Positions 1-64,000 are shown, numbered from the stretch's first letter. The stretch: 64,000 nt of DNA from Bacteroidales bacterium (GCA_017523725.1 JAFWVY010000010.1:7367-71366), one strand, 5' to 3'. Notes: generated from the sequence alone by a model not told the origin. A program made the numbers and translations.

Positions 1-466
1 TGGGACGGGTGTATTGCCGGACGGTCCGCGCCTGTACATAGAATCCCGGCAACTTGTGCATCTGTTCCTGCAGCACGGCGTACATCTCCGACGACATCTG
101 CTTGTAGAAGGCCGAGGCCTTGTACCAGGAGTAGCGTTTGGCAGCCGTCATGCGCTCCTCCACCTGCAGGGTGTCGATCTGCAGGATGGAACACAGGACG
201 GTGGTGTCGAACCCGCCGCGGGTCTGACGCGGCGTGACCATCAGGTCGTACGATGCCGCGTTGGTCACGATTTCGCGCCCTTTCCGGTCGAGAATCAGCC
301 CGCGCGACGGATAGAGGGTCACGTAACGCAGGGAATTATCCTTGGCTGAAGCAATGTACGAGTCGTCAATTACCTGGATGACGAACAGCCGGCATACGAA
401 GAGTACCGCTGTCAGCACAATGGCTGCGCCGATAACGTATTTCCGGGGGGACAGGGGCGATATCAT
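1..466 (-). CDS. mrdA: Penicillin-binding protein 2 (peptidoglycan D,D-transpeptidase MrdA), N-terminal part; the gene continues past the window start
   Basis: Absent from the ORF track because it runs off the window. My translation of the minus strand from ATG 466..464 gives MISPLSPRKYVIGAAIVLTAVLFVCRLFVIQVIDDSYIASAKDNSLRYVTLYPSRGLILDRKGREIVTN..., a membrane anchor followed by the start of a PBP2 dimerisation domain. It follows mreBCD and has an ATGA start/stop overlap with mreD. Confidence 0.75.
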   Translation of the reverse strand, partial: MISPLSPRKYVIGAAIVLTAVLFVCRLFVIQVIDDSYIASAKDNSLRYVTLYPSRGLILDRKGREIVTNAASYDLMVTPRQTRGGFDTTVLCSILQIDTLQVEERMTAAKRYSWYKASAFYKQMSSEMYAVLQEQMHKLPGFYVQARTVRQYTRP

Positions 467-969
467 GCGCTTTCCGAGAAGAGAATTTCACAGGCAAGGA
501 TGAACGCGACGGTCAGCACAGCGCTGCACATCGCACGGAGAAGCGCGGAAGGAAGGTCACCGAAATCGGCCGACTCTGCCATGAACAGACACAGGTGATG
601 GACAATCACCAGCGAGGCGGTGTAGTGGAAGAACCATTTGAATCCGGCCTTGCGCATCGACGGGAACCGGCCGCGGTCGTGTTCTGTCGCGGTGGCGCTC
701 TTCAGCATCAGGTACCGGACGTAGCCGGTGACGACACAGGCGAAGGCGTGCATGCCGAGGGTGCCCGAGAACAGGTCCACCACGATACCGGTCAGGAAAG
801 ACAGCAGCAACAGCAGCGACGGATGGATGCGGTATGGCAGGAAAAGGATGAACCAGACGTACACGTACGGATTGAAGTAACCGCCGATGTGGAGGTGGTT
901 CAGGACGACAACCTGGAACACCAGCAGGATGATAAAGCGGAACAGGATGGTACGCAGGTCCTTCAGCAT
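463..969 (-). CDS. mreD: Rod shape-determining protein MreD
   Basis: 168-aa polytopic hydrophobic protein directly after mreC. This is the conserved mreBCD-mrdA order. ATG confirmed at 969..967. Confidence 0.7.
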   Translation of the reverse strand: MLKDLRTILFRFIILLVFQVVVLNHLHIGGYFNPYVYVWFILFLPYRIHPSLLLLLSFLTGIVVDLFSGTLGMHAFACVVTGYVRYLMLKSATATEHDRGRFPSMRKAGFKWFFHYTASLVIVHHLCLFMAESADFGDLPSALLRAMCSAVLTVAFILACEILFSESA

Positions 970-971
970 GG

Positions 972-1799
972 CTAATTGTGCAGGTTATGTCCTGTTTCCA
1001 GGGCGTTCTGTTCGTCTTTGTACAGGTCTTTTATGACGGTCACATGGTACAGCTGCCTGAAAGAGGAAGCCAGCCGCACCCGGATGTTGTAGAAGTTCCC
1101 GTCGTCCTTGTCGAAGTCCTCGACCGTGCCGACCGGGGTTCCTTCGGGAAACATGGAGGAGAAACCGCTGCAGACGAGCGTGTCGCCGATGTGGACGGGG
1201 GCATGCAGCGGGATGTCGTTCAGGGTGGCGTAGTAGGGGCTCCGGCCGTCCCATACCAGCGATCCGAAAAACTGTGAGGTCAGGAACTTGGCGCTGACGC
1301 TGAAGTCGCGGTTGAGTACGGACAGCACGGTGGCGAAGTGCGGTGACGATGCGGTGACGATACCTACGATGCCGTCGGGCCCGATAACCGCCATGTCGGC
1401 CGTGATGCCGTCCAACTCTCCCCGGTTGAGCGTCAGATAGTTGTATTGCTTGGAGGTGGTATTCTGCACCACTTGCGCCGGAATGCAGAGATACTGCTGC
1501 CGGTAAAGCGTGTCGTAAATGGAGCGTACCCGTCCAAAGGTGTCGCCCGCCTGCAGCAGACGCGTGTGCAGGGAGGCGTTTTCTTCTGAGAGCCTGATGT
1601 TCTCCCGGTTCAGCGAGAGGTAGGCGGCCGTCTTCCGGACCGGCGCGTAAACAGACCCTTGCACCGTGTAAAAGGCATTCGCGAAATGGGTCCTCTGAAA
1701 ACTGTTGTGCTTGACAATCAGGAAGACCGATCCAGCAATCAACAGAATAAAGAGAATGAATGTCTGATACTTGAGAAGGAACCGGAAGAACGATTGCAT
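972..1799 (-). CDS. mreC: Rod shape-determining protein MreC
   Basis: 275 aa with an N-terminal membrane anchor, a coiled-coil region (LSLNRENIRLSEENASLHTRL) and a beta-rich C-terminal domain (GDTLVCSGFSSMFPEGTPVGTV). Lies 3 nt after mreB. Confidence 0.85.
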   Translation of the reverse strand: MQSFFRFLLKYQTFILFILLIAGSVFLIVKHNSFQRTHFANAFYTVQGSVYAPVRKTAAYLSLNRENIRLSEENASLHTRLLQAGDTFGRVRSIYDTLYRQQYLCIPAQVVQNTTSKQYNYLTLNRGELDGITADMAVIGPDGIVGIVTASSPHFATVLSVLNRDFSVSAKFLTSQFFGSLVWDGRSPYYATLNDIPLHAPVHIGDTLVCSGFSSMFPEGTPVGTVEDFDKDDGNFYNIRVRLASSFRQLYHVTVIKDLYKDEQNALETGHNLHN

Positions 1800-1802
1800 G
1801 TA

Positions 1803-2828
1803 CTAGCGCATTAAGAAAGAGAATTTCTCAATGTTGTTCAACGCAATACCGGTTCCGCGCGCCACGGCGTGCAGCGGATCGTCCGAAACCGTGAAGGCGA
1901 TGCCGAAGCGGTTGGTGAGCCGTTTGTCCAGGCCTCTGAGCAGGGCGCCTCCGCCGGTGAGGAAGATGCCGTGCTTGACGATGTCTGCGTACAACTCCGG
2001 CGGCGTGTGCTCGAGCACGTCCAGGATGGCGCTTTCGAGACGTCCGATGGATTTGTCGAGGCAGTGTGCGATTTCCTGATAGGATACCGGCACCTTGATG
2101 GGCAGACCGCTCATCAGGTTCGGGCCGTTGACCTCGTAGGGCTGCGGCGGATCCTCCAGGTTCTCCAGCACGGCGCCCACCTGGATCTTGATCTCTTCGG
2201 CCGTCCGGTCGCCGAGGCGGATGTTGTGCTCCTGACGCATATAGTCCTGCACGTCGGCCGTGAACACGTCACCGGCGTCCGTGATGGACCGCTTGTAAAC
2301 GATACCGCCCAAGGCAATGACGGCGATTTCGGACGTGCCGCCTCCGATGTCGATGATCATGGCACCTTCGGGCGCGGTGACGTCCACCCCGATACCGATG
2401 GCGGCAGCCATCGGCTCATAGATCATGTACACGTCGCGGCCGCCGGCATGCTCCGACGAGTCACGCACGGCGCGGATCTCGACTTCGGTACTGCCCGAAG
2501 GGATGCAGACCACCATCTTGAGGGACGGTGTGTACCACTTGCTGGGATTGACCAGCTTGATCATGCCGCGCAGCATCTGCTCCGCAGCGTCGAAGTTGGC
2601 GATAACGCCGTTGCGCAACGGGCGGATGGTTTTGATGTTGTCGGGCGCACGGCCTTCCATCAGGCGGGCCTGGCTGCCCAGGGCGATCATCTTGCCGGTG
2701 TTCTGGTCTATGGCGACAATCGACGGCTGGTCTACCACCACATTGTTGTTGTGCATAATGATGACATTGGCCGTGCCGAGGTCAATGGCGATTTCCTGCG
2801 TGAATGAGAACAATGAAAACAGTCCCAT
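1803..2828 (-). CDS. mreB: Rod shape-determining actin homologue MreB
   Basis: 341 aa with actin/Hsp70-fold motifs (IAIDLGTANV, IIDIGGGTSEIAVI, IFLTGGGALLRGLD). Confidence 0.97.
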   Translation of the reverse strand: MGLFSLFSFTQEIAIDLGTANVIIMHNNNVVVDQPSIVAIDQNTGKMIALGSQARLMEGRAPDNIKTIRPLRNGVIANFDAAEQMLRGMIKLVNPSKWYTPSLKMVVCIPSGSTEVEIRAVRDSSEHAGGRDVYMIYEPMAAAIGIGVDVTAPEGAMIIDIGGGTSEIAVIALGGIVYKRSITDAGDVFTADVQDYMRQEHNIRLGDRTAEEIKIQVGAVLENLEDPPQPYEVNGPNLMSGLPIKVPVSYQEIAHCLDKSIGRLESAILDVLEHTPPELYADIVKHGIFLTGGGALLRGLDKRLTNRFGIAFTVSDDPLHAVARGTGIALNNIEKFSFLMR

Positions 2829-2834
2829 GGTGTA

Positions 2835-4364
2835 TTAGTGTTTAAAGTGGCGGATGCCTGTACAAACCATCGCCATCTGATGTTGGTTGCAATAATCGAT
2901 AGATTCTCCGTCGCGGATGGAGCCGCCCGGATGGACGACCGCCGTGATGCCCGCATCGTGGGCGATGGCAACGCAGTCGGGGAACGGGAAATACGCATCG
3001 CTCGACATGACCGCACCTTTCAGGTCGAAGTTGAAACGGTGTGCTTTCTCGATGGCCTGCCGCAGGGCGTCCACCCGCGAGGTCTGGCCCATGCCGCTGC
3101 CGAGCAGCTGACGGTCCTTGACGAGAACGATGGCGTTCGACTTGGTGTGTTTCACCAGCCGGTTGGCGAACAGCAGGTCGGCGACCTGTGCCCCGGTCGG
3201 CGCAAGATCCGTGACCGTGCGCAGTTCTTCGGGCGTTTCCGTGTGGAGGTCTTTCTCCTGCACCACGACGCCGTTCAGCAGCGAACGGAATTGCATCTTG
3301 CCGCCCGGGAATCCTTTCTGCTGCAGCAGAATCCGGTTTTTCTTGACTTCCAGAATCTGAAGAGCTTCGTCCGAGAATCCGGGCGCAATGAGAATCTCGA
3401 AGAACAGGGCATTGATCTCCGTCGCCGTGGCCGCGTCGATGGGGCGGTTGGCTATGAAGACACCGCCGAAGGCCGACACCGGGTCGCCCGCCAGCGCTTT
3501 CTTCCATGCTTCGACCAGCACATCGTCCGAGGCGACGCCGCAGGCGTTGTTGTGCTTGAGGATGGCAAAGGTCGGAGCCTCGTTGAAGTCGGCGATGAGG
3601 CTGACGGCAGCATCGATGTCCACCAGGTTGTTGTAGGAGATTTCCTTGCCGTGCAGCTGGGTGAACAATTCGTCGAACGCCCCGTAGAATGCCCCGTGCT
3701 GGTGCGGATTCTCTCCGTAGCGCAGCGGTTTCTCGCCGGAGAGACTGCACTTGAATGCGGGCATGATGCCGTCGGCGTTGAAATAGTTGAAGATGGCCGA
3801 ATCATAATGCGACGATACTTCGAAAGCTGCGGCCGCGAACCGTTTCCGGTCTTCGAGCGAGGTCTCGCCGCCTTTTTCTTTCAGCAGGTTCAGCAGCGGC
3901 AGATATTCGCGCTTGGAGGGTACGATGACCACGTCCTGAAAATTCTTGGCCGCCGCCCGGATGAGCGAAATGCCGCCGATGTCGATTTTCTCGATGATGT
4001 CGGCATCGGATGCGCCGGCCGCCACGGTTTCCTCGAACGGATACAGGTCGACGATGACCAGGTCGATGGCCGGGATGTCGTATTCGGCGGCCTGGGCCAG
4101 GTCTTCCTTCATTTCCCTGCGGTACAGGATGCCTCCGAATATTTTGGGATGAAGCGTCTTGACACGTCCTCCGAAGATGGAGGGATAGCTGGTGACATCC
4201 TCGACGGCCGTGACGGGAATTCCCAGTCCGGCGATGAAATCGCGCGTTCCCCCCGTCGAGTATAAATCAACGTCCAGGTCGTGCAGCGTCTTGACGATAT
4301 CATCCAGGCGATCTTTGTGATAGACAGATATCAAAGCGGATTTTATTCTTCTTAAATCACTCAT
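2835..4364 (-). CDS. purH: Bifunctional AICAR transformylase / IMP cyclohydrolase PurH
   Basis: Start (M)SDLRRIKSALISVYHKD...LYSTGGT...LHPKIFGGIL and end ...VVHPGGSIRD...MVCTGIRHFKH. I place the start at ATG 4364 (MSDLRR), not the track start 4388. A TAnnTTTG box lies upstream. Confidence 0.95.
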   Translation of the reverse strand: MSDLRRIKSALISVYHKDRLDDIVKTLHDLDVDLYSTGGTRDFIAGLGIPVTAVEDVTSYPSIFGGRVKTLHPKIFGGILYRREMKEDLAQAAEYDIPAIDLVIVDLYPFEETVAAGASDADIIEKIDIGGISLIRAAAKNFQDVVIVPSKREYLPLLNLLKEKGGETSLEDRKRFAAAAFEVSSHYDSAIFNYFNADGIMPAFKCSLSGEKPLRYGENPHQHGAFYGAFDELFTQLHGKEISYNNLVDIDAAVSLIADFNEAPTFAILKHNNACGVASDDVLVEAWKKALAGDPVSAFGGVFIANRPIDAATATEINALFFEILIAPGFSDEALQILEVKKNRILLQQKGFPGGKMQFRSLLNGVVVQEKDLHTETPEELRTVTDLAPTGAQVADLLFANRLVKHTKSNAIVLVKDRQLLGSGMGQTSRVDALRQAIEKAHRFNFDLKGAVMSSDAYFPFPDCVAIAHDAGITAVVHPGGSIRDGESIDYCNQHQMAMVCTGIRHFKH

Positions 4365-4389
4365 TATCAGCATAGTTTGATTAACCATG

Positions 4390-4397
4390 CAAAGGTA
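4390..4397 (-). promoter_or_regulatory. Putative Bacteroidota sigma-A -7 box (TACCTTTG) for purH-mreBCD
   Basis: Plus strand reads caaaggta, which is TACCTTTG on the coding strand and matches TAnnTTTG. It ends 25 nt upstream of the purH ATG. Confidence 0.45.
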
Positions 4398-4420
4398 GTC
4401 AAAAGCGAAGAAAAAAGACG

Positions 4421-4452
4421 AAAAAAACGCCCCGAAAATGGAGCGTTTTTTT
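4421..4452 (-). terminator. Rho-independent terminator after the outer-membrane barrel gene (roughly symmetric, A-run/T-run on both sides)
   Basis: Sequence aaaaaaaCGCCCCgaaaatGGAGCGttttttt: a 6-bp stem with one mismatch, followed by T7 on the minus strand. Starts 26 nt after the stop at 4479. Confidence 0.6.
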
Positions 4453-4478
4453 CAACAATAAATCCGGTGAAGAAACGG

Positions 4479-6002
4479 CTACAGGTGCAGCCCGAGCGTG
4501 ACCGCGATGCGGTCGATGTCCGAAGATGTCCGGGCCTCGACGGCGGCGGCGTTGAAGTCGTTGTACAGCCAGATGTCTTCCTTGTTGAAATAGTGCTGAT
4601 AAGCGAAGTCAACGAAACCGATGTCCCCGCGGAAACCGAAACCGGCGGAGAGAATCTGCTGGTTGCGGTTCTTTCCGTTGCTGTAGGACGAATCGATGGG
4701 GTTGCCGATGTTGGCATAGCCGGCCCGCAGATAGGCGACCGGCGAAACGCGCAGTTCACCGCCGATGCGCAGGTTGCCGGTGGAGACGAACTGGTCGCGG
4801 GCTTTCTGCGTCACCTCCTTTGCATAGGTCGGATCGCCTGAGGCTTTCATCTTCGACCGGGAATAGTCAATGAACTCATAGTCGATGCTGATGATACCCG
4901 CGTTCGGGAAGATGTAGGCCCAGCTGGTGATGAACCGTCCCGGTGTGGTCATGTCGAAATCGAAATACGAGTCGGCATCGGTGTAGAAATTCAGCTCTCC
5001 ACTGGTGCTCGGCGAGGTATAGTAATTGGCCTTCATCGTCGTCAGTGCGGAAGAGGTCATGTCATACCAGGTCGGAGAATGGTACGCCAGACCCAGCCGC
5101 ATCTCGGGGATGGGACGGTAGATGGCGCCCAGTTTGAAGTTGACGCCCCAGCCTTCCATGATGAATTCGTCCGTCATGCGGTAATCTTTCAGGTACTGCG
5201 TGGCATTGCGCTGCTCGAAGTGATTGATGTACTCCTTGAAATAAACATCATGGAATCCGAGGGTCCCGCCGAAATACCATACGTCATCTACGTTGAAGCC
5301 CAGCGAGAAGTTGTATTCCTGTATTTCGCCCCTGCGGGAGATGGCCCGGGTCTGGTATTGTCCGTAGACGTCCAGCATGTCGTGGAAGTAGGGCATCGCA
5401 TCGGGGAACCCGGTCTGGGGGTTGGCACCGAAGAAATAGGCCGTGTCGAGGGCATAGACGTCGAAGGCCATCCCCTCGTACCGTCCCAGCGCGCTTGGCA
5501 TCAGCGGGTCCCAGTCGTTGTTGCCGACGGGGTTGTTGGCCGAATAGGCGAATTCATCCAGAATCGAGGACGTCGCCCGGTTGGAGGTGATGCTGATGTC
5601 CTGGTTGAAATCGGCGATGCGGGCATAGGACATTCCCATCGTCATGCTTTTCGTACGGCTCGGCGACAGATTCACAGTGGAGACAAAACCGAAACCGTTG
5701 AACGGGAAGTTCACTTTGGAATCGGTGTCGGTCTCTCCGTTCAGGGTCGCGTCGGTGTGGTTGATTGACAGCATGGGCGTGATGAGAAGTTCATCACCCC
5801 GGTAGGCGCCGATGCCGGCGGGATTCTGTCCCAAGACGGACATGTCGGCTCCCAGGGCACCGAATGCACCGCCCATGGACATGGCCCGTGCGGTACCGGT
5901 CGGATATCTTTGAGAGAGTCTCAGCAGGTCGGAAGAGCCTTGTGCAAGACAAACCGATGTCATGCCGAGCAGAAGGATGGAAGAGAGAACTCTGTTATAC
6001 AT
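4479..6002 (-). CDS. Outer-membrane beta-barrel protein, FadL/OmpP1/PorV-superfamily-like, substrate unknown
   Basis: Signal peptide MYNRVLSSILLLGMTSVCLAQG, then the superfamily N-terminal motif TARAMSMGGAFGALGADMSVLGQNPAGIG. Alternating aromatic/Gly-rich strands run through to the C-terminus. Confidence 0.7.
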   Translation of the reverse strand: MYNRVLSSILLLGMTSVCLAQGSSDLLRLSQRYPTGTARAMSMGGAFGALGADMSVLGQNPAGIGAYRGDELLITPMLSINHTDATLNGETDTDSKVNFPFNGFGFVSTVNLSPSRTKSMTMGMSYARIADFNQDISITSNRATSSILDEFAYSANNPVGNNDWDPLMPSALGRYEGMAFDVYALDTAYFFGANPQTGFPDAMPYFHDMLDVYGQYQTRAISRRGEIQEYNFSLGFNVDDVWYFGGTLGFHDVYFKEYINHFEQRNATQYLKDYRMTDEFIMEGWGVNFKLGAIYRPIPEMRLGLAYHSPTWYDMTSSALTTMKANYYTSPSTSGELNFYTDADSYFDFDMTTPGRFITSWAYIFPNAGIISIDYEFIDYSRSKMKASGDPTYAKEVTQKARDQFVSTGNLRIGGELRVSPVAYLRAGYANIGNPIDSSYSNGKNRNQQILSAGFGFRGDIGFVDFAYQHYFNKEDIWLYNDFNAAAVEARTSSDIDRIAVTLGLHL

Positions 6003-6020
6003 GGCGATTAGGGATTAAGG

Positions 6021-7688
6021 TTATCTTCTGGAAGAACTGCCGGAGGACGATGCTCCGCTGCGTGTGGCACCGCCGCCCGAGGAGAATCCGCCGCTTGATC
6101 CGAAGGACGGAGATGTGCTGAAGGACGGCGTAGAACTGTATGACGGGGCGCTGAAGGTAGAGCTCGACCGGGTGGAGGCAGAACTGCCGAAAGAGGATGC
6201 AGCCGAAGAACGCGTCGCGGCGGAAGAAGCGGAAGAAGCGGCAGATGAGCGGGTCGCCGCCGAAGAGGCCGCCGCGGAGGCGGCAGACCGGGTCGCCGAT
6301 CTTGTGGCGGTTGAACTGTTGTTGTTGCTGCTCTGCGTTGCGGTGCTCCTTGCGGCGCGCCGGGTGGCATTGCCGGAGGATTGCTGTTGCGGCTGCTGTA
6401 CGGCCGGCTGTGTATTGCGCTGCTGCACGGCCGGTTGTGTGCTGCTGCTCTGCGGAGCAGTCCTGGACTGCTGCTGTGCGGAGTTGACAGCCTCCCGGCG
6501 CGGGTTGGCGACAGGGGCGGTCCGCTCCGTGGACGGCGCGGTGTAGGTTCCGGCGCTGCCCTGCCGGGCCGGAACAGCCTGGTCGGCATTGCGGCTGATA
6601 TCGGTACGCGCTGCGCTCTGATTGTAGGTCTGGCCGCTTTGCGTACGGTTGTAGGTCTGTGTGGTGCCGGATCCCGCGGCTGCCTGAGCCTCGTTCAAGG
6701 CCTCACGGCGGGTCCGGGCCGTGCTCTGCGTGCCGCTTGCGGAGGCAGGTTGCGGGCTGCGGGCGGCAGGCGCCGCGCTGCCGGCACTGCTGCCTGTTCC
6801 TGCAGTTCCTGCGGTACGACGGGTCGCGGCCTGCTGTACCGGCACTCTGTCACCCGGCAGCGCAGCGTCCGCGACGTCGGCGGCTACGATGCGGCGGGAG
6901 ACGTTGTTCAGCGTATTCTCCCTGCGGGAGGCAGGTCCATAGGTCGTGTGGTCCGTCCGGGGTCTGGGCGGGTCGATGAACGCGATGACCGGTCTGTAGA
7001 ACGGGTCGTGGTAGAATCCTGTGGCATGGTAGAACAGTGGATCCCATCCCCAGCCCAGGTGAATGCTCCAGCGGGAACGGGGATAGAATCCCCATCCGGT
7101 GGAGTAACCGATGGAGAACCTGGGAGAAGCCCAGCTTCTGTAATAGTAGGGATCTCTGAAGAGATAGCCGTCGTACCAGGGATCGTAATACCACGGATCG
7201 TACCAGGGGTCGTAATACCACGGGTCATACCACGGATCGTCGTAATAGTAATAGTTGTTGACGACCGTGGTCTTGCCGGACTTGGCGGCGGAAGGAGTCT
7301 CTTCAACCGTGGCGGAAGGTCCGGAATAGTAGACGGAACCGTCGTCGGCATAGAACAGTTCGCCTCTGGTTTCGGAAGCCGTAGACTGATGGGCGGCCGT
7401 GCCGGAAACGGCACCGGAGGGCACCGTCGTCTGGGCGGATTCCTTCTCAAGGAGATAACGTTCATAGTCGCTCATCCCGTCTTCGTAACGGATGGCGGGT
7501 GCAGCCTCGGCAGGGGCTGCCGCACCGGAAACAGGCGGAGCCTGTACCACGGTCGTCGCGGGAGTGGCGGGCGCGGGCATGTAATACAGATCGTCGTTGA
7601 CATTCGCAGTGCTTCTCGCGTAGTCTGCAGACGTGCAGGCAGGCAGCATGGGCACAGCCAGCAAGAAAAGAATCATTTTTGCTCTCAT
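6021..7688 (-). CDS. Lipoprotein of unknown function: aromatic DPWY-repeat core plus a long Ser/Ala/Thr/Gln-rich low-complexity tail
   Basis: Lipoprotein signal MRAKMILFLLAVPMLPAC. YYYYDDPWYDPWYYDPWYDPWYYDPWYDGY, followed by a W/Y/G-rich segment. About 300 C-terminal residues of low complexity end in ...SSGGFSSGGGATRSGASSSGSSSRR. This is the only frame with a signal peptide and ATG, and the gene is co-oriented with the downstream barrel gene. Confidence 0.75.
   Translation of the reverse strand: MRAKMILFLLAVPMLPACTSADYARSTANVNDDLYYMPAPATPATTVVQAPPVSGAAAPAEAAPAIRYEDGMSDYERYLLEKESAQTTVPSGAVSGTAAHQSTASETRGELFYADDGSVYYSGPSATVEETPSAAKSGKTTVVNNYYYYDDPWYDPWYYDPWYDPWYYDPWYDGYLFRDPYYYRSWASPRFSIGYSTGWGFYPRSRWSIHLGWGWDPLFYHATGFYHDPFYRPVIAFIDPPRPRTDHTTYGPASRRENTLNNVSRRIVAADVADAALPGDRVPVQQAATRRTAGTAGTGSSAGSAAPAARSPQPASASGTQSTARTRREALNEAQAAAGSGTTQTYNRTQSGQTYNQSAARTDISRNADQAVPARQGSAGTYTAPSTERTAPVANPRREAVNSAQQQSRTAPQSSSTQPAVQQRNTQPAVQQPQQQSSGNATRRAARSTATQSSNNNSSTATRSATRSAASAAASSAATRSSAASSASSAATRSSAASSFGSSASTRSSSTFSAPSYSSTPSFSTSPSFGSSGGFSSGGGATRSGASSSGSSSRR
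7173..7239 (-). repeat. 27-bp tandem coding repeat (2 full units plus a partial unit) encoding DPWYDPWYY
   Basis: Units 7173..7199 and 7200..7226 differ at 2 positions (gtaccagggatcgtaataccacggatc versus gtaccaggggtcgtaataccacgggtc). A partial third unit runs to 7239. Confidence 0.8.
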
Positions 7689-7696
7689 GTCTTTGT

Positions 7697-7702
7697 CCTC
7701 CT
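7697..7702 (-). promoter_or_regulatory. Shine-Dalgarno-like AGGAGG 8 nt upstream of the lipoprotein ATG
   Basis: Plus strand cctcct at 7697..7702. The coding strand reads tatagaAGGAGGacaaagacATG. Confidence 0.35.
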
Positions 7703-7724
7703 TCTATAAACGTTGAAAAATATC

Positions 7725-7732
7725 TATTTTTG
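7725..7732 (+). promoter_or_regulatory. Putative -7 box (TATTTTTG) for proS
   Basis: Exact TAnnTTTG match ending 41 nt upstream of the proS ATG, within the AT-rich divergent intergenic region. Confidence 0.45.
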
Positions 7733-7773
7733 CGGTGTAAATGTAGCAAACAAATTTTATACCAAGTTAGATT

Positions 7774-9246
7774 ATGGCTAAAGTATTGACTCCCCGCGCA
7801 GAGAATTATTCGCAATGGTACAACGACCTGGTCGTGAAGGCGGACCTTGCGGAGACTTCGGCGGTGAGGGGATGCATGGTGATAAAACCTTATGGTTATG
7901 CCATCTGGGAGACGATGCATGACGTGCTGGACCGGATGTTCAAGCAGACCGGGCACCAGAACGCCTATTTCCCCCTGTTTATCCCGAAAAGTTTCTTCAG
8001 CCGCGAGGCGCATCATGTGGAGGGTTTCGCCAAGGAATGCGCCGTGGTGACCCATTACCGCCTCAAAAACGACCCGGAGGGGAAAGGCGTGATCGTCGAT
8101 CCCGAGGCCAAACTGGAGGAAGAACTGATTGTGCGTCCGACGTCTGAAACGATAATCTGGAATACTTACCGGAACTGGATACATTCTTACCGCGATCTGC
8201 CTATTCTGGTGAACCAGTGGGCGAACGTGGTGCGCTGGGAGATGCGCACACGGCTTTTCCTGCGCACGGCGGAATTCCTGTGGCAGGAGGGGCATACCGC
8301 GCACGCCACGGCAGAAGAGGCCATGGAGGAAATGAACAGGATGATAGGCGTGTATGCCGATTTTGTCGAGAATTACATGGCCGTGCCGGTCATCAAGGGT
8401 TACAAGACGGACAAGGAACGTTTCGCCGGTGCGGTGGAGACCATGTCCATCGAAGCCATGATGCAGGACGGCAAGGCGCTGCAGGCCGGGACCTCCCATT
8501 TCCTGGGACAGAATTTCGCCAAGGCGTTCGATGTGAAGTTCGCCAACCGGGAAGGGGCGCTGGAATATGTCTGGGCGACTTCCTGGGGCGTGTCTACCCG
8601 GCTCATGGGGGCGCTGATCATGGCTCATTCGGATGACAACGGGCTGGTGCTGCCGCCGCGGCTGGCACCGATCCATGTGGTGATGGTGCCGATATACCAG
8701 CAGGCGGCGCAGATTCCCGGCTTGGTGGCGGCATTGCAGGCGCTCAAGGTCAAGCTGGAAAACCGTGGTCTGCGCGTGAAACTGGACGACCGCGATACGG
8801 TCAAGCCGGGATTCAAGTTCGCAGAGCACGAACTGAAAGGTATTCCGGTACGCGTGGCGCTGGGACCGAGGGACCTGGCGGCCGGCACCGTGGAAATCGC
8901 ACGCCGTGACACCCTGGAGAAACAGGTGGTGGACATGCAGGCGGCAGAGCAGGTCATCGTGGACCTGATGGAGGAGATTCAGCGGAATATCTTCGTCAAG
9001 GCCAAGGCTTTCAGAACGGCACATACGGTGAATGCGGACACTTACGACGAATTCAAGGCGGCGCTGGACGGGGGCAACTTCGTCATGGCGCACTGGGACG
9101 GCACTTCGGAAACCGAGGAACTGATCAAGGACGAGACCAAGGCGACCATCCGTTGTATCCCATGCGATGCGCCGGAAGAACAGGGCCGCTGCATCCGTAC
9201 GGGACGGCCGTCTGCACGACGGGTGCTGTTTGCCCGGGCCTATTAA
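7774..9246 (+). CDS. proS: Proline--tRNA ligase (archaeal/eukaryote-like class II type, as usual in Bacteroidota)
   Basis: [46 protein letters not shown]...; 490 aa ending ...VLFARAY. Confidence 0.97.
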
Positions 9247-9258
9247 GCACAGCCTGTG

Positions 9259-10074
9259 ATGACAAGCGTCGACAGCCCGCTCGTGATGGGCATTCTCAAT
9301 GTGACGCCGGATTCTTTTTTCGACGGCGGGGCGTATGACGGCGAGCGTGCCGTGGCAACCCGGTGTGAGAACATCCTGTCGGAAGGCGGCGCATGGATAG
9401 ATGTCGGCGGTGTTTCGACGCGTCCCGGGGCTTCGGAGGTTCCGGCCGAAGAGGAATGGCGCCGGGTGTCGGCGGCGCTCCGGACGCTGCGGCGTCATTT
9501 TCCGGATGCCCGGGTTTCGGTCGATACGTTCCGTGCTGAGATTGCCAGACGGGCGGTGTCGGAGTTCGGCATTCAGATGGTCAACGATATTTCCGGCGGG
9601 ACGGACGCAGATATGTTCTCCACGGTGGCGGAACTGGGGGTGGCGTATGTGTTGTCGCACCATCCTGCGGCAGAATCAGGCATGGCCGGTCTGCCGGAAC
9701 CGGTCGTGGAACGGGAGAAATTTTTCTTTGCGCGTCTGGTACCGCGGCTTATGGCATGCGGTGTCCGGGATATATGGATCGATCCGGGTATCGGGTTCGG
9801 GAAAACGTTGGAAGAGAACTTCGCGTTGGTCGCCCACTTGGACGAATTGTCGGAAGATGGTCGGCCTCTGTTGGTGGGCGTATCCAGAAAATCCATGATA
9901 TACAGGCTTCTGGATACGGATCCGGACGGGGCTTTGGCCGGTACGCTGGCCGTTGAGACCCTGGCGCTTCTGCACGGTGCCCGGATGCTGCGCGCACACG
10001 ATGTCCGTGCAGCATCCGACTGTGTCCGCATCGTCGGGAAGTTTTTGTCGTGCCGTCAAAAAGAATGTCTATGA
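9259..10074 (+). CDS. folP: Dihydropteroate synthase
   Basis: Pterin-binding motifs LVMGILNVTPDSFFDGG and IDVGGVSTRPG...VSVDT...WIDPGIGFGKT. The track start 9256 is GTG; ATG at 9259 is more likely. Confidence 0.93.
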   Translation: MTSVDSPLVMGILNVTPDSFFDGGAYDGERAVATRCENILSEGGAWIDVGGVSTRPGASEVPAEEEWRRVSAALRTLRRHFPDARVSVDTFRAEIARRAVSEFGIQMVNDISGGTDADMFSTVAELGVAYVLSHHPAAESGMAGLPEPVVEREKFFFARLVPRLMACGVRDIWIDPGIGFGKTLEENFALVAHLDELSEDGRPLLVGVSRKSMIYRLLDTDPDGALAGTLAVETLALLHGARMLRAHDVRAASDCVRIVGKFLSCRQKECL

Positions 10075-10853
10075 TAACAGCCTTTGTAACCCTGCATGTA
10101 GCCGATGTCGTGGATATCCTGCTTGTAGCCTATCTGCTCTACAAGTTGTATATGCTGTTCAAGGGCACGTTGGCATCCAACATCATGATGGCCATTTTTT
10201 TCATGTTTGTGTTTTGGATGGTGGTCCGGGCTCTGAGGATGGATCTTATGGCGGGCATCATGAAACAGGTTTTCAGCGTAGGACTGGTGGCCATCGTGGT
10301 GGTGTTCCAGCCGGAAATCCGCCGGGCACTGTCCCGTTTGGGAGCGCAGGGGCTGAGTCGGGGGCGTTCGATACAGGAGTGGCTGTTCCCGTCTGCAGAG
10401 TCGGCTTCAGCCGCGGTCGATGCCATTGTGGAAGCCTGTTCGCGGATGAGTGCCGCGCGCCAAGGCGCGTTGATTGTGATACCCGGCTCGGATGACCTCA
10501 GCCAGTACGAGGAAACCGGCGACAGGATCGATGCGTTGCTGACCCCTCGGCTGATTGAAAATATATTCTTCAAAAACAGTCCTTTACATGATGGAGCCGT
10601 CATCATTTCAAAGAATAGAATCTCATCGGCGCGCTGTGTATTGCCCGTGTCGGATTCGCTGTACCTGTCCCCGCAGTATGGCTTGCGTCACCGGGCGGGA
10701 CTGGGTCTGACGGAGGTGACGGACGCGAAGGTCATCATTGTCTCGGAGGAAACTGGAGACATGGCACTGGCCGAGCGTGGCATGCTGTATGAACGGCTGA
10801 CGGCGCAGACACTGAAAGACAGATTGTCGGCCTCTGCGAAGAAGTCTGCGTAA
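10071..10853 (+). CDS. cdaA: Diadenylate cyclase CdaA (c-di-AMP synthase), three N-terminal TM helices plus a DAC domain
   Basis: DAC motifs LHDGAVII and GLRHRAGLG. ATG 10071 overlaps the folP TGA (ATGA), and I prefer it to the track start 10050. Confidence 0.9.
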   Translation: MITAFVTLHVADVVDILLVAYLLYKLYMLFKGTLASNIMMAIFFMFVFWMVVRALRMDLMAGIMKQVFSVGLVAIVVVFQPEIRRALSRLGAQGLSRGRSIQEWLFPSAESASAAVDAIVEACSRMSAARQGALIVIPGSDDLSQYEETGDRIDALLTPRLIENIFFKNSPLHDGAVIISKNRISSARCVLPVSDSLYLSPQYGLRHRAGLGLTEVTDAKVIIVSEETGDMALAERGMLYERLTAQTLKDRLSASAKKSA

Positions 10854-10854
10854 G

Positions 10855-12846
10855 TTATTCGGGGCGCTCCTGTCCCGTTTCCTGGACAAGATAGTAGTCG
10901 TCCGTATAGCGGACCATCCGCAGGGCGCGGTTGACAAAGCCGTCACCGTCGCCGGTGCGTTCGAAGAATACGTCCGACTGGAGCATCCGTGAGGCTTCCT
11001 GCGGAAGGGCGGATGCGAAGTCTTTGCCGTATTTCCGGAGAAGGGGAACGAAGTACGTGGCGATGTCGTATCCCAGGAAGGCGTAATTGTAACCTTTGCT
11101 GAGCATTTCGAACGGTTCTGTGCGGAACAGGTCGCGGTAGCTGTGCAGGAATTCCTGCGTTTTGTTCTGGTTACGGTCGATGAAGAACGGAGCCGTATAG
11201 CGGAACTGCAGCGTGTGGGAATAATCCAGGTCGATGTTGACATAGTGGATCCACGATTCCGGGCCGCAGAGAAGGATATCGCGTCCCTGCGAGGCTACGT
11301 TGAGCTGCGACATGAGATTGGATGCGAACAGTTCATCGGACGACGGGGTAACGAAAATGTAACGGCGTTCACCCGCGAAATAGCCGGCCGGGAAAATGGC
11401 GCGGCGCTCGGCCGGGACGGCGAGCGTGAGGGTGCCCGGGCATTGCTCCTGTAACTGCTGCAGGAAGGAGAAGTCGGCCGTGGACATGCTTTCGGCCGTG
11501 TTGCGCACGAAAACGATCTGCGCATCCTGCTGTCGTTTCAGGTAGTCCAGCATCAGTGCCTGCGTTGAACGGCTGTCGGGGAAAAACTGGAGCATGTACG
11601 GGTTGTTCCTGAGCAGACTGGTGTTTTCGGTGAGCGGAGATACGAAGCAGGTCTGCGTGTTGCGTGCAAAGGCATTCATCCGGCCGAGCATATCCGAGTA
11701 GAACGGTCCGATGAACAAGTCCATCTGTTGCATTTCGGGACGTCTCAGAATGTCGTCGAGGCGGTTGACATCGCGGCCGGTGTCGAAGGTGTGCAGTTCG
11801 ATTTCGTATCCCTGTTGCCGCAGGTCGTACATGGCGGTGAGGAATCCCTGGTAGAATTCCAGGAAATTGAGCGACCGGTCGTACAGTTGCGGCGTCTGTG
11901 CGGCGAGCTCTTCCGGAGAGGATTCGAGGAACGTGTTCTCTTCGAGGAATAGCGGGATGAGTAGTGCAATGCGGAGGGTTCTCCGGTCGAAAAGACTCCG
12001 GAACGTTGAACGGAAGTCCGTTCCCGCCGTGTTGAACGAGATGTTGTCGAAGGAGGCAATGCCGGTATCGGTGCCGGGTTCCGTCAGGGTGTCCTTCCGG
12101 ACGACGACCGTGTCGGTCTGCCGGAATACGAGCGGCAGGGCGATGGGGTTGGCCTCAGACGGGATGCGGAGGCTCTGTCCTGTCTGGATGCGCAGCGTCC
12201 GGCTGTCGATGTCTGGATTGGCTTCGAGGATGTCATTGACGGAAACGCCGTATTTCCGGCTGATGGCGTAAAGGGTCTCGGACGCTTCGACCCGGTGGAT
12301 GACCGTCCCGCTGCCGGGGGCTGCCAGGTCTTCCGTACCTGCTCCTCCTTTCGGAATGACGATGACCTGACCCGGGTCGATGGGGGCGTATTGCAGTTCT
12401 GGATTAAACTTGTACAGGGTGTCCAGAGAAACGCCGTACTGCCGGGAGATGTCCTCTTTCTGCTGTCCTTCTTTGGCAACGTAGAAAACAAAGCGGTCCG
12501 ACTCCAATCCTTTTCCTTCGTAGGTCTCTTTTTCGCCGGGAGCTGGGATCCGGAGTTCCTCTCCAATCCGGATGCCGGTGAAGGCGTTGGGATTGGCGGC
12601 TACGATGTCCTTCTGCAGGACACCATAGGCGTTGGCGATGGAGAAAAGGGTCTCGCCTTTCTTGACGGTGTGCAGGTAGTAGGTTTGTCCGTCAATGACT
12701 TGCTTCTTTTTCGATACGGTGACCTTTACGGGGGAGTTCTGGGCATAGATGCAGTACGAAGCCATAGGTTGGAGTATCATGACTGTAAAGATCAGTGCGA
12801 TACAGACCAACCTGAGGCGTCCGCTGTGGAGTTCGGTACGGTTCAT
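10855..12846 (-). CDS. Signal-anchored protein with three LysM peptidoglycan-binding repeats and a type-1 periplasmic-binding-protein-like domain
   Basis: Three LysM units (VKKGETLFSIANAYGV...LRIP, YVAKEGQQKEDISRQYGV...VIVIP, HRVEASETLYAISRKYGV...LRIP), then an alpha/beta region about 400 aa long. Start trimmed to ATG 12846 (MNRTELHSGRLRLVCIALIF...). Confidence 0.8.
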   Translation of the reverse strand: MNRTELHSGRLRLVCIALIFTVMILQPMASYCIYAQNSPVKVTVSKKKQVIDGQTYYLHTVKKGETLFSIANAYGVLQKDIVAANPNAFTGIRIGEELRIPAPGEKETYEGKGLESDRFVFYVAKEGQQKEDISRQYGVSLDTLYKFNPELQYAPIDPGQVIVIPKGGAGTEDLAAPGSGTVIHRVEASETLYAISRKYGVSVNDILEANPDIDSRTLRIQTGQSLRIPSEANPIALPLVFRQTDTVVVRKDTLTEPGTDTGIASFDNISFNTAGTDFRSTFRSLFDRRTLRIALLIPLFLEENTFLESSPEELAAQTPQLYDRSLNFLEFYQGFLTAMYDLRQQGYEIELHTFDTGRDVNRLDDILRRPEMQQMDLFIGPFYSDMLGRMNAFARNTQTCFVSPLTENTSLLRNNPYMLQFFPDSRSTQALMLDYLKRQQDAQIVFVRNTAESMSTADFSFLQQLQEQCPGTLTLAVPAERRAIFPAGYFAGERRYIFVTPSSDELFASNLMSQLNVASQGRDILLCGPESWIHYVNIDLDYSHTLQFRYTAPFFIDRNQNKTQEFLHSYRDLFRTEPFEMLSKGYNYAFLGYDIATYFVPLLRKYGKDFASALPQEASRMLQSDVFFERTGDGDGFVNRALRMVRYTDDYYLVQETGQERPE

Positions 12847-12973
12847 GGTGTTATGGTTTCGCGAACGGTTGCCCGGTGCTGCACCGTGCAGTTTCCGGCC
12901 GGCCGTCATCCCGCCGGTATTCGGACCGGCGGGACTTCTGCTTTGCAAATATTGTTCCGCTTTTCATCGGAGA

Positions 12974-14638
12974 TTACAGGCTCTCCGTAAAGGCTCCCAG
13001 TTTGAGGTAGGCCTGGTAGAGCGGTTTGTACTTCTCGACGTTCTCGGGAATGGGCTGGAATTCCTGTTCGAAGCCTTGTCCCATGGTTTTCTGCGCGGCG
13101 GCGACGTCGGGATAGACCCCCGCCACGACGGCGGCGAACATGGCGGCCCCGAAGGCGCAGGCCTGCTCGCTGCGGGCCACTTTGATCGGCATGTTCAATA
13201 CGTCGGCCAGGGTCTGCATGACGAACGGCGATTTCTTGGATATACCGCCGATGCCGATGATGGCATCGATTTTCACGCCTTCGCTGATGAAACGGTCCAC
13301 GATGGCCTTCGACCCGAAGGCGGTGGCTTCGACCAGCGCCCGGAAAATCATCGGAGCCGAGCTGCCCAGCGTAAGCCCCATGATGGAGCCTTCGAGCAAT
13401 TGGTTGGCATCGGGTGTCCGACGTCCGTTCATCCAGTCGGTGGCGACGATGTGCGTGCTTCCGATCGGGATTTTCTCCGCTTCGGACGTCAGTGCGGGAA
13501 TGATACGGTCGGCGGCTTCCCGGATGACCTGCTCCTTCTGGGCGTCCGTCAGGGTCGTCGCCTTGCCGATGAGGTTCTTCAGCGGCCATTCCATAACCCG
13601 GCGGAACCAGGCATAGATGTCGCCGAACCCGGATTGTCCGGCTTCCAGTCCGATCATGCCCGGAATGACGGAACCGTCCACCTGTCCGCAGATGCCGCGG
13701 ATGAGTTTTCCGGAGATTTCGTTATAGGAGGAGATGAGGATATCGCAGGTGGAAGTGCCGATGACGCGGACCAGTGTATTCGGTACAATCTCAGCTCCGA
13801 CGGCGCCCATGTGGCAGTCGAAGGCACCGACGCCGACGGCGACCTGGGTGGTGAGTCCCAGCCGTCCGGCCCATTCCGGTGTCAGGAAACCGGCCCGGAA
13901 ATCGCTGGTGTAGGTACGGGTGTACAGCCGTTCGCGGAAGCCTTTGAGCAGCGGGTCGAGCGCAACGAGGAATTTTTCGTCGGGCAGTCCGCCCCACTGT
14001 TCGAGCCACATGGCTTTGTGTCCGGAGGCGCAGCGGCTGCGGTAGAGATTCTCCGGCCGGGTGTTGCCGGTCAGGATGGCGGGCAGCCAGTCGCAGTGTT
14101 CCACCCAGGAATAGGCCTTGGCACGGACTTCCGCATCTTCGCGCAGTACGTGGAGGACCTTGGCCCAGACCCATTCGGAGGAATAGATGCCGCCTTCGTA
14201 GGCGGTGTAGTCTGTATCCCATTTCTTCGCCAGGGCGTTGATCTCGGCGGCCTCGCGGATGGCGGTGTGGTCTTTCCAAAGAACGAACATGGCGTTGGGA
14301 TTCTCTGCGAATTCGGGCAACAATGCCAGTGGCGTGCCGTTTTCGTCTGTGAAGACGGGGGTGCTGCCGGTGGTGTCGAAGGAGATGCCGACCACGTTCG
14401 CCGCCACGTCGGGCGGACATTGTTTCAGGGCTTCACGGACGGTGTATACCAATCCTTCGATGTAATCCAGCGGATGCTGGCGGTACTGGTTAGCTGCCGG
14501 ATTGCAGTATTTTCCGGCTTTCCAGCGCGGATATTCGAAGACGGCTGTAGCCAGTTGCTCGCCGGTTGCGGCGTTGACGATGATGGAACGCACGGAATCT
14601 GATCCGTAGTCGAGTCCGATGCAATATTTGTTGTTCAT
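12974..14638 (-). CDS. araB: L-ribulokinase
   Basis: MNNKYCIGLDYGSDSVRSIIVNAATGEQLATAVFEYPRWKAGKYCNPAANQYRQHPLDYIE is collinear with enterobacterial AraB. FGGY kinase C-terminal motifs are present. Confidence 0.93.
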   Translation of the reverse strand: MNNKYCIGLDYGSDSVRSIIVNAATGEQLATAVFEYPRWKAGKYCNPAANQYRQHPLDYIEGLVYTVREALKQCPPDVAANVVGISFDTTGSTPVFTDENGTPLALLPEFAENPNAMFVLWKDHTAIREAAEINALAKKWDTDYTAYEGGIYSSEWVWAKVLHVLREDAEVRAKAYSWVEHCDWLPAILTGNTRPENLYRSRCASGHKAMWLEQWGGLPDEKFLVALDPLLKGFRERLYTRTYTSDFRAGFLTPEWAGRLGLTTQVAVGVGAFDCHMGAVGAEIVPNTLVRVIGTSTCDILISSYNEISGKLIRGICGQVDGSVIPGMIGLEAGQSGFGDIYAWFRRVMEWPLKNLIGKATTLTDAQKEQVIREAADRIIPALTSEAEKIPIGSTHIVATDWMNGRRTPDANQLLEGSIMGLTLGSSAPMIFRALVEATAFGSKAIVDRFISEGVKIDAIIGIGGISKKSPFVMQTLADVLNMPIKVARSEQACAFGAAMFAAVVAGVYPDVAAAQKTMGQGFEQEFQPIPENVEKYKPLYQAYLKLGAFTESL

Positions 14639-14647
14639 GGGGATGTT

Positions 14648-15334
14648 TTATTTTTGTCCGTAATAGGCGTTCGGCCCGTGTTTTCGCATGAAATGCTTGT
14701 CCAGGATGTCCTGCGAAAACGCCGGCCGGCTGTTGATCTGCAGGGTGTGATGGGCCATCTTGGCCACCTCCTCCATCACGACGGCGTTGTGCACCGCGTT
14801 CATGGCGTCGGTCCCCCAGGCAAACGGGCCGTGGTTGTTGACCAGCACGCCAGGCACATAGTCGGGGTTGACATCGCGGAAGGTCTCGACGATGACCTGT
14901 CCGGTCTCCCATTCGTATTGGCCCTTGATTTCTTCCCGTGTCATCGGGCGGGTGCAGGGGATGGGGCCGTAGAAATAATCGGCGTGCGTCGTTCCCAGCG
15001 CGGGGATGGCACAGCCGGACTGGGCCCACGAAGTCGCCCATTCGGAGTGTGTATGGACCACGCCGCCGATATTGGCGAAGTTGCGGTACAGGCAGATGTG
15101 GGTGGGTGTGTCGGAGGACGGTTTGTAGCGGCCTTCCACTACTTTCCCGTCAAGGTCTACCACCACCATGTCACCGGCCTGCATCGTATCGTAGTCCACG
15201 CCGCTGGGTTTGATGACCACGAGGCCTTTTTCACGGTCGATGCCGCTGACGTTGCCCCATGTGAAAATGACCAGCCCATGCCTGACTAGGGCCAGGTTGG
15301 CTTCGAAAACGGTTTGCTTCAGTGTCTCCAGCAT
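14648..15334 (-). CDS. araD: L-ribulose-5-phosphate 4-epimerase
   Basis: [48 protein letters not shown]...KPSSDTPTH matches AraD almost residue for residue. Confidence 0.95.
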
Positions 15335-15349
15335 AGTTCCAGTTCAGTT

Positions 15350-15385
15350 AAAAAAGGCCGACCAAACAGTTTGACCGGCCTTTTT
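15350..15385 (-). terminator. Rho-independent terminator after the SSF symporter gene
   Basis: aaaaaaGGCCGaccaaacagtttgacCGGCCttttt. The minus strand reads a hairpin followed by T6, 16 nt after the stop at 15401. Confidence 0.55.
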
Positions 15386-15400
15386 CGTTAAGGGTTGCGA

Positions 15401-17260
15401 CTACCAGAATACAGCGTACAGGGTAGCGATGATAATGACGATGCCGAGGGCACCCAGGAAGAATCCACTGTTGGTCTCGAACAGTTCGGTCTTGATTTCG
15501 TAAGCCTTGTCATCTTGCGATGTCGTGCAGGCGTTCGAGAACATGATAACCGAGATGAAGCCCAGCAGGAAGACCAGTACGAAGATGGATTCGAATCCGA
15601 GATTCAGGATGCCGCAGCCGAACAGGTTGGTTCCCCAGATCAGGCCGGCGATAAGGCAGAGACCGGACAGGACAGCGCAGATCCAACCCGCATTGCGGAA
15701 GGAGGCTTTCGTCTTGTCACTCAGCGGAGCAGCGGGAATACGGTGCGTCTTATCGGTGAAGGTCAGCAGCACGGCGCAGATAATCAGCGTGATGGCCACA
15801 TAGCCCATACGCAGGATGAACGGCAGGTCCGGAAGCAGGATCTTCATGGCGATACCGACCGGGATGGTGATGATCGTGGTCCACAATGCGGCGCGGTTGG
15901 TCGCCTTTCTCCACAGCAGACCCATGCCGAAGACCACCACGACTCCCGGATAGATGAATCCGGTGTATTCCTGGATGTACTGGAAGGCCTGGTCCAGACC
16001 GCCCAGCAGGGGCTTCGCAGCGATCATGGCGATGACCAGGGCGGTGATAGCCGTGATACGGCCGATGCTTACCAATTGCTTTTCAGAAGCTTTCGGGTTG
16101 ATGAGCTGTTTGTAGATATCCATGGTGAAGACCGTGGAGGTGCTGTTCAGCATGGAGGCCAGCGAAGAAACGATGGCGGCGACAAGCGCGGCGAATGCCA
16201 GACCGCGGATTCCCGTGGGAGCGAAGTTGCGCAGCAGCCAGGGGTATGCGTCGTCGGCGATGGAAATCTTGCCTTGGATGCCGGCCGGCAGCAGTTCGGG
16301 ATTGGAGAACATCACATAGGCGGTAATGCCCGGAATAACCACGATCAGCGGGATGAGGATCTTGAGGTATCCGGCGAAGATCAGACCTTTCTTTGCTTCC
16401 TGCAGGTTCTTGGCGGCCAGACCTTTCTGGATGATATACTGGTTGAATCCCCAGTATCCCAGATTGGTAAGCCACATGGCACCGAAGATGACGGCCAGAC
16501 CCGGAAGGTCTTTGAACAGGTCGGGTTTCACGTTCTTGTCGATAATCATGTTGAAGTGCATGTCGCCCGGGGTCTCTCTGACTTTGGCCAGAATCATCTT
16601 GAACCCTTCGATGACACCACCCTGGTCGCCGGAAATGGCGTTCAGGGCGAAGGCCGCCGTAATCAGACCACCGCCGACCAGGAACACCACCTGGATAACG
16701 TCTGTCCAGGCAACTGCTTTAAGGCCGCCGTAGATGGAATAGATACCGGCGAAGAGCAACAGGCCGATGACACCGTATGTCGTGGGAATGCCGATAATCT
16801 GCTGCATGGCCAGGGCGCCGAGCCAGGCGACCGACGTCAGATTGACGAAGATGTACACCAGCAGCCAGAAGAACGAGAAGAAAAATGCCACGCCTTTTCC
16901 GTAACGTTCACGGGTGAGTTGCGGCATCGTGAAGATGTTTCGGTCGATCATGGGGGGCAGCAGGAATTTCGCCACAAGAATCAGTGTGACGGCGGCGAGC
17001 CATTCGTAGGCCGCGATGCCCAATCCGATACGGTATCCCGAACCGGACATGCCGATAAAGTGTTCAGCTGAAATGTTGGCGGCGATAAGCGACGCGCCGA
17101 TTGCCCACCAGGCCAGCGTTCCGCCAGCAAGGAAATAATCTTTTGTGTCTTTCTCCTCACCTTTCTTGGTGCGCGAAAGCCACAGTCCCAAACCGACGAT
17201 CACCAAGGCATACAGCACAAAGATGACATAGTCGGCTGTCTGAAAACCAGCATTGTTCAT
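15401..17260 (-). CDS. Sodium:solute symporter family (SGLT-like) sugar transporter
   Basis: About 14 TM helices and SSF signatures (DYFLAGGTLAWWAIGASLIAANISAEHFIGMSG). Start trimmed to ATG 17260 (MNNAGFQTADYVIF...). Confidence 0.9.
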   Translation of the reverse strand: MNNAGFQTADYVIFVLYALVIVGLGLWLSRTKKGEEKDTKDYFLAGGTLAWWAIGASLIAANISAEHFIGMSGSGYRIGLGIAAYEWLAAVTLILVAKFLLPPMIDRNIFTMPQLTRERYGKGVAFFFSFFWLLVYIFVNLTSVAWLGALAMQQIIGIPTTYGVIGLLLFAGIYSIYGGLKAVAWTDVIQVVFLVGGGLITAAFALNAISGDQGGVIEGFKMILAKVRETPGDMHFNMIIDKNVKPDLFKDLPGLAVIFGAMWLTNLGYWGFNQYIIQKGLAAKNLQEAKKGLIFAGYLKILIPLIVVIPGITAYVMFSNPELLPAGIQGKISIADDAYPWLLRNFAPTGIRGLAFAALVAAIVSSLASMLNSTSTVFTMDIYKQLINPKASEKQLVSIGRITAITALVIAMIAAKPLLGGLDQAFQYIQEYTGFIYPGVVVVFGMGLLWRKATNRAALWTTIITIPVGIAMKILLPDLPFILRMGYVAITLIICAVLLTFTDKTHRIPAAPLSDKTKASFRNAGWICAVLSGLCLIAGLIWGTNLFGCGILNLGFESIFVLVFLLGFISVIMFSNACTTSQDDKAYEIKTELFETNSGFFLGALGIVIIIATLYAVFW

Positions 17261-17328
17261 ACTAAGATCTGTTTGGTTAATAATTGATTGTAAATGTTTT
17301 GCGAAAAATAAACCCGTTTTGGGCAAAA

Positions 17329-17336
17329 CAAAGATA
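17329..17336 (-). promoter_or_regulatory. Putative -7 box (TATCTTTG) for the SSF-araDB unit
   Basis: Plus strand caaagata, an exact TAnnTTTG on the coding strand. It ends 68 nt upstream of ATG 17260. Confidence 0.4.
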
Positions 17337-17408
17337 ACATCTTTCTCTTAAAGAGAGATGCTGCGGGCCGATTTTTTTGTATGGCTGTAATGTCTGTGCG
17401 GAGTACAG

Positions 17409-17597
17409 CTATTTGTCACCGACCGGCACGACAATCAGGGCTATGATATAGATGAGAAGCCCGGCGAGTCCGCAGAAAGTCAGAAAGACCCAGATGAGGC
17501 GGACAATGGTGACATCAATGCCGAAATATTCGGCGAATCCTGCGCAGACGCCTCCGATGACGCCTTTGCTCTTGATACGTTGAAGTTTCTTTTCCAT
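17409..17597 (-). CDS. Small PspC-domain membrane protein
   Basis: MEKKLQRIKSKGVIGGVCAGFAEYFGIDVTIVRLIWVFLTFCGLAGLLIYIIALIVVP is the PspC N-terminal domain signature. The longer track ORF (to 17792) overlaps the upstream gene and looks spurious. Confidence 0.75.
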   Translation of the reverse strand: MEKKLQRIKSKGVIGGVCAGFAEYFGIDVTIVRLIWVFLTFCGLAGLLIYIIALIVVPVGDK

Positions 17598-17608
17598 GGA
17601 GAGATTGT

Positions 17609-18517
17609 TTATGATAAAGGTTTGGATGACAGTTGGGCAAGCACCCGGTCCAGCGCTTCCAATCCGAAGTCGGGCACGTAGGCTTCCGAGTTGCTTTCGA
17701 GTTCCTGCAGGTAGCCGTTCTCCATGTTCTTGGAAAACAGATAGTCGCAGACTTCGTCGTATTCGGCCTGCGTCAGCCGGCGCCCCAGACATGCGTCGTT
17801 GCGGACGGCGGGTGTCGGGAAATACTGGGCCATGAGGCTGAGGTAGAGGTCCGGGGAGAGCTGCGCCAGAAAGTCGATGACGCGCTTGCTGTTCTCGAGA
17901 TGTCCCGGCAGGACCAGATGGCGGACCAGCAGCCCTTTTTTCAGCAGGCCGTGCCGGAAAATGTTATGCGGCACCTGGCGGAACATTTCGGTGATGCACG
18001 CTGCGGCGGTCTCGAAATACCGGTCGGCTTCCGACCATGTCCGGGCCAGGTCGTCGTCGGCATATTTGAAATCGGGCAGATAGACATCGACAAGGCCTTC
18101 CAGCCGGCGCAGATGTTCCACGGATTCGTAACCGTTGCTGTTGTACACGACGGGGATGTGAAGCTGCGGCTTGTAACGCTGCAGTGTTTCGGCAATGGGC
18201 TCGGCGAAATGGGTCGGACTGACCAGGTTGATGTTTTCGGCTCCCAGGTCCTGCAGGTACAGCATCAGCTGCCCCAGCGTGTCCGTTGAGATGTCGCGTC
18301 CGCAGGCACCGCGCGAGATGGTTTCGTTCTGGCAGAACCGGCAGCGCAGGTTGCAACCGGTGAAAAAAATGGTGCCGCTGCCTTTCTGTCCGGAGATACA
18401 TGGCTCTTCCCACAGGTGCAGTCCGACCCTTGCGATATTCAGCCCTGTCGTACCGCAGAATCCCTTCCGGGTGACGCGGTCGGCCGGACAGTGTCTCGGG
18501 CAGGATGTGCATCCCAT
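17609..18517 (-). CDS. Radical SAM protein, pyruvate-formate-lyase-activase-like (PflX/COG1313-type), function unknown
   Basis: CxxxCxxC motif within FFTGCNLRCRFCQNETIS and an N-terminal Cys cluster MGCTSCPRHCPADR. Start trimmed to ATG 18517. Confidence 0.85.
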   Translation of the reverse strand: MGCTSCPRHCPADRVTRKGFCGTTGLNIARVGLHLWEEPCISGQKGSGTIFFTGCNLRCRFCQNETISRGACGRDISTDTLGQLMLYLQDLGAENINLVSPTHFAEPIAETLQRYKPQLHIPVVYNSNGYESVEHLRRLEGLVDVYLPDFKYADDDLARTWSEADRYFETAAACITEMFRQVPHNIFRHGLLKKGLLVRHLVLPGHLENSKRVIDFLAQLSPDLYLSLMAQYFPTPAVRNDACLGRRLTQAEYDEVCDYLFSKNMENGYLQELESNSEAYVPDFGLEALDRVLAQLSSKPLS

Positions 18518-18528
18518 GGCGTAGCGGC

Positions 18529-19407
18529 TTAGCGGTTGCGTTGCGTGGCGGCTTGCAGGGTGTTGGTCAGCAGGGAGACGATGGTCATGGGACCGACACC
18601 GCCGGGCACCGGCGAGATGTAGCTGCACTTGGGCGCCACTTCGTCGAATTTGACGTCACCTTTCAAGCGCCATCCGCGCGGTGAGGCAGGGTCGGGAACC
18701 CGGGTGGTGCCCACGTCGATGACCACGGCGCCTTCCTTGACCATGTCCGCCGTTACGAACTCGGGACTGCCGATGGCAGCGATGACGATGTCACCCTGCC
18801 GGACGATTTCCGGGAGGTTGGACGTGCGGCTGTGGCAGACGGTGACGGTGGCGTCGCCGGGCAACGTCTTCTGTATCATGAGCATGCTCATGGGCTTGCC
18901 GACGATGTTGCTCCGGCCGATGATGACGCAGTGTTTCCCGGAGGTCTTGATGTCGTAGCGCCGGAGCAGTTGCATGATGCCGGCCGGCGTGGCGGAGACG
19001 AAACAGGGCAGGCCGAGCATCATCTTGCCGATGTTGACCGGATGGAACCCGTCCACGTCTTTCGACGGGTCGATGGCCTGGATGATGTGCTGGTCGTCGA
19101 TGTGCTTCGGCAGGGGCAGCTGGACGATGAATCCGTCCACGTCGTCGTCGGCGTTGAGCTCTGCGATTCTGCCCAGCAGCTCCGCTTCGGTGACGTCTGC
19201 CTCGTAGCGGATCAGGGTCGATTGGAAGCCGACCTGGGCGCAGGAACGTACTTTGTTGGCCACGTAGGTCTCGCTGCCGCCGTCGTGTCCGACCAGGATG
19301 GCGGCCAGATGCGGCGGACGTTTCCCCTCGGCTGTCATCTGTTTTACCTGTTGTGCTATTTCGGCTTTGATCTGTTCCGAAATCAGTTTCCCGTCAATGA
19401 GTTGCAT
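18529..19407 (-). CDS. folD: Bifunctional 5,10-methylene-THF dehydrogenase / methenyl-THF cyclohydrolase
   Basis: [18 protein letters not shown]...[23 protein letters not shown]...[15 protein letters not shown]. Confidence 0.96.
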
Positions 19408-19425
19408 ATGGCGTAAGGTATAAGG

Positions 19426-20754
19426 TTATCGTCTCGGCATGCGGCGCATCAGTCCGGCCATTTTTTTCTGGTCGGTCATCATGTGCATCATTTTCCGTGT
19501 TTCGTCGAACTGCTTGATAAGGCGGTTGATTTCCTGGATGTCGGTTCCGCTTCCACGGGCAATGCGTTTCCTCCGGCTTCCGTTGATGATGGCCGGCGTG
19601 GCACGCTCTTCGGGCGTCATCGAATGGATGATCGCCTCGATGCCCTTGAAGGCGTCGTCGTCGATGTCCAGATTCCGGATGGCCTTGCCTACGCCGGGAA
19701 TCATGCCAGCCAGGTCTTTCAGGTTGCCCATTTTCTTGATCTGCTGTATCTGCCCCAGGAAATCGTTGAAATCGAACTGGTTCTTGGCGATTTTCTTCTG
19801 CAGGCGACGGGCTTCCTCGGCGTCGAACTGTTCCTGGGCTTTCTCCACCAGGGAGACGATGTCGCCCATGCCCAGGATGCGGTCGGCCATACGGGCCGGG
19901 TGGAAGAGGTCGAGCGCGTCCATCTTTTCGCCCGTCGAAACGAACTTGATGGGCTTGTCGACCACCGACTTGATGGACAGTGCGGCACCGCCGCGGGTGT
20001 CGCCGTCCAGTTTGGTGAGCACGACGCCGTCGAAGTCAAGTCGGTCGTTGAAGGCTTTGGCCGTGTTGACGGCATCCTGTCCGGTCATGGAGTCGACGAC
20101 GAACAGGATCTCGTCGGGAGAGACGGCCTGTTTGATGGCGGCGATTTCCGCCATCATCTCCTCGTCCACGGCCAGTCGGCCTGCGGTATCGATGATGACT
20201 GTGCCGAATCCGTGCGTCTTGGCATGGGCGATGGCGTTTTTGGCAATCTGAACAGCATTGCGGCTGCCTTCTTCGGTATAGACGGGTGCACCGACTTGGT
20301 CGGCCAGGACTTTCAGCTGCTCGATGGCGGCCGGACGGTAAACGTCGCAGGCGGCCAGCAGCACAGAACGCCCTTTCTTGCTCTTGAGCCACTGGGTGAG
20401 CTTGCCGGAGAACGTGGTCTTGCCGGAACCCTGCAGACCGGCGATCAGTACCACGGCCGGGCTGCCCTTGAGGTGCATTTCCGAGGTCTGACTGCCCATG
20501 AGGGCGGTCAGCTCGTCGTGCACGATCTTGACCATCATGTCGCTCGGCTTGACGGCATGAAGCACGTCCATACCCAAGGCTTTCTGCTTCACGTTGTCGG
20601 TGAAGGTCTTGGCCGTCTTGTAGTTGACGTCGGCGTCAAGCAGTGCCTTGCGGACTTCTTTCAGCGTTTCGGCCACGTTGATGTCGGTAATCTTTCCCTG
20701 CCCTTTCAGCAGCTTGAATGCGCGGTCGAGTTTGTCTGATAAATTGTCGAACAT
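19426..20754 (-). CDS. ffh: Signal recognition particle protein Ffh
   Basis: MFDNLSDKLDRAFKLLKGQGKI..., GTPase motifs GLQGSGKTT and DTAGR and TKLDGD, and a Met-rich M domain. Confidence 0.97.
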   Translation of the reverse strand: MFDNLSDKLDRAFKLLKGQGKITDINVAETLKEVRKALLDADVNYKTAKTFTDNVKQKALGMDVLHAVKPSDMMVKIVHDELTALMGSQTSEMHLKGSPAVVLIAGLQGSGKTTFSGKLTQWLKSKKGRSVLLAACDVYRPAAIEQLKVLADQVGAPVYTEEGSRNAVQIAKNAIAHAKTHGFGTVIIDTAGRLAVDEEMMAEIAAIKQAVSPDEILFVVDSMTGQDAVNTAKAFNDRLDFDGVVLTKLDGDTRGGAALSIKSVVDKPIKFVSTGEKMDALDLFHPARMADRILGMGDIVSLVEKAQEQFDAEEARRLQKKIAKNQFDFNDFLGQIQQIKKMGNLKDLAGMIPGVGKAIRNLDIDDDAFKGIEAIIHSMTPEERATPAIINGSRRKRIARGSGTDIQEINRLIKQFDETRKMMHMMTDQKKMAGLMRRMPRR

Positions 20755-20777
20755 GTTATACAGTGTTAAGGCGTTCT

Positions 20778-22577
20778 TTACATGCGTTCGGGGACTTCTA
20801 TGCCGAGCAGTGACATGCCCGACCGGATGATCCAGGCGGTTTTCAGCGACAGCATCAGCCGGAACGAACGGACGGCCTGCTGCGGTTCGTGCAGAATCGA
20901 GAAGTCGTGGTAGAACTGGTTGAATTCTTTAGCCAGGTCGTAGACGTAGGCGGCGATGACCGAGGGATTGAGCGCGTCGCCGGCGGCCTTGACAGCATCC
21001 GGGAATCCGTAGAGTATTTTGACGATGCTTTTCTCTTTGGCGTTCAGGGCATAGGGCTCCGCCATGCTTTCCGGCACCTCCATGCCGTCTTCGGCGGCCT
21101 TCCGCAGAATCGACCGAATGCGGGCGTAGGTGTATTGGATAAACGGTCCGGTATTGCCGTTGAAATCGATGCTCTCCTCGGGGGAGAACATCATGTTTTT
21201 GCGTGGATCGACCTTGAGTATGAAATACTTGAGGGCGCCCAGCCCGATGATGCGGTAGATGTCCTCGGCCTGCTGTCTGGTGTATCCTTCCAGTTTGCCG
21301 GCCGTTTCGGACATGCCGCGGGCCGTGTCGATCATGTCATCCATCAGGTCGTCCGCATCGACGACGGTGCCTTCGCGCGATTTCATCCGGCCGTTCGGCA
21401 GCTCCACCATGCCGTAGGACAGGTGGTGGATGTGGCTCGCCCAGCTGTAGCCGAGTTTGCCGAGGATGAGCGAGAGCACCTGGAAGTGGTAGTTCTGCTC
21501 GTTACCCACGACGTAGATGTGTTCGTCGATGTCGTAGGTCGAGAAACGCTGGCAGGCCGTGCCGATGTCCTGTGTCATGTAAACCGACGTTCCGTCGGCG
21601 CGCAGCAGCAGCTTTTCGTCCAGTCCGTCCTTGGTGAGGTCGCACCAGACCGATCCGTTTTCCTTCCGGTAGAAAATGCCCTCATCCAGGCCGCGCTGGA
21701 CAATCTCCTTGCCCAGCAGATAGGTCTGCGATTCGTAGTAAACCTTGTCGAACGACACGCCCAGTTTGCGGTAGGTGTCGTCGAATCCGTCATAAACCCA
21801 TCGGTTCATGGTTTCCCACAAGGCGAGTGTCTCCGGGTCCCGCGCCTCCCACCGGCGCAGCATCGCCTGGGCCTCCTGCAGCAACGGGGCCTTGGCGGCG
21901 GCCTCTTCCTCTGACATCCCCTGCTCTTGCAGTGCTTTGACTTCTTTCTTGTATTCCACGTCGAACCGGACGTAGTAGTTGCCGACCAGATGGTCGCCCT
22001 TCAGACCGGTGGACTCGGGTGTTTCGCCGTTGCCGAAGCGTTGCCATGCCAGCATGGACTTGCAGATGTGGATGCCCCGGTCGTTCACCAGGTTCACTTT
22101 GATGACCTTGTTGCCGTTGGCTGCCAGGATGCGGGCCAGCGAGAACCCCAGCAGGTTGTTGCGGACGTGGCCGAGGTGCAGCGGTTTGTTGGTGTTCGGC
22201 GACGAGTACTCAATCATGATGGTCCGCGCGCCTTCTTCCGGCTCGGAAATGCCGAACGAGGCATCGGCCAGTGCCGTGTTGACGAAGTCGAACCAGAACC
22301 GGTCGCGGATGCTGAGGTTCAGGAATCCTTTGATGGTATTGAAATCACCTGCCTCGGGACAGTGCTCCGAGAGATATCGGCCGATGGCGGCCGCCGTTGC
22401 GTCGGGTGCGGCGTGCGAAATCTTGAGAAGCGGAAAGACGACGAGGGTGTAGTCGCCTTCGAATTCCTTGCGGGTCTCCTGCCAGGAGACGAGTTCCGGA
22501 CCGACGTCCTGTCCGTAGAGCGCCCGGACGGCCTCGACGGTATATGCTGCGAGAATCTGTTCGATATGCTGGTTCAT
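20778..22577 (-). CDS. argS: Arginine--tRNA ligase
   Basis: The class I HIGH equivalent appears as SSPNTNKPLHLGHVRN. C-terminal DALR anticodon-binding domain. Start set to ATG 22577 (MNQHIEQILAAY...); ATGs at 22598 and 22613 are possible but leave little or no leader after the -7 box. Confidence 0.93.
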   Translation of the reverse strand: MNQHIEQILAAYTVEAVRALYGQDVGPELVSWQETRKEFEGDYTLVVFPLLKISHAAPDATAAAIGRYLSEHCPEAGDFNTIKGFLNLSIRDRFWFDFVNTALADASFGISEPEEGARTIMIEYSSPNTNKPLHLGHVRNNLLGFSLARILAANGNKVIKVNLVNDRGIHICKSMLAWQRFGNGETPESTGLKGDHLVGNYYVRFDVEYKKEVKALQEQGMSEEEAAAKAPLLQEAQAMLRRWEARDPETLALWETMNRWVYDGFDDTYRKLGVSFDKVYYESQTYLLGKEIVQRGLDEGIFYRKENGSVWCDLTKDGLDEKLLLRADGTSVYMTQDIGTACQRFSTYDIDEHIYVVGNEQNYHFQVLSLILGKLGYSWASHIHHLSYGMVELPNGRMKSREGTVVDADDLMDDMIDTARGMSETAGKLEGYTRQQAEDIYRIIGLGALKYFILKVDPRKNMMFSPEESIDFNGNTGPFIQYTYARIRSILRKAAEDGMEVPESMAEPYALNAKEKSIVKILYGFPDAVKAAGDALNPSVIAAYVYDLAKEFNQFYHDFSILHEPQQAVRSFRLMLSLKTAWIIRSGMSLLGIEVPERM

Positions 22578-22610
22578 TGCGGGAACGGTATTTTTCATGA
22601 AAAGAAAAAG

Positions 22611-22618
22611 CAAAGATA
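22611..22618 (-). promoter_or_regulatory. Putative -7 box (TATCTTTG) for argS-ffh-folD
   Basis: Plus strand gcaaagataac. Exact TAnnTTTG ending 33 nt upstream of ATG 22577. Confidence 0.45.
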
Positions 22619-22649
22619 ACTAAAATGAAGTTCCCGCCGTCCCGTCCGG

Positions 22650-23276
22650 TCAGTCTTTGAGATGTTCCGCAAATGTGTGGCGGTAGAACAGCAGAATGAT
22701 GAAGACTCCGATGGTGATGGCCGAGTCGGCCAGATTGAAGATGGGACGGAAAAAGATGAACTCTTCTCCGGCGGAGAACGGGAACCATTGGGGCACCGCG
22801 CCTTTTATGATCGGGAAATACAGCATGTCAACGACTTTCCCCTTCAGGAATCCGGCGTATCCACCGTCTTCCGGAAGGAAGGATGCCACGTGGGAAAACG
22901 TGCTTTGGTCGAAAACCAGCCCGTAGAACATGCTGTCGATGATATTGCCGATGGCCCCGGCGAGAACGAGTGTACAGGCAAGTACGAATCCGGTACGGGC
23001 TTTCATCTTGAGCAGGTAGTGGATGTACCAGCCGATGAGTCCGACGGCGGCGATCCGGAACAGGCTGAGCAGGAATTTACCGATGCTGCCGCCCAGTTCG
23101 AAACCGAAGGCCATGCCGTTGTTCTCGATGAAGCGGATGAGGAACCACTGTCCGCAGACCGGGATGTCCTGTCCGAGGGTCATGTGTGTCTTGATCCAGA
23201 ACTTGACCGCCTGATCGGCAATCAGGACGAAAAAGAACAGTATCAGACATTTGGTGCAGGGAGACAGTCTTTTCAT
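22650..23276 (-). CDS. lspA: Lipoprotein signal peptidase (signal peptidase II)
   Basis: Four-TM protein with motifs DQAVKFWIK, FIENNGMAFG, AGAIGNIIDS and FNLADSAI. Confidence 0.9.
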   Translation of the reverse strand: MKRLSPCTKCLILFFFVLIADQAVKFWIKTHMTLGQDIPVCGQWFLIRFIENNGMAFGFELGGSIGKFLLSLFRIAAVGLIGWYIHYLLKMKARTGFVLACTLVLAGAIGNIIDSMFYGLVFDQSTFSHVASFLPEDGGYAGFLKGKVVDMLYFPIIKGAVPQWFPFSAGEEFIFFRPIFNLADSAITIGVFIILLFYRHTFAEHLKD

Positions 23277-23299
23277 AACAGATCGTTGTCGTGGATTGT

Positions 23300-23929
23300 T
23301 CAGCAGGAGGACATCCGGGTGCGGAGGGCTTCCGTCAGAACGTCCCGGATGGACGGATAGGTCGAGGCGATGATGTCGTCCAGATGATCCGGCTGCCGCC
23401 AGAGCAGGCGGGTGATTCCTTCTTCAATCTGAGGTCTCATCGCCGCCGGTCCGGGCAGCGACATCCGGAACCATGTCGTTTTTTTCAGGACGGGACAGTC
23501 TTCCAGGAAGTATGTATGGAAGGTTTCCGTGAGGAACGAGGCACTGGCCGGCGGTCCGGGCAGTCCGCATTCCTCGGTGACTTCGCGCAGGGCGTTCTCT
23601 TCGGGCGTCTCGCCCTCTTCCTCCTTCCCTTTGGGCAGGTCCCAGCGTCCGTTACGGAAGATAAAAAGCCATTCTCCGCGGTGGTTCTGCAGCAGCCCGC
23701 CGGCGGCGCGGATGCAGCGGAAATACGATTGGAAGGCCTCTATTGTTTCGTCGATATTATTGGTTATCAGACAGATATTTTCTCTTTTCTGCAGTCTTTC
23801 CCATAATTCGGCGATTTGTTTTTTGTTTTGAAACTTTACGACGGGAATACCGGAGTTTCCAGTTGTTTTTGTATTTTTGTCGCAGAGTTCAAGGCAAGCG
23901 TCCAGATAATAGATTTTAATGCTTTTCAT
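23300..23929 (-). CDS. NUDIX hydrolase
   Basis: Nudix box GKEEEGETPEENALREVTEECG. Start chosen at ATG 23929 (MKSIKIYY...); the track start 24016 would overlap pyrE on the opposite strand. Confidence 0.8.
   Translation of the reverse strand: MKSIKIYYLDACLELCDKNTKTTGNSGIPVVKFQNKKQIAELWERLQKRENICLITNNIDETIEAFQSYFRCIRAAGGLLQNHRGEWLFIFRNGRWDLPKGKEEEGETPEENALREVTEECGLPGPPASASFLTETFHTYFLEDCPVLKKTTWFRMSLPGPAAMRPQIEEGITRLLWRQPDHLDDIIASTYPSIRDVLTEALRTRMSSC
23872..23879 (+). promoter_or_regulatory. Putative -7 box (TATTTTTG) for pyrE, embedded in the 5' coding region of the divergent Nudix gene
   Basis: Exact TAnnTTTG ending 64 nt upstream of the pyrE ATG, in a locally AT-rich stretch. Confidence 0.4.
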
Positions 23930-23943
23930 ATAGATAAAAGGTA

Positions 23944-24579
23944 ATGGGAACCTCTGCAGAAGTCGCAAAATATTTGCTGCAAAGTAAAGCAATAAAATTG
24001 GAACCGTCAAACCCATTCACATGGGCTTCAGGTTGGCTTTCTCCTATCTATTGTGACAATCGCAAGACGTTGGGATTCCCGGAGATACGCAGTGCCATCC
24101 GGGATGCTTTCGTACAGCTTATCCGCGAACGGTTCCCGTCCGTGGACACGATTGCCGGCGTCGCCACAGGGGCCATCGCCCAGGGCGCGCTGGTGGCCGA
24201 CCGGATGCAGTTGCCCTTTGTCTATGTCCGTTCGGCCAACAAGACGCACGGGATGGGAAACCGGATAGAGGGACGGATGGAACCCGGTGCAAAAGTGGTG
24301 GTGGTGGAGGATCTCGTCTCCACGGGAGGCAGCAGCCTGTCGGCTACGGCGGCGCTGCGCGAAGCCGGGGCGGAAGTGCTCGGCATGACAGCCATCTTCA
24401 CCTATCAGTTCCCGGTAGCCGCCGCACATTTCGCGGAAGCAGGCGTATCGCTTTACACGCTGACCGATTACGGGACGCTGATTGGCGAGGCACTGTCGGA
24501 AGGCTATATCCGGCAGGAAGATGTGGAAATGCTCAAGGCCTGGCGCCAGTCTCCCGAGACATGGAACGGCAGGGCGTAA
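23944..24579 (+). CDS. pyrE: Orotate phosphoribosyltransferase
   Basis: FTWASGWLSPIYCDNRKTL... and the PRPP-binding motif VVVVEDLVSTGGSS. Confidence 0.95.
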   Translation: MGTSAEVAKYLLQSKAIKLEPSNPFTWASGWLSPIYCDNRKTLGFPEIRSAIRDAFVQLIRERFPSVDTIAGVATGAIAQGALVADRMQLPFVYVRSANKTHGMGNRIEGRMEPGAKVVVVEDLVSTGGSSLSATAALREAGAEVLGMTAIFTYQFPVAAAHFAEAGVSLYTLTDYGTLIGEALSEGYIRQEDVEMLKAWRQSPETWNGRA

Positions 24580-24591
24580 ACAAGAAAGACT

Positions 24592-24993
24592 ATGGAACTG
24601 AAATTAGAGAGCAGAATCGGCAAGGTGTCGCGGGATGCCGGTCAGATTTACGAGTTTCTGTCCGACTTCAATCACTTGAGTGCGTTTGTGCCGCCTGACA
24701 AGGTGCAGGACTGGCAGGTCACGGCCGATACGTGCAGTTTCTCAATGCATGCCGTGGGCAAGATCGCTTTCCGGGTGTTGAACCGCGAACCGCAGCATAC
24801 CATCAAGATGGCGGTGGAAACAATGTACGCCAAGGATGTACTGCTGTGGGTGCAGCTCAAGCCGGCGCAGCCCTACGAAACGCGGGTGAAACTGACGCTC
24901 AAGGCTGAGATGAACCCGATGATGAAACTCTTTGTTTCCAAACCGCTGCAGCAGTTTCTCGACAAAATCATAGACACGCTGGAAGCCATGTAG
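24592..24993 (+). CDS. SRPBCC (START/Bet v1-like) family protein, function unknown
   Basis: 133 aa. The size and predicted beta-alpha pattern fit SRPBCC. It follows pyrE by 12 nt. The family call is a recollection, not a motif match. Confidence 0.55.
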   Translation: MELKLESRIGKVSRDAGQIYEFLSDFNHLSAFVPPDKVQDWQVTADTCSFSMHAVGKIAFRVLNREPQHTIKMAVETMYAKDVLLWVQLKPAQPYETRVKLTLKAEMNPMMKLFVSKPLQQFLDKIIDTLEAM

Positions 24994-24994
24994 C

Positions 24995-26563
24995 CTATGC
25001 CGGCTGCAGCACCACAAACGGAACAATCATCTCTTCCATGGAGATGCCGCCGTGCTGGAAGGTCTGGTGATAGTAACTGGCGAACTGGTTGTAATTTTTC
25101 GGATAGATAAGATAATCGCCGCCGGATGCGAAAATGTAACTGGTGGTGAGCGCTGTCCGTGGCAGTTGGCAGGAAGCCGGCTCCCGGACCTCGAAAATGC
25201 GTTTGTGTTCGAAGGCCAGTTTGCGCCCCTGTTTGTAGCGGATGTTGACTGAGGATTCGCGGTCGCCGACGACCCGGACGGGATTGGTCACCCGGATGGA
25301 GCCGTGGTCGGTGGTAATGATGACACGGACTCCTTTGGCGGCCATTGCCCGGAGCAGGTCCAGCAGCGCAGAATGCTCGAACCATGTGCGCGTCAGGGTG
25401 CGGTAGGCGGCTTCGTCGCCGGACAGCTGTCGGATCATGTCGCTGTCGGTTCGCGCATGTGAAAGCTGGTCCACAAAATTGAACACCAGCGCGATGAGGT
25501 CGTATTGCAGATATTGCCCGAGTTTCTCCGGCAGTTTCTTCCCGGCTTTTTCAGAGGCGATTTTCTCGTAAATCATCCGGACCGGAAGACGGCGTCGTCT
25601 CAGATGTTGCTCGAGCAGTTGCTGCTCGAATTCGTTATGTCCTTCGTCGTGCTCTTCCTCCCCTGTCCAGTATTCCGGCATGGACCGCTGGATCTGCAGC
25701 GGCAGCAGCCCGGCGAAGAGCGCGTTCCGTGCGTACTGGGTCACTGTGGGCAGGATGGCGCTGTACAGCAATTCCTTTTCGGTCTTGAAGTAGGGTGCAA
25801 GCAGCGGGGCGAAGGCCTTCCACTGGTCGTACCGCATGTTGTCGATGACCAGCAGGCAGGTAGGCTGTCCGGTTGCAAGCATCGGGAAAAGTTCCTTCTG
25901 CAGGATGGTGGAAGAAAGAAGCGGGGTCTCCGGACTGTCCGGTGATTGCATCCAGCCGGTGTAGTTCTGCCGGACGAACTTGGCGAAGGCGGCATTGGCA
26001 TCGTTTTTCTGGGTCTGCAGGATGTCCTGCAGCAGGTTGTCTCCGAGCGATTCCAGCTCCATATCCCAGTAAACAAGTTTCCGGTAGAGCTCAGCGTAGT
26101 CTCCGAACGAACGGGCGGCTGCGATGTCGCCGCCCAGTTCTGCGAACGTGGTCTGGTAGGCCGTGGTGGTCCGGGCGCTGACCAGACGCCGGCTTTCGGT
26201 GTTTTTCTTGATGCTCGACAGAATCTGGTTCGGATGGACCGGCTTGATGAGGTAGTCGGCGATTTTGGCCCCGATGGCCTCATCCATGATGTTCTCCTCT
26301 TCGCTTTTGGTAATCATGACCACGGGCGTGTCCGGTGCGGTCATCTTGATGCGTGAAAGCGTCTCGAGACCGCTGAGCCCCGGCATGTTTTCGTCCAGCA
26401 GAATCAGGTCGGCCTGAATCTCTTTCAGCATGTCGATGGCGTCGTAACCGTTGGTCGCCGTGCGTACGTCGTACCCCTTGCCTTGCAGGAACAGGACGTG
26501 CGGGCGGAGCAGGTCGATCTCGTCGTCGGCCCAGAGAATGGTTATTCTGCGATCCGTGCTCAT
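24995..26563 (-). CDS. porX: PorX-type T9SS response regulator: CheY-like receiver fused to a PglZ/alkaline-phosphatase-superfamily domain
   Basis: Receiver ITILWADDEIDLLRPHVLFLQGKGYDV...LILLDENMPGLSG...KPV. PglZ motifs VIDNMRYDQW and ITTDHGS. 522 aa, the size of P. gingivalis PorX. ATGA overlap with the upstream ORF. Confidence 0.8.
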   Translation of the reverse strand: MSTDRRITILWADDEIDLLRPHVLFLQGKGYDVRTATNGYDAIDMLKEIQADLILLDENMPGLSGLETLSRIKMTAPDTPVVMITKSEEENIMDEAIGAKIADYLIKPVHPNQILSSIKKNTESRRLVSARTTTAYQTTFAELGGDIAAARSFGDYAELYRKLVYWDMELESLGDNLLQDILQTQKNDANAAFAKFVRQNYTGWMQSPDSPETPLLSSTILQKELFPMLATGQPTCLLVIDNMRYDQWKAFAPLLAPYFKTEKELLYSAILPTVTQYARNALFAGLLPLQIQRSMPEYWTGEEEHDEGHNEFEQQLLEQHLRRRRLPVRMIYEKIASEKAGKKLPEKLGQYLQYDLIALVFNFVDQLSHARTDSDMIRQLSGDEAAYRTLTRTWFEHSALLDLLRAMAAKGVRVIITTDHGSIRVTNPVRVVGDRESSVNIRYKQGRKLAFEHKRIFEVREPASCQLPRTALTTSYIFASGGDYLIYPKNYNQFASYYHQTFQHGGISMEEMIVPFVVLQPA

Positions 26564-29214
26564 TGTTCTCTGAATAAGCCGGCGTGTCCGGTGCGGAAAC
26601 TGCGGAGATACGACTGGACGGCCCCTGTGGATTCAAGCAGCCGGAGATCTTCTTCTGTAATCAGGAAGAAGAAACCTTCGCCCCGCAAGTGCTCCTGCAT
26701 GGCGGGTGTCTCCGCAAATTTCAGGTAATACTTTTCGGCATCCTGTATGCGCCGGAACGGCGATACCGTGAGGATGACGGCCTCGCGCGGCATGTCGGTC
26801 CGCGAAATTTCGAGGTCGGCTCCCGGATAGTTGCTGACGGTGAAGTCTGTCAGGTCGAAGACAAGCTGGTTGAGGTCTTCCTGGGCCGAAAGATACCAGC
26901 CGAAGATCTGCGGCCGGGCCCGGTCGCAGGTAAATTGCAGCGAGTCGACCTCCCCGGTGTCGGACAGGCGGCCGGCCATTTCTGCCGTTGTCTGGTAATT
27001 GGCGAATGCCGACAGGATATCGGCGGCGGCAGCAGCCACTTCCTCCCGCGGATAGCGTTCGATGACCTGCCGCATTTCCGTCCGGAGGGTGTCGATGTTT
27101 TGGCTGCGCCGGCTGGCGGACAAGGCGCGGAGGTAGGCGAACTGCGGCAGGGAGACGTCGTCGGTGAACAAGTTGAAGGCCTGGTCGGCCATGGCGATGA
27201 CCGCATCGTCCTCCCGTTGCTGGTATTTGTCGTATGTCTGCCGGTACCATTGTTCAGCTGTTTCGCGGGCAGAGGTCCGACGGGCGAGGAATTCCGGGTC
27301 GTCCAGCATGCGTGCATAGACGCTGCCGGGTGCGACGGCGTTCAGGGTACGGCGGCTGGCGGTGGCCCGTTCCGTGTCTCCCAGCGAGGTATAGAGCCGG
27401 GTCAGAGCGAAGTAGGCATAGGGACCATAGTCGGATTCCGGGTACCTGGACAGCAGCTCTTCATATTGTTTCACTGCGGCCGCAGCATCTCCGAGAAAAG
27501 AATCGTAGATGTCGGCGCTGCCGGCAAGGGCCTCCTGAATCTTCCGGTGAGAGAGGGCGAGAGCTTCCTCAGTGCGGGGCAGGTCCTGCGTGTAGAAATC
27601 GTGTTCATGCGTGTCGGTGATACGCGTCTGCTGCGTTGTGTCGGCTTCGGCTGCCGCGGCGGTCTCGGGGGTTCTGTACACGATGTCACGGTTGCTGCGG
27701 CGCCAGTCGTCCTCAAGCGTGCGTTTTCCCCATCGTAGTGCGAATTCGTTGGCTCCACGCGATTTGGCTGTGTTACTGTAGAAGTACCATTGGTTTTCTG
27801 TCCCGGCGATGGCTCCCGACTGCCTTGCGCGCTGGTTGTAATACTGCCTCAGGCGGGCTTGCTCCGCTTCGGCGGCCTTTTGTTCTTTTTCGCGGAGTTC
27901 CCCGATGGTCTGTTCAATCAGAGATTCCAGTTCTTCCTCCGGCATGGCGGCCATCCGTTGCAGGCTGTCTTCGCGCTGGATTGCTTCCAGATGACGCATC
28001 AGGGTTCTCCGGTTTTTTGCGCGGTCCTGTATTTCGGCATATTGCGGATGAAGGGTGGTGATGGCCTGCAGGGTTGAGTCGTAATAGGCACCGGCCGTCT
28101 CATATTGTTTCCGGTCGAAAAAAAAATCGGCCACCCTCCGGCAGGATTCGCCGCGCAGCGGATCCCGTCCCCGGGTCAGTGCCGCTGCCTGGCAATAGAG
28201 CGGGACCGCTTCGTCCAGACGGCCTTCTTCGGCATAGACATTGGCCAGCGCATAATAGATTTGATTGCGTCGCGACTGGTTGCGGGGCCGTTTCGCCATG
28301 ACGGACAGGTCGTGCTTGATGGTTTCCCGGTCGCCCTGTGCCGCCAGAATCTTGGCGTGTTCCATCTGTGCCGCGAAGCGCATCGCCTCGGGCGCGCCGC
28401 TGCGGGCAACCTGTCGGTACTGCTGTCCGGCCCGGCCGTTATCGCCCTTCAGTGCGTAAAGCTGCGCCAGCAGATAGCCGATGCGGTGCTTCGTGCCGCC
28501 GGGAACGGCCCGGCTGTGCTGCAGCTCCTCCAGCATCGGGAGAACCTGGTCGAAGTCTTCCTGTTGCAGCAGCAGGTCGGCCTGCAGCAGCCGCAACTCT
28601 GTCCTGAAAGCGGCCCGGTCGGGCAGTGACCGGTCGTCCAGCAAGGCCTGCAACCGGCTTTGCGCCTGTTTGAAATCCTTCTGTACCAGCAGGGTTCTGA
28701 CGCGCCATAGCTCGGACGTATATACAATCGGATCCTGCGGGAAAATCTCGGTGATGCGGTCGAAGGTCTTTATGGCGTTGTAATAATCCTGCAGATAGAA
28801 ATAGGATTTTCCCGACAGAAGATAGCATTGAGCGATGTACGGGTTGAACTCGTTCTTTGCATAGAACCGCTGTTCGGCTGCGGTCATGTTCTTCTGTCCG
28901 ATGTCGGGCTTGGCTTTGATGGAATGCAGCGAGACAGCCGTTTCCGCTTTCTGGACGGCGGTCTCGAACGACTCGGCACCGGCCGTGACAGGAACGGATT
29001 CGTAAGGGAACAGCGGCAAAGGCCGGGTATAGTCTTCCTGATAGGCATTCGCGACGGCCTCCATGCCGGCCCTGAACTGTTCCTGTGCGTTGAACAGGAT
29101 GTTGTATTTGGTAGTGACGCTGTGGTAGGATCGGGAGAACGGCGTGTTCCTTTGCGTGGAACATCCAGCGAGGCACAGCAGCAGGGCAAGCCCGGCAAAG
29201 ACTTTGCGCAGCAC
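26560..29214 (-). CDS. porW: Candidate nested product from internal GTG 29214: PorW/SprE-like T9SS TPR lipoprotein (884 aa)
   Basis: GTG at 29214..29212 is in frame (codon 403). It would give (M)LRKVFAGLALLLCLAGC, a canonical lipoprotein signal with lipobox LAGC. The following NTPFSRSYHSVTTKYNILFN resembles the PorW/SprE N-terminus as I recall it. Confidence 0.45.
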   Translation of the reverse strand: MLRKVFAGLALLLCLAGCSTQRNTPFSRSYHSVTTKYNILFNAQEQFRAGMEAVANAYQEDYTRPLPLFPYESVPVTAGAESFETAVQKAETAVSLHSIKAKPDIGQKNMTAAEQRFYAKNEFNPYIAQCYLLSGKSYFYLQDYYNAIKTFDRITEIFPQDPIVYTSELWRVRTLLVQKDFKQAQSRLQALLDDRSLPDRAAFRTELRLLQADLLLQQEDFDQVLPMLEELQHSRAVPGGTKHRIGYLLAQLYALKGDNGRAGQQYRQVARSGAPEAMRFAAQMEHAKILAAQGDRETIKHDLSVMAKRPRNQSRRNQIYYALANVYAEEGRLDEAVPLYCQAAALTRGRDPLRGESCRRVADFFFDRKQYETAGAYYDSTLQAITTLHPQYAEIQDRAKNRRTLMRHLEAIQREDSLQRMAAMPEEELESLIEQTIGELREKEQKAAEAEQARLRQYYNQRARQSGAIAGTENQWYFYSNTAKSRGANEFALRWGKRTLEDDWRRSNRDIVYRTPETAAAAEADTTQQTRITDTHEHDFYTQDLPRTEEALALSHRKIQEALAGSADIYDSFLGDAAAAVKQYEELLSRYPESDYGPYAYFALTRLYTSLGDTERATASRRTLNAVAPGSVYARMLDDPEFLARRTSARETAEQWYRQTYDKYQQREDDAVIAMADQAFNLFTDDVSLPQFAYLRALSASRRSQNIDTLRTEMRQVIERYPREEVAAAAADILSAFANYQTTAEMAGRLSDTGEVDSLQFTCDRARPQIFGWYLSAQEDLNQLVFDLTDFTVSNYPGADLEISRTDMPREAVILTVSPFRRIQDAEKYYLKFAETPAMQEHLRGEGFFFLITEEDLRLLESTGAVQSYLRSFRTGHAGLFREQ

Positions 29215-30420
29215 GGCGGCGGTAGCGCCTTTGCCTTGTCCGACGAAACGGCCTGCCTTGTCACCGGCGTCCTTCCGGTGTCCTGCGTGGTCCAGCCAGT
29301 CATTCAGGCACGCTTCCAGCCCTTCGTAGTCCGAAATAGTGCGGGCGCCGCCGCAGGCAATCAGATCGACCGCTTCCTGGAACCCGGTGTAAGCCGGCCC
29401 GAAGATGACGGGAATGCCGTAGACGGCCGCTTCGAGGGTGTTGTGGATGCCGCGTCCGAAACCGCCGCCGATGTAGGCGATGGCGGCATACTGGTAAACA
29501 GCCGACAGCATGCCCATGTTGTCGATGATCATCACTTCGAAACCGGAGAGGTCTCCGGCCGTTCCGGCCTGCGTGTAGCGGACCGCTTTCTTCCGAATGG
29601 CGTCCAGGATGCGTTGTACATGTGCTTCATCGATTTCGTGCGGAGCGATAATCCATTTGAGCGGCCGGTCCGAGGTGTTGAGATACCGGATCAGCAGGGC
29701 TTCGTCGGGCGGCCAGGAACTGCCCGCCACGATGCATGTACGCCCGGCAGCAAAACGTTCGACCGCTGCAATGGCAGGTGCTTCGGCGGCGATACGGCAG
29801 ACCCGGTCGAACCGGGTGTCGCCTGTCACTGTGACGTTGCGGATGCCGATGCCCTCCAGCAACTGCTGCGAACGTTCGTTCTGGACAAACAGGTGTGAGA
29901 ACATGTGGAGCATCTTCCGGAACCATCCGCCGTACCATTTGAAAAACACTTGGCCGGGACGGAAATTTGCCGAGACCAAGAATGTCGGAATGTTCTTGTC
30001 CTGCAAGGCGGCCAGCATATTCCGCCAGAATTCGTATTTGATGAAGAAGGCCTTTTCCGGCCGTATCAGTTGTACGAACCGGCGGGCGTTGGCCCGGGTG
30101 TCTGCCGGCAGATACCAGACATAGTCGGCTTGTGCGTAATTTTTCCGGATTTCGTAGCCTGACGGCGAGAAAAAAGTCAGGACAATCTTGTGTCCGGGAT
30201 GCTGCTCCCGAAGGGCCTCAATGAGCGGCCGCCCCTGCTCGAACTCTCCGAGCGAGGCGCAGTGTATCCAGAACCGCCGTTCGTCCTGCCCGGTTTCCGC
30301 CGCAATGCGGCTCATCAGATGCCGCCTGCCCGCCACCCACTGCGCCGCCTTCTTGTTGCCTGTGGCGGCCGCGATGCGGATGGCCAGCGTATAGAGGAAT
30401 ATGAAGCAGGAATACAGCAT
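26560..30420 (-). CDS. waaA: Single 1286-codon ORF: 3-deoxy-D-manno-octulosonic acid (Kdo) transferase WaaA/KdtA domain (aa 1 to ~400) continuous in frame with a PorW/SprE-like TPR lipoprotein (aa 403-1286)
   Basis: N-terminal part: FWIHCASLGEFEQGRPLIEALREQHPGHKIVLTFFSPSGYE...IGGGFGRGIHNTLEAAVYGIPVIFGP (GT30 Kdo transferase). There is no stop codon before VLRKVFAGLALLLCLAGCSTQRNTPFSRSYHSVTTKYNILFNAQEQF... and the long TPR-like repeats that follow. Confidence 0.8.
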   Translation of the reverse strand: MLYSCFIFLYTLAIRIAAATGNKKAAQWVAGRRHLMSRIAAETGQDERRFWIHCASLGEFEQGRPLIEALREQHPGHKIVLTFFSPSGYEIRKNYAQADYVWYLPADTRANARRFVQLIRPEKAFFIKYEFWRNMLAALQDKNIPTFLVSANFRPGQVFFKWYGGWFRKMLHMFSHLFVQNERSQQLLEGIGIRNVTVTGDTRFDRVCRIAAEAPAIAAVERFAAGRTCIVAGSSWPPDEALLIRYLNTSDRPLKWIIAPHEIDEAHVQRILDAIRKKAVRYTQAGTAGDLSGFEVMIIDNMGMLSAVYQYAAIAYIGGGFGRGIHNTLEAAVYGIPVIFGPAYTGFQEAVDLIACGGARTISDYEGLEACLNDWLDHAGHRKDAGDKAGRFVGQGKGATAAVLRKVFAGLALLLCLAGCSTQRNTPFSRSYHSVTTKYNILFNAQEQFRAGMEAVANAYQEDYTRPLPLFPYESVPVTAGAESFETAVQKAETAVSLHSIKAKPDIGQKNMTAAEQRFYAKNEFNPYIAQCYLLSGKSYFYLQDYYNAIKTFDRITEIFPQDPIVYTSELWRVRTLLVQKDFKQAQSRLQALLDDRSLPDRAAFRTELRLLQADLLLQQEDFDQVLPMLEELQHSRAVPGGTKHRIGYLLAQLYALKGDNGRAGQQYRQVARSGAPEAMRFAAQMEHAKILAAQGDRETIKHDLSVMAKRPRNQSRRNQIYYALANVYAEEGRLDEAVPLYCQAAALTRGRDPLRGESCRRVADFFFDRKQYETAGAYYDSTLQAITTLHPQYAEIQDRAKNRRTLMRHLEAIQREDSLQRMAAMPEEELESLIEQTIGELREKEQKAAEAEQARLRQYYNQRARQSGAIAGTENQWYFYSNTAKSRGANEFALRWGKRTLEDDWRRSNRDIVYRTPETAAAAEADTTQQTRITDTHEHDFYTQDLPRTEEALALSHRKIQEALAGSADIYDSFLGDAAAAVKQYEELLSRYPESDYGPYAYFALTRLYTSLGDTERATASRRTLNAVAPGSVYARMLDDPEFLARRTSARETAEQWYRQTYDKYQQREDDAVIAMADQAFNLFTDDVSLPQFAYLRALSASRRSQNIDTLRTEMRQVIERYPREEVAAAAADILSAFANYQTTAEMAGRLSDTGEVDSLQFTCDRARPQIFGWYLSAQEDLNQLVFDLTDFTVSNYPGADLEISRTDMPREAVILTVSPFRRIQDAEKYYLKFAETPAMQEHLRGEGFFFLITEEDLRLLESTGAVQSYLRSFRTGHAGLFREQ

Positions 30421-30432
30421 CGGACGGAGTGG

Positions 30433-32124
30433 TTATTCTCCCATTTTCCTGGCCCAGGAGTCCTTCATCGTCACCGTGCGGTTGAACACGGGGCGTTCAG
30501 GCGTGCTGTCCGGGTCGGTGCAGAAATAACCGACGCGTTCGAACTGGAATTTGTCGCCGGGCACCGTCCCTTTGAGGAACGGCTCGACCTTGCCGGTAAG
30601 CACGGTCAGCGAATCGGGATTCAGGTTGTCTTTGTAGTCATGCCCTTCGGCGGTGTCATCGGGATTTTCGACGCTGAAAAGCCGGTCGTACAGCCGGATT
30701 TCGGCATCCACGGCGTGCCGTGCCGACACCCAGTGGATCGTGCCCTTGACCTTGCGTCCGTCGGGCGACTGCCCGCCTTTGGAGGACGGATCGTAGGTGC
30801 AGCGCAGTTCCGTTACTTGCCCGTCGGCATCCTTGACAACTTCGTTGCACTTGATGAAATAGCCGTAGCGCAGCCTCACCTCCGCACCGGGGGCCAGCCG
30901 GAAATATTTCTTCGGCGGATCTTCCATGAAATCGTCGCGGTCGATCCACAGGGTCCCGGAGAACGGTACCTGCCGCGTGCCCTGCGACGGGTCTTCCGGG
31001 TTGTTGACGGCTTCCAGCCATTCTTCTCCGTTTTCGGGATAGTTGGTGATGGTCACCTTCAGCGGATGCAGGACGGCCAGTACGCGGGAGGCGATTTTGT
31101 TGAGATGCTCGCGGATGCAGAATTCCAGCAGCGAGTATTCGATGACGTTGTCCCGTTTGGCCACGCCGACACGTTCGGCGAAGTTCCTGATGGATTCGGG
31201 CGTGTAGCCGCGGCGGCGCAGACCGCAGATGGTCGGCATGCGCGGATCGTCCCATCCGGCCACATAGTGCTGCTTGACCAGTTCGAGCAGTTTGCGTTTG
31301 CTCATCACGGTATAATTGATGTTCAGCCGTGCGAACTCAATCTGCTGCGGGGCATGGATGCCCAGTTCCCGGATGAACCACTCGTACAGCGGCCGGTGCA
31401 CCTCGAACTCCAGCGTGCAGACGGAGTGGGTGACGCCTTCGACCGAGTCGCTCTGTCCGTGGGCGTAGTCGTACATGGGATAGATGCACCACTTGTTCCC
31501 TGTGCGGTGGTGCGGCGCATGGATGATGCGGTACATGACCGGGTCGCGCATGTGCATGTTGGGCGAGGCCAGGTCGATTTTAGCCCGCAGGGTTTTCTCT
31601 CCGTCCTTGAATTCGCCGCGGCGCATCCGTTCGAACAGGTCCAGATTCTCCTCCACGGAACGGTTCCGGTACGGGCTCGGTGTTGCCGGTACCTGCGGGG
31701 TGCCCCGGTCGCGGCTGATCTGCTCTTGCGACAGGTCGCAGACATAGGCCTTCCCTTTCTTGATGAGCTGTACGGCCCACGCATAAAGCTGCTCGAAGTA
31801 GTCGGAGGCGTAGAATTCGTTGGCCCAGTTGAACCCCAGCCAGTGGATGTCCTCGCGGATGGCATCCACGTATTCGGTGTCCTCCTTGGCCGGATTCGTG
31901 TCGTCGAACCGCAGGTTGCAGATGCCGTTGTATTTCTGTGCGAGGCCGAAATTCAGGCAGATAGACTTGGCGTGCCCGATATGCAGGTAGCCGTTGGGCT
32001 CCGGCGGGAACCGGGTCTGCACTCTGCCGCCGTTCTTTCCGTTGCGAATGTCTTCTTCGATGATGGCATGGATGAAATTCTGCGATGCCGACTTCTCTTC
32101 GATGGTTGTTCCGTCTGTATTCAT
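30433..32124 (-). CDS. glnS: Glutamine--tRNA ligase
   Basis: [24 protein letters not shown] (HIGH) and VMSKRKL (KMSKS). 563 aa. Confidence 0.97.
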
Positions 32125-32177
32125 ATGCGGTGTTTTGGCCGGTTTCGGCGATGATGCCGGAATGTGGCTTAAAAATG

Positions 32178-32185
32178 CAAATGTA
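32178..32185 (-). promoter_or_regulatory. Putative -7 box (TACATTTG) for glnS-waaA/porW-porX
   Basis: Plus strand caaatgta. Exact TAnnTTTG ending 53 nt upstream of the glnS ATG. Confidence 0.45.
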
Positions 32186-32268
32186 ATGAAAATACCGGAA
32201 AGTATGACGGTTGGGACAGGAATGTCGGCCGTGCGGGCACCATGGATGAAAGTCCGTCCGGCGACGGG

Positions 32269-34284
32269 TTACTCGCCTCCCCGCATGCGTTCGAGCCCCT
32301 GTTGCAGGAATCTGACAAACAAATCGGGGTTGAGGTTGTATCCGTAGACCGGTGCCAGTAATTCTCCGGAAGGAGACTGCAGGAGATAGGCCGGTTCGGC
32401 GCTGACCCCGTATCGCGTCTCGGCGATGTGGGCGTTGATGCGGCCGATGGTTTTCAGCACTTTCCCCGAGACCGTCACCCAGTCCGAAGCTTCCGCCTCG
32501 GTGCGGTCGTCGACATAGAGCGCCACCGGCACATAGTGGTCGCGCAGCAGTTCGAGCACCCTTTCGTCGCTCCATACCCTGGCCTCCATTTCCCGGCAGT
32601 TGACACATCCGTGTCCGGTGAAATCGATGAAAAGCGGTTTCCCTGTCGCGGTGGCGTACGCTTCGGCCTGCTGCAGGTCGAAGAATCCGGTCAGACCGTG
32701 CGGCAGCGACAGTTTGTCGGCATATTTGATGCTGTCGGTCAGACCGTAATCGGCCACCATGCCTGTCGTTTTCTGCGGCGGGAGATATCCGGACAGCATT
32801 TTGAGCGGTGCGCCCCAGAGTCCGGGAATCATGTAGGCGACAAATGCCAGCGTGAGCAGGGCGAACCCGGCCCTTCCCCACGAAAGCCCCTTCCGTTTCT
32901 CGCCGTGGAAACGCAGGATGCGCAGCAGGTAGAGTGCCAGGCAGAGGAAAAGTACAATCCAGATAATCAAGTAGGTAGTGCGTCCCAGGATGCCCCAGTG
33001 ATAGGTCTGGTCCGCCACGCTCAGGAATTTGAATCCGAGTGCCAGTTCGATGAAGGCGATGCTGATCTTTACGGTTTCCAGCCACTGCCCGCTGTGCGGC
33101 CAGCGGGAGAGCCAGGCCGGGAACAAGGCAAAGAGCGTGAACGGCAGCGCGAATGTGATGGCATAGACCGCCATGGCGGCCACCGGAATCCAGAATTCAC
33201 CCGAGAGCGATTTGATGAGGACGGTGCCCACGATCGGCCCGGTGCATGAGAAAGAAACCAGTACCAGCGTGAGTGCCATGAAGAAGATGCCGGTCCATCC
33301 GATGGTCCGGGTCCGTTGGTCGGCCCGGTTCACCCACCGGGCGGGCAGCTGCAGGTTGAAAAAGCCGAAAAAGGAGGCTGCGAAGACCATGAAAACGATG
33401 AAAAACAGCACGTTGGGAATCCAGTGCGTCGAAATCCAGTTCAGCGTGTCGGCGGTGAATACTTGCCGGCCGAAAAGACGTCCCATGCCCACGACGAGGG
33501 CGATGGGCACCGTGTAGATCAGGACGATGCACAGACCGTACAGAAGGGCGCGCATGCGTTTCAACGTGTCGGAGCCTTCTCCGCGCAGGAAGAATGAAAT
33601 CGTCATGGGAACCATCGGAAAAACACAGGGCGTCAGGATGGCGGCTATGCCCCACAGCATGGCCTCGAGAAGCAGGCGCCACCAGGTGGACTGCGTGGTT
33701 GCAGCAGGCACAGTCCTGCCATCGGCCGGCTTGACTTCCGTCGTTCCGCCGAGGTCTCCCGGTATGGGGAACGTTTCGACGGCGAAGCGTGCCGTCTGCC
33801 TGTTGTCGGCCGCTATCGGCACGGCCTGTTCCGCCATGCCGCCGAGGATGACAGTGATGACAGTGTCGCGCGGCGGCATGCAGCTGACATCGTTGCAGAT
33901 CATCCATTCCAGATTCGCTTCGACGCGGACCGGAAGTGTCTGACATGCGATGCGCTGGGAAAAGACGATGGAATCCTTGTAGCTGCCGATTTCCATTTGG
34001 AAAAGTTCCTCGAACGTCTTGTCCGCCGGCCGTTCCGGCCGCACGGAACCGTTGGCAGTTCCCCCTTCCCCGACCTCGCAGACAATGCTGGTCGGATAGG
34101 GTCCGTCGTGCCCGTAGGGTCCGAGGTCGTACATGTGCCACCCTTCCGGAATCGTTGCCTTGAAGGTGATGTCAAAAGCGTTGTCGCCGGCCGGAACGAC
34201 GTCGTGCCGCCACGTCACGGCGGTCCGTGCAGCGGCGGTCGTCAGGGTGAAAAGCATCAGCAGTGCGACGCAGAAGTGTTTCAT
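32269..34284 (-). CDS. dsbD: DsbD-like thiol:disulfide interchange protein (N-terminal periplasmic domain, DsbD transmembrane core, C-terminal thioredoxin domain)
   Basis: TM cysteines in LTPCVFPMVP and SFSCTGPIVG. Thioredoxin CxxC in FTGHGCVNCREME. Start trimmed to ATG 34284 (MKHFCVALLMLFTLTTAAA...). Confidence 0.85.
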   Translation of the reverse strand: MKHFCVALLMLFTLTTAAARTAVTWRHDVVPAGDNAFDITFKATIPEGWHMYDLGPYGHDGPYPTSIVCEVGEGGTANGSVRPERPADKTFEELFQMEIGSYKDSIVFSQRIACQTLPVRVEANLEWMICNDVSCMPPRDTVITVILGGMAEQAVPIAADNRQTARFAVETFPIPGDLGGTTEVKPADGRTVPAATTQSTWWRLLLEAMLWGIAAILTPCVFPMVPMTISFFLRGEGSDTLKRMRALLYGLCIVLIYTVPIALVVGMGRLFGRQVFTADTLNWISTHWIPNVLFFIVFMVFAASFFGFFNLQLPARWVNRADQRTRTIGWTGIFFMALTLVLVSFSCTGPIVGTVLIKSLSGEFWIPVAAMAVYAITFALPFTLFALFPAWLSRWPHSGQWLETVKISIAFIELALGFKFLSVADQTYHWGILGRTTYLIIWIVLFLCLALYLLRILRFHGEKRKGLSWGRAGFALLTLAFVAYMIPGLWGAPLKMLSGYLPPQKTTGMVADYGLTDSIKYADKLSLPHGLTGFFDLQQAEAYATATGKPLFIDFTGHGCVNCREMEARVWSDERVLELLRDHYVPVALYVDDRTEAEASDWVTVSGKVLKTIGRINAHIAETRYGVSAEPAYLLQSPSGELLAPVYGYNLNPDLFVRFLQQGLERMRGGE

Positions 34285-34340
34285 ATTCTTTCCAGAAGAT
34301 GGTGGTTGGATGATTCTGCCCCCATGAAACGGCAACGTGA

Positions 34341-34348
34341 CAAAGTTA
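34341..34348 (-). promoter_or_regulatory. Putative -7 box (TAACTTTG) for the dsbD-like gene
   Basis: Plus strand caaagtta. Exact TAnnTTTG ending 56 nt upstream of ATG 34284. Confidence 0.4.
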
Positions 34349-34390
34349 TGGATAAATGTATTATATTTACCAATTGTTTTTTTTACGGCC

Positions 34391-35503
34391 ATGTCAAAAG
34401 TATATTTTACGAATCTCAGGACGAAACCCAATGACAATCTGCTTGATAAGCTTGAAAGGTTGGTGCGGAGAGCCGGCATGATGTCCATTGCGTTCGACAA
34501 ACAGTTCGTCGCACTCAAGATCCATTTCGGCGAGACCGGCAACATGGCCTATCTGCGCCCCAACTATGCCGCGCGCATGGTCAGTATCATCCGAGGGGCC
34601 GGCGGGAAGCCGTTCCTTACCGACAGCAATACGCTTTACTCCGGATACCGGAACAATGCGGTAGACCACCTGGAATGCGCCGTGGCGAACGGTTACAATC
34701 CGTTGTCGACGGGTGCGAACGTCATTATCGCGGATGGTCTGAAGGGAACGTCCTACAGAGAAATCGACCTCGGAGGGAAGTACTGCCCGAAGCCGAAGAT
34801 CGGCGCGGCTGTCGCTGATGCTGATATCGTCATTTCGCTGAATCATTTCAAGGGGCATGAGATGGCCGGATTCGGCGGGGCGCTCAAGAATCTGGGCATG
34901 GGCAGCGCGTCCGTGGGAGGCAAGCTGGAACTGCACGCAGCGTCCAAGCCCTACATCGACACGCAGTCCTGCCGGGGCTGCGGAGTCTGTGCCCGTTACT
35001 GTGCGCAGCAGGCCATTGCCATCGTGGACCGCAAGGCGTCGATAGACCATGCAAAGTGCGTGGGATGCGGACAATGCGTGGCGCTCTGCCAGTTCGAGGC
35101 GGCCGTCGTGAACCAGGACGAGACGTCCGAACGTCTCAACTACAAAATCGCGGAATATGCACAGGCTGTTGTCAAGGGCAAGCCGAATTTCCATGTCAAT
35201 TTCATCATGAATGTGTCGCCGGAATGTGACTGCTGGGGCCATAATGATGCGGCCGTCGTGCCCGACCTGGGCATCATGGCATCGTTCGATCCCGTTGCGC
35301 TGGACATGGCTTCGGCCGACATGGTGAACAAGGCGCCGGTGCTGCACACGCACAACCGGCTCGGCGACAAGTACCCGGACGACGATCTCTGCGGCCAGGA
35401 CAAGTTCCACCTGATTCATCCCGACACCGACTGGCTGGCCGGCCTGCAGTATGCCGAGCAGATAGGCCTGGGCAGTATGACGTATGATCTCATCGAAGTA
35501 TAA
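34391..35503 (+). CDS. DUF362-family protein with an inserted 2x[4Fe-4S] ferredoxin module, function unknown
   Basis: MSKVYFTNLRTKPNDNLLDKLERL...KIHFGE...FLTDSNTLY (DUF362 core). Two CxxCxxCxxxC motifs (CRGCGVCARYC, CVGCGQCVALC). Start trimmed to ATG 34391. Confidence 0.8.
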   Translation: MSKVYFTNLRTKPNDNLLDKLERLVRRAGMMSIAFDKQFVALKIHFGETGNMAYLRPNYAARMVSIIRGAGGKPFLTDSNTLYSGYRNNAVDHLECAVANGYNPLSTGANVIIADGLKGTSYREIDLGGKYCPKPKIGAAVADADIVISLNHFKGHEMAGFGGALKNLGMGSASVGGKLELHAASKPYIDTQSCRGCGVCARYCAQQAIAIVDRKASIDHAKCVGCGQCVALCQFEAAVVNQDETSERLNYKIAEYAQAVVKGKPNFHVNFIMNVSPECDCWGHNDAAVVPDLGIMASFDPVALDMASADMVNKAPVLHTHNRLGDKYPDDDLCGQDKFHLIHPDTDWLAGLQYAEQIGLGSMTYDLIEV

Positions 35504-35512
35504 CACCGCCAT

Positions 35513-36016
35513 ATGATATCAACAGACAAACCGGTTTCTATTATCGTGGCCGTGGCCGAGAACAATGCCATCGGCTACCGGAACGAACTTCTCTGCCATT
35601 TGCCGGCGGACTTGAAATATTTCAAGCGTGTGACCTCGGGCCACACAGTGGTGATGGGGCGCCGGACCTGGTTCTCGCTGCCCCGCCGGCCGCTGCCGGG
35701 CCGTAAGAACATCGTTGTGACCGACGTGCCGGACGAGATGTTCGAGGGGGCCGTGTCGGTGCGCAGTCTCGAGGAGGCTTTGCAGCACTGCGATGCTGCG
35801 TCAGAGAACTTTGTCATCGGCGGCGGCATGATTTACCGCCAGTTCATGGAAATTGCGCAGAAACTGTACATTACGCATGTGTATCATGCGTTCGAGGCCG
35901 ATACGTTCTACCCGGAGATCTCTCCGGAAACATGGGAGGAGATATCCTCCGAACCGCATCCGGCCGACGCGGACAATCCGTATCCCTATTGCTTTTCAGT
36001 ATATCAACGCAAATAA
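35513..36016 (+). CDS. folA: Dihydrofolate reductase
   Basis: SIIVAVAENNAIGYRNELLCHLPADLKYFKRVTSGHTVVMGRRTWFSLP...FVIGGGMIY. Confidence 0.93.
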   Translation: MISTDKPVSIIVAVAENNAIGYRNELLCHLPADLKYFKRVTSGHTVVMGRRTWFSLPRRPLPGRKNIVVTDVPDEMFEGAVSVRSLEEALQHCDAASENFVIGGGMIYRQFMEIAQKLYITHVYHAFEADTFYPEISPETWEEISSEPHPADADNPYPYCFSVYQRK

Positions 36017-36022
36017 AAGAAT

Positions 36023-37417
36023 ATGAGAAACACTTACAACTTGGCTTATGTGCTGTTCATCGCCCTGATCTCGGCGATGGGCGGGCTGCTGTTCGGTTAC
36101 GACTGGGTCGTCATCGGCGGAGCTGTCAATTTCTATCAGACATTCTTCAATATCGGAGACAATACGGTCCTGCAGGGCGTGGCGACCAGCATCGCGCTGG
36201 TGGGCTGTCTGTTCGGAGCGGTGTTCGCCGGTGCGCTGGCCGACCGTTACGGCCGCAAGCCGCTGCTGATCATTGCGGCTTTCCTGTTCACGATTTCGGC
36301 GGTTGCGACCGGTTTGTTCAATGTCTTTTCGCTGTTCTGCATCGCCCGTTTCGTCGGCGGTGTCGGCATCGGCATAGCCTCGGCGCTCTCTCCGATGTAT
36401 ATCGCTGAGATTTCTCCGGCGGATATCCGTGGCAAGCTGGTTTCGCTGAACCAGATGACCATCGTTTTCGGTATTCTGGCCGCGCAGATCGCCAACTGGG
36501 CCATCGCGCGTCCCGATATCGTATCGGTAGCCGGACTCCACGTCATTGACCCATGGAACATCGAACGTGGCTGGCGGTGGATGTTCTGGGCAGAAACCAT
36601 TCCGGCCGCCCTGTTCCTCATCATGGCCTTCTTCATTCCCGAAAGTCCGCGGTGGACAGCCTTGCACGGCCGGATCGACCAGGCCCACCAGACGCTGGCC
36701 CGCATCGGCGGAGACCATCATGCCGAACTCGAACTGGCGGCCATTCAGGCATCTGCTGCGGCAGAGGTCTCGAAGGAGAAAGTGACGCTCAAGGAACTGT
36801 TTGTCAAGCGTTATGCCAGAATCCTTTCATTGGGTATCATCATTGCGGTGTTCCAGCAGTGGTGCGGAACGAACGTGATCTTTATCTACGCGCAGGATGT
36901 CTTCGCCGGTGCCGGCTATTCCATCAGTGAGGCCTTCCTCAATATTGTGGTCACTGGCATCGCCAACGTGCTGTTCACATTTGTTGCCATCTATACCATC
37001 GACCGCTGGGGCCGCCGTTCGCTGATGCTGTTCGGTGCCATTTCGCTGGCCATTATCTATGCCGTGCTCGGTACCTGCTATGCGATGCACGTCCAGGGCA
37101 TGTTCATGGTGTTGCTGACGGTGATGGCAATCGCCTGCTACGCCATGTCGCTCGCCCCGGTCACCTGGGTGCTGCTTTCCGAGATTTTCCCCAACCGCAT
37201 CCGCGGCGTGGCCATGGCCACCTGTACGTTCATGCTCTGGGTGGGCAGCTGCACGCTGACTTTCCTGTTCCCGTCCATGAACGCTTCGCTCGGCAGCAGC
37301 GGTTCATTCTGGATTTATGCCCTCATCTGCGCGGCCGGGTTCTGCTATTTCCTCAAGTACTGCCCCGAAACCAAGGGTAAGGCGTTGGAAGATCTCGAGA
37401 AGGAACTTGTTGATTAG
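36023..37417 (+). CDS. MFS sugar porter (XylE/GLUT-like sugar:H+ symporter)
   Basis: 12 TM helices. Sugar-porter signatures GGLLFGYDWVVIGGA, LADRYGRKP, PESPRW and TIDRWGRR. Confidence 0.9.
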   Translation: MRNTYNLAYVLFIALISAMGGLLFGYDWVVIGGAVNFYQTFFNIGDNTVLQGVATSIALVGCLFGAVFAGALADRYGRKPLLIIAAFLFTISAVATGLFNVFSLFCIARFVGGVGIGIASALSPMYIAEISPADIRGKLVSLNQMTIVFGILAAQIANWAIARPDIVSVAGLHVIDPWNIERGWRWMFWAETIPAALFLIMAFFIPESPRWTALHGRIDQAHQTLARIGGDHHAELELAAIQASAAAEVSKEKVTLKELFVKRYARILSLGIIIAVFQQWCGTNVIFIYAQDVFAGAGYSISEAFLNIVVTGIANVLFTFVAIYTIDRWGRRSLMLFGAISLAIIYAVLGTCYAMHVQGMFMVLLTVMAIACYAMSLAPVTWVLLSEIFPNRIRGVAMATCTFMLWVGSCTLTFLFPSMNASLGSSGSFWIYALICAAGFCYFLKYCPETKGKALEDLEKELVD

Positions 37418-37426
37418 AAATTGGAT

Positions 37427-39592
37427 ATGAAGAGAATTACTTTTTTATGCATGGTTTTCGGACTGCTGGTCTGCGGTGCAGCCTGCTCACGGCAGGAATC
37501 GCCGGCAGACAGCCGTCTGGAAATGACCTATGCGTGGCAGAAAATAAGCCATCCCGATGTGGAACGTGTTGCTGCACAGTTTGCCACGCCGCCGGCCGAG
37601 AATGCTCCTTGGGTCATCTGGGGATGGGATGGACCGATGACGGAGGAGGTCATCCGCCGCGACCTTGACTCGCTCGCTTCGAGAAACGTGAAAGCCGTGT
37701 CCATCGAGGCGGGATACAACATGGACAATGCGCCTTACCTTTCGGAAGGATGGTTCAAGAATGTGCGTTTTGCGGCGGAACAGGCGGCTGCGCACGGTAT
37801 GAAAGTGTGGATTATTGACGAAGGGAAGTATCCCAGCGGTTTTGCCGGAGGCAAGTTCTCGCAGGAAAAACCGGAACTCCGGATGCGCGGACTGAGCGTC
37901 GCGGAACGGGTGGAGGTCGAAGGTGGAGCGGCGTTTGACCGCACGTTGGACGACGCCACCATTGTCAGTGCCGTGGCTGTGTCGCGCCAGGACCGGCAGA
38001 AGGTGGAGGTGGTGCCCGTGACCGACGGCGCCATTCACTGGACGGCACCGGAAGGCTCGTCATGGCAGGTTTCGCTCGTCCGGGCCGACTTCCGGACGTC
38101 CGTGACCCGCGCTGCCAACAATCCCACGAGAGGCAAGGATGCCACCAACTTGCTTTGCGACTATCTTAGCGAAGCTGCTGTGGCTCAGTTTATCGAATTT
38201 ACGCATGAGCAGTATAAGAAGTATTGCGGCGATCTGTTCGGCTCGGTCATCCTGGGTTTCCGGGGCGACGAACCGGATTACGGGTTCACCCCGTGGACCC
38301 CGGACATGCCCGCGATATTCAAAGCGGCGAAAGGCTATGACATCGTGCCATACCTGGGGGCGGTGAATTCCGGTAACCTGCCGGATGCGCTTCAGCAGGT
38401 CAAGGCGGATTACTGGGATGTCTGGTCCGGCCTGTTCCGGGACAACTTCTTTACGCTTCAGGCCGACTGGCACCGCGCCAACGGCTTGGAGTATCTCGTG
38501 CACCTCAACCATGAGGACCGGATGACGTCGCTGATTACATCTTCGGGAGATTTCTTCCGCAACATGCGCCATGTGCAGATTCCCGGCGTCGATGCCATCT
38601 GGAACCAGATCTGGCCGGGCACCGTGGCGAATTTCCCGAAACTGGCCTCTTCCTCGGCCCACCTTTTCGGCAAACCCCGCGCCTTCAGCGAGAGTTTCGC
38701 CGCCTACAATCCCGGTCCCGATCCGGCTCAGGCCAAATGGGTCATTGATTACCAGCTGGCCCGGGGCATCAACGTGTTCGAGTTCATGTTCTGGGGGTCG
38801 TCCGCGCAGGGATGGCGCGGCCCGTCGGGCTGGATGGGCTCTCCGGAGTTCCCGGGGATCGTGCAGTATGCCAACCGGATGTGCTATGTTTTGTCGCAGG
38901 GAGTCCCCACGGCTTCGGTCGGCATCTATTATCCCACATCTTCGCTCTGGATGGGCGACCAGGCTTCGGACCAGAACACCTGGACGTTGGTGCAGTCCCT
39001 GTTGGACCGGCAGTATGATTTCGATTTTGTGGATGATCAGAGTCTTGGCGAAGTCATGACGCTGTCTGGCGGCAGACTGATGAATCTCAGCGGCCAGTCG
39101 TACGCCACCATTCTGGTGCCGGCGTGCCAGGTCCTGCCGCAAAAGGTTTACCAGCGGCTGAAGAAATTTGCGACGCAGGGCGGCAAGGTCTGTTTCATCG
39201 GATCTTTGCCGACGCGCTTGAGCGGGAAGACTTTCCGGGAGATGACCGAGGTGACCGCCCAGGATTTTGCTTGGGCGACGGTCGATCCGGAAAAGACGCT
39301 TTCGGATGTGACCGACGGCCTGCTGCCCGAAGCGGAGATCAAGCTGGACCAGCCATGTCGCAACTTTACCTTTGCGCACCGGAAACTGAACGATGCCGAG
39401 GTATATTTCCTTTTCAACGAGAACGATTCCCCGGTCTCCCGGACGGTGACCTTCGCTGCTTCCGGTAAAGCCGAGCTGTGGGATGCCGCTACGGGTGAAA
39501 TCACGCCGCTCGAAGCATCCGAAAAGGATGGCGGTATAGCTGTTCCCCTTTCGTTCGAAGGATGGGAATCAAAATGCGTGGTTATCAGATAG
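37427..39592 (+). CDS. Putative glycoside hydrolase lipoprotein, family not assignable by eye (its N-terminal region reminds me of GH106-type enzymes)
   Basis: Lipoprotein signal MKRITFLCMVFGLLVCGAAC. WGWDGPMTEEVIRRDLDSLASRNVKAVSIEAGY...MKVWIIDEGKYPSGFAGG. Lies 9 nt after the sugar porter. The track start 37421 is TTG; ATG 37427 is preferred. Confidence 0.6.
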   Translation: MKRITFLCMVFGLLVCGAACSRQESPADSRLEMTYAWQKISHPDVERVAAQFATPPAENAPWVIWGWDGPMTEEVIRRDLDSLASRNVKAVSIEAGYNMDNAPYLSEGWFKNVRFAAEQAAAHGMKVWIIDEGKYPSGFAGGKFSQEKPELRMRGLSVAERVEVEGGAAFDRTLDDATIVSAVAVSRQDRQKVEVVPVTDGAIHWTAPEGSSWQVSLVRADFRTSVTRAANNPTRGKDATNLLCDYLSEAAVAQFIEFTHEQYKKYCGDLFGSVILGFRGDEPDYGFTPWTPDMPAIFKAAKGYDIVPYLGAVNSGNLPDALQQVKADYWDVWSGLFRDNFFTLQADWHRANGLEYLVHLNHEDRMTSLITSSGDFFRNMRHVQIPGVDAIWNQIWPGTVANFPKLASSSAHLFGKPRAFSESFAAYNPGPDPAQAKWVIDYQLARGINVFEFMFWGSSAQGWRGPSGWMGSPEFPGIVQYANRMCYVLSQGVPTASVGIYYPTSSLWMGDQASDQNTWTLVQSLLDRQYDFDFVDDQSLGEVMTLSGGRLMNLSGQSYATILVPACQVLPQKVYQRLKKFATQGGKVCFIGSLPTRLSGKTFREMTEVTAQDFAWATVDPEKTLSDVTDGLLPEAEIKLDQPCRNFTFAHRKLNDAEVYFLFNENDSPVSRTVTFAASGKAELWDAATGEITPLEASEKDGGIAVPLSFEGWESKCVVIR

Positions 39593-41132
39593 CGGCGATG
39601 CGGTCGGCAACATTCACCCCGTCCATGGCGGATGAGGTGATGCCGCCCGCATAGCCGGCTCCCTCTCCGCACGGATACAGCCCGGATACCTGCACATGCT
39701 GCAGAGAGTCCGCTTCGCGCAGAATTCTCACCGGGGAAGACGAACGTGACTCAACGCCGACCACGACGGCTTCCCGGGTGAGGAATCCGTGCATTTTCCT
39801 GTCGAATTCCCTGAACCCTTCGCGCAGCCGTACGGAGACTTCCTCCGGCAGCCAGAAGTGCAGGGGCGACGGAATCAGTCCCGGCATGTATGAGTTTTCG
39901 GGCAGTGAACCCGACAGCCGGCCTGCCACGAAATCGGTGAGGCGGGCGGCCGGAGCCGTCTGGCCGCCTCCGCCGTTCAGCATGGCAAGATGCTCCACGG
40001 CCTGCTGGTAGCGCAGGCCGGCCAGCGGACCTTCCGCTGCAAAATCTTTAAGATCTTCTTCCCGCACCTCGGTGATGATTCCGGCGTTGGCATACGGGGT
40101 ATGCCGGCGTGAGGAAGACATGCCGTTCACGACCTGTCCCTCGGGCGAAGAGGCTGCGGCGACCATGAATCCGCCCGGACACATGCAGAAAGAATAGACG
40201 CCGCGTCCGCCCGCCTGGGCGGTCAGCGCATAAGTCGCAGCCGGCAGCCAGGCCATGCCGGGGTCGCGGTGATACTGTATTTCGTCGATGAGATCCTGTG
40301 GATGTTCCACCCGGACGCCCATGGCGAACGGCTTGCATGCCAGTGCCAGGCCTTTCCGGTGGAGCATGTCGTAGGTGTCGTGTGCCGAATGTCCCGTGGC
40401 CCAGACGACCGTATCCGTCGTTATCCAGCCGGTCTTCTCCGTAAAGACGCCTTGGATCTTTCCGTCTGCGATACGCAGGTCGGTGACTTTGGCTCCGAAA
40501 ATGACTTCGCCGCCGCATCCGGTGATGGTGGCATACATATGCCGCACGATGTCCGGCAGTTTGTCTGAACCGATGTGAGGATGAGCCTGGTACAGAATCT
40601 TTTCGTCAGCGCCGTGGAAATGGAACCGGGCGAGAATCCTACCTGTGTCACCGCGTTTGGACGACCGGGTGAACAGCTTGCCGTCGGAGAAGGTGCCGGC
40701 GCCGCCCCATCCGAAACAGTAGTTTGACTCTGCATTGAGCCCCAGTCCCCGCGAGAGAGTGGCGATGTCTTTCTTGCGTTCTCCTACCTCTTTTCCGCGC
40801 TCCAGTATGACGGGGCGCAGGCCGTGCTCAATGAGCCGGAGCGAGGCGAACAATCCGGCAGGCCCGCTTCCGACCACTACCACGGGGCGGCCGGCATGTA
40901 CATCCTGGTAACGGAACGGCTCCTGGCCGGCAGCCGGATCCTGCTCATCCGGGGCAAAGACGGCGACGGTGCGGAGAATCCTGACGCCTTGCCGGGACCG
41001 TGCATCGATGGATTCGCGCAATATGCGGGCGCACGGTGTCTCTGCAGTCTGTGCCGCTCTGCGCAGTACTTGCTGCCAAAGTCCGGGGTCCGCCGCTTCC
41101 TGCGGTGACAAGGAGAAATCGAGGATTCGCAT
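39585..41132 (-). CDS. FAD-dependent oxidoreductase (COG2509-type NAD(FAD)-utilising dehydrogenase)
   Basis: Rossmann motif VVVVGSGPAGLFASLRLIEHGLRPVILERG. C-terminal LYPCGEGAGYAGGITSSAMDG. Confidence 0.8.
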   Translation of the reverse strand: MRILDFSLSPQEAADPGLWQQVLRRAAQTAETPCARILRESIDARSRQGVRILRTVAVFAPDEQDPAAGQEPFRYQDVHAGRPVVVVGSGPAGLFASLRLIEHGLRPVILERGKEVGERKKDIATLSRGLGLNAESNYCFGWGGAGTFSDGKLFTRSSKRGDTGRILARFHFHGADEKILYQAHPHIGSDKLPDIVRHMYATITGCGGEVIFGAKVTDLRIADGKIQGVFTEKTGWITTDTVVWATGHSAHDTYDMLHRKGLALACKPFAMGVRVEHPQDLIDEIQYHRDPGMAWLPAATYALTAQAGGRGVYSFCMCPGGFMVAAASSPEGQVVNGMSSSRRHTPYANAGIITEVREEDLKDFAAEGPLAGLRYQQAVEHLAMLNGGGGQTAPAARLTDFVAGRLSGSLPENSYMPGLIPSPLHFWLPEEVSVRLREGFREFDRKMHGFLTREAVVVGVESRSSSPVRILREADSLQHVQVSGLYPCGEGAGYAGGITSSAMDGVNVADRIAAI

Positions 41133-41226
41133 GGGTGTCGATGGATGATGCCGGGATAGTTCCGCTGCGGCGGAACACGGGACAAAAGTAACATTTTCTG
41201 CGGAGAAGCCGGATGGAACCGTCTGT

Positions 41227-41913
41227 CTATTCGAAATAGAACACGAGCGAATAAACCGAGGGCTTCATCGTGCGTATGCCGCTCCGTTCCGAGGCATAAC
41301 GGACGCAGTCCTGCAACCCCCAGGAGCCTCTGAATTCTATCGTGAATTTGAAAAAAGGCAGGTAGAAATCCACTCCGGCACCGGCGTCGAAATAAGGTTC
41401 GAAGCGTTGGAGTTCCAAATCGTATTTGTGTGCTGCCGTAAGCTCTTCATCCGGAGACACGGGTTCGCCGTCCATATCCAGGTCGAAGGCGATTTTATTG
41501 AGCAGATACCGCATCGAACCGCCGGCCGTGACATACGGACGGACATTGCTCGTCCGGTGCGATTTGTACTTTATCAGCAGGGGGATGTCCACATAGCTGA
41601 CCCGCATGCCGTGCTCTTCCTCTCCGAATTTCAGGTTACGGTCGCCGAAACTGATACCCGGTACGGTCCGCAGGTCGAAATACTCATGCAGCCGGAAGTT
41701 GGCCACCGCCTGGATGCTGAATCCGTAGGAAAGCATCTCCAGGCTGGAAGTGCCTTCGATGGCGCAGTCCATGGTGTTCAGTCCCAACGCGAACCCGAAA
41801 TGCACAGGATATTCGTCGTGGGTTGTCTCGTTGAGCAGCCATGAAGTGCGCTGCGCATGCGAGCAGACGCAGCCCAGGCACGAAAGGAGAAAGAGACAGG
41901 CGATTTTTCTCAT
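41227..41913 (-). CDS. porT: Small outer-membrane beta-barrel protein, PorT/SprT-like
   Basis: Signal MRKIACLFLLSCLGCVCSHAQ, 228 aa. HFGFALGLN, LRTVPGISFGDRNLKF, YVDIPLLIKYKSHRTSNVRPYVTAGGSMRY and FEPYFDAGAGVDFYLPFFKFTIEFRGSWGL resemble the PorT family pattern as I recall it. Start trimmed to ATG 41913. Confidence 0.5.
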   Translation of the reverse strand: MRKIACLFLLSCLGCVCSHAQRTSWLLNETTHDEYPVHFGFALGLNTMDCAIEGTSSLEMLSYGFSIQAVANFRLHEYFDLRTVPGISFGDRNLKFGEEEHGMRVSYVDIPLLIKYKSHRTSNVRPYVTAGGSMRYLLNKIAFDLDMDGEPVSPDEELTAAHKYDLELQRFEPYFDAGAGVDFYLPFFKFTIEFRGSWGLQDCVRYASERSGIRTMKPSVYSLVFYFE

Positions 41914-42011
41914 GCGGCAATCCGTACATCTTTTCTGAAAACGCAGGAACCGTCTTTTTATTGCCGTCGCATGCGTTTTTGTCGGAGATGCCACGGCGCT
42001 GTCGCCCGGGT

Positions 42012-43130
42012 TCAGAGCAGGGCATATCTCCTGCCGGGCAGGGTCTGGATAAGTCCCGCTATCTCAAGGTTCAGCAGTGCGGCGGGCAGCATGCCGGCGT
42101 CTGCGAAGGCGAGTGTCCGGTTCATCTCCTCATAGCCGGCCTTCCCGCCGGAATCTTGCAGCAGCCGGACAATCCGCTGTTCTTCCTCGGAGCAGCCGGT
42201 CAGGCGTTCCGCGCGGTCAGCACGCTTCCCTGCTGCGGCATCTTTGGCCTCCCACCCCATGATGTACAGAAGGTCGTCGGCCGATGTCAGCAGATGCGCG
42301 CGTGCCGTCCGGACAAGCCAGTTGCAGCCGGCCGACTGTGCATCGGAGGTCCTTCCCGGTACCGCGAATACTTCGCGGTTGTACGAGGCGGCGATGTCGG
42401 CAGTGATCAGCGAGCCGCCCTTTGCCGCCGATTCCACGATGACGGTCGCATCGGTCAGCCCGGCGATGATGCGGTTGCGGCGGACAAAATTCGCGGGATA
42501 CGTCGGCATGTCGCTGCTGAATTCCGAAACCAGTGCGCCGCCGTTTGACATGATGCTGACAGCGTCCTTCCGGTGGGAGGCCGGGTAGACGTGGCTGAAA
42601 CTGGTGCCGAAAACAGCCACGGTCGAGACGTTGCAATCCAGTGCGGCCCGGTGGGCGCAGATGTCAATGCCATAAGCCAGTCCGCTGACGATCAGTAGAT
42701 TGTCAATCTTTGTCGCCAAGTCTTCAATGAGATGCCGACAGAAGGATTCTCCATATTCCGTCTGCTTCCGCGTCCCGACCACACTGATGGCATGCGCCGC
42801 TTCGAAACAGAGGCTGCCGCGGTAGAAGATCAGCAGCGGTGCGTCTTCGCATTGCCGGAGACGTTCGGGATACATCGGATCGGTGTAGAACAGACAGCCG
42901 ATGTGGTGCTGCTCCATGTAGGCCATTTCCTGTTCCGCCTGCCTGAATGTGTCATGGTTGCCGATGGATTCGGCGATGTCGGCCCGCAGTCCTGCATTGG
43001 TCAGTTCGACGGCAGAGAGATGAAAAATATCGGCGGGTTGGCCGAAGTGCTCCTGCAACTGCTGCGCAGTCCGCAGGTTGATGCCTGGCGTGAAATACAA
43101 GGCCAGTTTGTAGAACAAATCGTTTTGCAT
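42012..43130 (-). CDS. dprA: DNA-processing protein DprA (Smf)
   Basis: Rossmann-like DprA core: ISVVGTRKQTEYG, IVSGLAYGIDICAHRAAL, AVFGTSFSHVYP and GSLITADIAASYNREVFAVPG. Confidence 0.9.
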   Translation of the reverse strand: MQNDLFYKLALYFTPGINLRTAQQLQEHFGQPADIFHLSAVELTNAGLRADIAESIGNHDTFRQAEQEMAYMEQHHIGCLFYTDPMYPERLRQCEDAPLLIFYRGSLCFEAAHAISVVGTRKQTEYGESFCRHLIEDLATKIDNLLIVSGLAYGIDICAHRAALDCNVSTVAVFGTSFSHVYPASHRKDAVSIMSNGGALVSEFSSDMPTYPANFVRRNRIIAGLTDATVIVESAAKGGSLITADIAASYNREVFAVPGRTSDAQSAGCNWLVRTARAHLLTSADDLLYIMGWEAKDAAAGKRADRAERLTGCSEEEQRIVRLLQDSGGKAGYEEMNRTLAFADAGMLPAALLNLEIAGLIQTLPGRRYALL

Positions 43131-43209
43131 GTTGGTGTTGGTAGAATGTTATCAAAAGGCGGTCTCACGACTGCCGGAATTTATGTTCTTGCCGATGACA
43201 AAACCGGTG

Positions 43210-44580
43210 TCAGCGGTTCAGCAGGAAGTCCACGAGGTCCCGCTGGGCGACCTTTGTCTGCTGACCGGTGGCGAGTTCCTTGACCGTGATGCTGCCGGAT
43301 GCCATTTCATCTCCGCCGAGGATGGCCACGAAGGCGATACGTCGGCTGTCAGCATAGGCCAGCTGTTTTTTCATCTTGAGGGGATCCGGATAAATCTCGG
43401 CGCTGATGCCGGCGCGGCGTACCTCGCTGAGCAGCGGGAGTACGGCCCTCATCTCATCTCCGCCGAAATTGACAAAGAGCACTTGTGTGGTCTCGGTCGT
43501 GCTGTCCGGGAATCCGTCTGTCTGCAGAAGTACATCATAGATGCGGTCGGCTCCGAAGGATATGCCGACGCCTGACAGACCCGGCATGCCGAAAATACCC
43601 GTCAGGTTGTCATAGCGTCCGCCGCCGCAGATGCTGCCGATCTTTACGTCGTTTGCCTTGACCTCGATGATGGTGCCGGTGTAGTAGTTCAGACCGCGTG
43701 CAAGCGTCAGGTCGAATTCGACGGCCGTCTGCACCTGCATGTCGGTCACGTAGCCCAGCACTTCGCGCATCTCTGCCACGCCTTTCAGGCCGGTTTCGGA
43801 GGTTCCTTCGAAAAGTGCCGCTATGGCCGACAGCTTTTCTTCGGTGGAACCGGACAGCTGCAGCACAGGCTGCAGGCGTGCGACGGACGCTGCGGAGAAC
43901 CCGCGCTCCAGCAATTCTGCATTGACATTTTCGAGACCGATTTTGTCCAGCTTGTCGATGGCCGTCGTCAAGTCGGTCACTTTCTCCGCCTGACCCAGAA
44001 GCTCGGCGATGCCGCTCAGGATCTTGCGGTTATTGAGTTTCACCGTCACGCTGATCTGCAGCCGGCGGAATACCTGGTCCACCATCTGAACCAATTCTGC
44101 ATCGTACAGCAGCGAGTCGCTGCCTACCACATCTGCATCGCACTGGTAGAATTCGCGGTAGCGGCCCTTCTGGGGACGGTCGGCGCGCCATACGGGCTGG
44201 ATCTGGTAACGCTTGAACGGGAAAACCAGTTCGGCCCGGTGCTGGACGACATACCTGGCAAAAGGCACGGTCAGGTCGTAGCGCAGACCTTTCTCGCACA
44301 GCAGCGCGGCCACGTGTCCGGCATCGTGCGAGGTGAGGACATCCGGTCCCGCATCCGCAAGGAAATCGCCGGAATTGAGAATCTTGAACAGCAACTTGTC
44401 ACCTTCTTCGCCGTATTTGCCCATCAGCGTAGACAAATATTCCATCGACGGGGTCTCGATAGGTTGGAACCCGTAGCTTCGGTACACCGACTTGATGGTG
44501 TCGAAGATATAGTTGCGCCGTGAAATCTCTTCCGGAGAGAAGTCTCTGGTCCCTTTGGGGATGGCGGGTCTGGAAGCCAT
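43210..44580 (-). CDS. hisS: Histidine--tRNA ligase
   Basis: [46 protein letters not shown] and [10 protein letters not shown]. Confidence 0.97.
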
Positions 44581-44582
44581 GC

Positions 44583-44963
44583 TTATTTCTGCTGTTTTGC
44601 TTCGATGCTCAGCGTGGCGTGCGGTACGACGCGCAGCCGTTCCTTCGGAATCAGTTTGCCCGTTTTGCGGCAGATACCGTACGTCTTGTTCTGGATGCGG
44701 ATGAGTGCCGCGTTCAGGTTGTCGATGAACTGCCGCTGCCGGTGCGCCAGCCGTGCCGCTTCCTCTTTCGAGAGCGTGGCTGCACCGTCTTCGATGATTT
44801 TGTACGTGGGGGACGTGTCTTCGGTGTCGTTGCCGCCGGTATTGTCGATGGCACCCTGGTACAGGGCGTAATCCCGCTTGGCAACCTCCAGTTTCTCCAG
44901 GATGATCTGACGGAATTCCTCCAGTTCGGCGTCAGAATACCTTGTTTTTTCTTTCTCTGCCAT
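44583..44963 (-). CDS. DksA/TraR-family protein with a degenerate (single-Cys) zinc-finger region
   Basis: Coiled-coil N-terminus plus C-terminal [29 protein letters not shown]. Only one Cys in the whole protein. Lies between ileS and hisS. Confidence 0.75.
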
Positions 44964-44998
44964 AGTTTAAAATTTTATCCAAGATACGGAGTTTTTTC

Positions 44999-47900
44999 TT
45001 ATCCCACAAATTTTTTCAAACTTATTTGCAAAGAAGTTCCATCCATGTCGGCGACTGCTGCGCCGGGGATGTTTTCAGTCGTTGCAACAAGCGATACAGC
45101 AAGTACTTGCGAGGCGATATAGTCGCGGTGAACGCGGACGGCGTCGCAGACGGCCTCGGACGATGCGATGTCCACCGAGATCTTGTCAGTGACTTCCAGT
45201 CCGGAGTCCTTGCGCAGGTTCTGGATGCGGTTGACCAGTTCACGGGCGATGCCCTCCCGGCGCAGATCGTCGGTCAGGACGATGTCGAGGGCGACGGTCA
45301 GTCCGCCTTCGGTCACCACCTCCCATCCCGGAATATCCTCCGAGGAAATGATGACGTCCTCCCTGGTCAGCGCAATGTCGGTTCCGTCCACGGCAATCGT
45401 CGCAGAACCGGTGCGTTCCAGCCGGGCGATATCGTCCTGCGAGAAAGCCTGGATGGCAGCCGAAATGCCTTTCATCAGTTTGCTGTATTTCGGTCCGAGT
45501 ACCTTGAAATTGGCCTTGATTTTCCGGTCGAGCAATCCGGCAGTATTTTCGATATATTCGATCTTCTTGATATTCACCTCGTTCTTGATGAGGTGGCTGA
45601 CGGCCTCGATCTGGGTCCGGGTGCGCTCTTCCAGAATCGGAATCATGATGCGGCTGAGCGGCTGGCGTACTTTCAGATTGGCCTTGCGGCGCAGCGCCAG
45701 CACCATCGAGGAAATCTGCTGCGCGAGTTCCATCTTCTCTTCGAGATCGCGGTCGATGAGGGAGGCATCGCTCTTCGGGAAACTGGCGAGGTGTACCGAT
45801 TCGAATGTCTCCTTGCCGGTGGCTTCGTTCAGGTCCAGGTAGAGGCGCTCCATGAAGAAGGGCGCGATGGGAGACGCCAGCTTGGCAACGGTGTCCAGGC
45901 AGGTGTAGAGCGTCTGGTATGCGGCCAGTTTGTCTTCGTTCATCGCGCCGCCCCAGAATCGCTTGCGGTTGAGCCGGACATACCAGTTGCTCAGGTCTTC
46001 TGTCACGAACTGCTGAATCAGACGTCCGGCCCGTGTCGGTTCGTAGTCCTCGTAGCTTTCGGCAACCCGGTCGATGAGGGTGTTCAGCAGCGATACGATC
46101 CATCGGTCGATCTCCGGCCGCGCCGCGACCGGGACTTCCGGTTCGCTGAACGTGAAGCCGTCCACATTGGCGTACAGGGCGAAGAAGGAGTAGGTGTTGT
46201 ACAGGGTCCCGAAGAACTTGCGCATCACTTCCTCGATGCCGTCCATGTCGTTTTTCAGGTTGTCCCAGGGCGAGGCGTTGGTAATCATGTACCAGCGCAG
46301 GGCATCGGAACCGTATTTGTCGATGGTTGAGAACGGATCGACGGCGTTGCCCAGGCGTTTGGACATCTTGCTGCCGTTCTTGTCCAGAACCAGACCGTTC
46401 GAGATGACGTTCTTGAAGGCCACGGAATCTTTGACCATGGTCGAAATGGCATGCAGCGTGAAGAACCATCCGCGCGTCTGGTCGACGCCTTCGCTGATGA
46501 AATCGGCCGGGAAGAAACTGCCCGAATCGACAAGTTCCTTGTTCTCGAACGGATAGTGCAGCTGTGCATACGGCATGCTGCCCGAATCGAACCACACGTC
46601 GATGAGGTCGGTCTCCCGGCGCAGGGGCGCTCCGGAATCCGATACGAGCACAATGTCGTCCACATACGGCCGGTGCAGGTCGATGCGGTCGTAGTTCTCC
46701 TTGGTCATGAGACCCGGGACGAACCCTTTCGCCTTGTAGGGATTTTCCTTCATAAGGCCGGCGGCCACCGATTTCTCGATCTCATGGTACAGCTCCTCGA
46801 CGCTGCCGATGCAGATTTCCTCGCGGGTTTCGCGATTCCGCCAGACGGGCAGCGGCGTGCCCCAGTAGCGGCTGCGCGACAGATTCCAGTCGTTCAGGTT
46901 TTCCAGCCACTTCCCGAAACGTCCGGTGCCGGTCGCTTGCGGTTTCCAGCGGATGGTTCCGTTGAGTTCCACCATGCGGTCGCGGCATGCCGTCGAACGG
47001 ATGAACCAGCTGTCCAGCGGATAGTACAGCACAGGCTTGTCGGTACGCCAGCAGTGCGGATAGTTGTGCACATGTTTCTCAATCTTGAAAGCGGAACCTT
47101 CCTGCTTCATCTCCATGCAGATGAAGATGTTCAGGTCTTCGTCCTTCGTCGCTGCGGCCTCGTCGTATTTGCCGCCGACGTTGTATTTCGGTGCGTAGGC
47201 GTTCTTGACGTAGTCGCCGGCGTGGCGGCTGTAGGCTGCCTTGTCGACACAGCGGTCGATGAAGACGGAGTCGCAGTCTTCGAGCAGATAGTACTTTCCC
47301 GTCAGATCCACCATGGGGCGCGTTTCTCCTGCGGTATTCACCATGAAGAGGGCCGGGATGCCGGCATTCTTGGCTACTCTGGCATCATCGGCGCCGAAGG
47401 TCGGCGCAATGTGGACGATGCCCGTGCCGTCCTCCGTAGTGACATAGTCGCCCGGAATGACCCGGAAGGCCAGTTCGGACAGCTCCACGAAGGCGTCCTG
47501 CCCGGAGCGGAACACTTTGTCAGGATGCGTTTCGGCATAGGAGCGGAAAGCGTCGGCCACCGTGTCGGACAGTTTGTCCAGGGGCTTGACCCAGGGCATG
47601 AGCTGTGCATAGTGCATGCCGACCAGGTCGCTGCCTTTGTAACGTGCGGCAATGCGATACGGCACCGTCTTGTCGCCGGGTTTGAAATCATCCATGTCTT
47701 TGGCGGCGCCGTCGGGTTTCAGGTAGGCACCGAGCCGCTCTTCGGCCAGGATGACGGTGATTTTTTCTCCATTGTACGGATTGTAGGTCTGGACGGCCAC
47801 ATAGTCGATGGACGGTCCGATGCAAAGGGCTGTGTTCGACGGCAGCGTCCACGGAGTCGTGGTCCATGCCGCGAAGTACGGCGTACCCCATGCGGTCATA

Positions 47901-48559
47901 TCCGGCCGGGGATCCGTAATCCGGAACAATCCGGTCACGGTGGTGTCCTTGACGTCCCGATAGCAGCCCGGCTGGTTCAGTTCGTGGGTGCTGAGCCCGC
48001 TTCCTGCGGCCGGAGAATAGGGCTGGATGGTGTATCCCTTATAGAGCAAACCTTTGTTGTACAGCTGTTTGATGAGCCACCACAGGGTTTCGATATACCG
48101 GTTGTCGTAGGTGATGTACGGGTCGTTCATGTCAATCCAGTACCCCATCTGCCGGGTCAGGTTCTCCCACTCTTTCGTGAATTTCATCACTTCACGGCGA
48201 CAGGTCCGGTTGTACTCGTCAACCGAAATCTTTTTTCCGATGTCTTCCTTGGTGATACCCAGCGATTTTTCGACACCCAGTTCCACCGGCAGACCGTGGG
48301 TGTCCCATCCGGCCTTGCGGTTGACGCGGAATCCCTGCAGCGTCTTGTAGCGGCAGAAGATGTCCTTGATGGTGCGCGCCATGACATGGTGGATGCCGGG
48401 TATGCCGTTGGCTGAAGGAGGTCCTTCATAGAACACGAAAGAAGGTGCGCCTTCCCGCGTCGCCAGACTTTTCTCGAAAGTGTGCTGCTGCTCCCAGTAT
48501 GCCAGAATCTCCCGGTTGATGCCGGGCAGGTCCAGTTTTTTGTATTCTTTGAAACCCAT
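44999..48559 (-). CDS. ileS: Isoleucine--tRNA ligase (long, type-2 form)
   Basis: FVFYEGPPSANGIPGIHHVMARTIKD (HIGH region) and KMSKRLGN (KMSKS). Start trimmed to ATG 48559 (MGFKEYKKLDLPG...). Confidence 0.97.
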   Translation of the reverse strand: MGFKEYKKLDLPGINREILAYWEQQHTFEKSLATREGAPSFVFYEGPPSANGIPGIHHVMARTIKDIFCRYKTLQGFRVNRKAGWDTHGLPVELGVEKSLGITKEDIGKKISVDEYNRTCRREVMKFTKEWENLTRQMGYWIDMNDPYITYDNRYIETLWWLIKQLYNKGLLYKGYTIQPYSPAAGSGLSTHELNQPGCYRDVKDTTVTGLFRITDPRPDMTAWGTPYFAAWTTTPWTLPSNTALCIGPSIDYVAVQTYNPYNGEKITVILAEERLGAYLKPDGAAKDMDDFKPGDKTVPYRIAARYKGSDLVGMHYAQLMPWVKPLDKLSDTVADAFRSYAETHPDKVFRSGQDAFVELSELAFRVIPGDYVTTEDGTGIVHIAPTFGADDARVAKNAGIPALFMVNTAGETRPMVDLTGKYYLLEDCDSVFIDRCVDKAAYSRHAGDYVKNAYAPKYNVGGKYDEAAATKDEDLNIFICMEMKQEGSAFKIEKHVHNYPHCWRTDKPVLYYPLDSWFIRSTACRDRMVELNGTIRWKPQATGTGRFGKWLENLNDWNLSRSRYWGTPLPVWRNRETREEICIGSVEELYHEIEKSVAAGLMKENPYKAKGFVPGLMTKENYDRIDLHRPYVDDIVLVSDSGAPLRRETDLIDVWFDSGSMPYAQLHYPFENKELVDSGSFFPADFISEGVDQTRGWFFTLHAISTMVKDSVAFKNVISNGLVLDKNGSKMSKRLGNAVDPFSTIDKYGSDALRWYMITNASPWDNLKNDMDGIEEVMRKFFGTLYNTYSFFALYANVDGFTFSEPEVPVAARPEIDRWIVSLLNTLIDRVAESYEDYEPTRAGRLIQQFVTEDLSNWYVRLNRKRFWGGAMNEDKLAAYQTLYTCLDTVAKLASPIAPFFMERLYLDLNEATGKETFESVHLASFPKSDASLIDRDLEEKMELAQQISSMVLALRRKANLKVRQPLSRIMIPILEERTRTQIEAVSHLIKNEVNIKKIEYIENTAGLLDRKIKANFKVLGPKYSKLMKGISAAIQAFSQDDIARLERTGSATIAVDGTDIALTREDVIISSEDIPGWEVVTEGGLTVALDIVLTDDLRREGIARELVNRIQNLRKDSGLEVTDKISVDIASSEAVCDAVRVHRDYIASQVLAVSLVATTENIPGAAVADMDGTSLQISLKKFVG

Positions 48560-48595
48560 CGTTCGTTTACGGCAAAAGTTGTTTTTGAAAAACTG

Positions 48596-48603
48596 CAAAG
48601 ATA
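48596..48603 (-). promoter_or_regulatory. Putative -7 box (TATCTTTG) for ileS-dksA-like-hisS
   Basis: Plus strand gcaaagataac, the same 11-mer as upstream of argS. It ends 36 nt upstream of ATG 48559. Confidence 0.45.
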
Positions 48604-48679
48604 ACGCTTTTGATGGTTTGAGTAAAAAAGAAGGCGGCGGATAATTTTACGTTCCGGCCCGCAGCGGGGCGGTGGGGAC

Positions 48680-48713
48680 AAAAAAAGAGGGCGAAAGAAT
48701 GTCCACCCTCTTC
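48680..48713 (-). terminator. Weak rho-independent terminator after uxaC
   Basis: On the minus strand, AGAGGG(14-nt loop)CCCTCT is followed by T7. Short stem and a large loop. Confidence 0.4.
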
Positions 48714-48750
48714 AAATCCCGCGACAAAGCGCAGGGAACCTTGGCGCCGA

Positions 48751-50157
48751 TCAGAACTGGAAGAAGTTCTTGGCGTTGTTGTAGCTGATGTTCTCGACCA
48801 TCTGACCGATGAAATCGATCTCGGAGGCCGGCAGCAGTCCGTTTTCGACGTCGTTGCCCAGCAGGTTGCAGAGCGTCCGGCGGAAATACTCATGCCGCGG
48901 ATACGACAGGAAACTGCGCGAGTCGGTCAGCATGCCCACGAAGCGGCTGAGCAGGCCGAGCAGCGAAAGCGCGTTCATCTGTTTCTCCATGCCGTCTTTC
49001 TGATCCAGGAACCACCAGCCCGAGCCGAACTGGATCTTGCCGGCGACCGTTCCGTCCTGGAAGTTGCCCAGCATGGTAGCCACCACTTCGTTGTCACACG
49101 GATTCAGGTTGTAGATGATGGTCTTGGTGAGTTTGTCCTGCGAAGCCAGCCGGTTCAGGAATTTCGACATGGCCTTGGCCGTGTTGAAACTGCCGATGGA
49201 GTCGAATCCGGTGTCGGGGCCGAGCAGCTTGAACATGCGGGAGTTGTTGTCGCGGATGGCGCCATAGTGGAACTGCTGCGTCCAGCCTTTGGCATGGTCC
49301 ATCTCGCCGAAGATGACCATCATGGCCGATTTGAATTTCAGCACTTCTTCCCGGCTGAGCGTGGTGCCGCCGTACACTTTGTTGAAGATAGCCTTGATTT
49401 CGGCATCGGTGTAGTCTTCGGCATAGAATTCCTCGATGCCGTGGTCTGACAGCTTGCATCCCATCGAAGCGAAGAAATCCTGACGTTTCCGGAGAGCAAG
49501 GATCATGTCGTCGAACGAGGAAATGTTCACGCCGGACACATCGGAGAGTTTCTCGACGTAGGCGCGGAAATTGGCTGCGTTCTCGACGGCCATGGCCTTG
49601 TCGGGACGCCATGCCGGCAGCATCTTGATTTCAAAGCCGTCGTCCTTGACTTTCTGGTGGTATTCCAGCGAATCGACCGGGTCGTCGGTGGTGCAGACCA
49701 CCTCGACGTTGTAGCGACGCATGATGTTGCGGGCCGTGTAGGCGGGTGTGGCGAGCTTGGCGTTGCATTCGTCGAAGATCTCGCGCGCAGTGGCGGGGCT
49801 GAGCAGTTTCTCGATGCCGAACGCCGTCTTCAGTTCGAGGTGGGTCCAGTGATAGAGCGGATTCCGCATAGTGTACGGAACAGTCTCTGCCCATTTCTCG
49901 AATTTCTCCCAGTCGGTGGTGTCCTTGCCCGTGCAGTATTTCTCGTCGATGCCGTTGGTCCGCATCGCGCGCCATTTGTAATGGTCGCCGCCGAGCCAGA
50001 TTTCGGTGATGGAACGGAACTTGTAGTCATCGGCCACCATCTTCGGAATCAGGTGGCAGTGATAGTCGATGATGGGCATCTTGGCTGCATGCTCGTGAAA
50101 CAGTTTCTGCGCGGTTTCGGTCTGCAGCAGGAAATCTTTCGACATAAAATCTTTCAT
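48751..50157 (-). CDS. uxaC: Glucuronate isomerase (uronate isomerase)
   Basis: MKDFMSKDFLLQTETAQKLFHEHAAKMPIIDYHCHL...GGDHYKWRAMR. Confidence 0.95.
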   Translation of the reverse strand: MKDFMSKDFLLQTETAQKLFHEHAAKMPIIDYHCHLIPKMVADDYKFRSITEIWLGGDHYKWRAMRTNGIDEKYCTGKDTTDWEKFEKWAETVPYTMRNPLYHWTHLELKTAFGIEKLLSPATAREIFDECNAKLATPAYTARNIMRRYNVEVVCTTDDPVDSLEYHQKVKDDGFEIKMLPAWRPDKAMAVENAANFRAYVEKLSDVSGVNISSFDDMILALRKRQDFFASMGCKLSDHGIEEFYAEDYTDAEIKAIFNKVYGGTTLSREEVLKFKSAMMVIFGEMDHAKGWTQQFHYGAIRDNNSRMFKLLGPDTGFDSIGSFNTAKAMSKFLNRLASQDKLTKTIIYNLNPCDNEVVATMLGNFQDGTVAGKIQFGSGWWFLDQKDGMEKQMNALSLLGLLSRFVGMLTDSRSFLSYPRHEYFRRTLCNLLGNDVENGLLPASEIDFIGQMVENISYNNAKNFFQF

Positions 50158-50180
50158 GGTATATTTTTTTTTGAGGATTA

Positions 50181-50218
50181 AACGAAAAAATGCCGGCCGG
50201 AACGGGTCCGGCCGGCAT
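50181..50218 (-). terminator. Strong rho-independent terminator after the uxaE-like gene
   Basis: Perfect 12-bp stem ATGCCGGCCGGA/TCCGGCCGGCAT with a 5-nt loop, followed on the minus strand by TTTTTCGTT. Confidence 0.75.
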
Positions 50219-50229
50219 GGGAGAACATA

Positions 50230-51477
50230 CTACTGGAACAGACGCATGATGTGGCGGTCGTACATGTTTTCAATCACCTGCTGGCCTACGATGGCTTTGT
50301 TGCGCTTGAGGGCGTCGGTGTATTCCTTTCCATATTCGGCGGCCACCTTGTAACCCACGTGGATCAGCTGGCGGAAACTCGGATTGTAATTCGGATTGCT
50401 TTCGACGTGACGCAGTGTCTCGGCGAACTTCACGCCGTCCCATTTCTCGATTTCCTTCGGTGCCGGCAGTTTGGAGGCATCGATGTCGATGACGGTGGCA
50501 TACGGGGCGCAGAGTTCTTCCTGACGGCCGTAGGCGTTGGCGTAAATTCCCTTGGCCAGGTCCAGTGCGGCCTCGTCGGCCAGTGCCAGTCCGATGACTT
50601 CCTCAAGCCAGGTCGTACCGGCGGTTTTGAGGTGGATGCCGCTGTCGTGTTTTTTGATGAGGCTGCCCATGATGGGATAGATCGAGAATTTGTCACTGCC
50701 CGAGTGGATGCTCAGCTTCAGGTTGTCCGGAAGACCGAATTCCTTGATGGCGAACTTGATGACGAGCAGGTCTTCTTCGAATTCCTTGGTGAACTGGGCG
50801 ATGTCGCCGACATAGTCCACGCCCTTGTTGAAACGTCCCGTGAATTTGGGGGCGATGGTCTGGGCCGGGACATTGTTGGCGGCGAGTGCGCTCAGGATGA
50901 AGAACATTTCGATGGGGGTCTGCGGGTCGTTCACTTCGTCCATCGAAACCTCGGGGACGAAATTGTCGGCCCCCTTGACGGCAGCAATATGGCTGTAGAT
51001 CCGGCCGGCTTCCTCGGCAGCCCACAGGAACTTGTTGGCGGCTGCGACAATCACGTCTTTTGTGACGTTGAACGGTTTTTCGATGCCCGGAATGACCAGC
51101 GAGCCCATATATTTCTCATTCCTCTTGATGAAGGCGTCCACCGAGGCGGCCGAAGCCTGTTTGCCGATGAAGTCTGCCAGGTCGATGGTGAAGAAATCCG
51201 ACGAACTCATGAATTTGTCGACGTTCGACATGTTGATGTGGTCGGCATCCACGAAATAGGCGCCCGTGTAGCCGCAGGCCTTGACCGCCGCGTCGGCTTC
51301 GATGCGGGTGTCTTCGGGGACGGAGTTGACAATGGTGTGCTCACGGTTGGACTTGTTCCATACGGGAATGATTTCCAGATTCAGTTCCTTGCGTGCTTTC
51401 ATCAAAGCCTGTAACTGGGCTTCTCCTTGATGGGCGAAACGGTCGCCGATGCCGAATGAGTATTTTCCGATTTTCAT
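50230..51477 (-). CDS. uxaE: Tagaturonate/fructuronate epimerase (UxaE-family) candidate
   Basis: MKIGKYSFGIGDRFAHQGEAQLQALMKA...VWNKSNREH...YFVDADHI matches my recollection of the UxaE family. Adjacent to uxaC. Confidence 0.6.
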   Translation of the reverse strand: MKIGKYSFGIGDRFAHQGEAQLQALMKARKELNLEIIPVWNKSNREHTIVNSVPEDTRIEADAAVKACGYTGAYFVDADHINMSNVDKFMSSSDFFTIDLADFIGKQASAASVDAFIKRNEKYMGSLVIPGIEKPFNVTKDVIVAAANKFLWAAEEAGRIYSHIAAVKGADNFVPEVSMDEVNDPQTPIEMFFILSALAANNVPAQTIAPKFTGRFNKGVDYVGDIAQFTKEFEEDLLVIKFAIKEFGLPDNLKLSIHSGSDKFSIYPIMGSLIKKHDSGIHLKTAGTTWLEEVIGLALADEAALDLAKGIYANAYGRQEELCAPYATVIDIDASKLPAPKEIEKWDGVKFAETLRHVESNPNYNPSFRQLIHVGYKVAAEYGKEYTDALKRNKAIVGQQVIENMYDRHIMRLFQ

Positions 51478-51563
51478 GATTAATATGGATTAAGTTGTAA
51501 AAATGTATGCTGTAACCGTGCGAAAATACAAAAAAATAGTGGTCTTGCTACCCTTTCTTTTGT

Positions 51564-51571
51564 TACATTTG
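51564..51571 (+). promoter_or_regulatory. Putative -7 box (TACATTTG) for the SDR gene
   Basis: Exact TAnnTTTG ending 71 nt upstream of ATG 51643, in the divergent AT-rich intergenic region. Confidence 0.4.
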
Positions 51572-51581
51572 CAAAAAAAAT

Positions 51582-51596
51582 GATGCCGTCGGCATC
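51582..51596. promoter_or_regulatory. Perfect 7-1-7 inverted repeat GATGCCG-T-CGGCATC (operator-like) just downstream of the -7 box
   Basis: Read directly from the sequence. It sits between the putative promoter and the SDR start codon. Confidence 0.3.
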
Positions 51597-51642
51597 TTGA
51601 ATGTGGCATTTCATCATTTCTAACATTAAAATACACCGCATC

Positions 51643-52491
51643 ATGACAACATCATTCGACGACTTGAAAGGTAAAGTATGTGTCTTTACCGGAGGCTACG
51701 GCGTACTTGGCAGTGCTCTGGCGCGCGGCCTGGCCGCAGTGGGCATCAAAACCGCCATCCTCGGCCCGAACGGCACCGCTGCCGCGGCGCTTGCGGCCGA
51801 ACTTCAGAAGGAATACGGCGTCAAATGTCTCGGCATTTCGTCCAGCGTGCTCGACAAGGATTCGCTGCTCGCCGCCAAGGAAACCATAAACAAGGAACTG
51901 GGCAAGATCGACATTCTCATCAACGGTGCCGGCGGCAACTCTCCGCTCGCGACCTGCGGCGTGGAGCAGATGGACGCTTCGTCGCTCGAGCACCTCGACC
52001 AGACTTTCTATGGTCTTGGCATGGAGGGATTCCAGAAAGTGTATGACTTGAATTTCAAGGGTATGCTGCTTTCTACGATGGTCTTCACGCAGGATATGCT
52101 CGAAATCGGCAAGGGCAATGTGCTGAACATTTCCTCGATGAATTCCTACCGTCCGCTCACCAAGATTCCCGCTTATTCGGCAGCGAAGGCGTCGCTGAAC
52201 AATTTCACGCAGTGGTATGCGGTGCACGTCGCCAAGGTGGGCATCCGGGTCAATGCCATTGCGCCGGGTTTCTTCCTGACCAAGCAGAACCGCTTCCTGC
52301 TCACCGACGAGCAGACCGGCGCGCTGAAACCGCGCGGCAACAAGATCATCGCCAATACGCCGATGGGCAAGTTCGGCGAACCGGACGACCTGATCGGGAC
52401 CATGCTGTTCCTGCTGAGCGACATGTCGTCGTTCGTCACCGGTGTCTGCATTCCGGTGGACGGCGGTTACAGCGCATTCGGCGGCGTATAG
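51643..52491 (+). CDS. SDR-family oxidoreductase, UxuB-type (D-mannonate/fructuronate oxidoreductase-like)
   Basis: TGGYGVLGSALA (TGxxxGxG), NGAG, and catalytic YSAAK. Sits in the hexuronate neighbourhood. Start trimmed to ATG 51643. Confidence 0.75.
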   Translation: MTTSFDDLKGKVCVFTGGYGVLGSALARGLAAVGIKTAILGPNGTAAAALAAELQKEYGVKCLGISSSVLDKDSLLAAKETINKELGKIDILINGAGGNSPLATCGVEQMDASSLEHLDQTFYGLGMEGFQKVYDLNFKGMLLSTMVFTQDMLEIGKGNVLNISSMNSYRPLTKIPAYSAAKASLNNFTQWYAVHVAKVGIRVNAIAPGFFLTKQNRFLLTDEQTGALKPRGNKIIANTPMGKFGEPDDLIGTMLFLLSDMSSFVTGVCIPVDGGYSAFGGV

Positions 52492-52511
52492 GCGCATCCC
52501 GTGCAGCATAG

Positions 52512-52547
52512 AGGGCGGCCGGAACCGTTCGGCCGCCCTTCTTTTTT
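52512..52547 (+). terminator. Strong rho-independent terminator after the SDR gene
   Basis: 10-bp perfect stem AGGGCGGCCG/CGGCCGCCCT, 8-nt loop, then TTCTTTTTT. Confidence 0.8.
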
Positions 52548-52597
52548 ATCCGGCACAGACCGCCGGGCAGAGACCAAACCAGACAAAACTTTCCAAG

Positions 52598-53878
52598 ATG
52601 TTATATTTCAGCAGAGGTTCGAAAGACGACCGTATCACTCCCGACGAAGTGCGTCGGATCCTGAAGGAAACCTTCGACAAGATGGGCCCGCGGAAACGCG
52701 TGCTGGCCATCCCGCCCGATTTTACCCGGTTCAACTCGTATGCAGGGCAGATTACCGAAATGGTCAACGATTATTTCGGCGACCGGCTGACCGATGTGAT
52801 GCCGGCGCTCGGTACGCATGCGCCGATGACGCCGGAGCAGGTCAAAACCATGTTCGGCCGTGTGCCGGCCGGGAAATTCCGTGTGCACGACTGGCGCAAT
52901 GACGTGGTGACGGTCGGTGAGGTGCCGTCAGAGTATGTGCACAAGGTGTCGGAAGGCCGGCTCGACTATGTGTGGCCGGCACAGGTCAACAAACTGCTGC
53001 TCGACCCGTCGTTCGACTTGATTCTGTCCATCGGGCAGGTGGTGCCGCACGAGGTCATCGGCATGGCCAACTACACCAAGAACCTGTTTGTCGGCGTGGG
53101 TGGTTCGGAAGGCATCAACAAAAGCCATTTCATCGGGGCGACCTATGGCATGGAACGCATCATGGGCCGGGCTTCGTCGCCGGTGCGCGATGTGATGGAG
53201 TATGCCCGTCAGCATTTTATCAAGGACCTGCCAATTGTCTTCATCCTGACGGTGATGGCCAAGAATCCCGCAACGGATGCCATGGACGTCAAGGGCCTTT
53301 TCATCGGAGACGACTTCGAATGTTTCCAGAAGGCGGCCGACTTGTCGCTCGAGACGAATTTCATCATGGTGGAGAAGGAAATCAAGAAGTGTGTCGTCTA
53401 TCTCGATCCGGAGGAATTCAAGAGCACGTGGTTGGGCAACAAGGCGGTTTACCGTACCCGCATGGCGCTGGCCGACAATGCCGAACTGATTGTCCTTGCA
53501 CCGGCGCTCAAGGAATTCGGCGAGGACAAGACCATCGATGGTCTCATCCGCAAATACGGCTACAAAGGGACGCCCCACACGCTGAAGTGTACGGCTGAGA
53601 ACAAAGACCTCCAGGACAACCTGGGCGCATCGGCCCATCTTATCCATGGCTCGTCCGAGGGGCGGTTCACCATCACTTATTGCCCCGGTCCGCTGGTGAC
53701 GCGGGAGGAAATCGAGGGCGTCGGTTTCAAGTATGGCGACCTGGCGGAAATGACGAAGCGCTATCCACCCGAAAGCCTGAAGGATGGCTGGAACACCATG
53801 CCCGACGGAGAGGAGATTTACTATATCTCGAATCCGGCGCTAGGCTTGTGGGCTTATCCGGACCGCTTCAAGGACTGA
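52598..53878 (+). CDS. LarA-like (lactate racemase N-terminal domain / DUF2088) protein; candidate nickel-pincer-dependent 2-hydroxyacid racemase/epimerase
   Basis: 426 aa. PALGTHAPMTPEQV and SIGQVVPHEVIGMANYTKNLFVGVGGSEGINKSHFIGA resemble the LarA His/Lys cofactor-binding segments. Start trimmed to ATG 52598. Confidence 0.7.
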   Translation: MLYFSRGSKDDRITPDEVRRILKETFDKMGPRKRVLAIPPDFTRFNSYAGQITEMVNDYFGDRLTDVMPALGTHAPMTPEQVKTMFGRVPAGKFRVHDWRNDVVTVGEVPSEYVHKVSEGRLDYVWPAQVNKLLLDPSFDLILSIGQVVPHEVIGMANYTKNLFVGVGGSEGINKSHFIGATYGMERIMGRASSPVRDVMEYARQHFIKDLPIVFILTVMAKNPATDAMDVKGLFIGDDFECFQKAADLSLETNFIMVEKEIKKCVVYLDPEEFKSTWLGNKAVYRTRMALADNAELIVLAPALKEFGEDKTIDGLIRKYGYKGTPHTLKCTAENKDLQDNLGASAHLIHGSSEGRFTITYCPGPLVTREEIEGVGFKYGDLAEMTKRYPPESLKDGWNTMPDGEEIYYISNPALGLWAYPDRFKD

Positions 53879-53894
53879 AGGCGAACGTGGCGTC

Positions 53895-55058
53895 ATGAAG
53901 ATTGTCTGTGACGACAAGATCCCGTTCCTGAGGGGTGTTTTCGAACCTTGGGCCGAGGTCGTGTACCTGAAGGGTTCCGCTATTTCGGCACGCGACGTGC
54001 AGGATGCCGACGCGCTTATCGTGCGCACCCGTACCCGGTGCAACGCTTCTCTGCTGCAGGGCAGCCGGGTGCGTATCGTGGCTACGGCCACCATCGGCTA
54101 CGACCACATCGACACGGACTGGTGCGAGCGGCACGGCGTCCGGTGGGTCAACGCTCCGGGGTGCAACGCCTCCAGTGTGAAACATTACCTTGCGTCCGTG
54201 CTCTGCACGCTTTCGGAAAAACTGCCGCTTGACTTGCACCGGGCCGTAGTCGGTGTGGTGGGGGTCGGACATGTGGGGCGCAAGGTTGCCGCCGCGGCCG
54301 AGGCTCTCGGATGCCGGGTGCTCTGTAACGACCCGCCGCGCAGCCGGACGGAGCCGGATCTTCCTGCCGACCTTTTTGTCCCGCTTGACGAATTGCTTTC
54401 CCGCTGTAATATCCTGACACTGCATGTGCCGCTGTCGTATACGGGACCTGATGCCACGCACCATCTGTTCGATGAGGAACGGTTGCGCCAGTGGCTCGGA
54501 CGGCCGTCGTTCAAGCCGCTGTCGGATGCGTGTCCCGCCGTGCTGGTCAACGCCTCGCGCGGGCCTGTCGTGGACAACGAAGCGCTGAAGCGGGCTGTCG
54601 TCCGCTACAGGCTGGGTGCCGTGCTCGACACGTGGGAGAACGAGCCGGACATCGACCGGGACCTTCTGCGGCAATGTCTCATCGCCACGCCGCATATCGC
54701 CGGTTATTCCGCCGACGGGAAGGCCAATGGCACCCGGCGTTGCGTACAGGCCGTCGCAGCCGAACTCGGGCTTCCGCTGGCCGGATGGAAACCTGCAGAC
54801 ATCCCTCGTCTCCAGCCAGGACTTCTTACCATACCGGCGACCTGCGATACACCCGACCGGATACTGAAGCATTGTATTCTGCAGACCTATGCCGTCGCAG
54901 AGGATGACATGCGTCTCCGGGCCGCACCGGAGGCGTTCGAAAAATTGCGCGGCAACTATCCGATTCGTCGTGACATTGAAAGTTATTCCGTATCTTTGTC
55001 CGTTAAGGATGCTGCTGCGGCCTGTGCCCTGCGGCAACTCGGATTCAGGAACGTATAA
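53895..55058 (+). CDS. pdxB: 4-phosphoerythronate dehydrogenase
   Basis: MKIVCDDKIPFLRGVFEPWAEVVYLKG...DALIVRTRTRCN...ATIGYDHIDTDWC...NAPGCNASSV is collinear with E. coli PdxB. Contains GVVGVGHVGRKV. Confidence 0.85.
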   Translation: MKIVCDDKIPFLRGVFEPWAEVVYLKGSAISARDVQDADALIVRTRTRCNASLLQGSRVRIVATATIGYDHIDTDWCERHGVRWVNAPGCNASSVKHYLASVLCTLSEKLPLDLHRAVVGVVGVGHVGRKVAAAAEALGCRVLCNDPPRSRTEPDLPADLFVPLDELLSRCNILTLHVPLSYTGPDATHHLFDEERLRQWLGRPSFKPLSDACPAVLVNASRGPVVDNEALKRAVVRYRLGAVLDTWENEPDIDRDLLRQCLIATPHIAGYSADGKANGTRRCVQAVAAELGLPLAGWKPADIPRLQPGLLTIPATCDTPDRILKHCILQTYAVAEDDMRLRAAPEAFEKLRGNYPIRRDIESYSVSLSVKDAAAACALRQLGFRNV

Positions 55059-55084
55059 GACAATCATTTATAAATAATCCTGTT

Positions 55085-56542
<1,458 letters not shown>

Positions 56543-56555
56543 CAAAGTTGTGATT

Positions 56556-56600
56556 CAAAAAAACGGGCGATGCCACCGGCGCCGTCCGTTTTTTTTTTAT
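56556..56600. terminator. Probable bidirectional terminator between convergent gnd and the S41 protease gene
   Basis: aaaaaaaCGGGCGatgccaccggCGCCGTCCGtttttttttt: an imperfect GC stem flanked by A7 and T10. Confidence 0.45.
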
Positions 56601-56626
56601 CCGTTTCCTGCAGTCCGTGCCGGCCT

Positions 56627-58300
56627 CTACGGCTCCGTCGGCGTTTCCGACGGAACCATATTCTGAAGTTCTTCCAACGCCTTCAGAAAGACGGGATTGG
56701 TTTCGTTGTACAGTTTCCAATAGGCCTCGCTGCCCCACAGGTTGCGCACCAGTGCCTGCTTGATGTACAGAGCCTGGTTTTCCGGGTCTTCCTGCCGGCC
56801 ACCTCTGGGGCGGTTGTCCGTCTGGATTTGCGCCAGCATGTCCGGCGTGATATCCACGTGTCGGATGAAACTGTCGGCGTCTCTGTACTGGCGCAGCCAC
56901 AGGTGGCCGTACCTGTCGATGAGACCGGCCACGGTCTGGTTCAACCATTCTGCATGCCGGGCGTTGTGACGTGCTGCGGACATCGAATCCGGTGCCACGT
57001 AAACATCCGGCAGGATGCCGCCGCCACCGAGCAGTGGCCGCTGCGCAATCAGGCTCCTGTAGGCGGAGGCGGTATCCGGACGATGAGACCAGAAATTGAA
57101 TTCCGCACGGGCATCACGGGAGAAGGCCTCGCGGTTGTAATCCTCCCGCGTGTCCATGTAAGGTTTCTGGATGACACGTCCCGAGGGCGTGTGGTATCGG
57201 GCGACGGTGAGTCGGATCATGCTGCCGTCCTGCAGGACGATCTGACGTTGCACCAGTCCCTTGCCGAAGGTCCGGCGACCTATGAGGATGCCGCGGTCCC
57301 AGTCCTGGATGGCGCCCGCCAGAATCTCGCTGCCCGAGGCAGAGCCTTCGTCAATCATCAGAGCAAGCGCTCCGGAATGGAAAAGTCCGGCCCTGGTGGC
57401 GACGTAATCGGTGCGTTGTTGCCGGTCTCCCTCGGTATACAGAATCAACTGCCCTTCCGAAAGGAATTCGTCGGCTACCTTGACCGCGGCGTCGAGCAGA
57501 CCTCCCGAGTTCTCGCAGATATCCAGGATCAGCCGCTGCATGCCCTGCCATTGCAGACGACCGATGGCCTTGACCATTTCTTCGTAGGTCGTGTTCGAGA
57601 ATCGGGCCAGTTTGATGTAACCGATGGTGGGGGTGACCAAGTAGGCCGCCTCTATGCTTTCGACGGGGATGTTGCTCCGGACAATGGGGATGGACAGCAA
57701 GCGGGAGACATGTTTCCGCTTGATGCCGAGGATGACGCGCGTCCCACGTTCGCCCCGCAGCGTCTGCTGCAGTATGTCCCGGTTCAATGTGCGGCCGGTG
57801 ACAGGCTGCATGTTGACGGTCACGATGCGGTCTCCGATTTGGATGCCGGCCCGGGCTGCCGGTCCGTTCGGCGACAGCGAAACCACCATGGCCGTGTCGC
57901 GGTAGATGGTCGTTGCGATGCCGATTCCCTCGAAGTGCCCCCGCATGGACTCGTTCATGACCCGCGCTTCTTCGCGGCTGAGATAGGACGAGTGCGGATC
58001 GAGCCGCCGCAGCATGTCTCGCAGCGATTCTTCCTCCATGCCGTTCATGTCCAAACTGTCGGCATCCACGTACCAGTTCTGTACGAGGGAAAAGGCCTGG
58101 GCGATTTTGGTTCCGGGGCGCATCTGGAACTGCGGCTGGCGCATCGAGGCTCCTTCGTTGGTCCGTTCATAGGTTTGCGGCGGATACCCGAACGGCGTGA
58201 ATACATTCCGGCCGGACTCCGTTGCCGGGACCTGCGCCTGAACGCAAAGGCCGACAAGCAGCAGACATGTCGCCAGTATGTATGTCATTTCTTTTTTCAT
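56627..58300 (-). CDS. S41-family C-terminal processing peptidase with PDZ domain
   Basis: Signal peptide MKKEMTYILATCLLLVGLCVQAQ. PDZ (GIQIGDRIVTVN). Catalytic Ser in DEGSASGSEI and Lys in RRTFGKGLVQ. Confidence 0.9.
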   Translation of the reverse strand: MKKEMTYILATCLLLVGLCVQAQVPATESGRNVFTPFGYPPQTYERTNEGASMRQPQFQMRPGTKIAQAFSLVQNWYVDADSLDMNGMEEESLRDMLRRLDPHSSYLSREEARVMNESMRGHFEGIGIATTIYRDTAMVVSLSPNGPAARAGIQIGDRIVTVNMQPVTGRTLNRDILQQTLRGERGTRVILGIKRKHVSRLLSIPIVRSNIPVESIEAAYLVTPTIGYIKLARFSNTTYEEMVKAIGRLQWQGMQRLILDICENSGGLLDAAVKVADEFLSEGQLILYTEGDRQQRTDYVATRAGLFHSGALALMIDEGSASGSEILAGAIQDWDRGILIGRRTFGKGLVQRQIVLQDGSMIRLTVARYHTPSGRVIQKPYMDTREDYNREAFSRDARAEFNFWSHRPDTASAYRSLIAQRPLLGGGGILPDVYVAPDSMSAARHNARHAEWLNQTVAGLIDRYGHLWLRQYRDADSFIRHVDITPDMLAQIQTDNRPRGGRQEDPENQALYIKQALVRNLWGSEAYWKLYNETNPVFLKALEELQNMVPSETPTEP

Positions 58301-58306
58301 GATCGT

Positions 58307-58996
58307 TCAGGACAGCCAGTATTGGATATAATAGAAGTCTTCCGGGTACGTCAGTTTCATGTTTGCAGGTTCGCCCCGCACAATGAAGATGGACTCGTCC
58401 GGCAGATATTTTTTCACAATCGAACAATCATCGGTCTGCAGACAGCCGTCGTCGTCCGCCGCACGGGCATAGGCCGCCGCAATGACGCTGCGTCGGAAGG
58501 CCTGCGGGGTCTGGCTGCGCTGCCAGTACTGCCTGGGCGGCACTTCTTCGATGGTTTTTCCGTCCGCATCGGTGCGCATCAGTGTATCCGCCGAAGGCAC
58601 GCAGACGTTCACAGCCCGCCATTGTCCGAGGGCGGCTGTCACGTCGCCGATGATGCGCTGGCTGACCAGCGGACGGGCGGCGTCATGGAAAATCAGGTTG
58701 TCTTCGTCCTCCGTGTAGGCCCGGAGCGCGGCCAGGGTCGAATCACGCCGCGTAGCGCCGCCGGGAATCGTACGGCTCCATTTCCGGTACGTCCCTTTCT
58801 TGCGGAGGTCCTCCATTCGCTTCATGTAGTCCGGGTGGCATACCAGGCAGATCTCGTCTATGGTGCAGTGACGGTCAAAGGCTGCGAGGGCGTATTCCAC
58901 CACAGGGCGGTCTTTCAGCATGGAGAACTGTTTCGGTTCCTCCATGCCGGCGCGTCTGCCCGAACCGGCCGCCAGTATGACTGCGATATTCCTCAT
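58307..58996 (-). CDS. ispD: 2-C-methyl-D-erythritol 4-phosphate cytidylyltransferase
   Basis: MRNIAVILAAGSGRRAG...KQF... and HDAARPL. Confidence 0.93.
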   Translation of the reverse strand: MRNIAVILAAGSGRRAGMEEPKQFSMLKDRPVVEYALAAFDRHCTIDEICLVCHPDYMKRMEDLRKKGTYRKWSRTIPGGATRRDSTLAALRAYTEDEDNLIFHDAARPLVSQRIIGDVTAALGQWRAVNVCVPSADTLMRTDADGKTIEEVPPRQYWQRSQTPQAFRRSVIAAAYARAADDDGCLQTDDCSIVKKYLPDESIFIVRGEPANMKLTYPEDFYYIQYWLS

Positions 58997-59002
58997 GGCT
59001 TG

Positions 59003-62000
59003 TCATCGTCTGGGTCCGCCCATCATGCCGCCGAATCCGCCGCCGAATCCGCCGCCGCCTCTCGGGCCGCCAAATCCACCTCTCTGGTCGTTACCCCATC
59101 CCTGGTTGATAATCCGGATGGAAGTGCTGCCGGCGTCACGACGAACGAACCGCACCGCATCGGCAATCAGGAACCGGAGGCGCGTGTCGTTGGAAAGCAC
59201 GACCTGCGCCGTGTCGGCAGGGAGCACCACCGTCGTCAGGTAGTTCCAACCCGTATAGCAGCGCCGGAATTCCAGCGAGGCCTTCACATCGATGGTGTCG
59301 CCCTGCGTGATGCGAAAGTCGTAGCTCGCATTCCAGTCCATGCCGATGGCATTGTTGTCGCGCCACATGTTGTAATATACATCGTATCTTCCAGCCTCTT
59401 TTATCGGCACTTTCCACGTGGCGGTCTGGCCGCTGATGCCACCGTTGCGTCCCGAACGGATGACATTGGCCGAGCGGACATACTGTCCGTAGTAGAAGTT
59501 GTTGGTGGTCGGCGTCCATTTCAGCGGCGGCCGCCAGGCCGAGAATCCGTGGTATTTGTAGATGGAGGTCTCCTCTTTGGCCAGCCAGCGCGGCAGCAGC
59601 CCGTAAATCCGTGGTTCCGAAGTAGAGAACAATTCCTTGTCTTCGTTGTCCACGATGATCTCGTTCTCGGGCACGAAGTTGACGGCATGTTCTATGGTGA
59701 AAATGCCGGGCTTCCGCAGGTCACGCCGGAGAATACGCCCCCAGTTGTTCAGCGAGGTCTCGATGCGTCCCGGCAGGTTCTCGGAGAGTAATGTCCGGAC
59801 GATGATGGCGCGCGGCCGTTCTTCCGATACGAACACGGCTTCCTTGGTTTCGTGCGGGCCCATCATGACCGGGATGTAATCGATGTCCTCCCAGCCGAAC
59901 TGCAGCATCAGGATAATCATGCCTTCCTTGTCGGAGTCGTTCGTGATAATCTGCGACACTTCGTATTTGACTTCCAGATCCTCGCGCACCCGGTAGAATT
60001 CGGTTTGCGCGAAAAGATAGCGGGGGGCACCTTTGTCGCGGTACCAGCCATCGATCCGGTCCTTGAGGTCCACGCCGGTCGAGTCGGCCAGCCGGTCCAG
60101 AAACTCTTCGAACCGGAGATTCCGGAAAGGATGGGCTGTCACGATGTCGGAGAAAATGTTTTCGAAACTGTCCCGTCCCAACTCCATTTCCCCATAGGCG
60201 AAAAGTTGTTCCGCCTTGAGCTGTATAATGCTGGAAATCAAATCATTTTTGGAAGTATCTGCCACCAGCTCCTCCAGCGACTGCTCCTGCAGCAACAGGC
60301 TGGCCTGCTCCTCGGAACTGATGCCGATGACGTTGCGCCGGAAGTTGTTCGCATTGCCCATCTCATCGCGCTGCATATAGACAGACACCAGCCGGTTGGC
60401 CATCGGGATGTCGGGCGAATAGACATTATAGATAAAGTCGAACAGCTGTGGGAACTGATACCACGGGTTGCCCGACCGTCCGACCGCCACGCCCGCCGAG
60501 GTACGGATTCCTGTCCAGCCCTGCCGTCTTTGGAAGGTGTACAGGAAATTCGTGAAGGCAAACGTCTCCAGTTCTGCCTCCGTTGCCTCGACCCTGCGCC
60601 AGCGTTTTCGCCGTTTGATGTCGGATGTGAAGTCGACGGAATTCATCGAAAACCCTTTCTCCGGGAAGAAGACCATGGACGGCTGCGTCCATTCCCATGC
60701 CTGCGTCCAGGCGCGCGAGTAGGCGGTGAAGGTGCCTGGTACCTCTACCAGCGAGAACCGGTTGTACTGGTACGGCAGCGCGTTTTCACGCTCGAAGTCT
60801 TCCATGCTCTCCTCGATGAGTGTCGGAATGTCGCCCTTGATGCTGTCCAGCATGTGCCGGAAGAAGTCGTGGCCCTTGATATAGTAGAGTTCGTAACTGA
60901 GCCCCGCCGTATCGACCGCCAGGTATTCGTAGTCGCCGATGACCAGTGAAATCTGCGGCAGCGGTGTTTCAGGACAGAAACGATACCATCCGTCACCGGC
61001 CTCCGAATAGGCACCCTGCACGATGGCCATCTGGCCTTCAACGGGTTTCACTTTGACGTCGAAATCGCTGAAGAAGGCCTGCTGCCAGTCCGAATGGAAC
61101 ATCGTGAACGACGTTCCCGCTCTTGGATACCAGTAGGTTTCGGGAGTCAGCATACAGAAATCTGGTCCCAGGAAAGCGTATTTCTTCGGAATCTTCACCA
61201 TGTTGATCTGCTGGCGGGCATCACGGACGGCATCCGGCATGTCGAGGTAGCACAGATTCTCATCTATGCCGCCGTTGTAGCGGATGGTCAGCTGCACCGT
61301 GTCGGAGGTCCGCAGTGTCCGGCCGAAGTCTACCAGCAGCAGCTGGCGCTTTCGCTCGAATGCCACCGGCATGCCGTCCGAAGTCACCTCCGATACGGTC
61401 AGACCGGGGTTCAGACAGAATACGAACGTGGTCGAGTCGCGTCGCGGCACGGCGGTCATGTCGGCCTTGACATCAATGGCTTCGGGCAGTTGTTCCACCT
61501 CCATGTCGTATGACAGCACCGACAGTATGGGGTAGTGGCCGTACGTGTCGTTCAGCAGAATCAGTTCGGCTCGTTCATGCTTGCCAGACTGTACGCCCTG
61601 GATGTGCCGCATGCCGATCTGTCCGGCCGCGGCCAGCAGGACGAGCGCACCGGCCAGCCAGATGTAACGCATGCGCGGGTTGGCCGGCAACCGGGCGAAG
61701 AGGAACACCGTCAGGAATACAAACGCAACGCCGGCGAGCAGGTACATCACCCGGAGTGCGATGATGGTCTCCATGCCCGTGAATCCGGTGATGGTCGATT
61801 TGAACATCGGCAGACTGTAAGCCATGTAGTCGAACAGGTAGTAATACTTGTCCTGCAGGTAGAACAGCGAGTACATGATGTACCCCAGCAGCACGATGAA
61901 CGTCAGGGCCTGGTTCTTGAGCAACAGCATCATGAAGAACGACAGACCCATGATGAAGATCAGCGTCGGGATACTGATCAGCAGGAAATAGACTATGTAC

Positions 62001-62437
62001 GACGAAAAATCGATATAGGTGTTCACTGCCGTCAGGTTGAAGATGAATCCGACAGCCAGTACGATGAGGTTCAGCAGCAGAAACACCCGCAGGTTGCCCC
62101 AGGTCTTGCCGAATACGTACTCTGCGTTACTGAGCGGCCGGACATAAAACACTTCCGAGGTGTCCAGCTGTTTGTCGCGCTTGATGAATTCCGACGACAG
62201 GAACACCGCGATGATGGCCTGTGCTACGTTCAGCATCAGGATGTTCATGTACGGGATGGTGGACGGGACCGCACGGTACACCCACGGCGACCCGCCGGTG
62301 TCGGTGAGTTGTGCCATGTCGTAGAACAGGATGACCGCGATGGCCAGAAAACTGAATAGCTTGAAGAACCAGCTGCGGGTCAGCAATTTGCTCTCGTAGC
62401 GCGCAACGGACAATATGTTATGGATCGTCGTCCACAT
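59003..62437 (-). CDS. Large membrane protein: N-terminal ABC-2-type-permease-like polytopic domain, central M1-aminopeptidase-like region lacking the zinc motif, golvesin-C-terminal-like domain, Gly/Arg-rich tail
   Basis: About 7 TM helices in the first ~290 aa. LTPETYWYPRAG recalls the M1 N-domain. No HEXXH or GAMEN anywhere (checked by eye). GQTATWKVPIKEAGRYDVYYNMW...FLIADAVRFV fits the golvesin-like pattern. The tail is QRGGFGGPRGGGGFGGGFGGMMGGPRR. The track start 62452 is TTG; ATG 62437 (MWTTIHN...) is preferred. Confidence 0.8.
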   Translation of the reverse strand: MWTTIHNILSVARYESKLLTRSWFFKLFSFLAIAVILFYDMAQLTDTGGSPWVYRAVPSTIPYMNILMLNVAQAIIAVFLSSEFIKRDKQLDTSEVFYVRPLSNAEYVFGKTWGNLRVFLLLNLIVLAVGFIFNLTAVNTYIDFSSYIVYFLLISIPTLIFIMGLSFFMMLLLKNQALTFIVLLGYIMYSLFYLQDKYYYLFDYMAYSLPMFKSTITGFTGMETIIALRVMYLLAGVAFVFLTVFLFARLPANPRMRYIWLAGALVLLAAAGQIGMRHIQGVQSGKHERAELILLNDTYGHYPILSVLSYDMEVEQLPEAIDVKADMTAVPRRDSTTFVFCLNPGLTVSEVTSDGMPVAFERKRQLLLVDFGRTLRTSDTVQLTIRYNGGIDENLCYLDMPDAVRDARQQINMVKIPKKYAFLGPDFCMLTPETYWYPRAGTSFTMFHSDWQQAFFSDFDVKVKPVEGQMAIVQGAYSEAGDGWYRFCPETPLPQISLVIGDYEYLAVDTAGLSYELYYIKGHDFFRHMLDSIKGDIPTLIEESMEDFERENALPYQYNRFSLVEVPGTFTAYSRAWTQAWEWTQPSMVFFPEKGFSMNSVDFTSDIKRRKRWRRVEATEAELETFAFTNFLYTFQRRQGWTGIRTSAGVAVGRSGNPWYQFPQLFDFIYNVYSPDIPMANRLVSVYMQRDEMGNANNFRRNVIGISSEEQASLLLQEQSLEELVADTSKNDLISSIIQLKAEQLFAYGEMELGRDSFENIFSDIVTAHPFRNLRFEEFLDRLADSTGVDLKDRIDGWYRDKGAPRYLFAQTEFYRVREDLEVKYEVSQIITNDSDKEGMIILMLQFGWEDIDYIPVMMGPHETKEAVFVSEERPRAIIVRTLLSENLPGRIETSLNNWGRILRRDLRKPGIFTIEHAVNFVPENEIIVDNEDKELFSTSEPRIYGLLPRWLAKEETSIYKYHGFSAWRPPLKWTPTTNNFYYGQYVRSANVIRSGRNGGISGQTATWKVPIKEAGRYDVYYNMWRDNNAIGMDWNASYDFRITQGDTIDVKASLEFRRCYTGWNYLTTVVLPADTAQVVLSNDTRLRFLIADAVRFVRRDAGSTSIRIINQGWGNDQRGGFGGPRGGGGFGGGFGGMMGGPRR
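59027..59062 (-). repeat. 12-bp tandem coding repeat (gccgccgaatcc x2 plus a degenerate third unit) encoding the GFGG tail
   Basis: Units 59027..59038 and 59039..59050 are identical. 59051..59062 is diverged. Confidence 0.7.
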
Positions 62438-62526
62438 GGTCTTGTCAGGCAAAATGCCCCGCCGAATGAGAGGGGCGAAATCTTATCTTACTATTAATCA
62501 GTATATTAAATTATATATAAAGCGGA

Positions 62527-62534
62527 CAAAATTA
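62527..62534 (-). promoter_or_regulatory. Putative -7 box (TAATTTTG) for the large membrane protein-ispD-S41 unit
   Basis: Plus strand caaaatta. Exact TAnnTTTG in the AT-rich spacer, immediately downstream of the dnaG terminator. Confidence 0.4.
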
Positions 62535-62537
62535 GCA

Positions 62538-62569
62538 AGAAAAAGACGCCCTGCCAAGTGTCGGGCGTC
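62538..62569 (-). terminator. Rho-independent terminator after dnaG
   Basis: 7-bp stem GACGCCC/GGGCGTC with an 11-nt loop, followed on the minus strand by TTTTTCTT. Confidence 0.55.
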
Positions 62570-62627
62570 GAATGAGGTGAATTTAAAATTCTTTAAGATT
62601 CTTTAATGAACGCGGCGGTTTCGCTGT

Positions 62628-64000
62628 TTACCGGAATACCCTCTCGCCCAGCGTTTCGGCCAACTGTTTTTTGAGTGCGCTCAGGGCATCGTAGCGCGAC
62701 AGCAGAGCGGCGAGCTGGTTCTCGTCAACCGGTATGGCGCTCTGGGCTTCCCGGATTTTTTCCATTTCCTGCCGGAGCAGTTCGGATACCTTGGTTGCCT
62801 TGTAGGCCATCAGTTGCATCGGCACCACCTCGTTCAGATGGTTCTCCTCCTTCCGGACAGAGACCTTGGTGCTGCCACTGTTGGCGTGTGTATCGAAAAT
62901 CTTGCTCAGCGTATATTTCCCGGCGAAGAACGAGGCGGCCAGCTCCACCACCTCCGGTTCCCTGTGGCGGACGAAAAACTGCTCGCCGGTCGTCTCCCCG
63001 CGGCCGTTGCGTTCGCCGATTTCTTCCGCGATGCGCCGGTACAGGGGCCGTTCGAAATACAGGTCGTCGGCCTCCATCTCTCCGAGAATATACTCGGCGA
63101 CCGTGCAGTCCGGCCCGTCCGGTTCAGGCTTGATCTGCCGGGATCCATACATCATCATCAGCCGGATAATCTCGCGTTCGGCAATGTCCAGTTCGTCCGG
63201 CGCATGCTGTATCCGGACCGCGGTTTCCATCGACTCACGCTCCGGCGTGCCCTCACCCTCTGAAGACGGGACACCGTGTTCACGACCGAGTTCCACCCGC
63301 CGGCGCTGCTGCTGAAACTGCTGTTCCGCCGCCTGCACCCGCCGCTTGTCCACCTCGGCCACCATCATCCGTTCTTCCACCTGCAGCGTGCGGCAGCATT
63401 CCTGGATGTATACCGACCGCATCACGGCGTCGGGAATGACGGAAATCGACCGGATGATATCGCTGATGAGTTTGCCGCGCTGGATGGGGTCGTCCTGGGC
63501 CTCGCTGAGCAGCAGCCGGGTCTTGAACGTGATGAAATCCACCTCTTCCGCCGCGAGGAACGCCTTCAGTTCGGCCGTGCTGTGCGATTGCGCATACGAA
63601 TCGGGGTCTTCGCCGTCGGGCAACAGGACAATCCGGACGTGCAACCCTGCCTCCAGAATCATGTCGATGCCGCGCAGCGAAGCCTTGATGCCGGCCGCAT
63701 CGCCGTCATACAACACGGTGACATTCGACGTGAAACGGGAAATCAGCTTGATCTGCTCCGTGGTGAGCGATGTGCCCGACGACGCCACGACATTCTCGAT
63801 GCCCGACTGTGCCATGGACAGTACGTCGAGGTAGCCCTCCACCAGATAGCACTTGTCCTCTTTGCCGATGGCCTGCCTGGCCTGGTAGATGCCGTAGAGG
63901 TGGTCGCTCTTGTGGTAGATTTCAGACTCGGGCGAATTGACATATTTGGCTACTTTCTTGGTCTTGTCGGTCGTCAGCACCCGTCCGCCGAACGCCACGA
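62628..64000 (-). CDS. dnaG: DNA primase DnaG, TOPRIM and C-terminal domains; the N-terminus lies beyond the window end
   Basis: GRVLTTDKTKKVAKYVNSPESEIYHKSDHLYG, TOPRIM motifs YLVEGYLDVLS and VLYDGDAAGIKA. The ORF is open to the window edge. Confidence 0.9.
   Translation of the reverse strand, partial: VAFGGRVLTTDKTKKVAKYVNSPESEIYHKSDHLYGIYQARQAIGKEDKCYLVEGYLDVLSMAQSGIENVVASSGTSLTTEQIKLISRFTSNVTVLYDGDAAGIKASLRGIDMILEAGLHVRIVLLPDGEDPDSYAQSHSTAELKAFLAAEEVDFITFKTRLLLSEAQDDPIQRGKLISDIIRSISVIPDAVMRSVYIQECCRTLQVEERMMVAEVDKRRVQAAEQQFQQQRRRVELGREHGVPSSEGEGTPERESMETAVRIQHAPDELDIAEREIIRLMMMYGSRQIKPEPDGPDCTVAEYILGEMEADDLYFERPLYRRIAEEIGERNGRGETTGEQFFVRHREPEVVELAASFFAGKYTLSKIFDTHANSGSTKVSVRKEENHLNEVVPMQLMAYKATKVSELLRQEMEKIREAQSAIPVDENQLAALLSRYDALSALKKQLAETLGERVFR

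Follow-up and report, generated by a model that had tools for sequence, protein, structure and literature searches.

The NosDFY complex combines an ABC-2 permease, NosY, with a large periplasmic partner, the β-helix protein NosD, and is linked to nitrous oxide reductase. Mueller et al. reportedly found in 2022 that NosFY acts on NosD instead of transporting a solute. The M1 zinc aminopeptidases, such as ERAP1, IRAP, aminopeptidase N and the tricorn factor F3, consist of domains I-III and a helical domain IV, and have an HEXXH-X18-E zinc site (HEXXH-E below), a catalytic Tyr and the exopeptidase motif GxMEN. The Glu of the GAMEN motif holds the free N-terminal amine, and we know of no M1 enzyme that works without the HEXXH-E site. 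Both kinds of modules occur, in the order ABC-2 permease and then M1-type module, in the 'ABC transporter permease/M1 family aminopeptidase' fusions of Bacteroidota, which keep the zinc motif and are not known to contain a Golvesin_C module. Domains of the Golvesin_C type have been studied elsewhere. The Bacteroides proteins Cbeg4 and Cbeg5, which carry such a domain, were reported to be lectins (PMC9166713), and the terminal module of the xanthan lyase 6f2p was described as an extra, unclassified xanthan-binding module (PMC10881899).

The protein described here is encoded in a 64,000-nucleotide stretch of Bacteroidales DNA (the window). It has the same domain order as the permease/M1 fusions and is set apart from them, as they are generally described, by its missing zinc motif and by a C-terminal Golvesin_C module. 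Its ORF is intact (Table 1) and begins with an ATG, with which the N-termini of the homologs agree. A TTG five codons 5' of the ATG is an alternative start. The translation is 100% identical to MBR3286386.1 in NCBI. An earlier note on this DNA had described a membrane protein of about 1145 residues; all the sequence features that it listed were confirmed, and the strings that it quoted (LTPETYWYPRAG, TATWKV, AGRYDVYY and ADAVRFV) are all found in the protein. Comparison with the copy in a second MAG (L090) gives 46 synonymous and 4 non-synonymous differences and a dN/dS of 0.026 for the whole gene. Where a 50-sequence alignment has invariant columns, the window protein carries the family residue. 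The gene encodes a real, functional inner-membrane protein that is under purifying selection.

Table 1. Features of the gene, of its protein product (aa, residue numbers) and of the adjoining DNA. Positions are counted from the first nucleotide of the window.
Feature	Position	Strand	Basis
Intergenic signals, dnaG to gene	62510..62569	(-)	Read from sequence; consensus scan
Terminator-like hairpin GACGCCC...GGGCGTC and T run	62540-62569	(-)	
Promoter-like TTGCTA-17-TATAAT	62510-62538	(-)	Consensus match
TAATTTTG	62527-62534	(-)	Consensus match
CDS, 1144-aa protein	59003..62437	(-)	Intact ORF; stop codon 59003-59005
N-terminal amphipathic helix and 7 TM helices, ABC-2 (type V exporter) permease, aa 1-276	61610..62437	(-)	Hydropathy, Lys/Arg distribution, AF2 helices, Foldseek, Pfam
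Cytoplasmic TM2-TM3 loop KRDKQLDTSEVFYVRPLSNAEY, aa 85-117	62087..62185	(-)	88% identity to canonical consensus
Helical stalk continuing TM7 into periplasm, aa 277-303	61529..61609	(-)	AF2 helix 254-299
All-β domain, like M1 aminopeptidase domain I, aa 304-522	60872..61528	(-)	DSSP strands; Foldseek; borders approximate
TPETYWYP, near-invariant motif in domain I, aa 431-438	61124-61147	(-)	
Thermolysin-like catalytic-domain homolog without zinc ligands, aa 523-803	60029..60871	(-)	Motif search, family alignment
QAWEW, GxMEN remnant, aa 579-583	60689-60703	(-)	Same column block as GAMEN/GSMEN
β-sandwich like M1 domain III, aa 804-920	59678..60028	(-)	DSSP; Foldseek aligned length
Golvesin_C / CBM6-CBM35-CBM36_like_2-type β-sandwich, aa 973-1102	59132..59521	(-)	Pfam; family profile
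Disordered Gly/Arg/Phe-rich tail, aa 1103-1144	59006..59131	(-)	pLDDT 25-43
ispD (MEP cytidylyltransferase)	58307..58996	(-)	6 nt downstream of CDS; Pfam IspD E 2.6e-47; TIGR00453 181.4 bits, above cut-off
S41 C-terminal processing peptidase, PDZ, N-terminal signal-like segment	56627..58300	(-)	6 nt downstream of ispD; Peptidase_S41 E 4.7e-45 and PDZ; TIGR00225 256.7 bits

The first ~290 residues had been taken for a polytopic permease of the ABC-2 type, and both structural and sequence comparisons bear this out. Seven hydrophobic helices lie within residues 24-276, and the domain has the ABC-2 membrane-domain fold, in which a core of six helices goes with an amphipathic helix at the N-terminus. 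A model of the transmembrane domain alone gave NosY, PmtCD (PmtD), ABCG25, Wzm and ABCG2 as the top Foldseek matches. NosY (7o0y, 7o12, 7znq) is the best structural match; in the NosDFY structure 7o0y it is found at E 5e-4, with a TM-score of just ~0.5-0.6. The Pfam family ABC2_membrane_2 matches residues 48-250 of the window protein at E 0.0067, which is below the gathering cut-off, and all of the relatives searched (36/36, best E 2.8e-7). Hydropathy and the distribution of Lys and Arg predict a topology with the N-terminus inside and the C-terminus outside, so that the C-terminal region would lie outside the membrane. The arrangement is similar to that of NosDFY in that an ABC-2 permease has a large periplasmic partner, but here the periplasmic module is fused to the permease via the seventh transmembrane helix, is an M1-like pseudo-enzyme instead of a β-helix protein, and is not connected with nitrous oxide reductase. 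No other segment of the protein is as conserved as the TM2-TM3 loop, in which columns are invariant, and by analogy with type V ABC exporters this loop probably serves as the element that docks and couples the ATPase. Identity of the window protein to the consensus of its canonical relatives is 88% in this loop and 73% in the N-terminal helix, within the range of the relatives that have an adjacent ATPase.

The central ~600 residues were suspected earlier to have an M1-like fold, and a structure prediction of the kind called for by the earlier note supports this. The AF2 model (pLDDT 80.8) contains domains I-III (β saddle, thermolysin-like domain and β sandwich) and, unlike the M1 enzymes, no helical domain IV after the domain III-like sandwich, as judged from the model and DSSP. 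The top 50 Foldseek matches in the PDB are all M1 enzymes, the best of which (IRAP, ERAP1) reach E 3e-17 over ~620 columns, and the best match among viral structures is also an M1-like aminopeptidase. Sequence likeness to the M1 enzymes is weak and is found in the C-terminal half of the catalytic domain. Peptidase_M1 of Pfam gives weak matches in 14 of the 36 relatives and no match in the window protein itself. The family profile finds ERAP1, of which it aligns residues 428-512, at E 0.005, and ERAP1, APN, PSA and F3 span E 0.005-0.2; a sub-profile of residues 300-725 found nothing in the PDB by sequence at E <= 10. Taken with the GAMEN and GSMEN motifs of distant family members, the Pfam and profile matches argue that the region is homologous to the M1 enzymes, beyond a mere likeness of fold.

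Neither the HEXXH-E zinc site nor the catalytic Tyr has survived in this M1 homolog. A search of the window protein, which has 11 His residues in total, for HEXXH, HXXEH, H...H and GxMEN found none of these motifs, and HEXXH occurs in the catalytic-domain region of 0/149 representatives. The absence of the zinc motif, noticed earlier in the one protein, is thus family-wide: every member examined lacks the three canonical zinc ligands as well as the catalytic Tyr. His523, at the border of domains I and II, is the only conserved His in residues 523-803 among 133 diverse relatives. In the profile alignment, the position of the catalytic Tyr438 of ERAP1 is held by Ser in the consensus of the family and by Gln in the window protein itself; column 739 is occupied by Lys, Gln, Arg or Ser in the 133 relatives. 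The statement that GAMEN is also absent is literally true, but the sequence QAWEW is a remnant of that motif in which the Glu has been retained. The corresponding column block reads GAMEN in the distant relative P0277 and GSMEN in P0303. Of the 133 relatives, 98 have Glu and 15 have Asp in the column of Glu582, a residue matched to the Glu of these two motifs by the family alignment only. An M1 gene with GxMEN that could serve as a bridge for the alignment was not found in any of the loci examined. In the domain I motif Glu433 is kept in 124/133, Trp436 in 133/133 and Pro438 in 131/133 sequences, and Glu433 is a putative counterpart of the domain I Glu that binds the substrate N-terminus in M1 enzymes.

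The golvesin-C-terminal-like domain that had been proposed for residues ~988-1103 is supported by several matches. Golvesin_C (PF25275) covers residues 973-1099 of the window protein at E 5.5e-7, where its score of 30.1 bits falls slightly short of the 31.6-bit cut-off, and matches 36/36 relatives (best E 3e-17). The family profile matches the C-terminal module (residues 930-1038) of the Paenibacillus xanthan lyase 6f2p at E 5e-6. The C-terminal β-sandwich thus resembles by profile the modules of 6f2p, Cbeg4 and Cbeg5, but differs from them in that it ends a membrane-anchored periplasmic assembly.

A search for homologs gave 1278 matches, the best of which have 41-53% identity over 96% of the protein. 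The same architecture, with the M1-like region at residues ~300-920 of proteins of ~1100 residues, makes up ~970 representative clusters from at least 548 species, and the window protein is a member of this large, uncharacterised Bacteroidales family. Members of the family are found in common Bacteroides and Parabacteroides of the human gut, in Tannerella forsythia and in many Bacteroidales from the environment; those from Parabacteroides johnsonii (P0052) and Bacteroides bouchesdurhonensis (P0102), for example, share with the window protein homology over the full length, the four-part architecture and the invariant motifs. NCBI calls these proteins 'golvesin C-terminal-like domain-containing protein' or 'xanthan lyase' and has no NCBIfam model for them, and JGI gives the NosY COG name to one relative. 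The opinion that the combination was undescribed is therefore wrong for the databases but holds for the literature, in searches of which we found neither a paper on the family nor experimental data for any member.

In the loci of 76/76 relatives a DrrA/GldA-type ABC ATPase is encoded directly upstream, and this neighbor is kept even in a relative of 33% identity. The canonical order is ABC ATPase, permease-M1 protein, TolC-like OMF, MFP, RND, an RND fused to a second ABC ATPase and a small polytopic protein; the OMF is present in 72/73 loci and MFP and RND in 62/62. The RND-fused ATPase, when used as a query, returned mostly fragments at contig ends, and one of the hits showed the end of the cluster.

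The window departs from this arrangement. The gene stands between dnaG and ispD, followed by the S41 peptidase gene, and, as the earlier note had proposed, it heads a unit with the latter two at 6-nt gaps, the three genes lying after a terminator-like hairpin and promoter-like motifs. The linkage to ispD and S41 is confined to this species, and functional coupling to ispD was rejected because the linkage is not conserved. Searches with tblastn for an ABC ATPase, OMF, MFP or RND in the 64-kb window found none. The window copy is one of two diverged paralogs of an uncultured Bacteroidales lineage, both of which are gone from the canonical locus, and the same four neighbors are absent on the contig of the other paralog. 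In the window and two other contigs of the lineage a partner ATPase was not found. The remark that the protein has no partner ATPase is correct as to its neighbors in the window but does not describe a trait of the family; the missing adjacent ATPase is a local peculiarity of this lineage. Both paralogs are on long branches, with the window copy evolving more slowly than the other, and both retain the TM2-TM3 loop.

The explanation that we favor, and consider probable though far from secure, is that this relocated paralog, an ABC-2 permease joined to a zinc-less M1 homolog and a Golvesin_C module, is still driven by an ATPase and works as a ligand-binding pseudo-peptidase. The window protein would dimerize with a DrrA/GldA-type ATPase whose gene lies elsewhere in the genome, and would be powered by it. 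The permease would relay its ATP-driven movements to the periplasmic pseudo-peptidase, as NosFY may do to NosD. The pseudo-peptidase would no longer cut but would bind a ligand with its retained acidic pocket (Glu433, Glu582, Glu565 and Glu593), and the CBM-like module would anchor the whole complex to a glycan, which may be a polymer of the envelope or the substrate itself. The protein of the canonical locus may capture a substrate in the periplasm or the outer leaflet, or hold it in position, for the RND/TolC exporter encoded alongside. A far more elaborate version, to which we give only a small chance, is a hybrid envelope machine, in which a type V ABC motor would drive the zinc-less M1 'receiver' in the periplasm. 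The receiver would hold free N-termini, or some other ligand that bears an amine, and pass this cargo on to an exporter with TolC and two RND subunits, one of them fused to an ABC ATPase. In the lineage of the window it would have been freed from the machine and duplicated, and it would share a transcript with a C-terminal processing protease, by which its new Gly/Arg tail is trimmed.

Other explanations differ in how much of this function they retain. The loss of the ATPase, OMF, MFP and RND neighbors by both paralogs would be explained, and their long branches would be accommodated, if the protein of this lineage functioned without an ATPase and its permease served only to anchor a binding or scaffold module of the periplasm in the membrane. 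This is unlikely, however, because an anchor has no need of cytoplasmic motifs, whereas the TM2-TM3 loop and the N-terminal helix are as close to the consensus as in canonical relatives and the low dN/dS extends across the whole gene. It is a little less likely that the M1-like module is still an enzyme, which would cleave periplasmic peptides or another amide or ester substrate at a non-canonical site (Glu433, Tyr556, Glu565, Glu582 and Glu593), perhaps with a differently ligated metal. These five residues are conserved in 98-129 of the 133 highly diverged relatives, seemingly beyond what a scaffold needs, and columns 316, 365 and 523 are mostly His in the wider family. Nevertheless, no member examined has a canonical zinc ligand or the catalytic Tyr, and at columns 316 and 365 both the window protein and its relatives in the Bacteroidales have Gln.

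Two more readings have hardly any probability left. A diverged paralog that has moved out of its operon and has a variable low-complexity tail could be a decaying duplicate without function, but this is very improbable: the 3.4-kb ORF is intact, the family residues are present at invariant columns, and the copy evolves more slowly than its paralog. The pseudogene reading was rejected on account of the dN/dS of 0.026. Least probable of all is the xanthan lyase, or another polysaccharide lyase, that the NCBI name and the profile match to 6f2p would suggest. Pfam found a lyase family in 0/36 members, and the match to 6f2p leaves out the PL8 catalytic domains. This reading is effectively refuted because only the accessory module, itself described as a xanthan-binding one, is matched.

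If the pseudo-peptidase reading is confirmed, an ABC-2 permease with a dead M1 aminopeptidase would replace the wrong 'xanthan lyase' annotation and would add a clear case, from bacteria, of a pseudo-enzyme derived from a peptidase. It would also point to an unstudied seven-gene envelope system with two ABC modules, two RND pumps, an MFP and an OMF, which could bear on efflux, on bile or peptide tolerance or on envelope biogenesis in Bacteroidales. The family is large and deeply conserved, and the relocated paralogs are a natural test of whether the module works apart from the canonical system.

Besides its location and its missing ATPase and TolC-MFP-RND neighbors, the window copy differs from the rest of the family in having the Gly/Arg tail. 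The RGG-like C-terminus pointed out earlier is real and comprises the last 42 residues, which are predicted to be disordered. Among 127 full-length relatives checked, the tail is present only in the four members of the window protein's 90% cluster and varies among these four. It is partly encoded by a 12-nt tandem repeat at positions 59027-59057.

The window protein is a diverged and relocated member of a large, unstudied Bacteroidales family, and its kinds are the ABC-2 exporters with periplasmic modules and the pseudo-enzymes derived from peptidases. It is identical to MBR3286386.1 in NCBI, from an uncultured Bacteroidales MAG, and all the strings quoted in the earlier note are present in its translation. 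An alternative TTG start lies five codons 5' of the ATG; in comparison with homologues, their N-termini fit the ATG. On the 5' side, reading and scanning of the sequence found the 3' part of dnaG, then a terminator-like hairpin and, in an AT-rich stretch, motifs resembling promoters. The gene therefore heads a short unit of its own, as had been proposed, with ispD and the S41 protease downstream on the same strand. An antisense ORF of 1073 residues (window 56570-59791, +) covers the S41 gene, ispD and part of the window gene at its 3' end. Lying over three conserved genes in a region of ~58-60% GC, it is most likely spurious.

Features of the window protein, its neighbors and related loci (L numbers denote loci of retrieved relatives; aa, residues of the window protein)
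Feature	Position	Strand	Remarks
Window protein CDS	59003-62437	-	intact ORF, 1144 residues from ATG
ispD	58307-58996	-	6-nt gap after window gene
S41/PDZ C-terminal processing protease	56627-58300	-	6-nt gap after ispD
Cytoplasmic TM2-TM3 loop, KRDKQLDTSEVFYVRPLSNAEY	aa 85-117		most conserved segment across whole family
Domain I equivalent	about aa 304-522		secondary structure of AlphaFold2 model
Domain II equivalent	about aa 523-803		secondary structure of AlphaFold2 model
Domain III equivalent	about aa 804-920		secondary structure of AlphaFold2 model
RND::ABC fusion (ACR_tran + ABC_tran)	L004 19043-23348; L091 7035-11959; L173 19290-23321		one ORF, ~1550-1610 aa
238-aa polytopic protein	L091 11956-12672		after RND::ABC gene; 4-nt overlap with upstream gene
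NagX-like transmembrane acetyltransferase	L091 12789-13910		second gene after RND::ABC
P0002-type paralog	L089 2859-6131 (GCA_024699385.1 contig 22)		1090 aa, no tail; directly upstream of ruvA-sprA

The AlphaFold2 model of the whole protein was calculated from a 50-sequence alignment and has a mean pLDDT of 80.8 and a pTM of 0.75. Hydropathy and the model show an amphipathic helix at the N-terminus, then seven TM helices within residues 24-276, and in the model TM7 is prolonged as a stalk up to about residue 299. Because lysine and arginine are concentrated in the N-terminus and the TM2-3, TM4-5 and TM6-7 loops (13 by sequence count, compared to 4 on the opposite side), the C-terminal ~870 residues would be periplasmic by the positive-inside rule. 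The top PDB match of a separate model, comprising residues 1-300 only, is NosY of NosDFY (7o0y, E 5e-4, TM 0.5-0.6), followed by PmtCD, ABCG25, Wzm and ABCG2. These matches indicate an ABC-2, or type V exporter, fold for the membrane domain. Pfam ABC2_membrane_2 matches the window protein weakly (E 0.0067) and 36 of 36 relatives (best E 2.8e-7), so that the permease recognized in the earlier note is borne out by both structure and profile. The window protein's TM2-TM3 loop shares 88% identity with the canonical consensus, as much as the loops of relatives with an adjoining ATPase. If type V exporters are a guide, contact with the ATPase would be made by this loop together with the N-terminal helix.

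The M1 fold, previously a guess, is supported by the whole-protein model, whose top 50 PDB matches are all M1 aminopeptidases (IRAP, ERAP1, ERAP2, aminopeptidase N, PSA and F3). The lowest E-value is 3e-17, with about 620 columns aligned and an identity of 11-13%. The best viral structure match is likewise an M1-like aminopeptidase. By the secondary structure of the model, the helical domain IV is absent after residue ~920. Sequence comparisons suggest homology to the M1 peptidases beyond the fold alone. Pfam Peptidase_M1 gives weak matches in 14 of 36 relatives (best E 2.9e-4), and the family profile aligns to the C-terminal half of the catalytic domain in ERAP1, APN, PSA and F3 (E 0.005-0.2). 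When residues 300-920 were compared with 1.84 billion representative proteins, 974 relatives reached E <= 1e-3, 353 of them E <= 1e-30. Among the best 150 of the 974, a few are shorter fragments and every complete protein (~1100 aa) has the M1-like region at about residues 300-920.

The whole window protein has only 11 histidines and lacks HEXXH, HXXEH and GxMEN motifs. The absence of HEXXH, already reported in the earlier note, extends to the catalytic-domain region of all 149 representatives, including those that keep GAMEN. In the family-profile alignment, the family consensus has Ser, and the window protein Gln, opposite the catalytic Tyr438 of ERAP1. The reported absence of GAMEN is correct for the GxMEN motif as such, but a trace of it is left. 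Two of the best 150 relatives, P0277 and P0303, have GAMEN and GSMEN, respectively, at the exact position of QAQET in the family consensus and of QAWEW (residues 579-583) in the window protein; by this correspondence QAWEW is a recognisable remnant of the exopeptidase motif. An alignment of 133 diverse family members has Glu at the E582 position of the remnant in 98 sequences and Asp in 15. Of the 133, 124 retain E433 of the TPETYWYP motif, 129 retain E565, 129 retain E593, and all have W436, P567 and P586. The GxMEN Glu of M1 enzymes binds the free N-terminus of the substrate; E433 may correspond to a second Glu, in domain I, that likewise contacts the N-terminus, although this match is no more than a lead. 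The missing HEXXH, the GxMEN remnant and the conserved Glu residues together indicate that the module derives from an M1 peptidase, lacks the zinc site and has retained part of the acidic pocket. The sole conserved histidine within residues 523-803 of the same alignment is H523, at the border of domains I and II (110/133). Two domain-I columns, 316 and 365 (nt ~61490 and ~61343), are mostly His in the wider family (95/133 and 84/133), whereas the window protein and its Bacteroidales relatives have Gln there; the two columns appear to switch together. These columns and H523 may represent a secondary metal or hydrogen-bond site.

The golvesin-like domain of the earlier note corresponds to a Pfam Golvesin_C match at residues 973-1099 (E 5.5e-7; 30.1 bits, slightly below the 31.6-bit cut-off), and 36 of 36 relatives match the same model (best E 3e-17). 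Golvesin_C is CBM6-CBM35-CBM36_like_2 in InterPro and is present in the Bacteroides lectins Cbeg4 and Cbeg5 (PMC9166713). The family profile also matches residues 930-1038 of a Paenibacillus xanthan lyase (6f2p, E 5e-6), which form an extra terminal binding module of that enzyme (PMC10881899); hence the misleading NCBI name, xanthan lyase. The last 42 residues form a Gly/Arg/Phe tail that is predicted to be disordered (pLDDT 25-43). It is found in 4 of 127 full-length relatives, all in the window protein's own 90% cluster, varies among these carriers, and is encoded in part by a 12-nt tandem repeat.

The combination of domains had been thought undescribed. What stands of this claim is that a literature search found no paper on the family or its locus; the family itself is represented in 548 or more species when one genome of each is scanned, including Parabacteroides, Bacteroides, Phocaeicola, Tannerella forsythia, Dysgonomonadaceae, Prolixibacteraceae and Draconibacterium. 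Relatives number at least 1278 at 90% clustering, and the closest align over 96% of the length at 41-53% identity, leaving out only the tail. The main interest lies in the family and its seven-gene locus rather than in the window copy.

An ABC ATPase (~300 aa; in L004, for example, at 9032-9976) is encoded directly upstream of the family gene in all 76 loci with enough DNA, a TolC-like OMF downstream in 72 of 73, and MFP and RND genes then follow in 62 of 62. A Tannerella sp. MAG (L043) has the sole locus of the 73 with enough downstream DNA that has no OMF after the family gene. The ATPase belongs to the DrrA/GldA/NodI type that ABC-2 systems typically use. For the two RND genes, generic multidrug RND permease models give the best scores, ahead of CusA/CzcA, MdtC and MdtB/MuxB, and in having two RND genes with one common MFP the locus resembles MdtABC. 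The product of the second RND gene ends in a fused ABC ATPase domain. This arrangement was seen in many independent assemblies, and we know of no description of an RND-ABC fusion. The 238-residue polytopic protein encoded after it matches nothing in Pfam or NCBIfam and could be another ABC-2-like permease. P0277, only 33% identical to the window protein, has the same canonical locus. In Bacteroides bouchesdurhonensis another large Golvesin_C protein (>968 aa; L006 1-2495, -) is encoded about 7 kb upstream of the cluster.

By NCBI accession series, every MAG with the window protein has a second family member, P0002 (53% identity). The two are sisters in a distance tree, and the next branch, P0004, has kept the canonical locus. 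In a second MAG, GCA_024699385.1, the window-type copy has the same dnaG-X-ispD-S41 context. The P0002-type paralog adjoins ruvA and the T9SS translocon gene sprA, with a PLP enzyme gene on its other side, and no ATPase, OMF, MFP or RND genes are near either paralog in this MAG. Since P0004 is canonical and neither paralog has these genes nearby, the missing ATPase is a derived trait of the window's lineage, not of the family. The earlier statement that there is no partner ATPase therefore holds for the 64-kb window, where tblastn with the family ATPase found none, but not for the relatives.

Identity and context are far more secure than mechanism, and the three taken together have somewhat better than even odds. 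The permease would partner a DrrA/GldA-type ATPase, and from the conserved TM2-TM3 loop and the type V exporter analogy we infer that the window protein is still powered by an ATPase whose gene lies elsewhere. TM7 and the stalk would carry ATP-driven motion to the periplasmic pseudo-peptidase, much as NosFY acts on NosD or as other ABC systems perform mechanical work. The pseudo-peptidase would bind a ligand without cleaving it, a free peptide N-terminus being the most economical guess because the GAMEN Glu is retained. The CBM-like module would bind glycan, and in the canonical locus the assembly would serve the adjoining RND/TolC exporter.

The orphan context of the gene would also suit an anchor or scaffold that has become independent of any ATPase in the window lineage, but the cytoplasmic motifs are conserved and this is unlikely. 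A little less likely still is an enzyme that remains active through a non-canonical site: E433, Y556, E565, E582 and E593 are strongly conserved, but every canonical catalytic residue has been lost. The window gene and its copy in the second MAG differ by 46 synonymous and 4 non-synonymous changes (dN/dS 0.026); the gene is under purifying selection and is not decaying. With its ORF intact as well, a pseudogene is very improbable. A xanthan lyase has a negligible chance of being correct, the match being limited to the accessory module of 6f2p.

The linkage to ispD and the S41 gene did not survive the synteny check. It occurs in two loci only, L090 and L093, both of this species, and within 8 kb of 79 other S41 relatives, none above 44% identity, there is no ispD, dnaG or family member. 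There is little support for a functional link of the window protein with these genes. The S41 protease is of the tail-specific type and shares its unit with a protein whose disordered tail (59006-59131, -) is new in the lineage; the two may be together by coincidence or form a substrate-protease pair.
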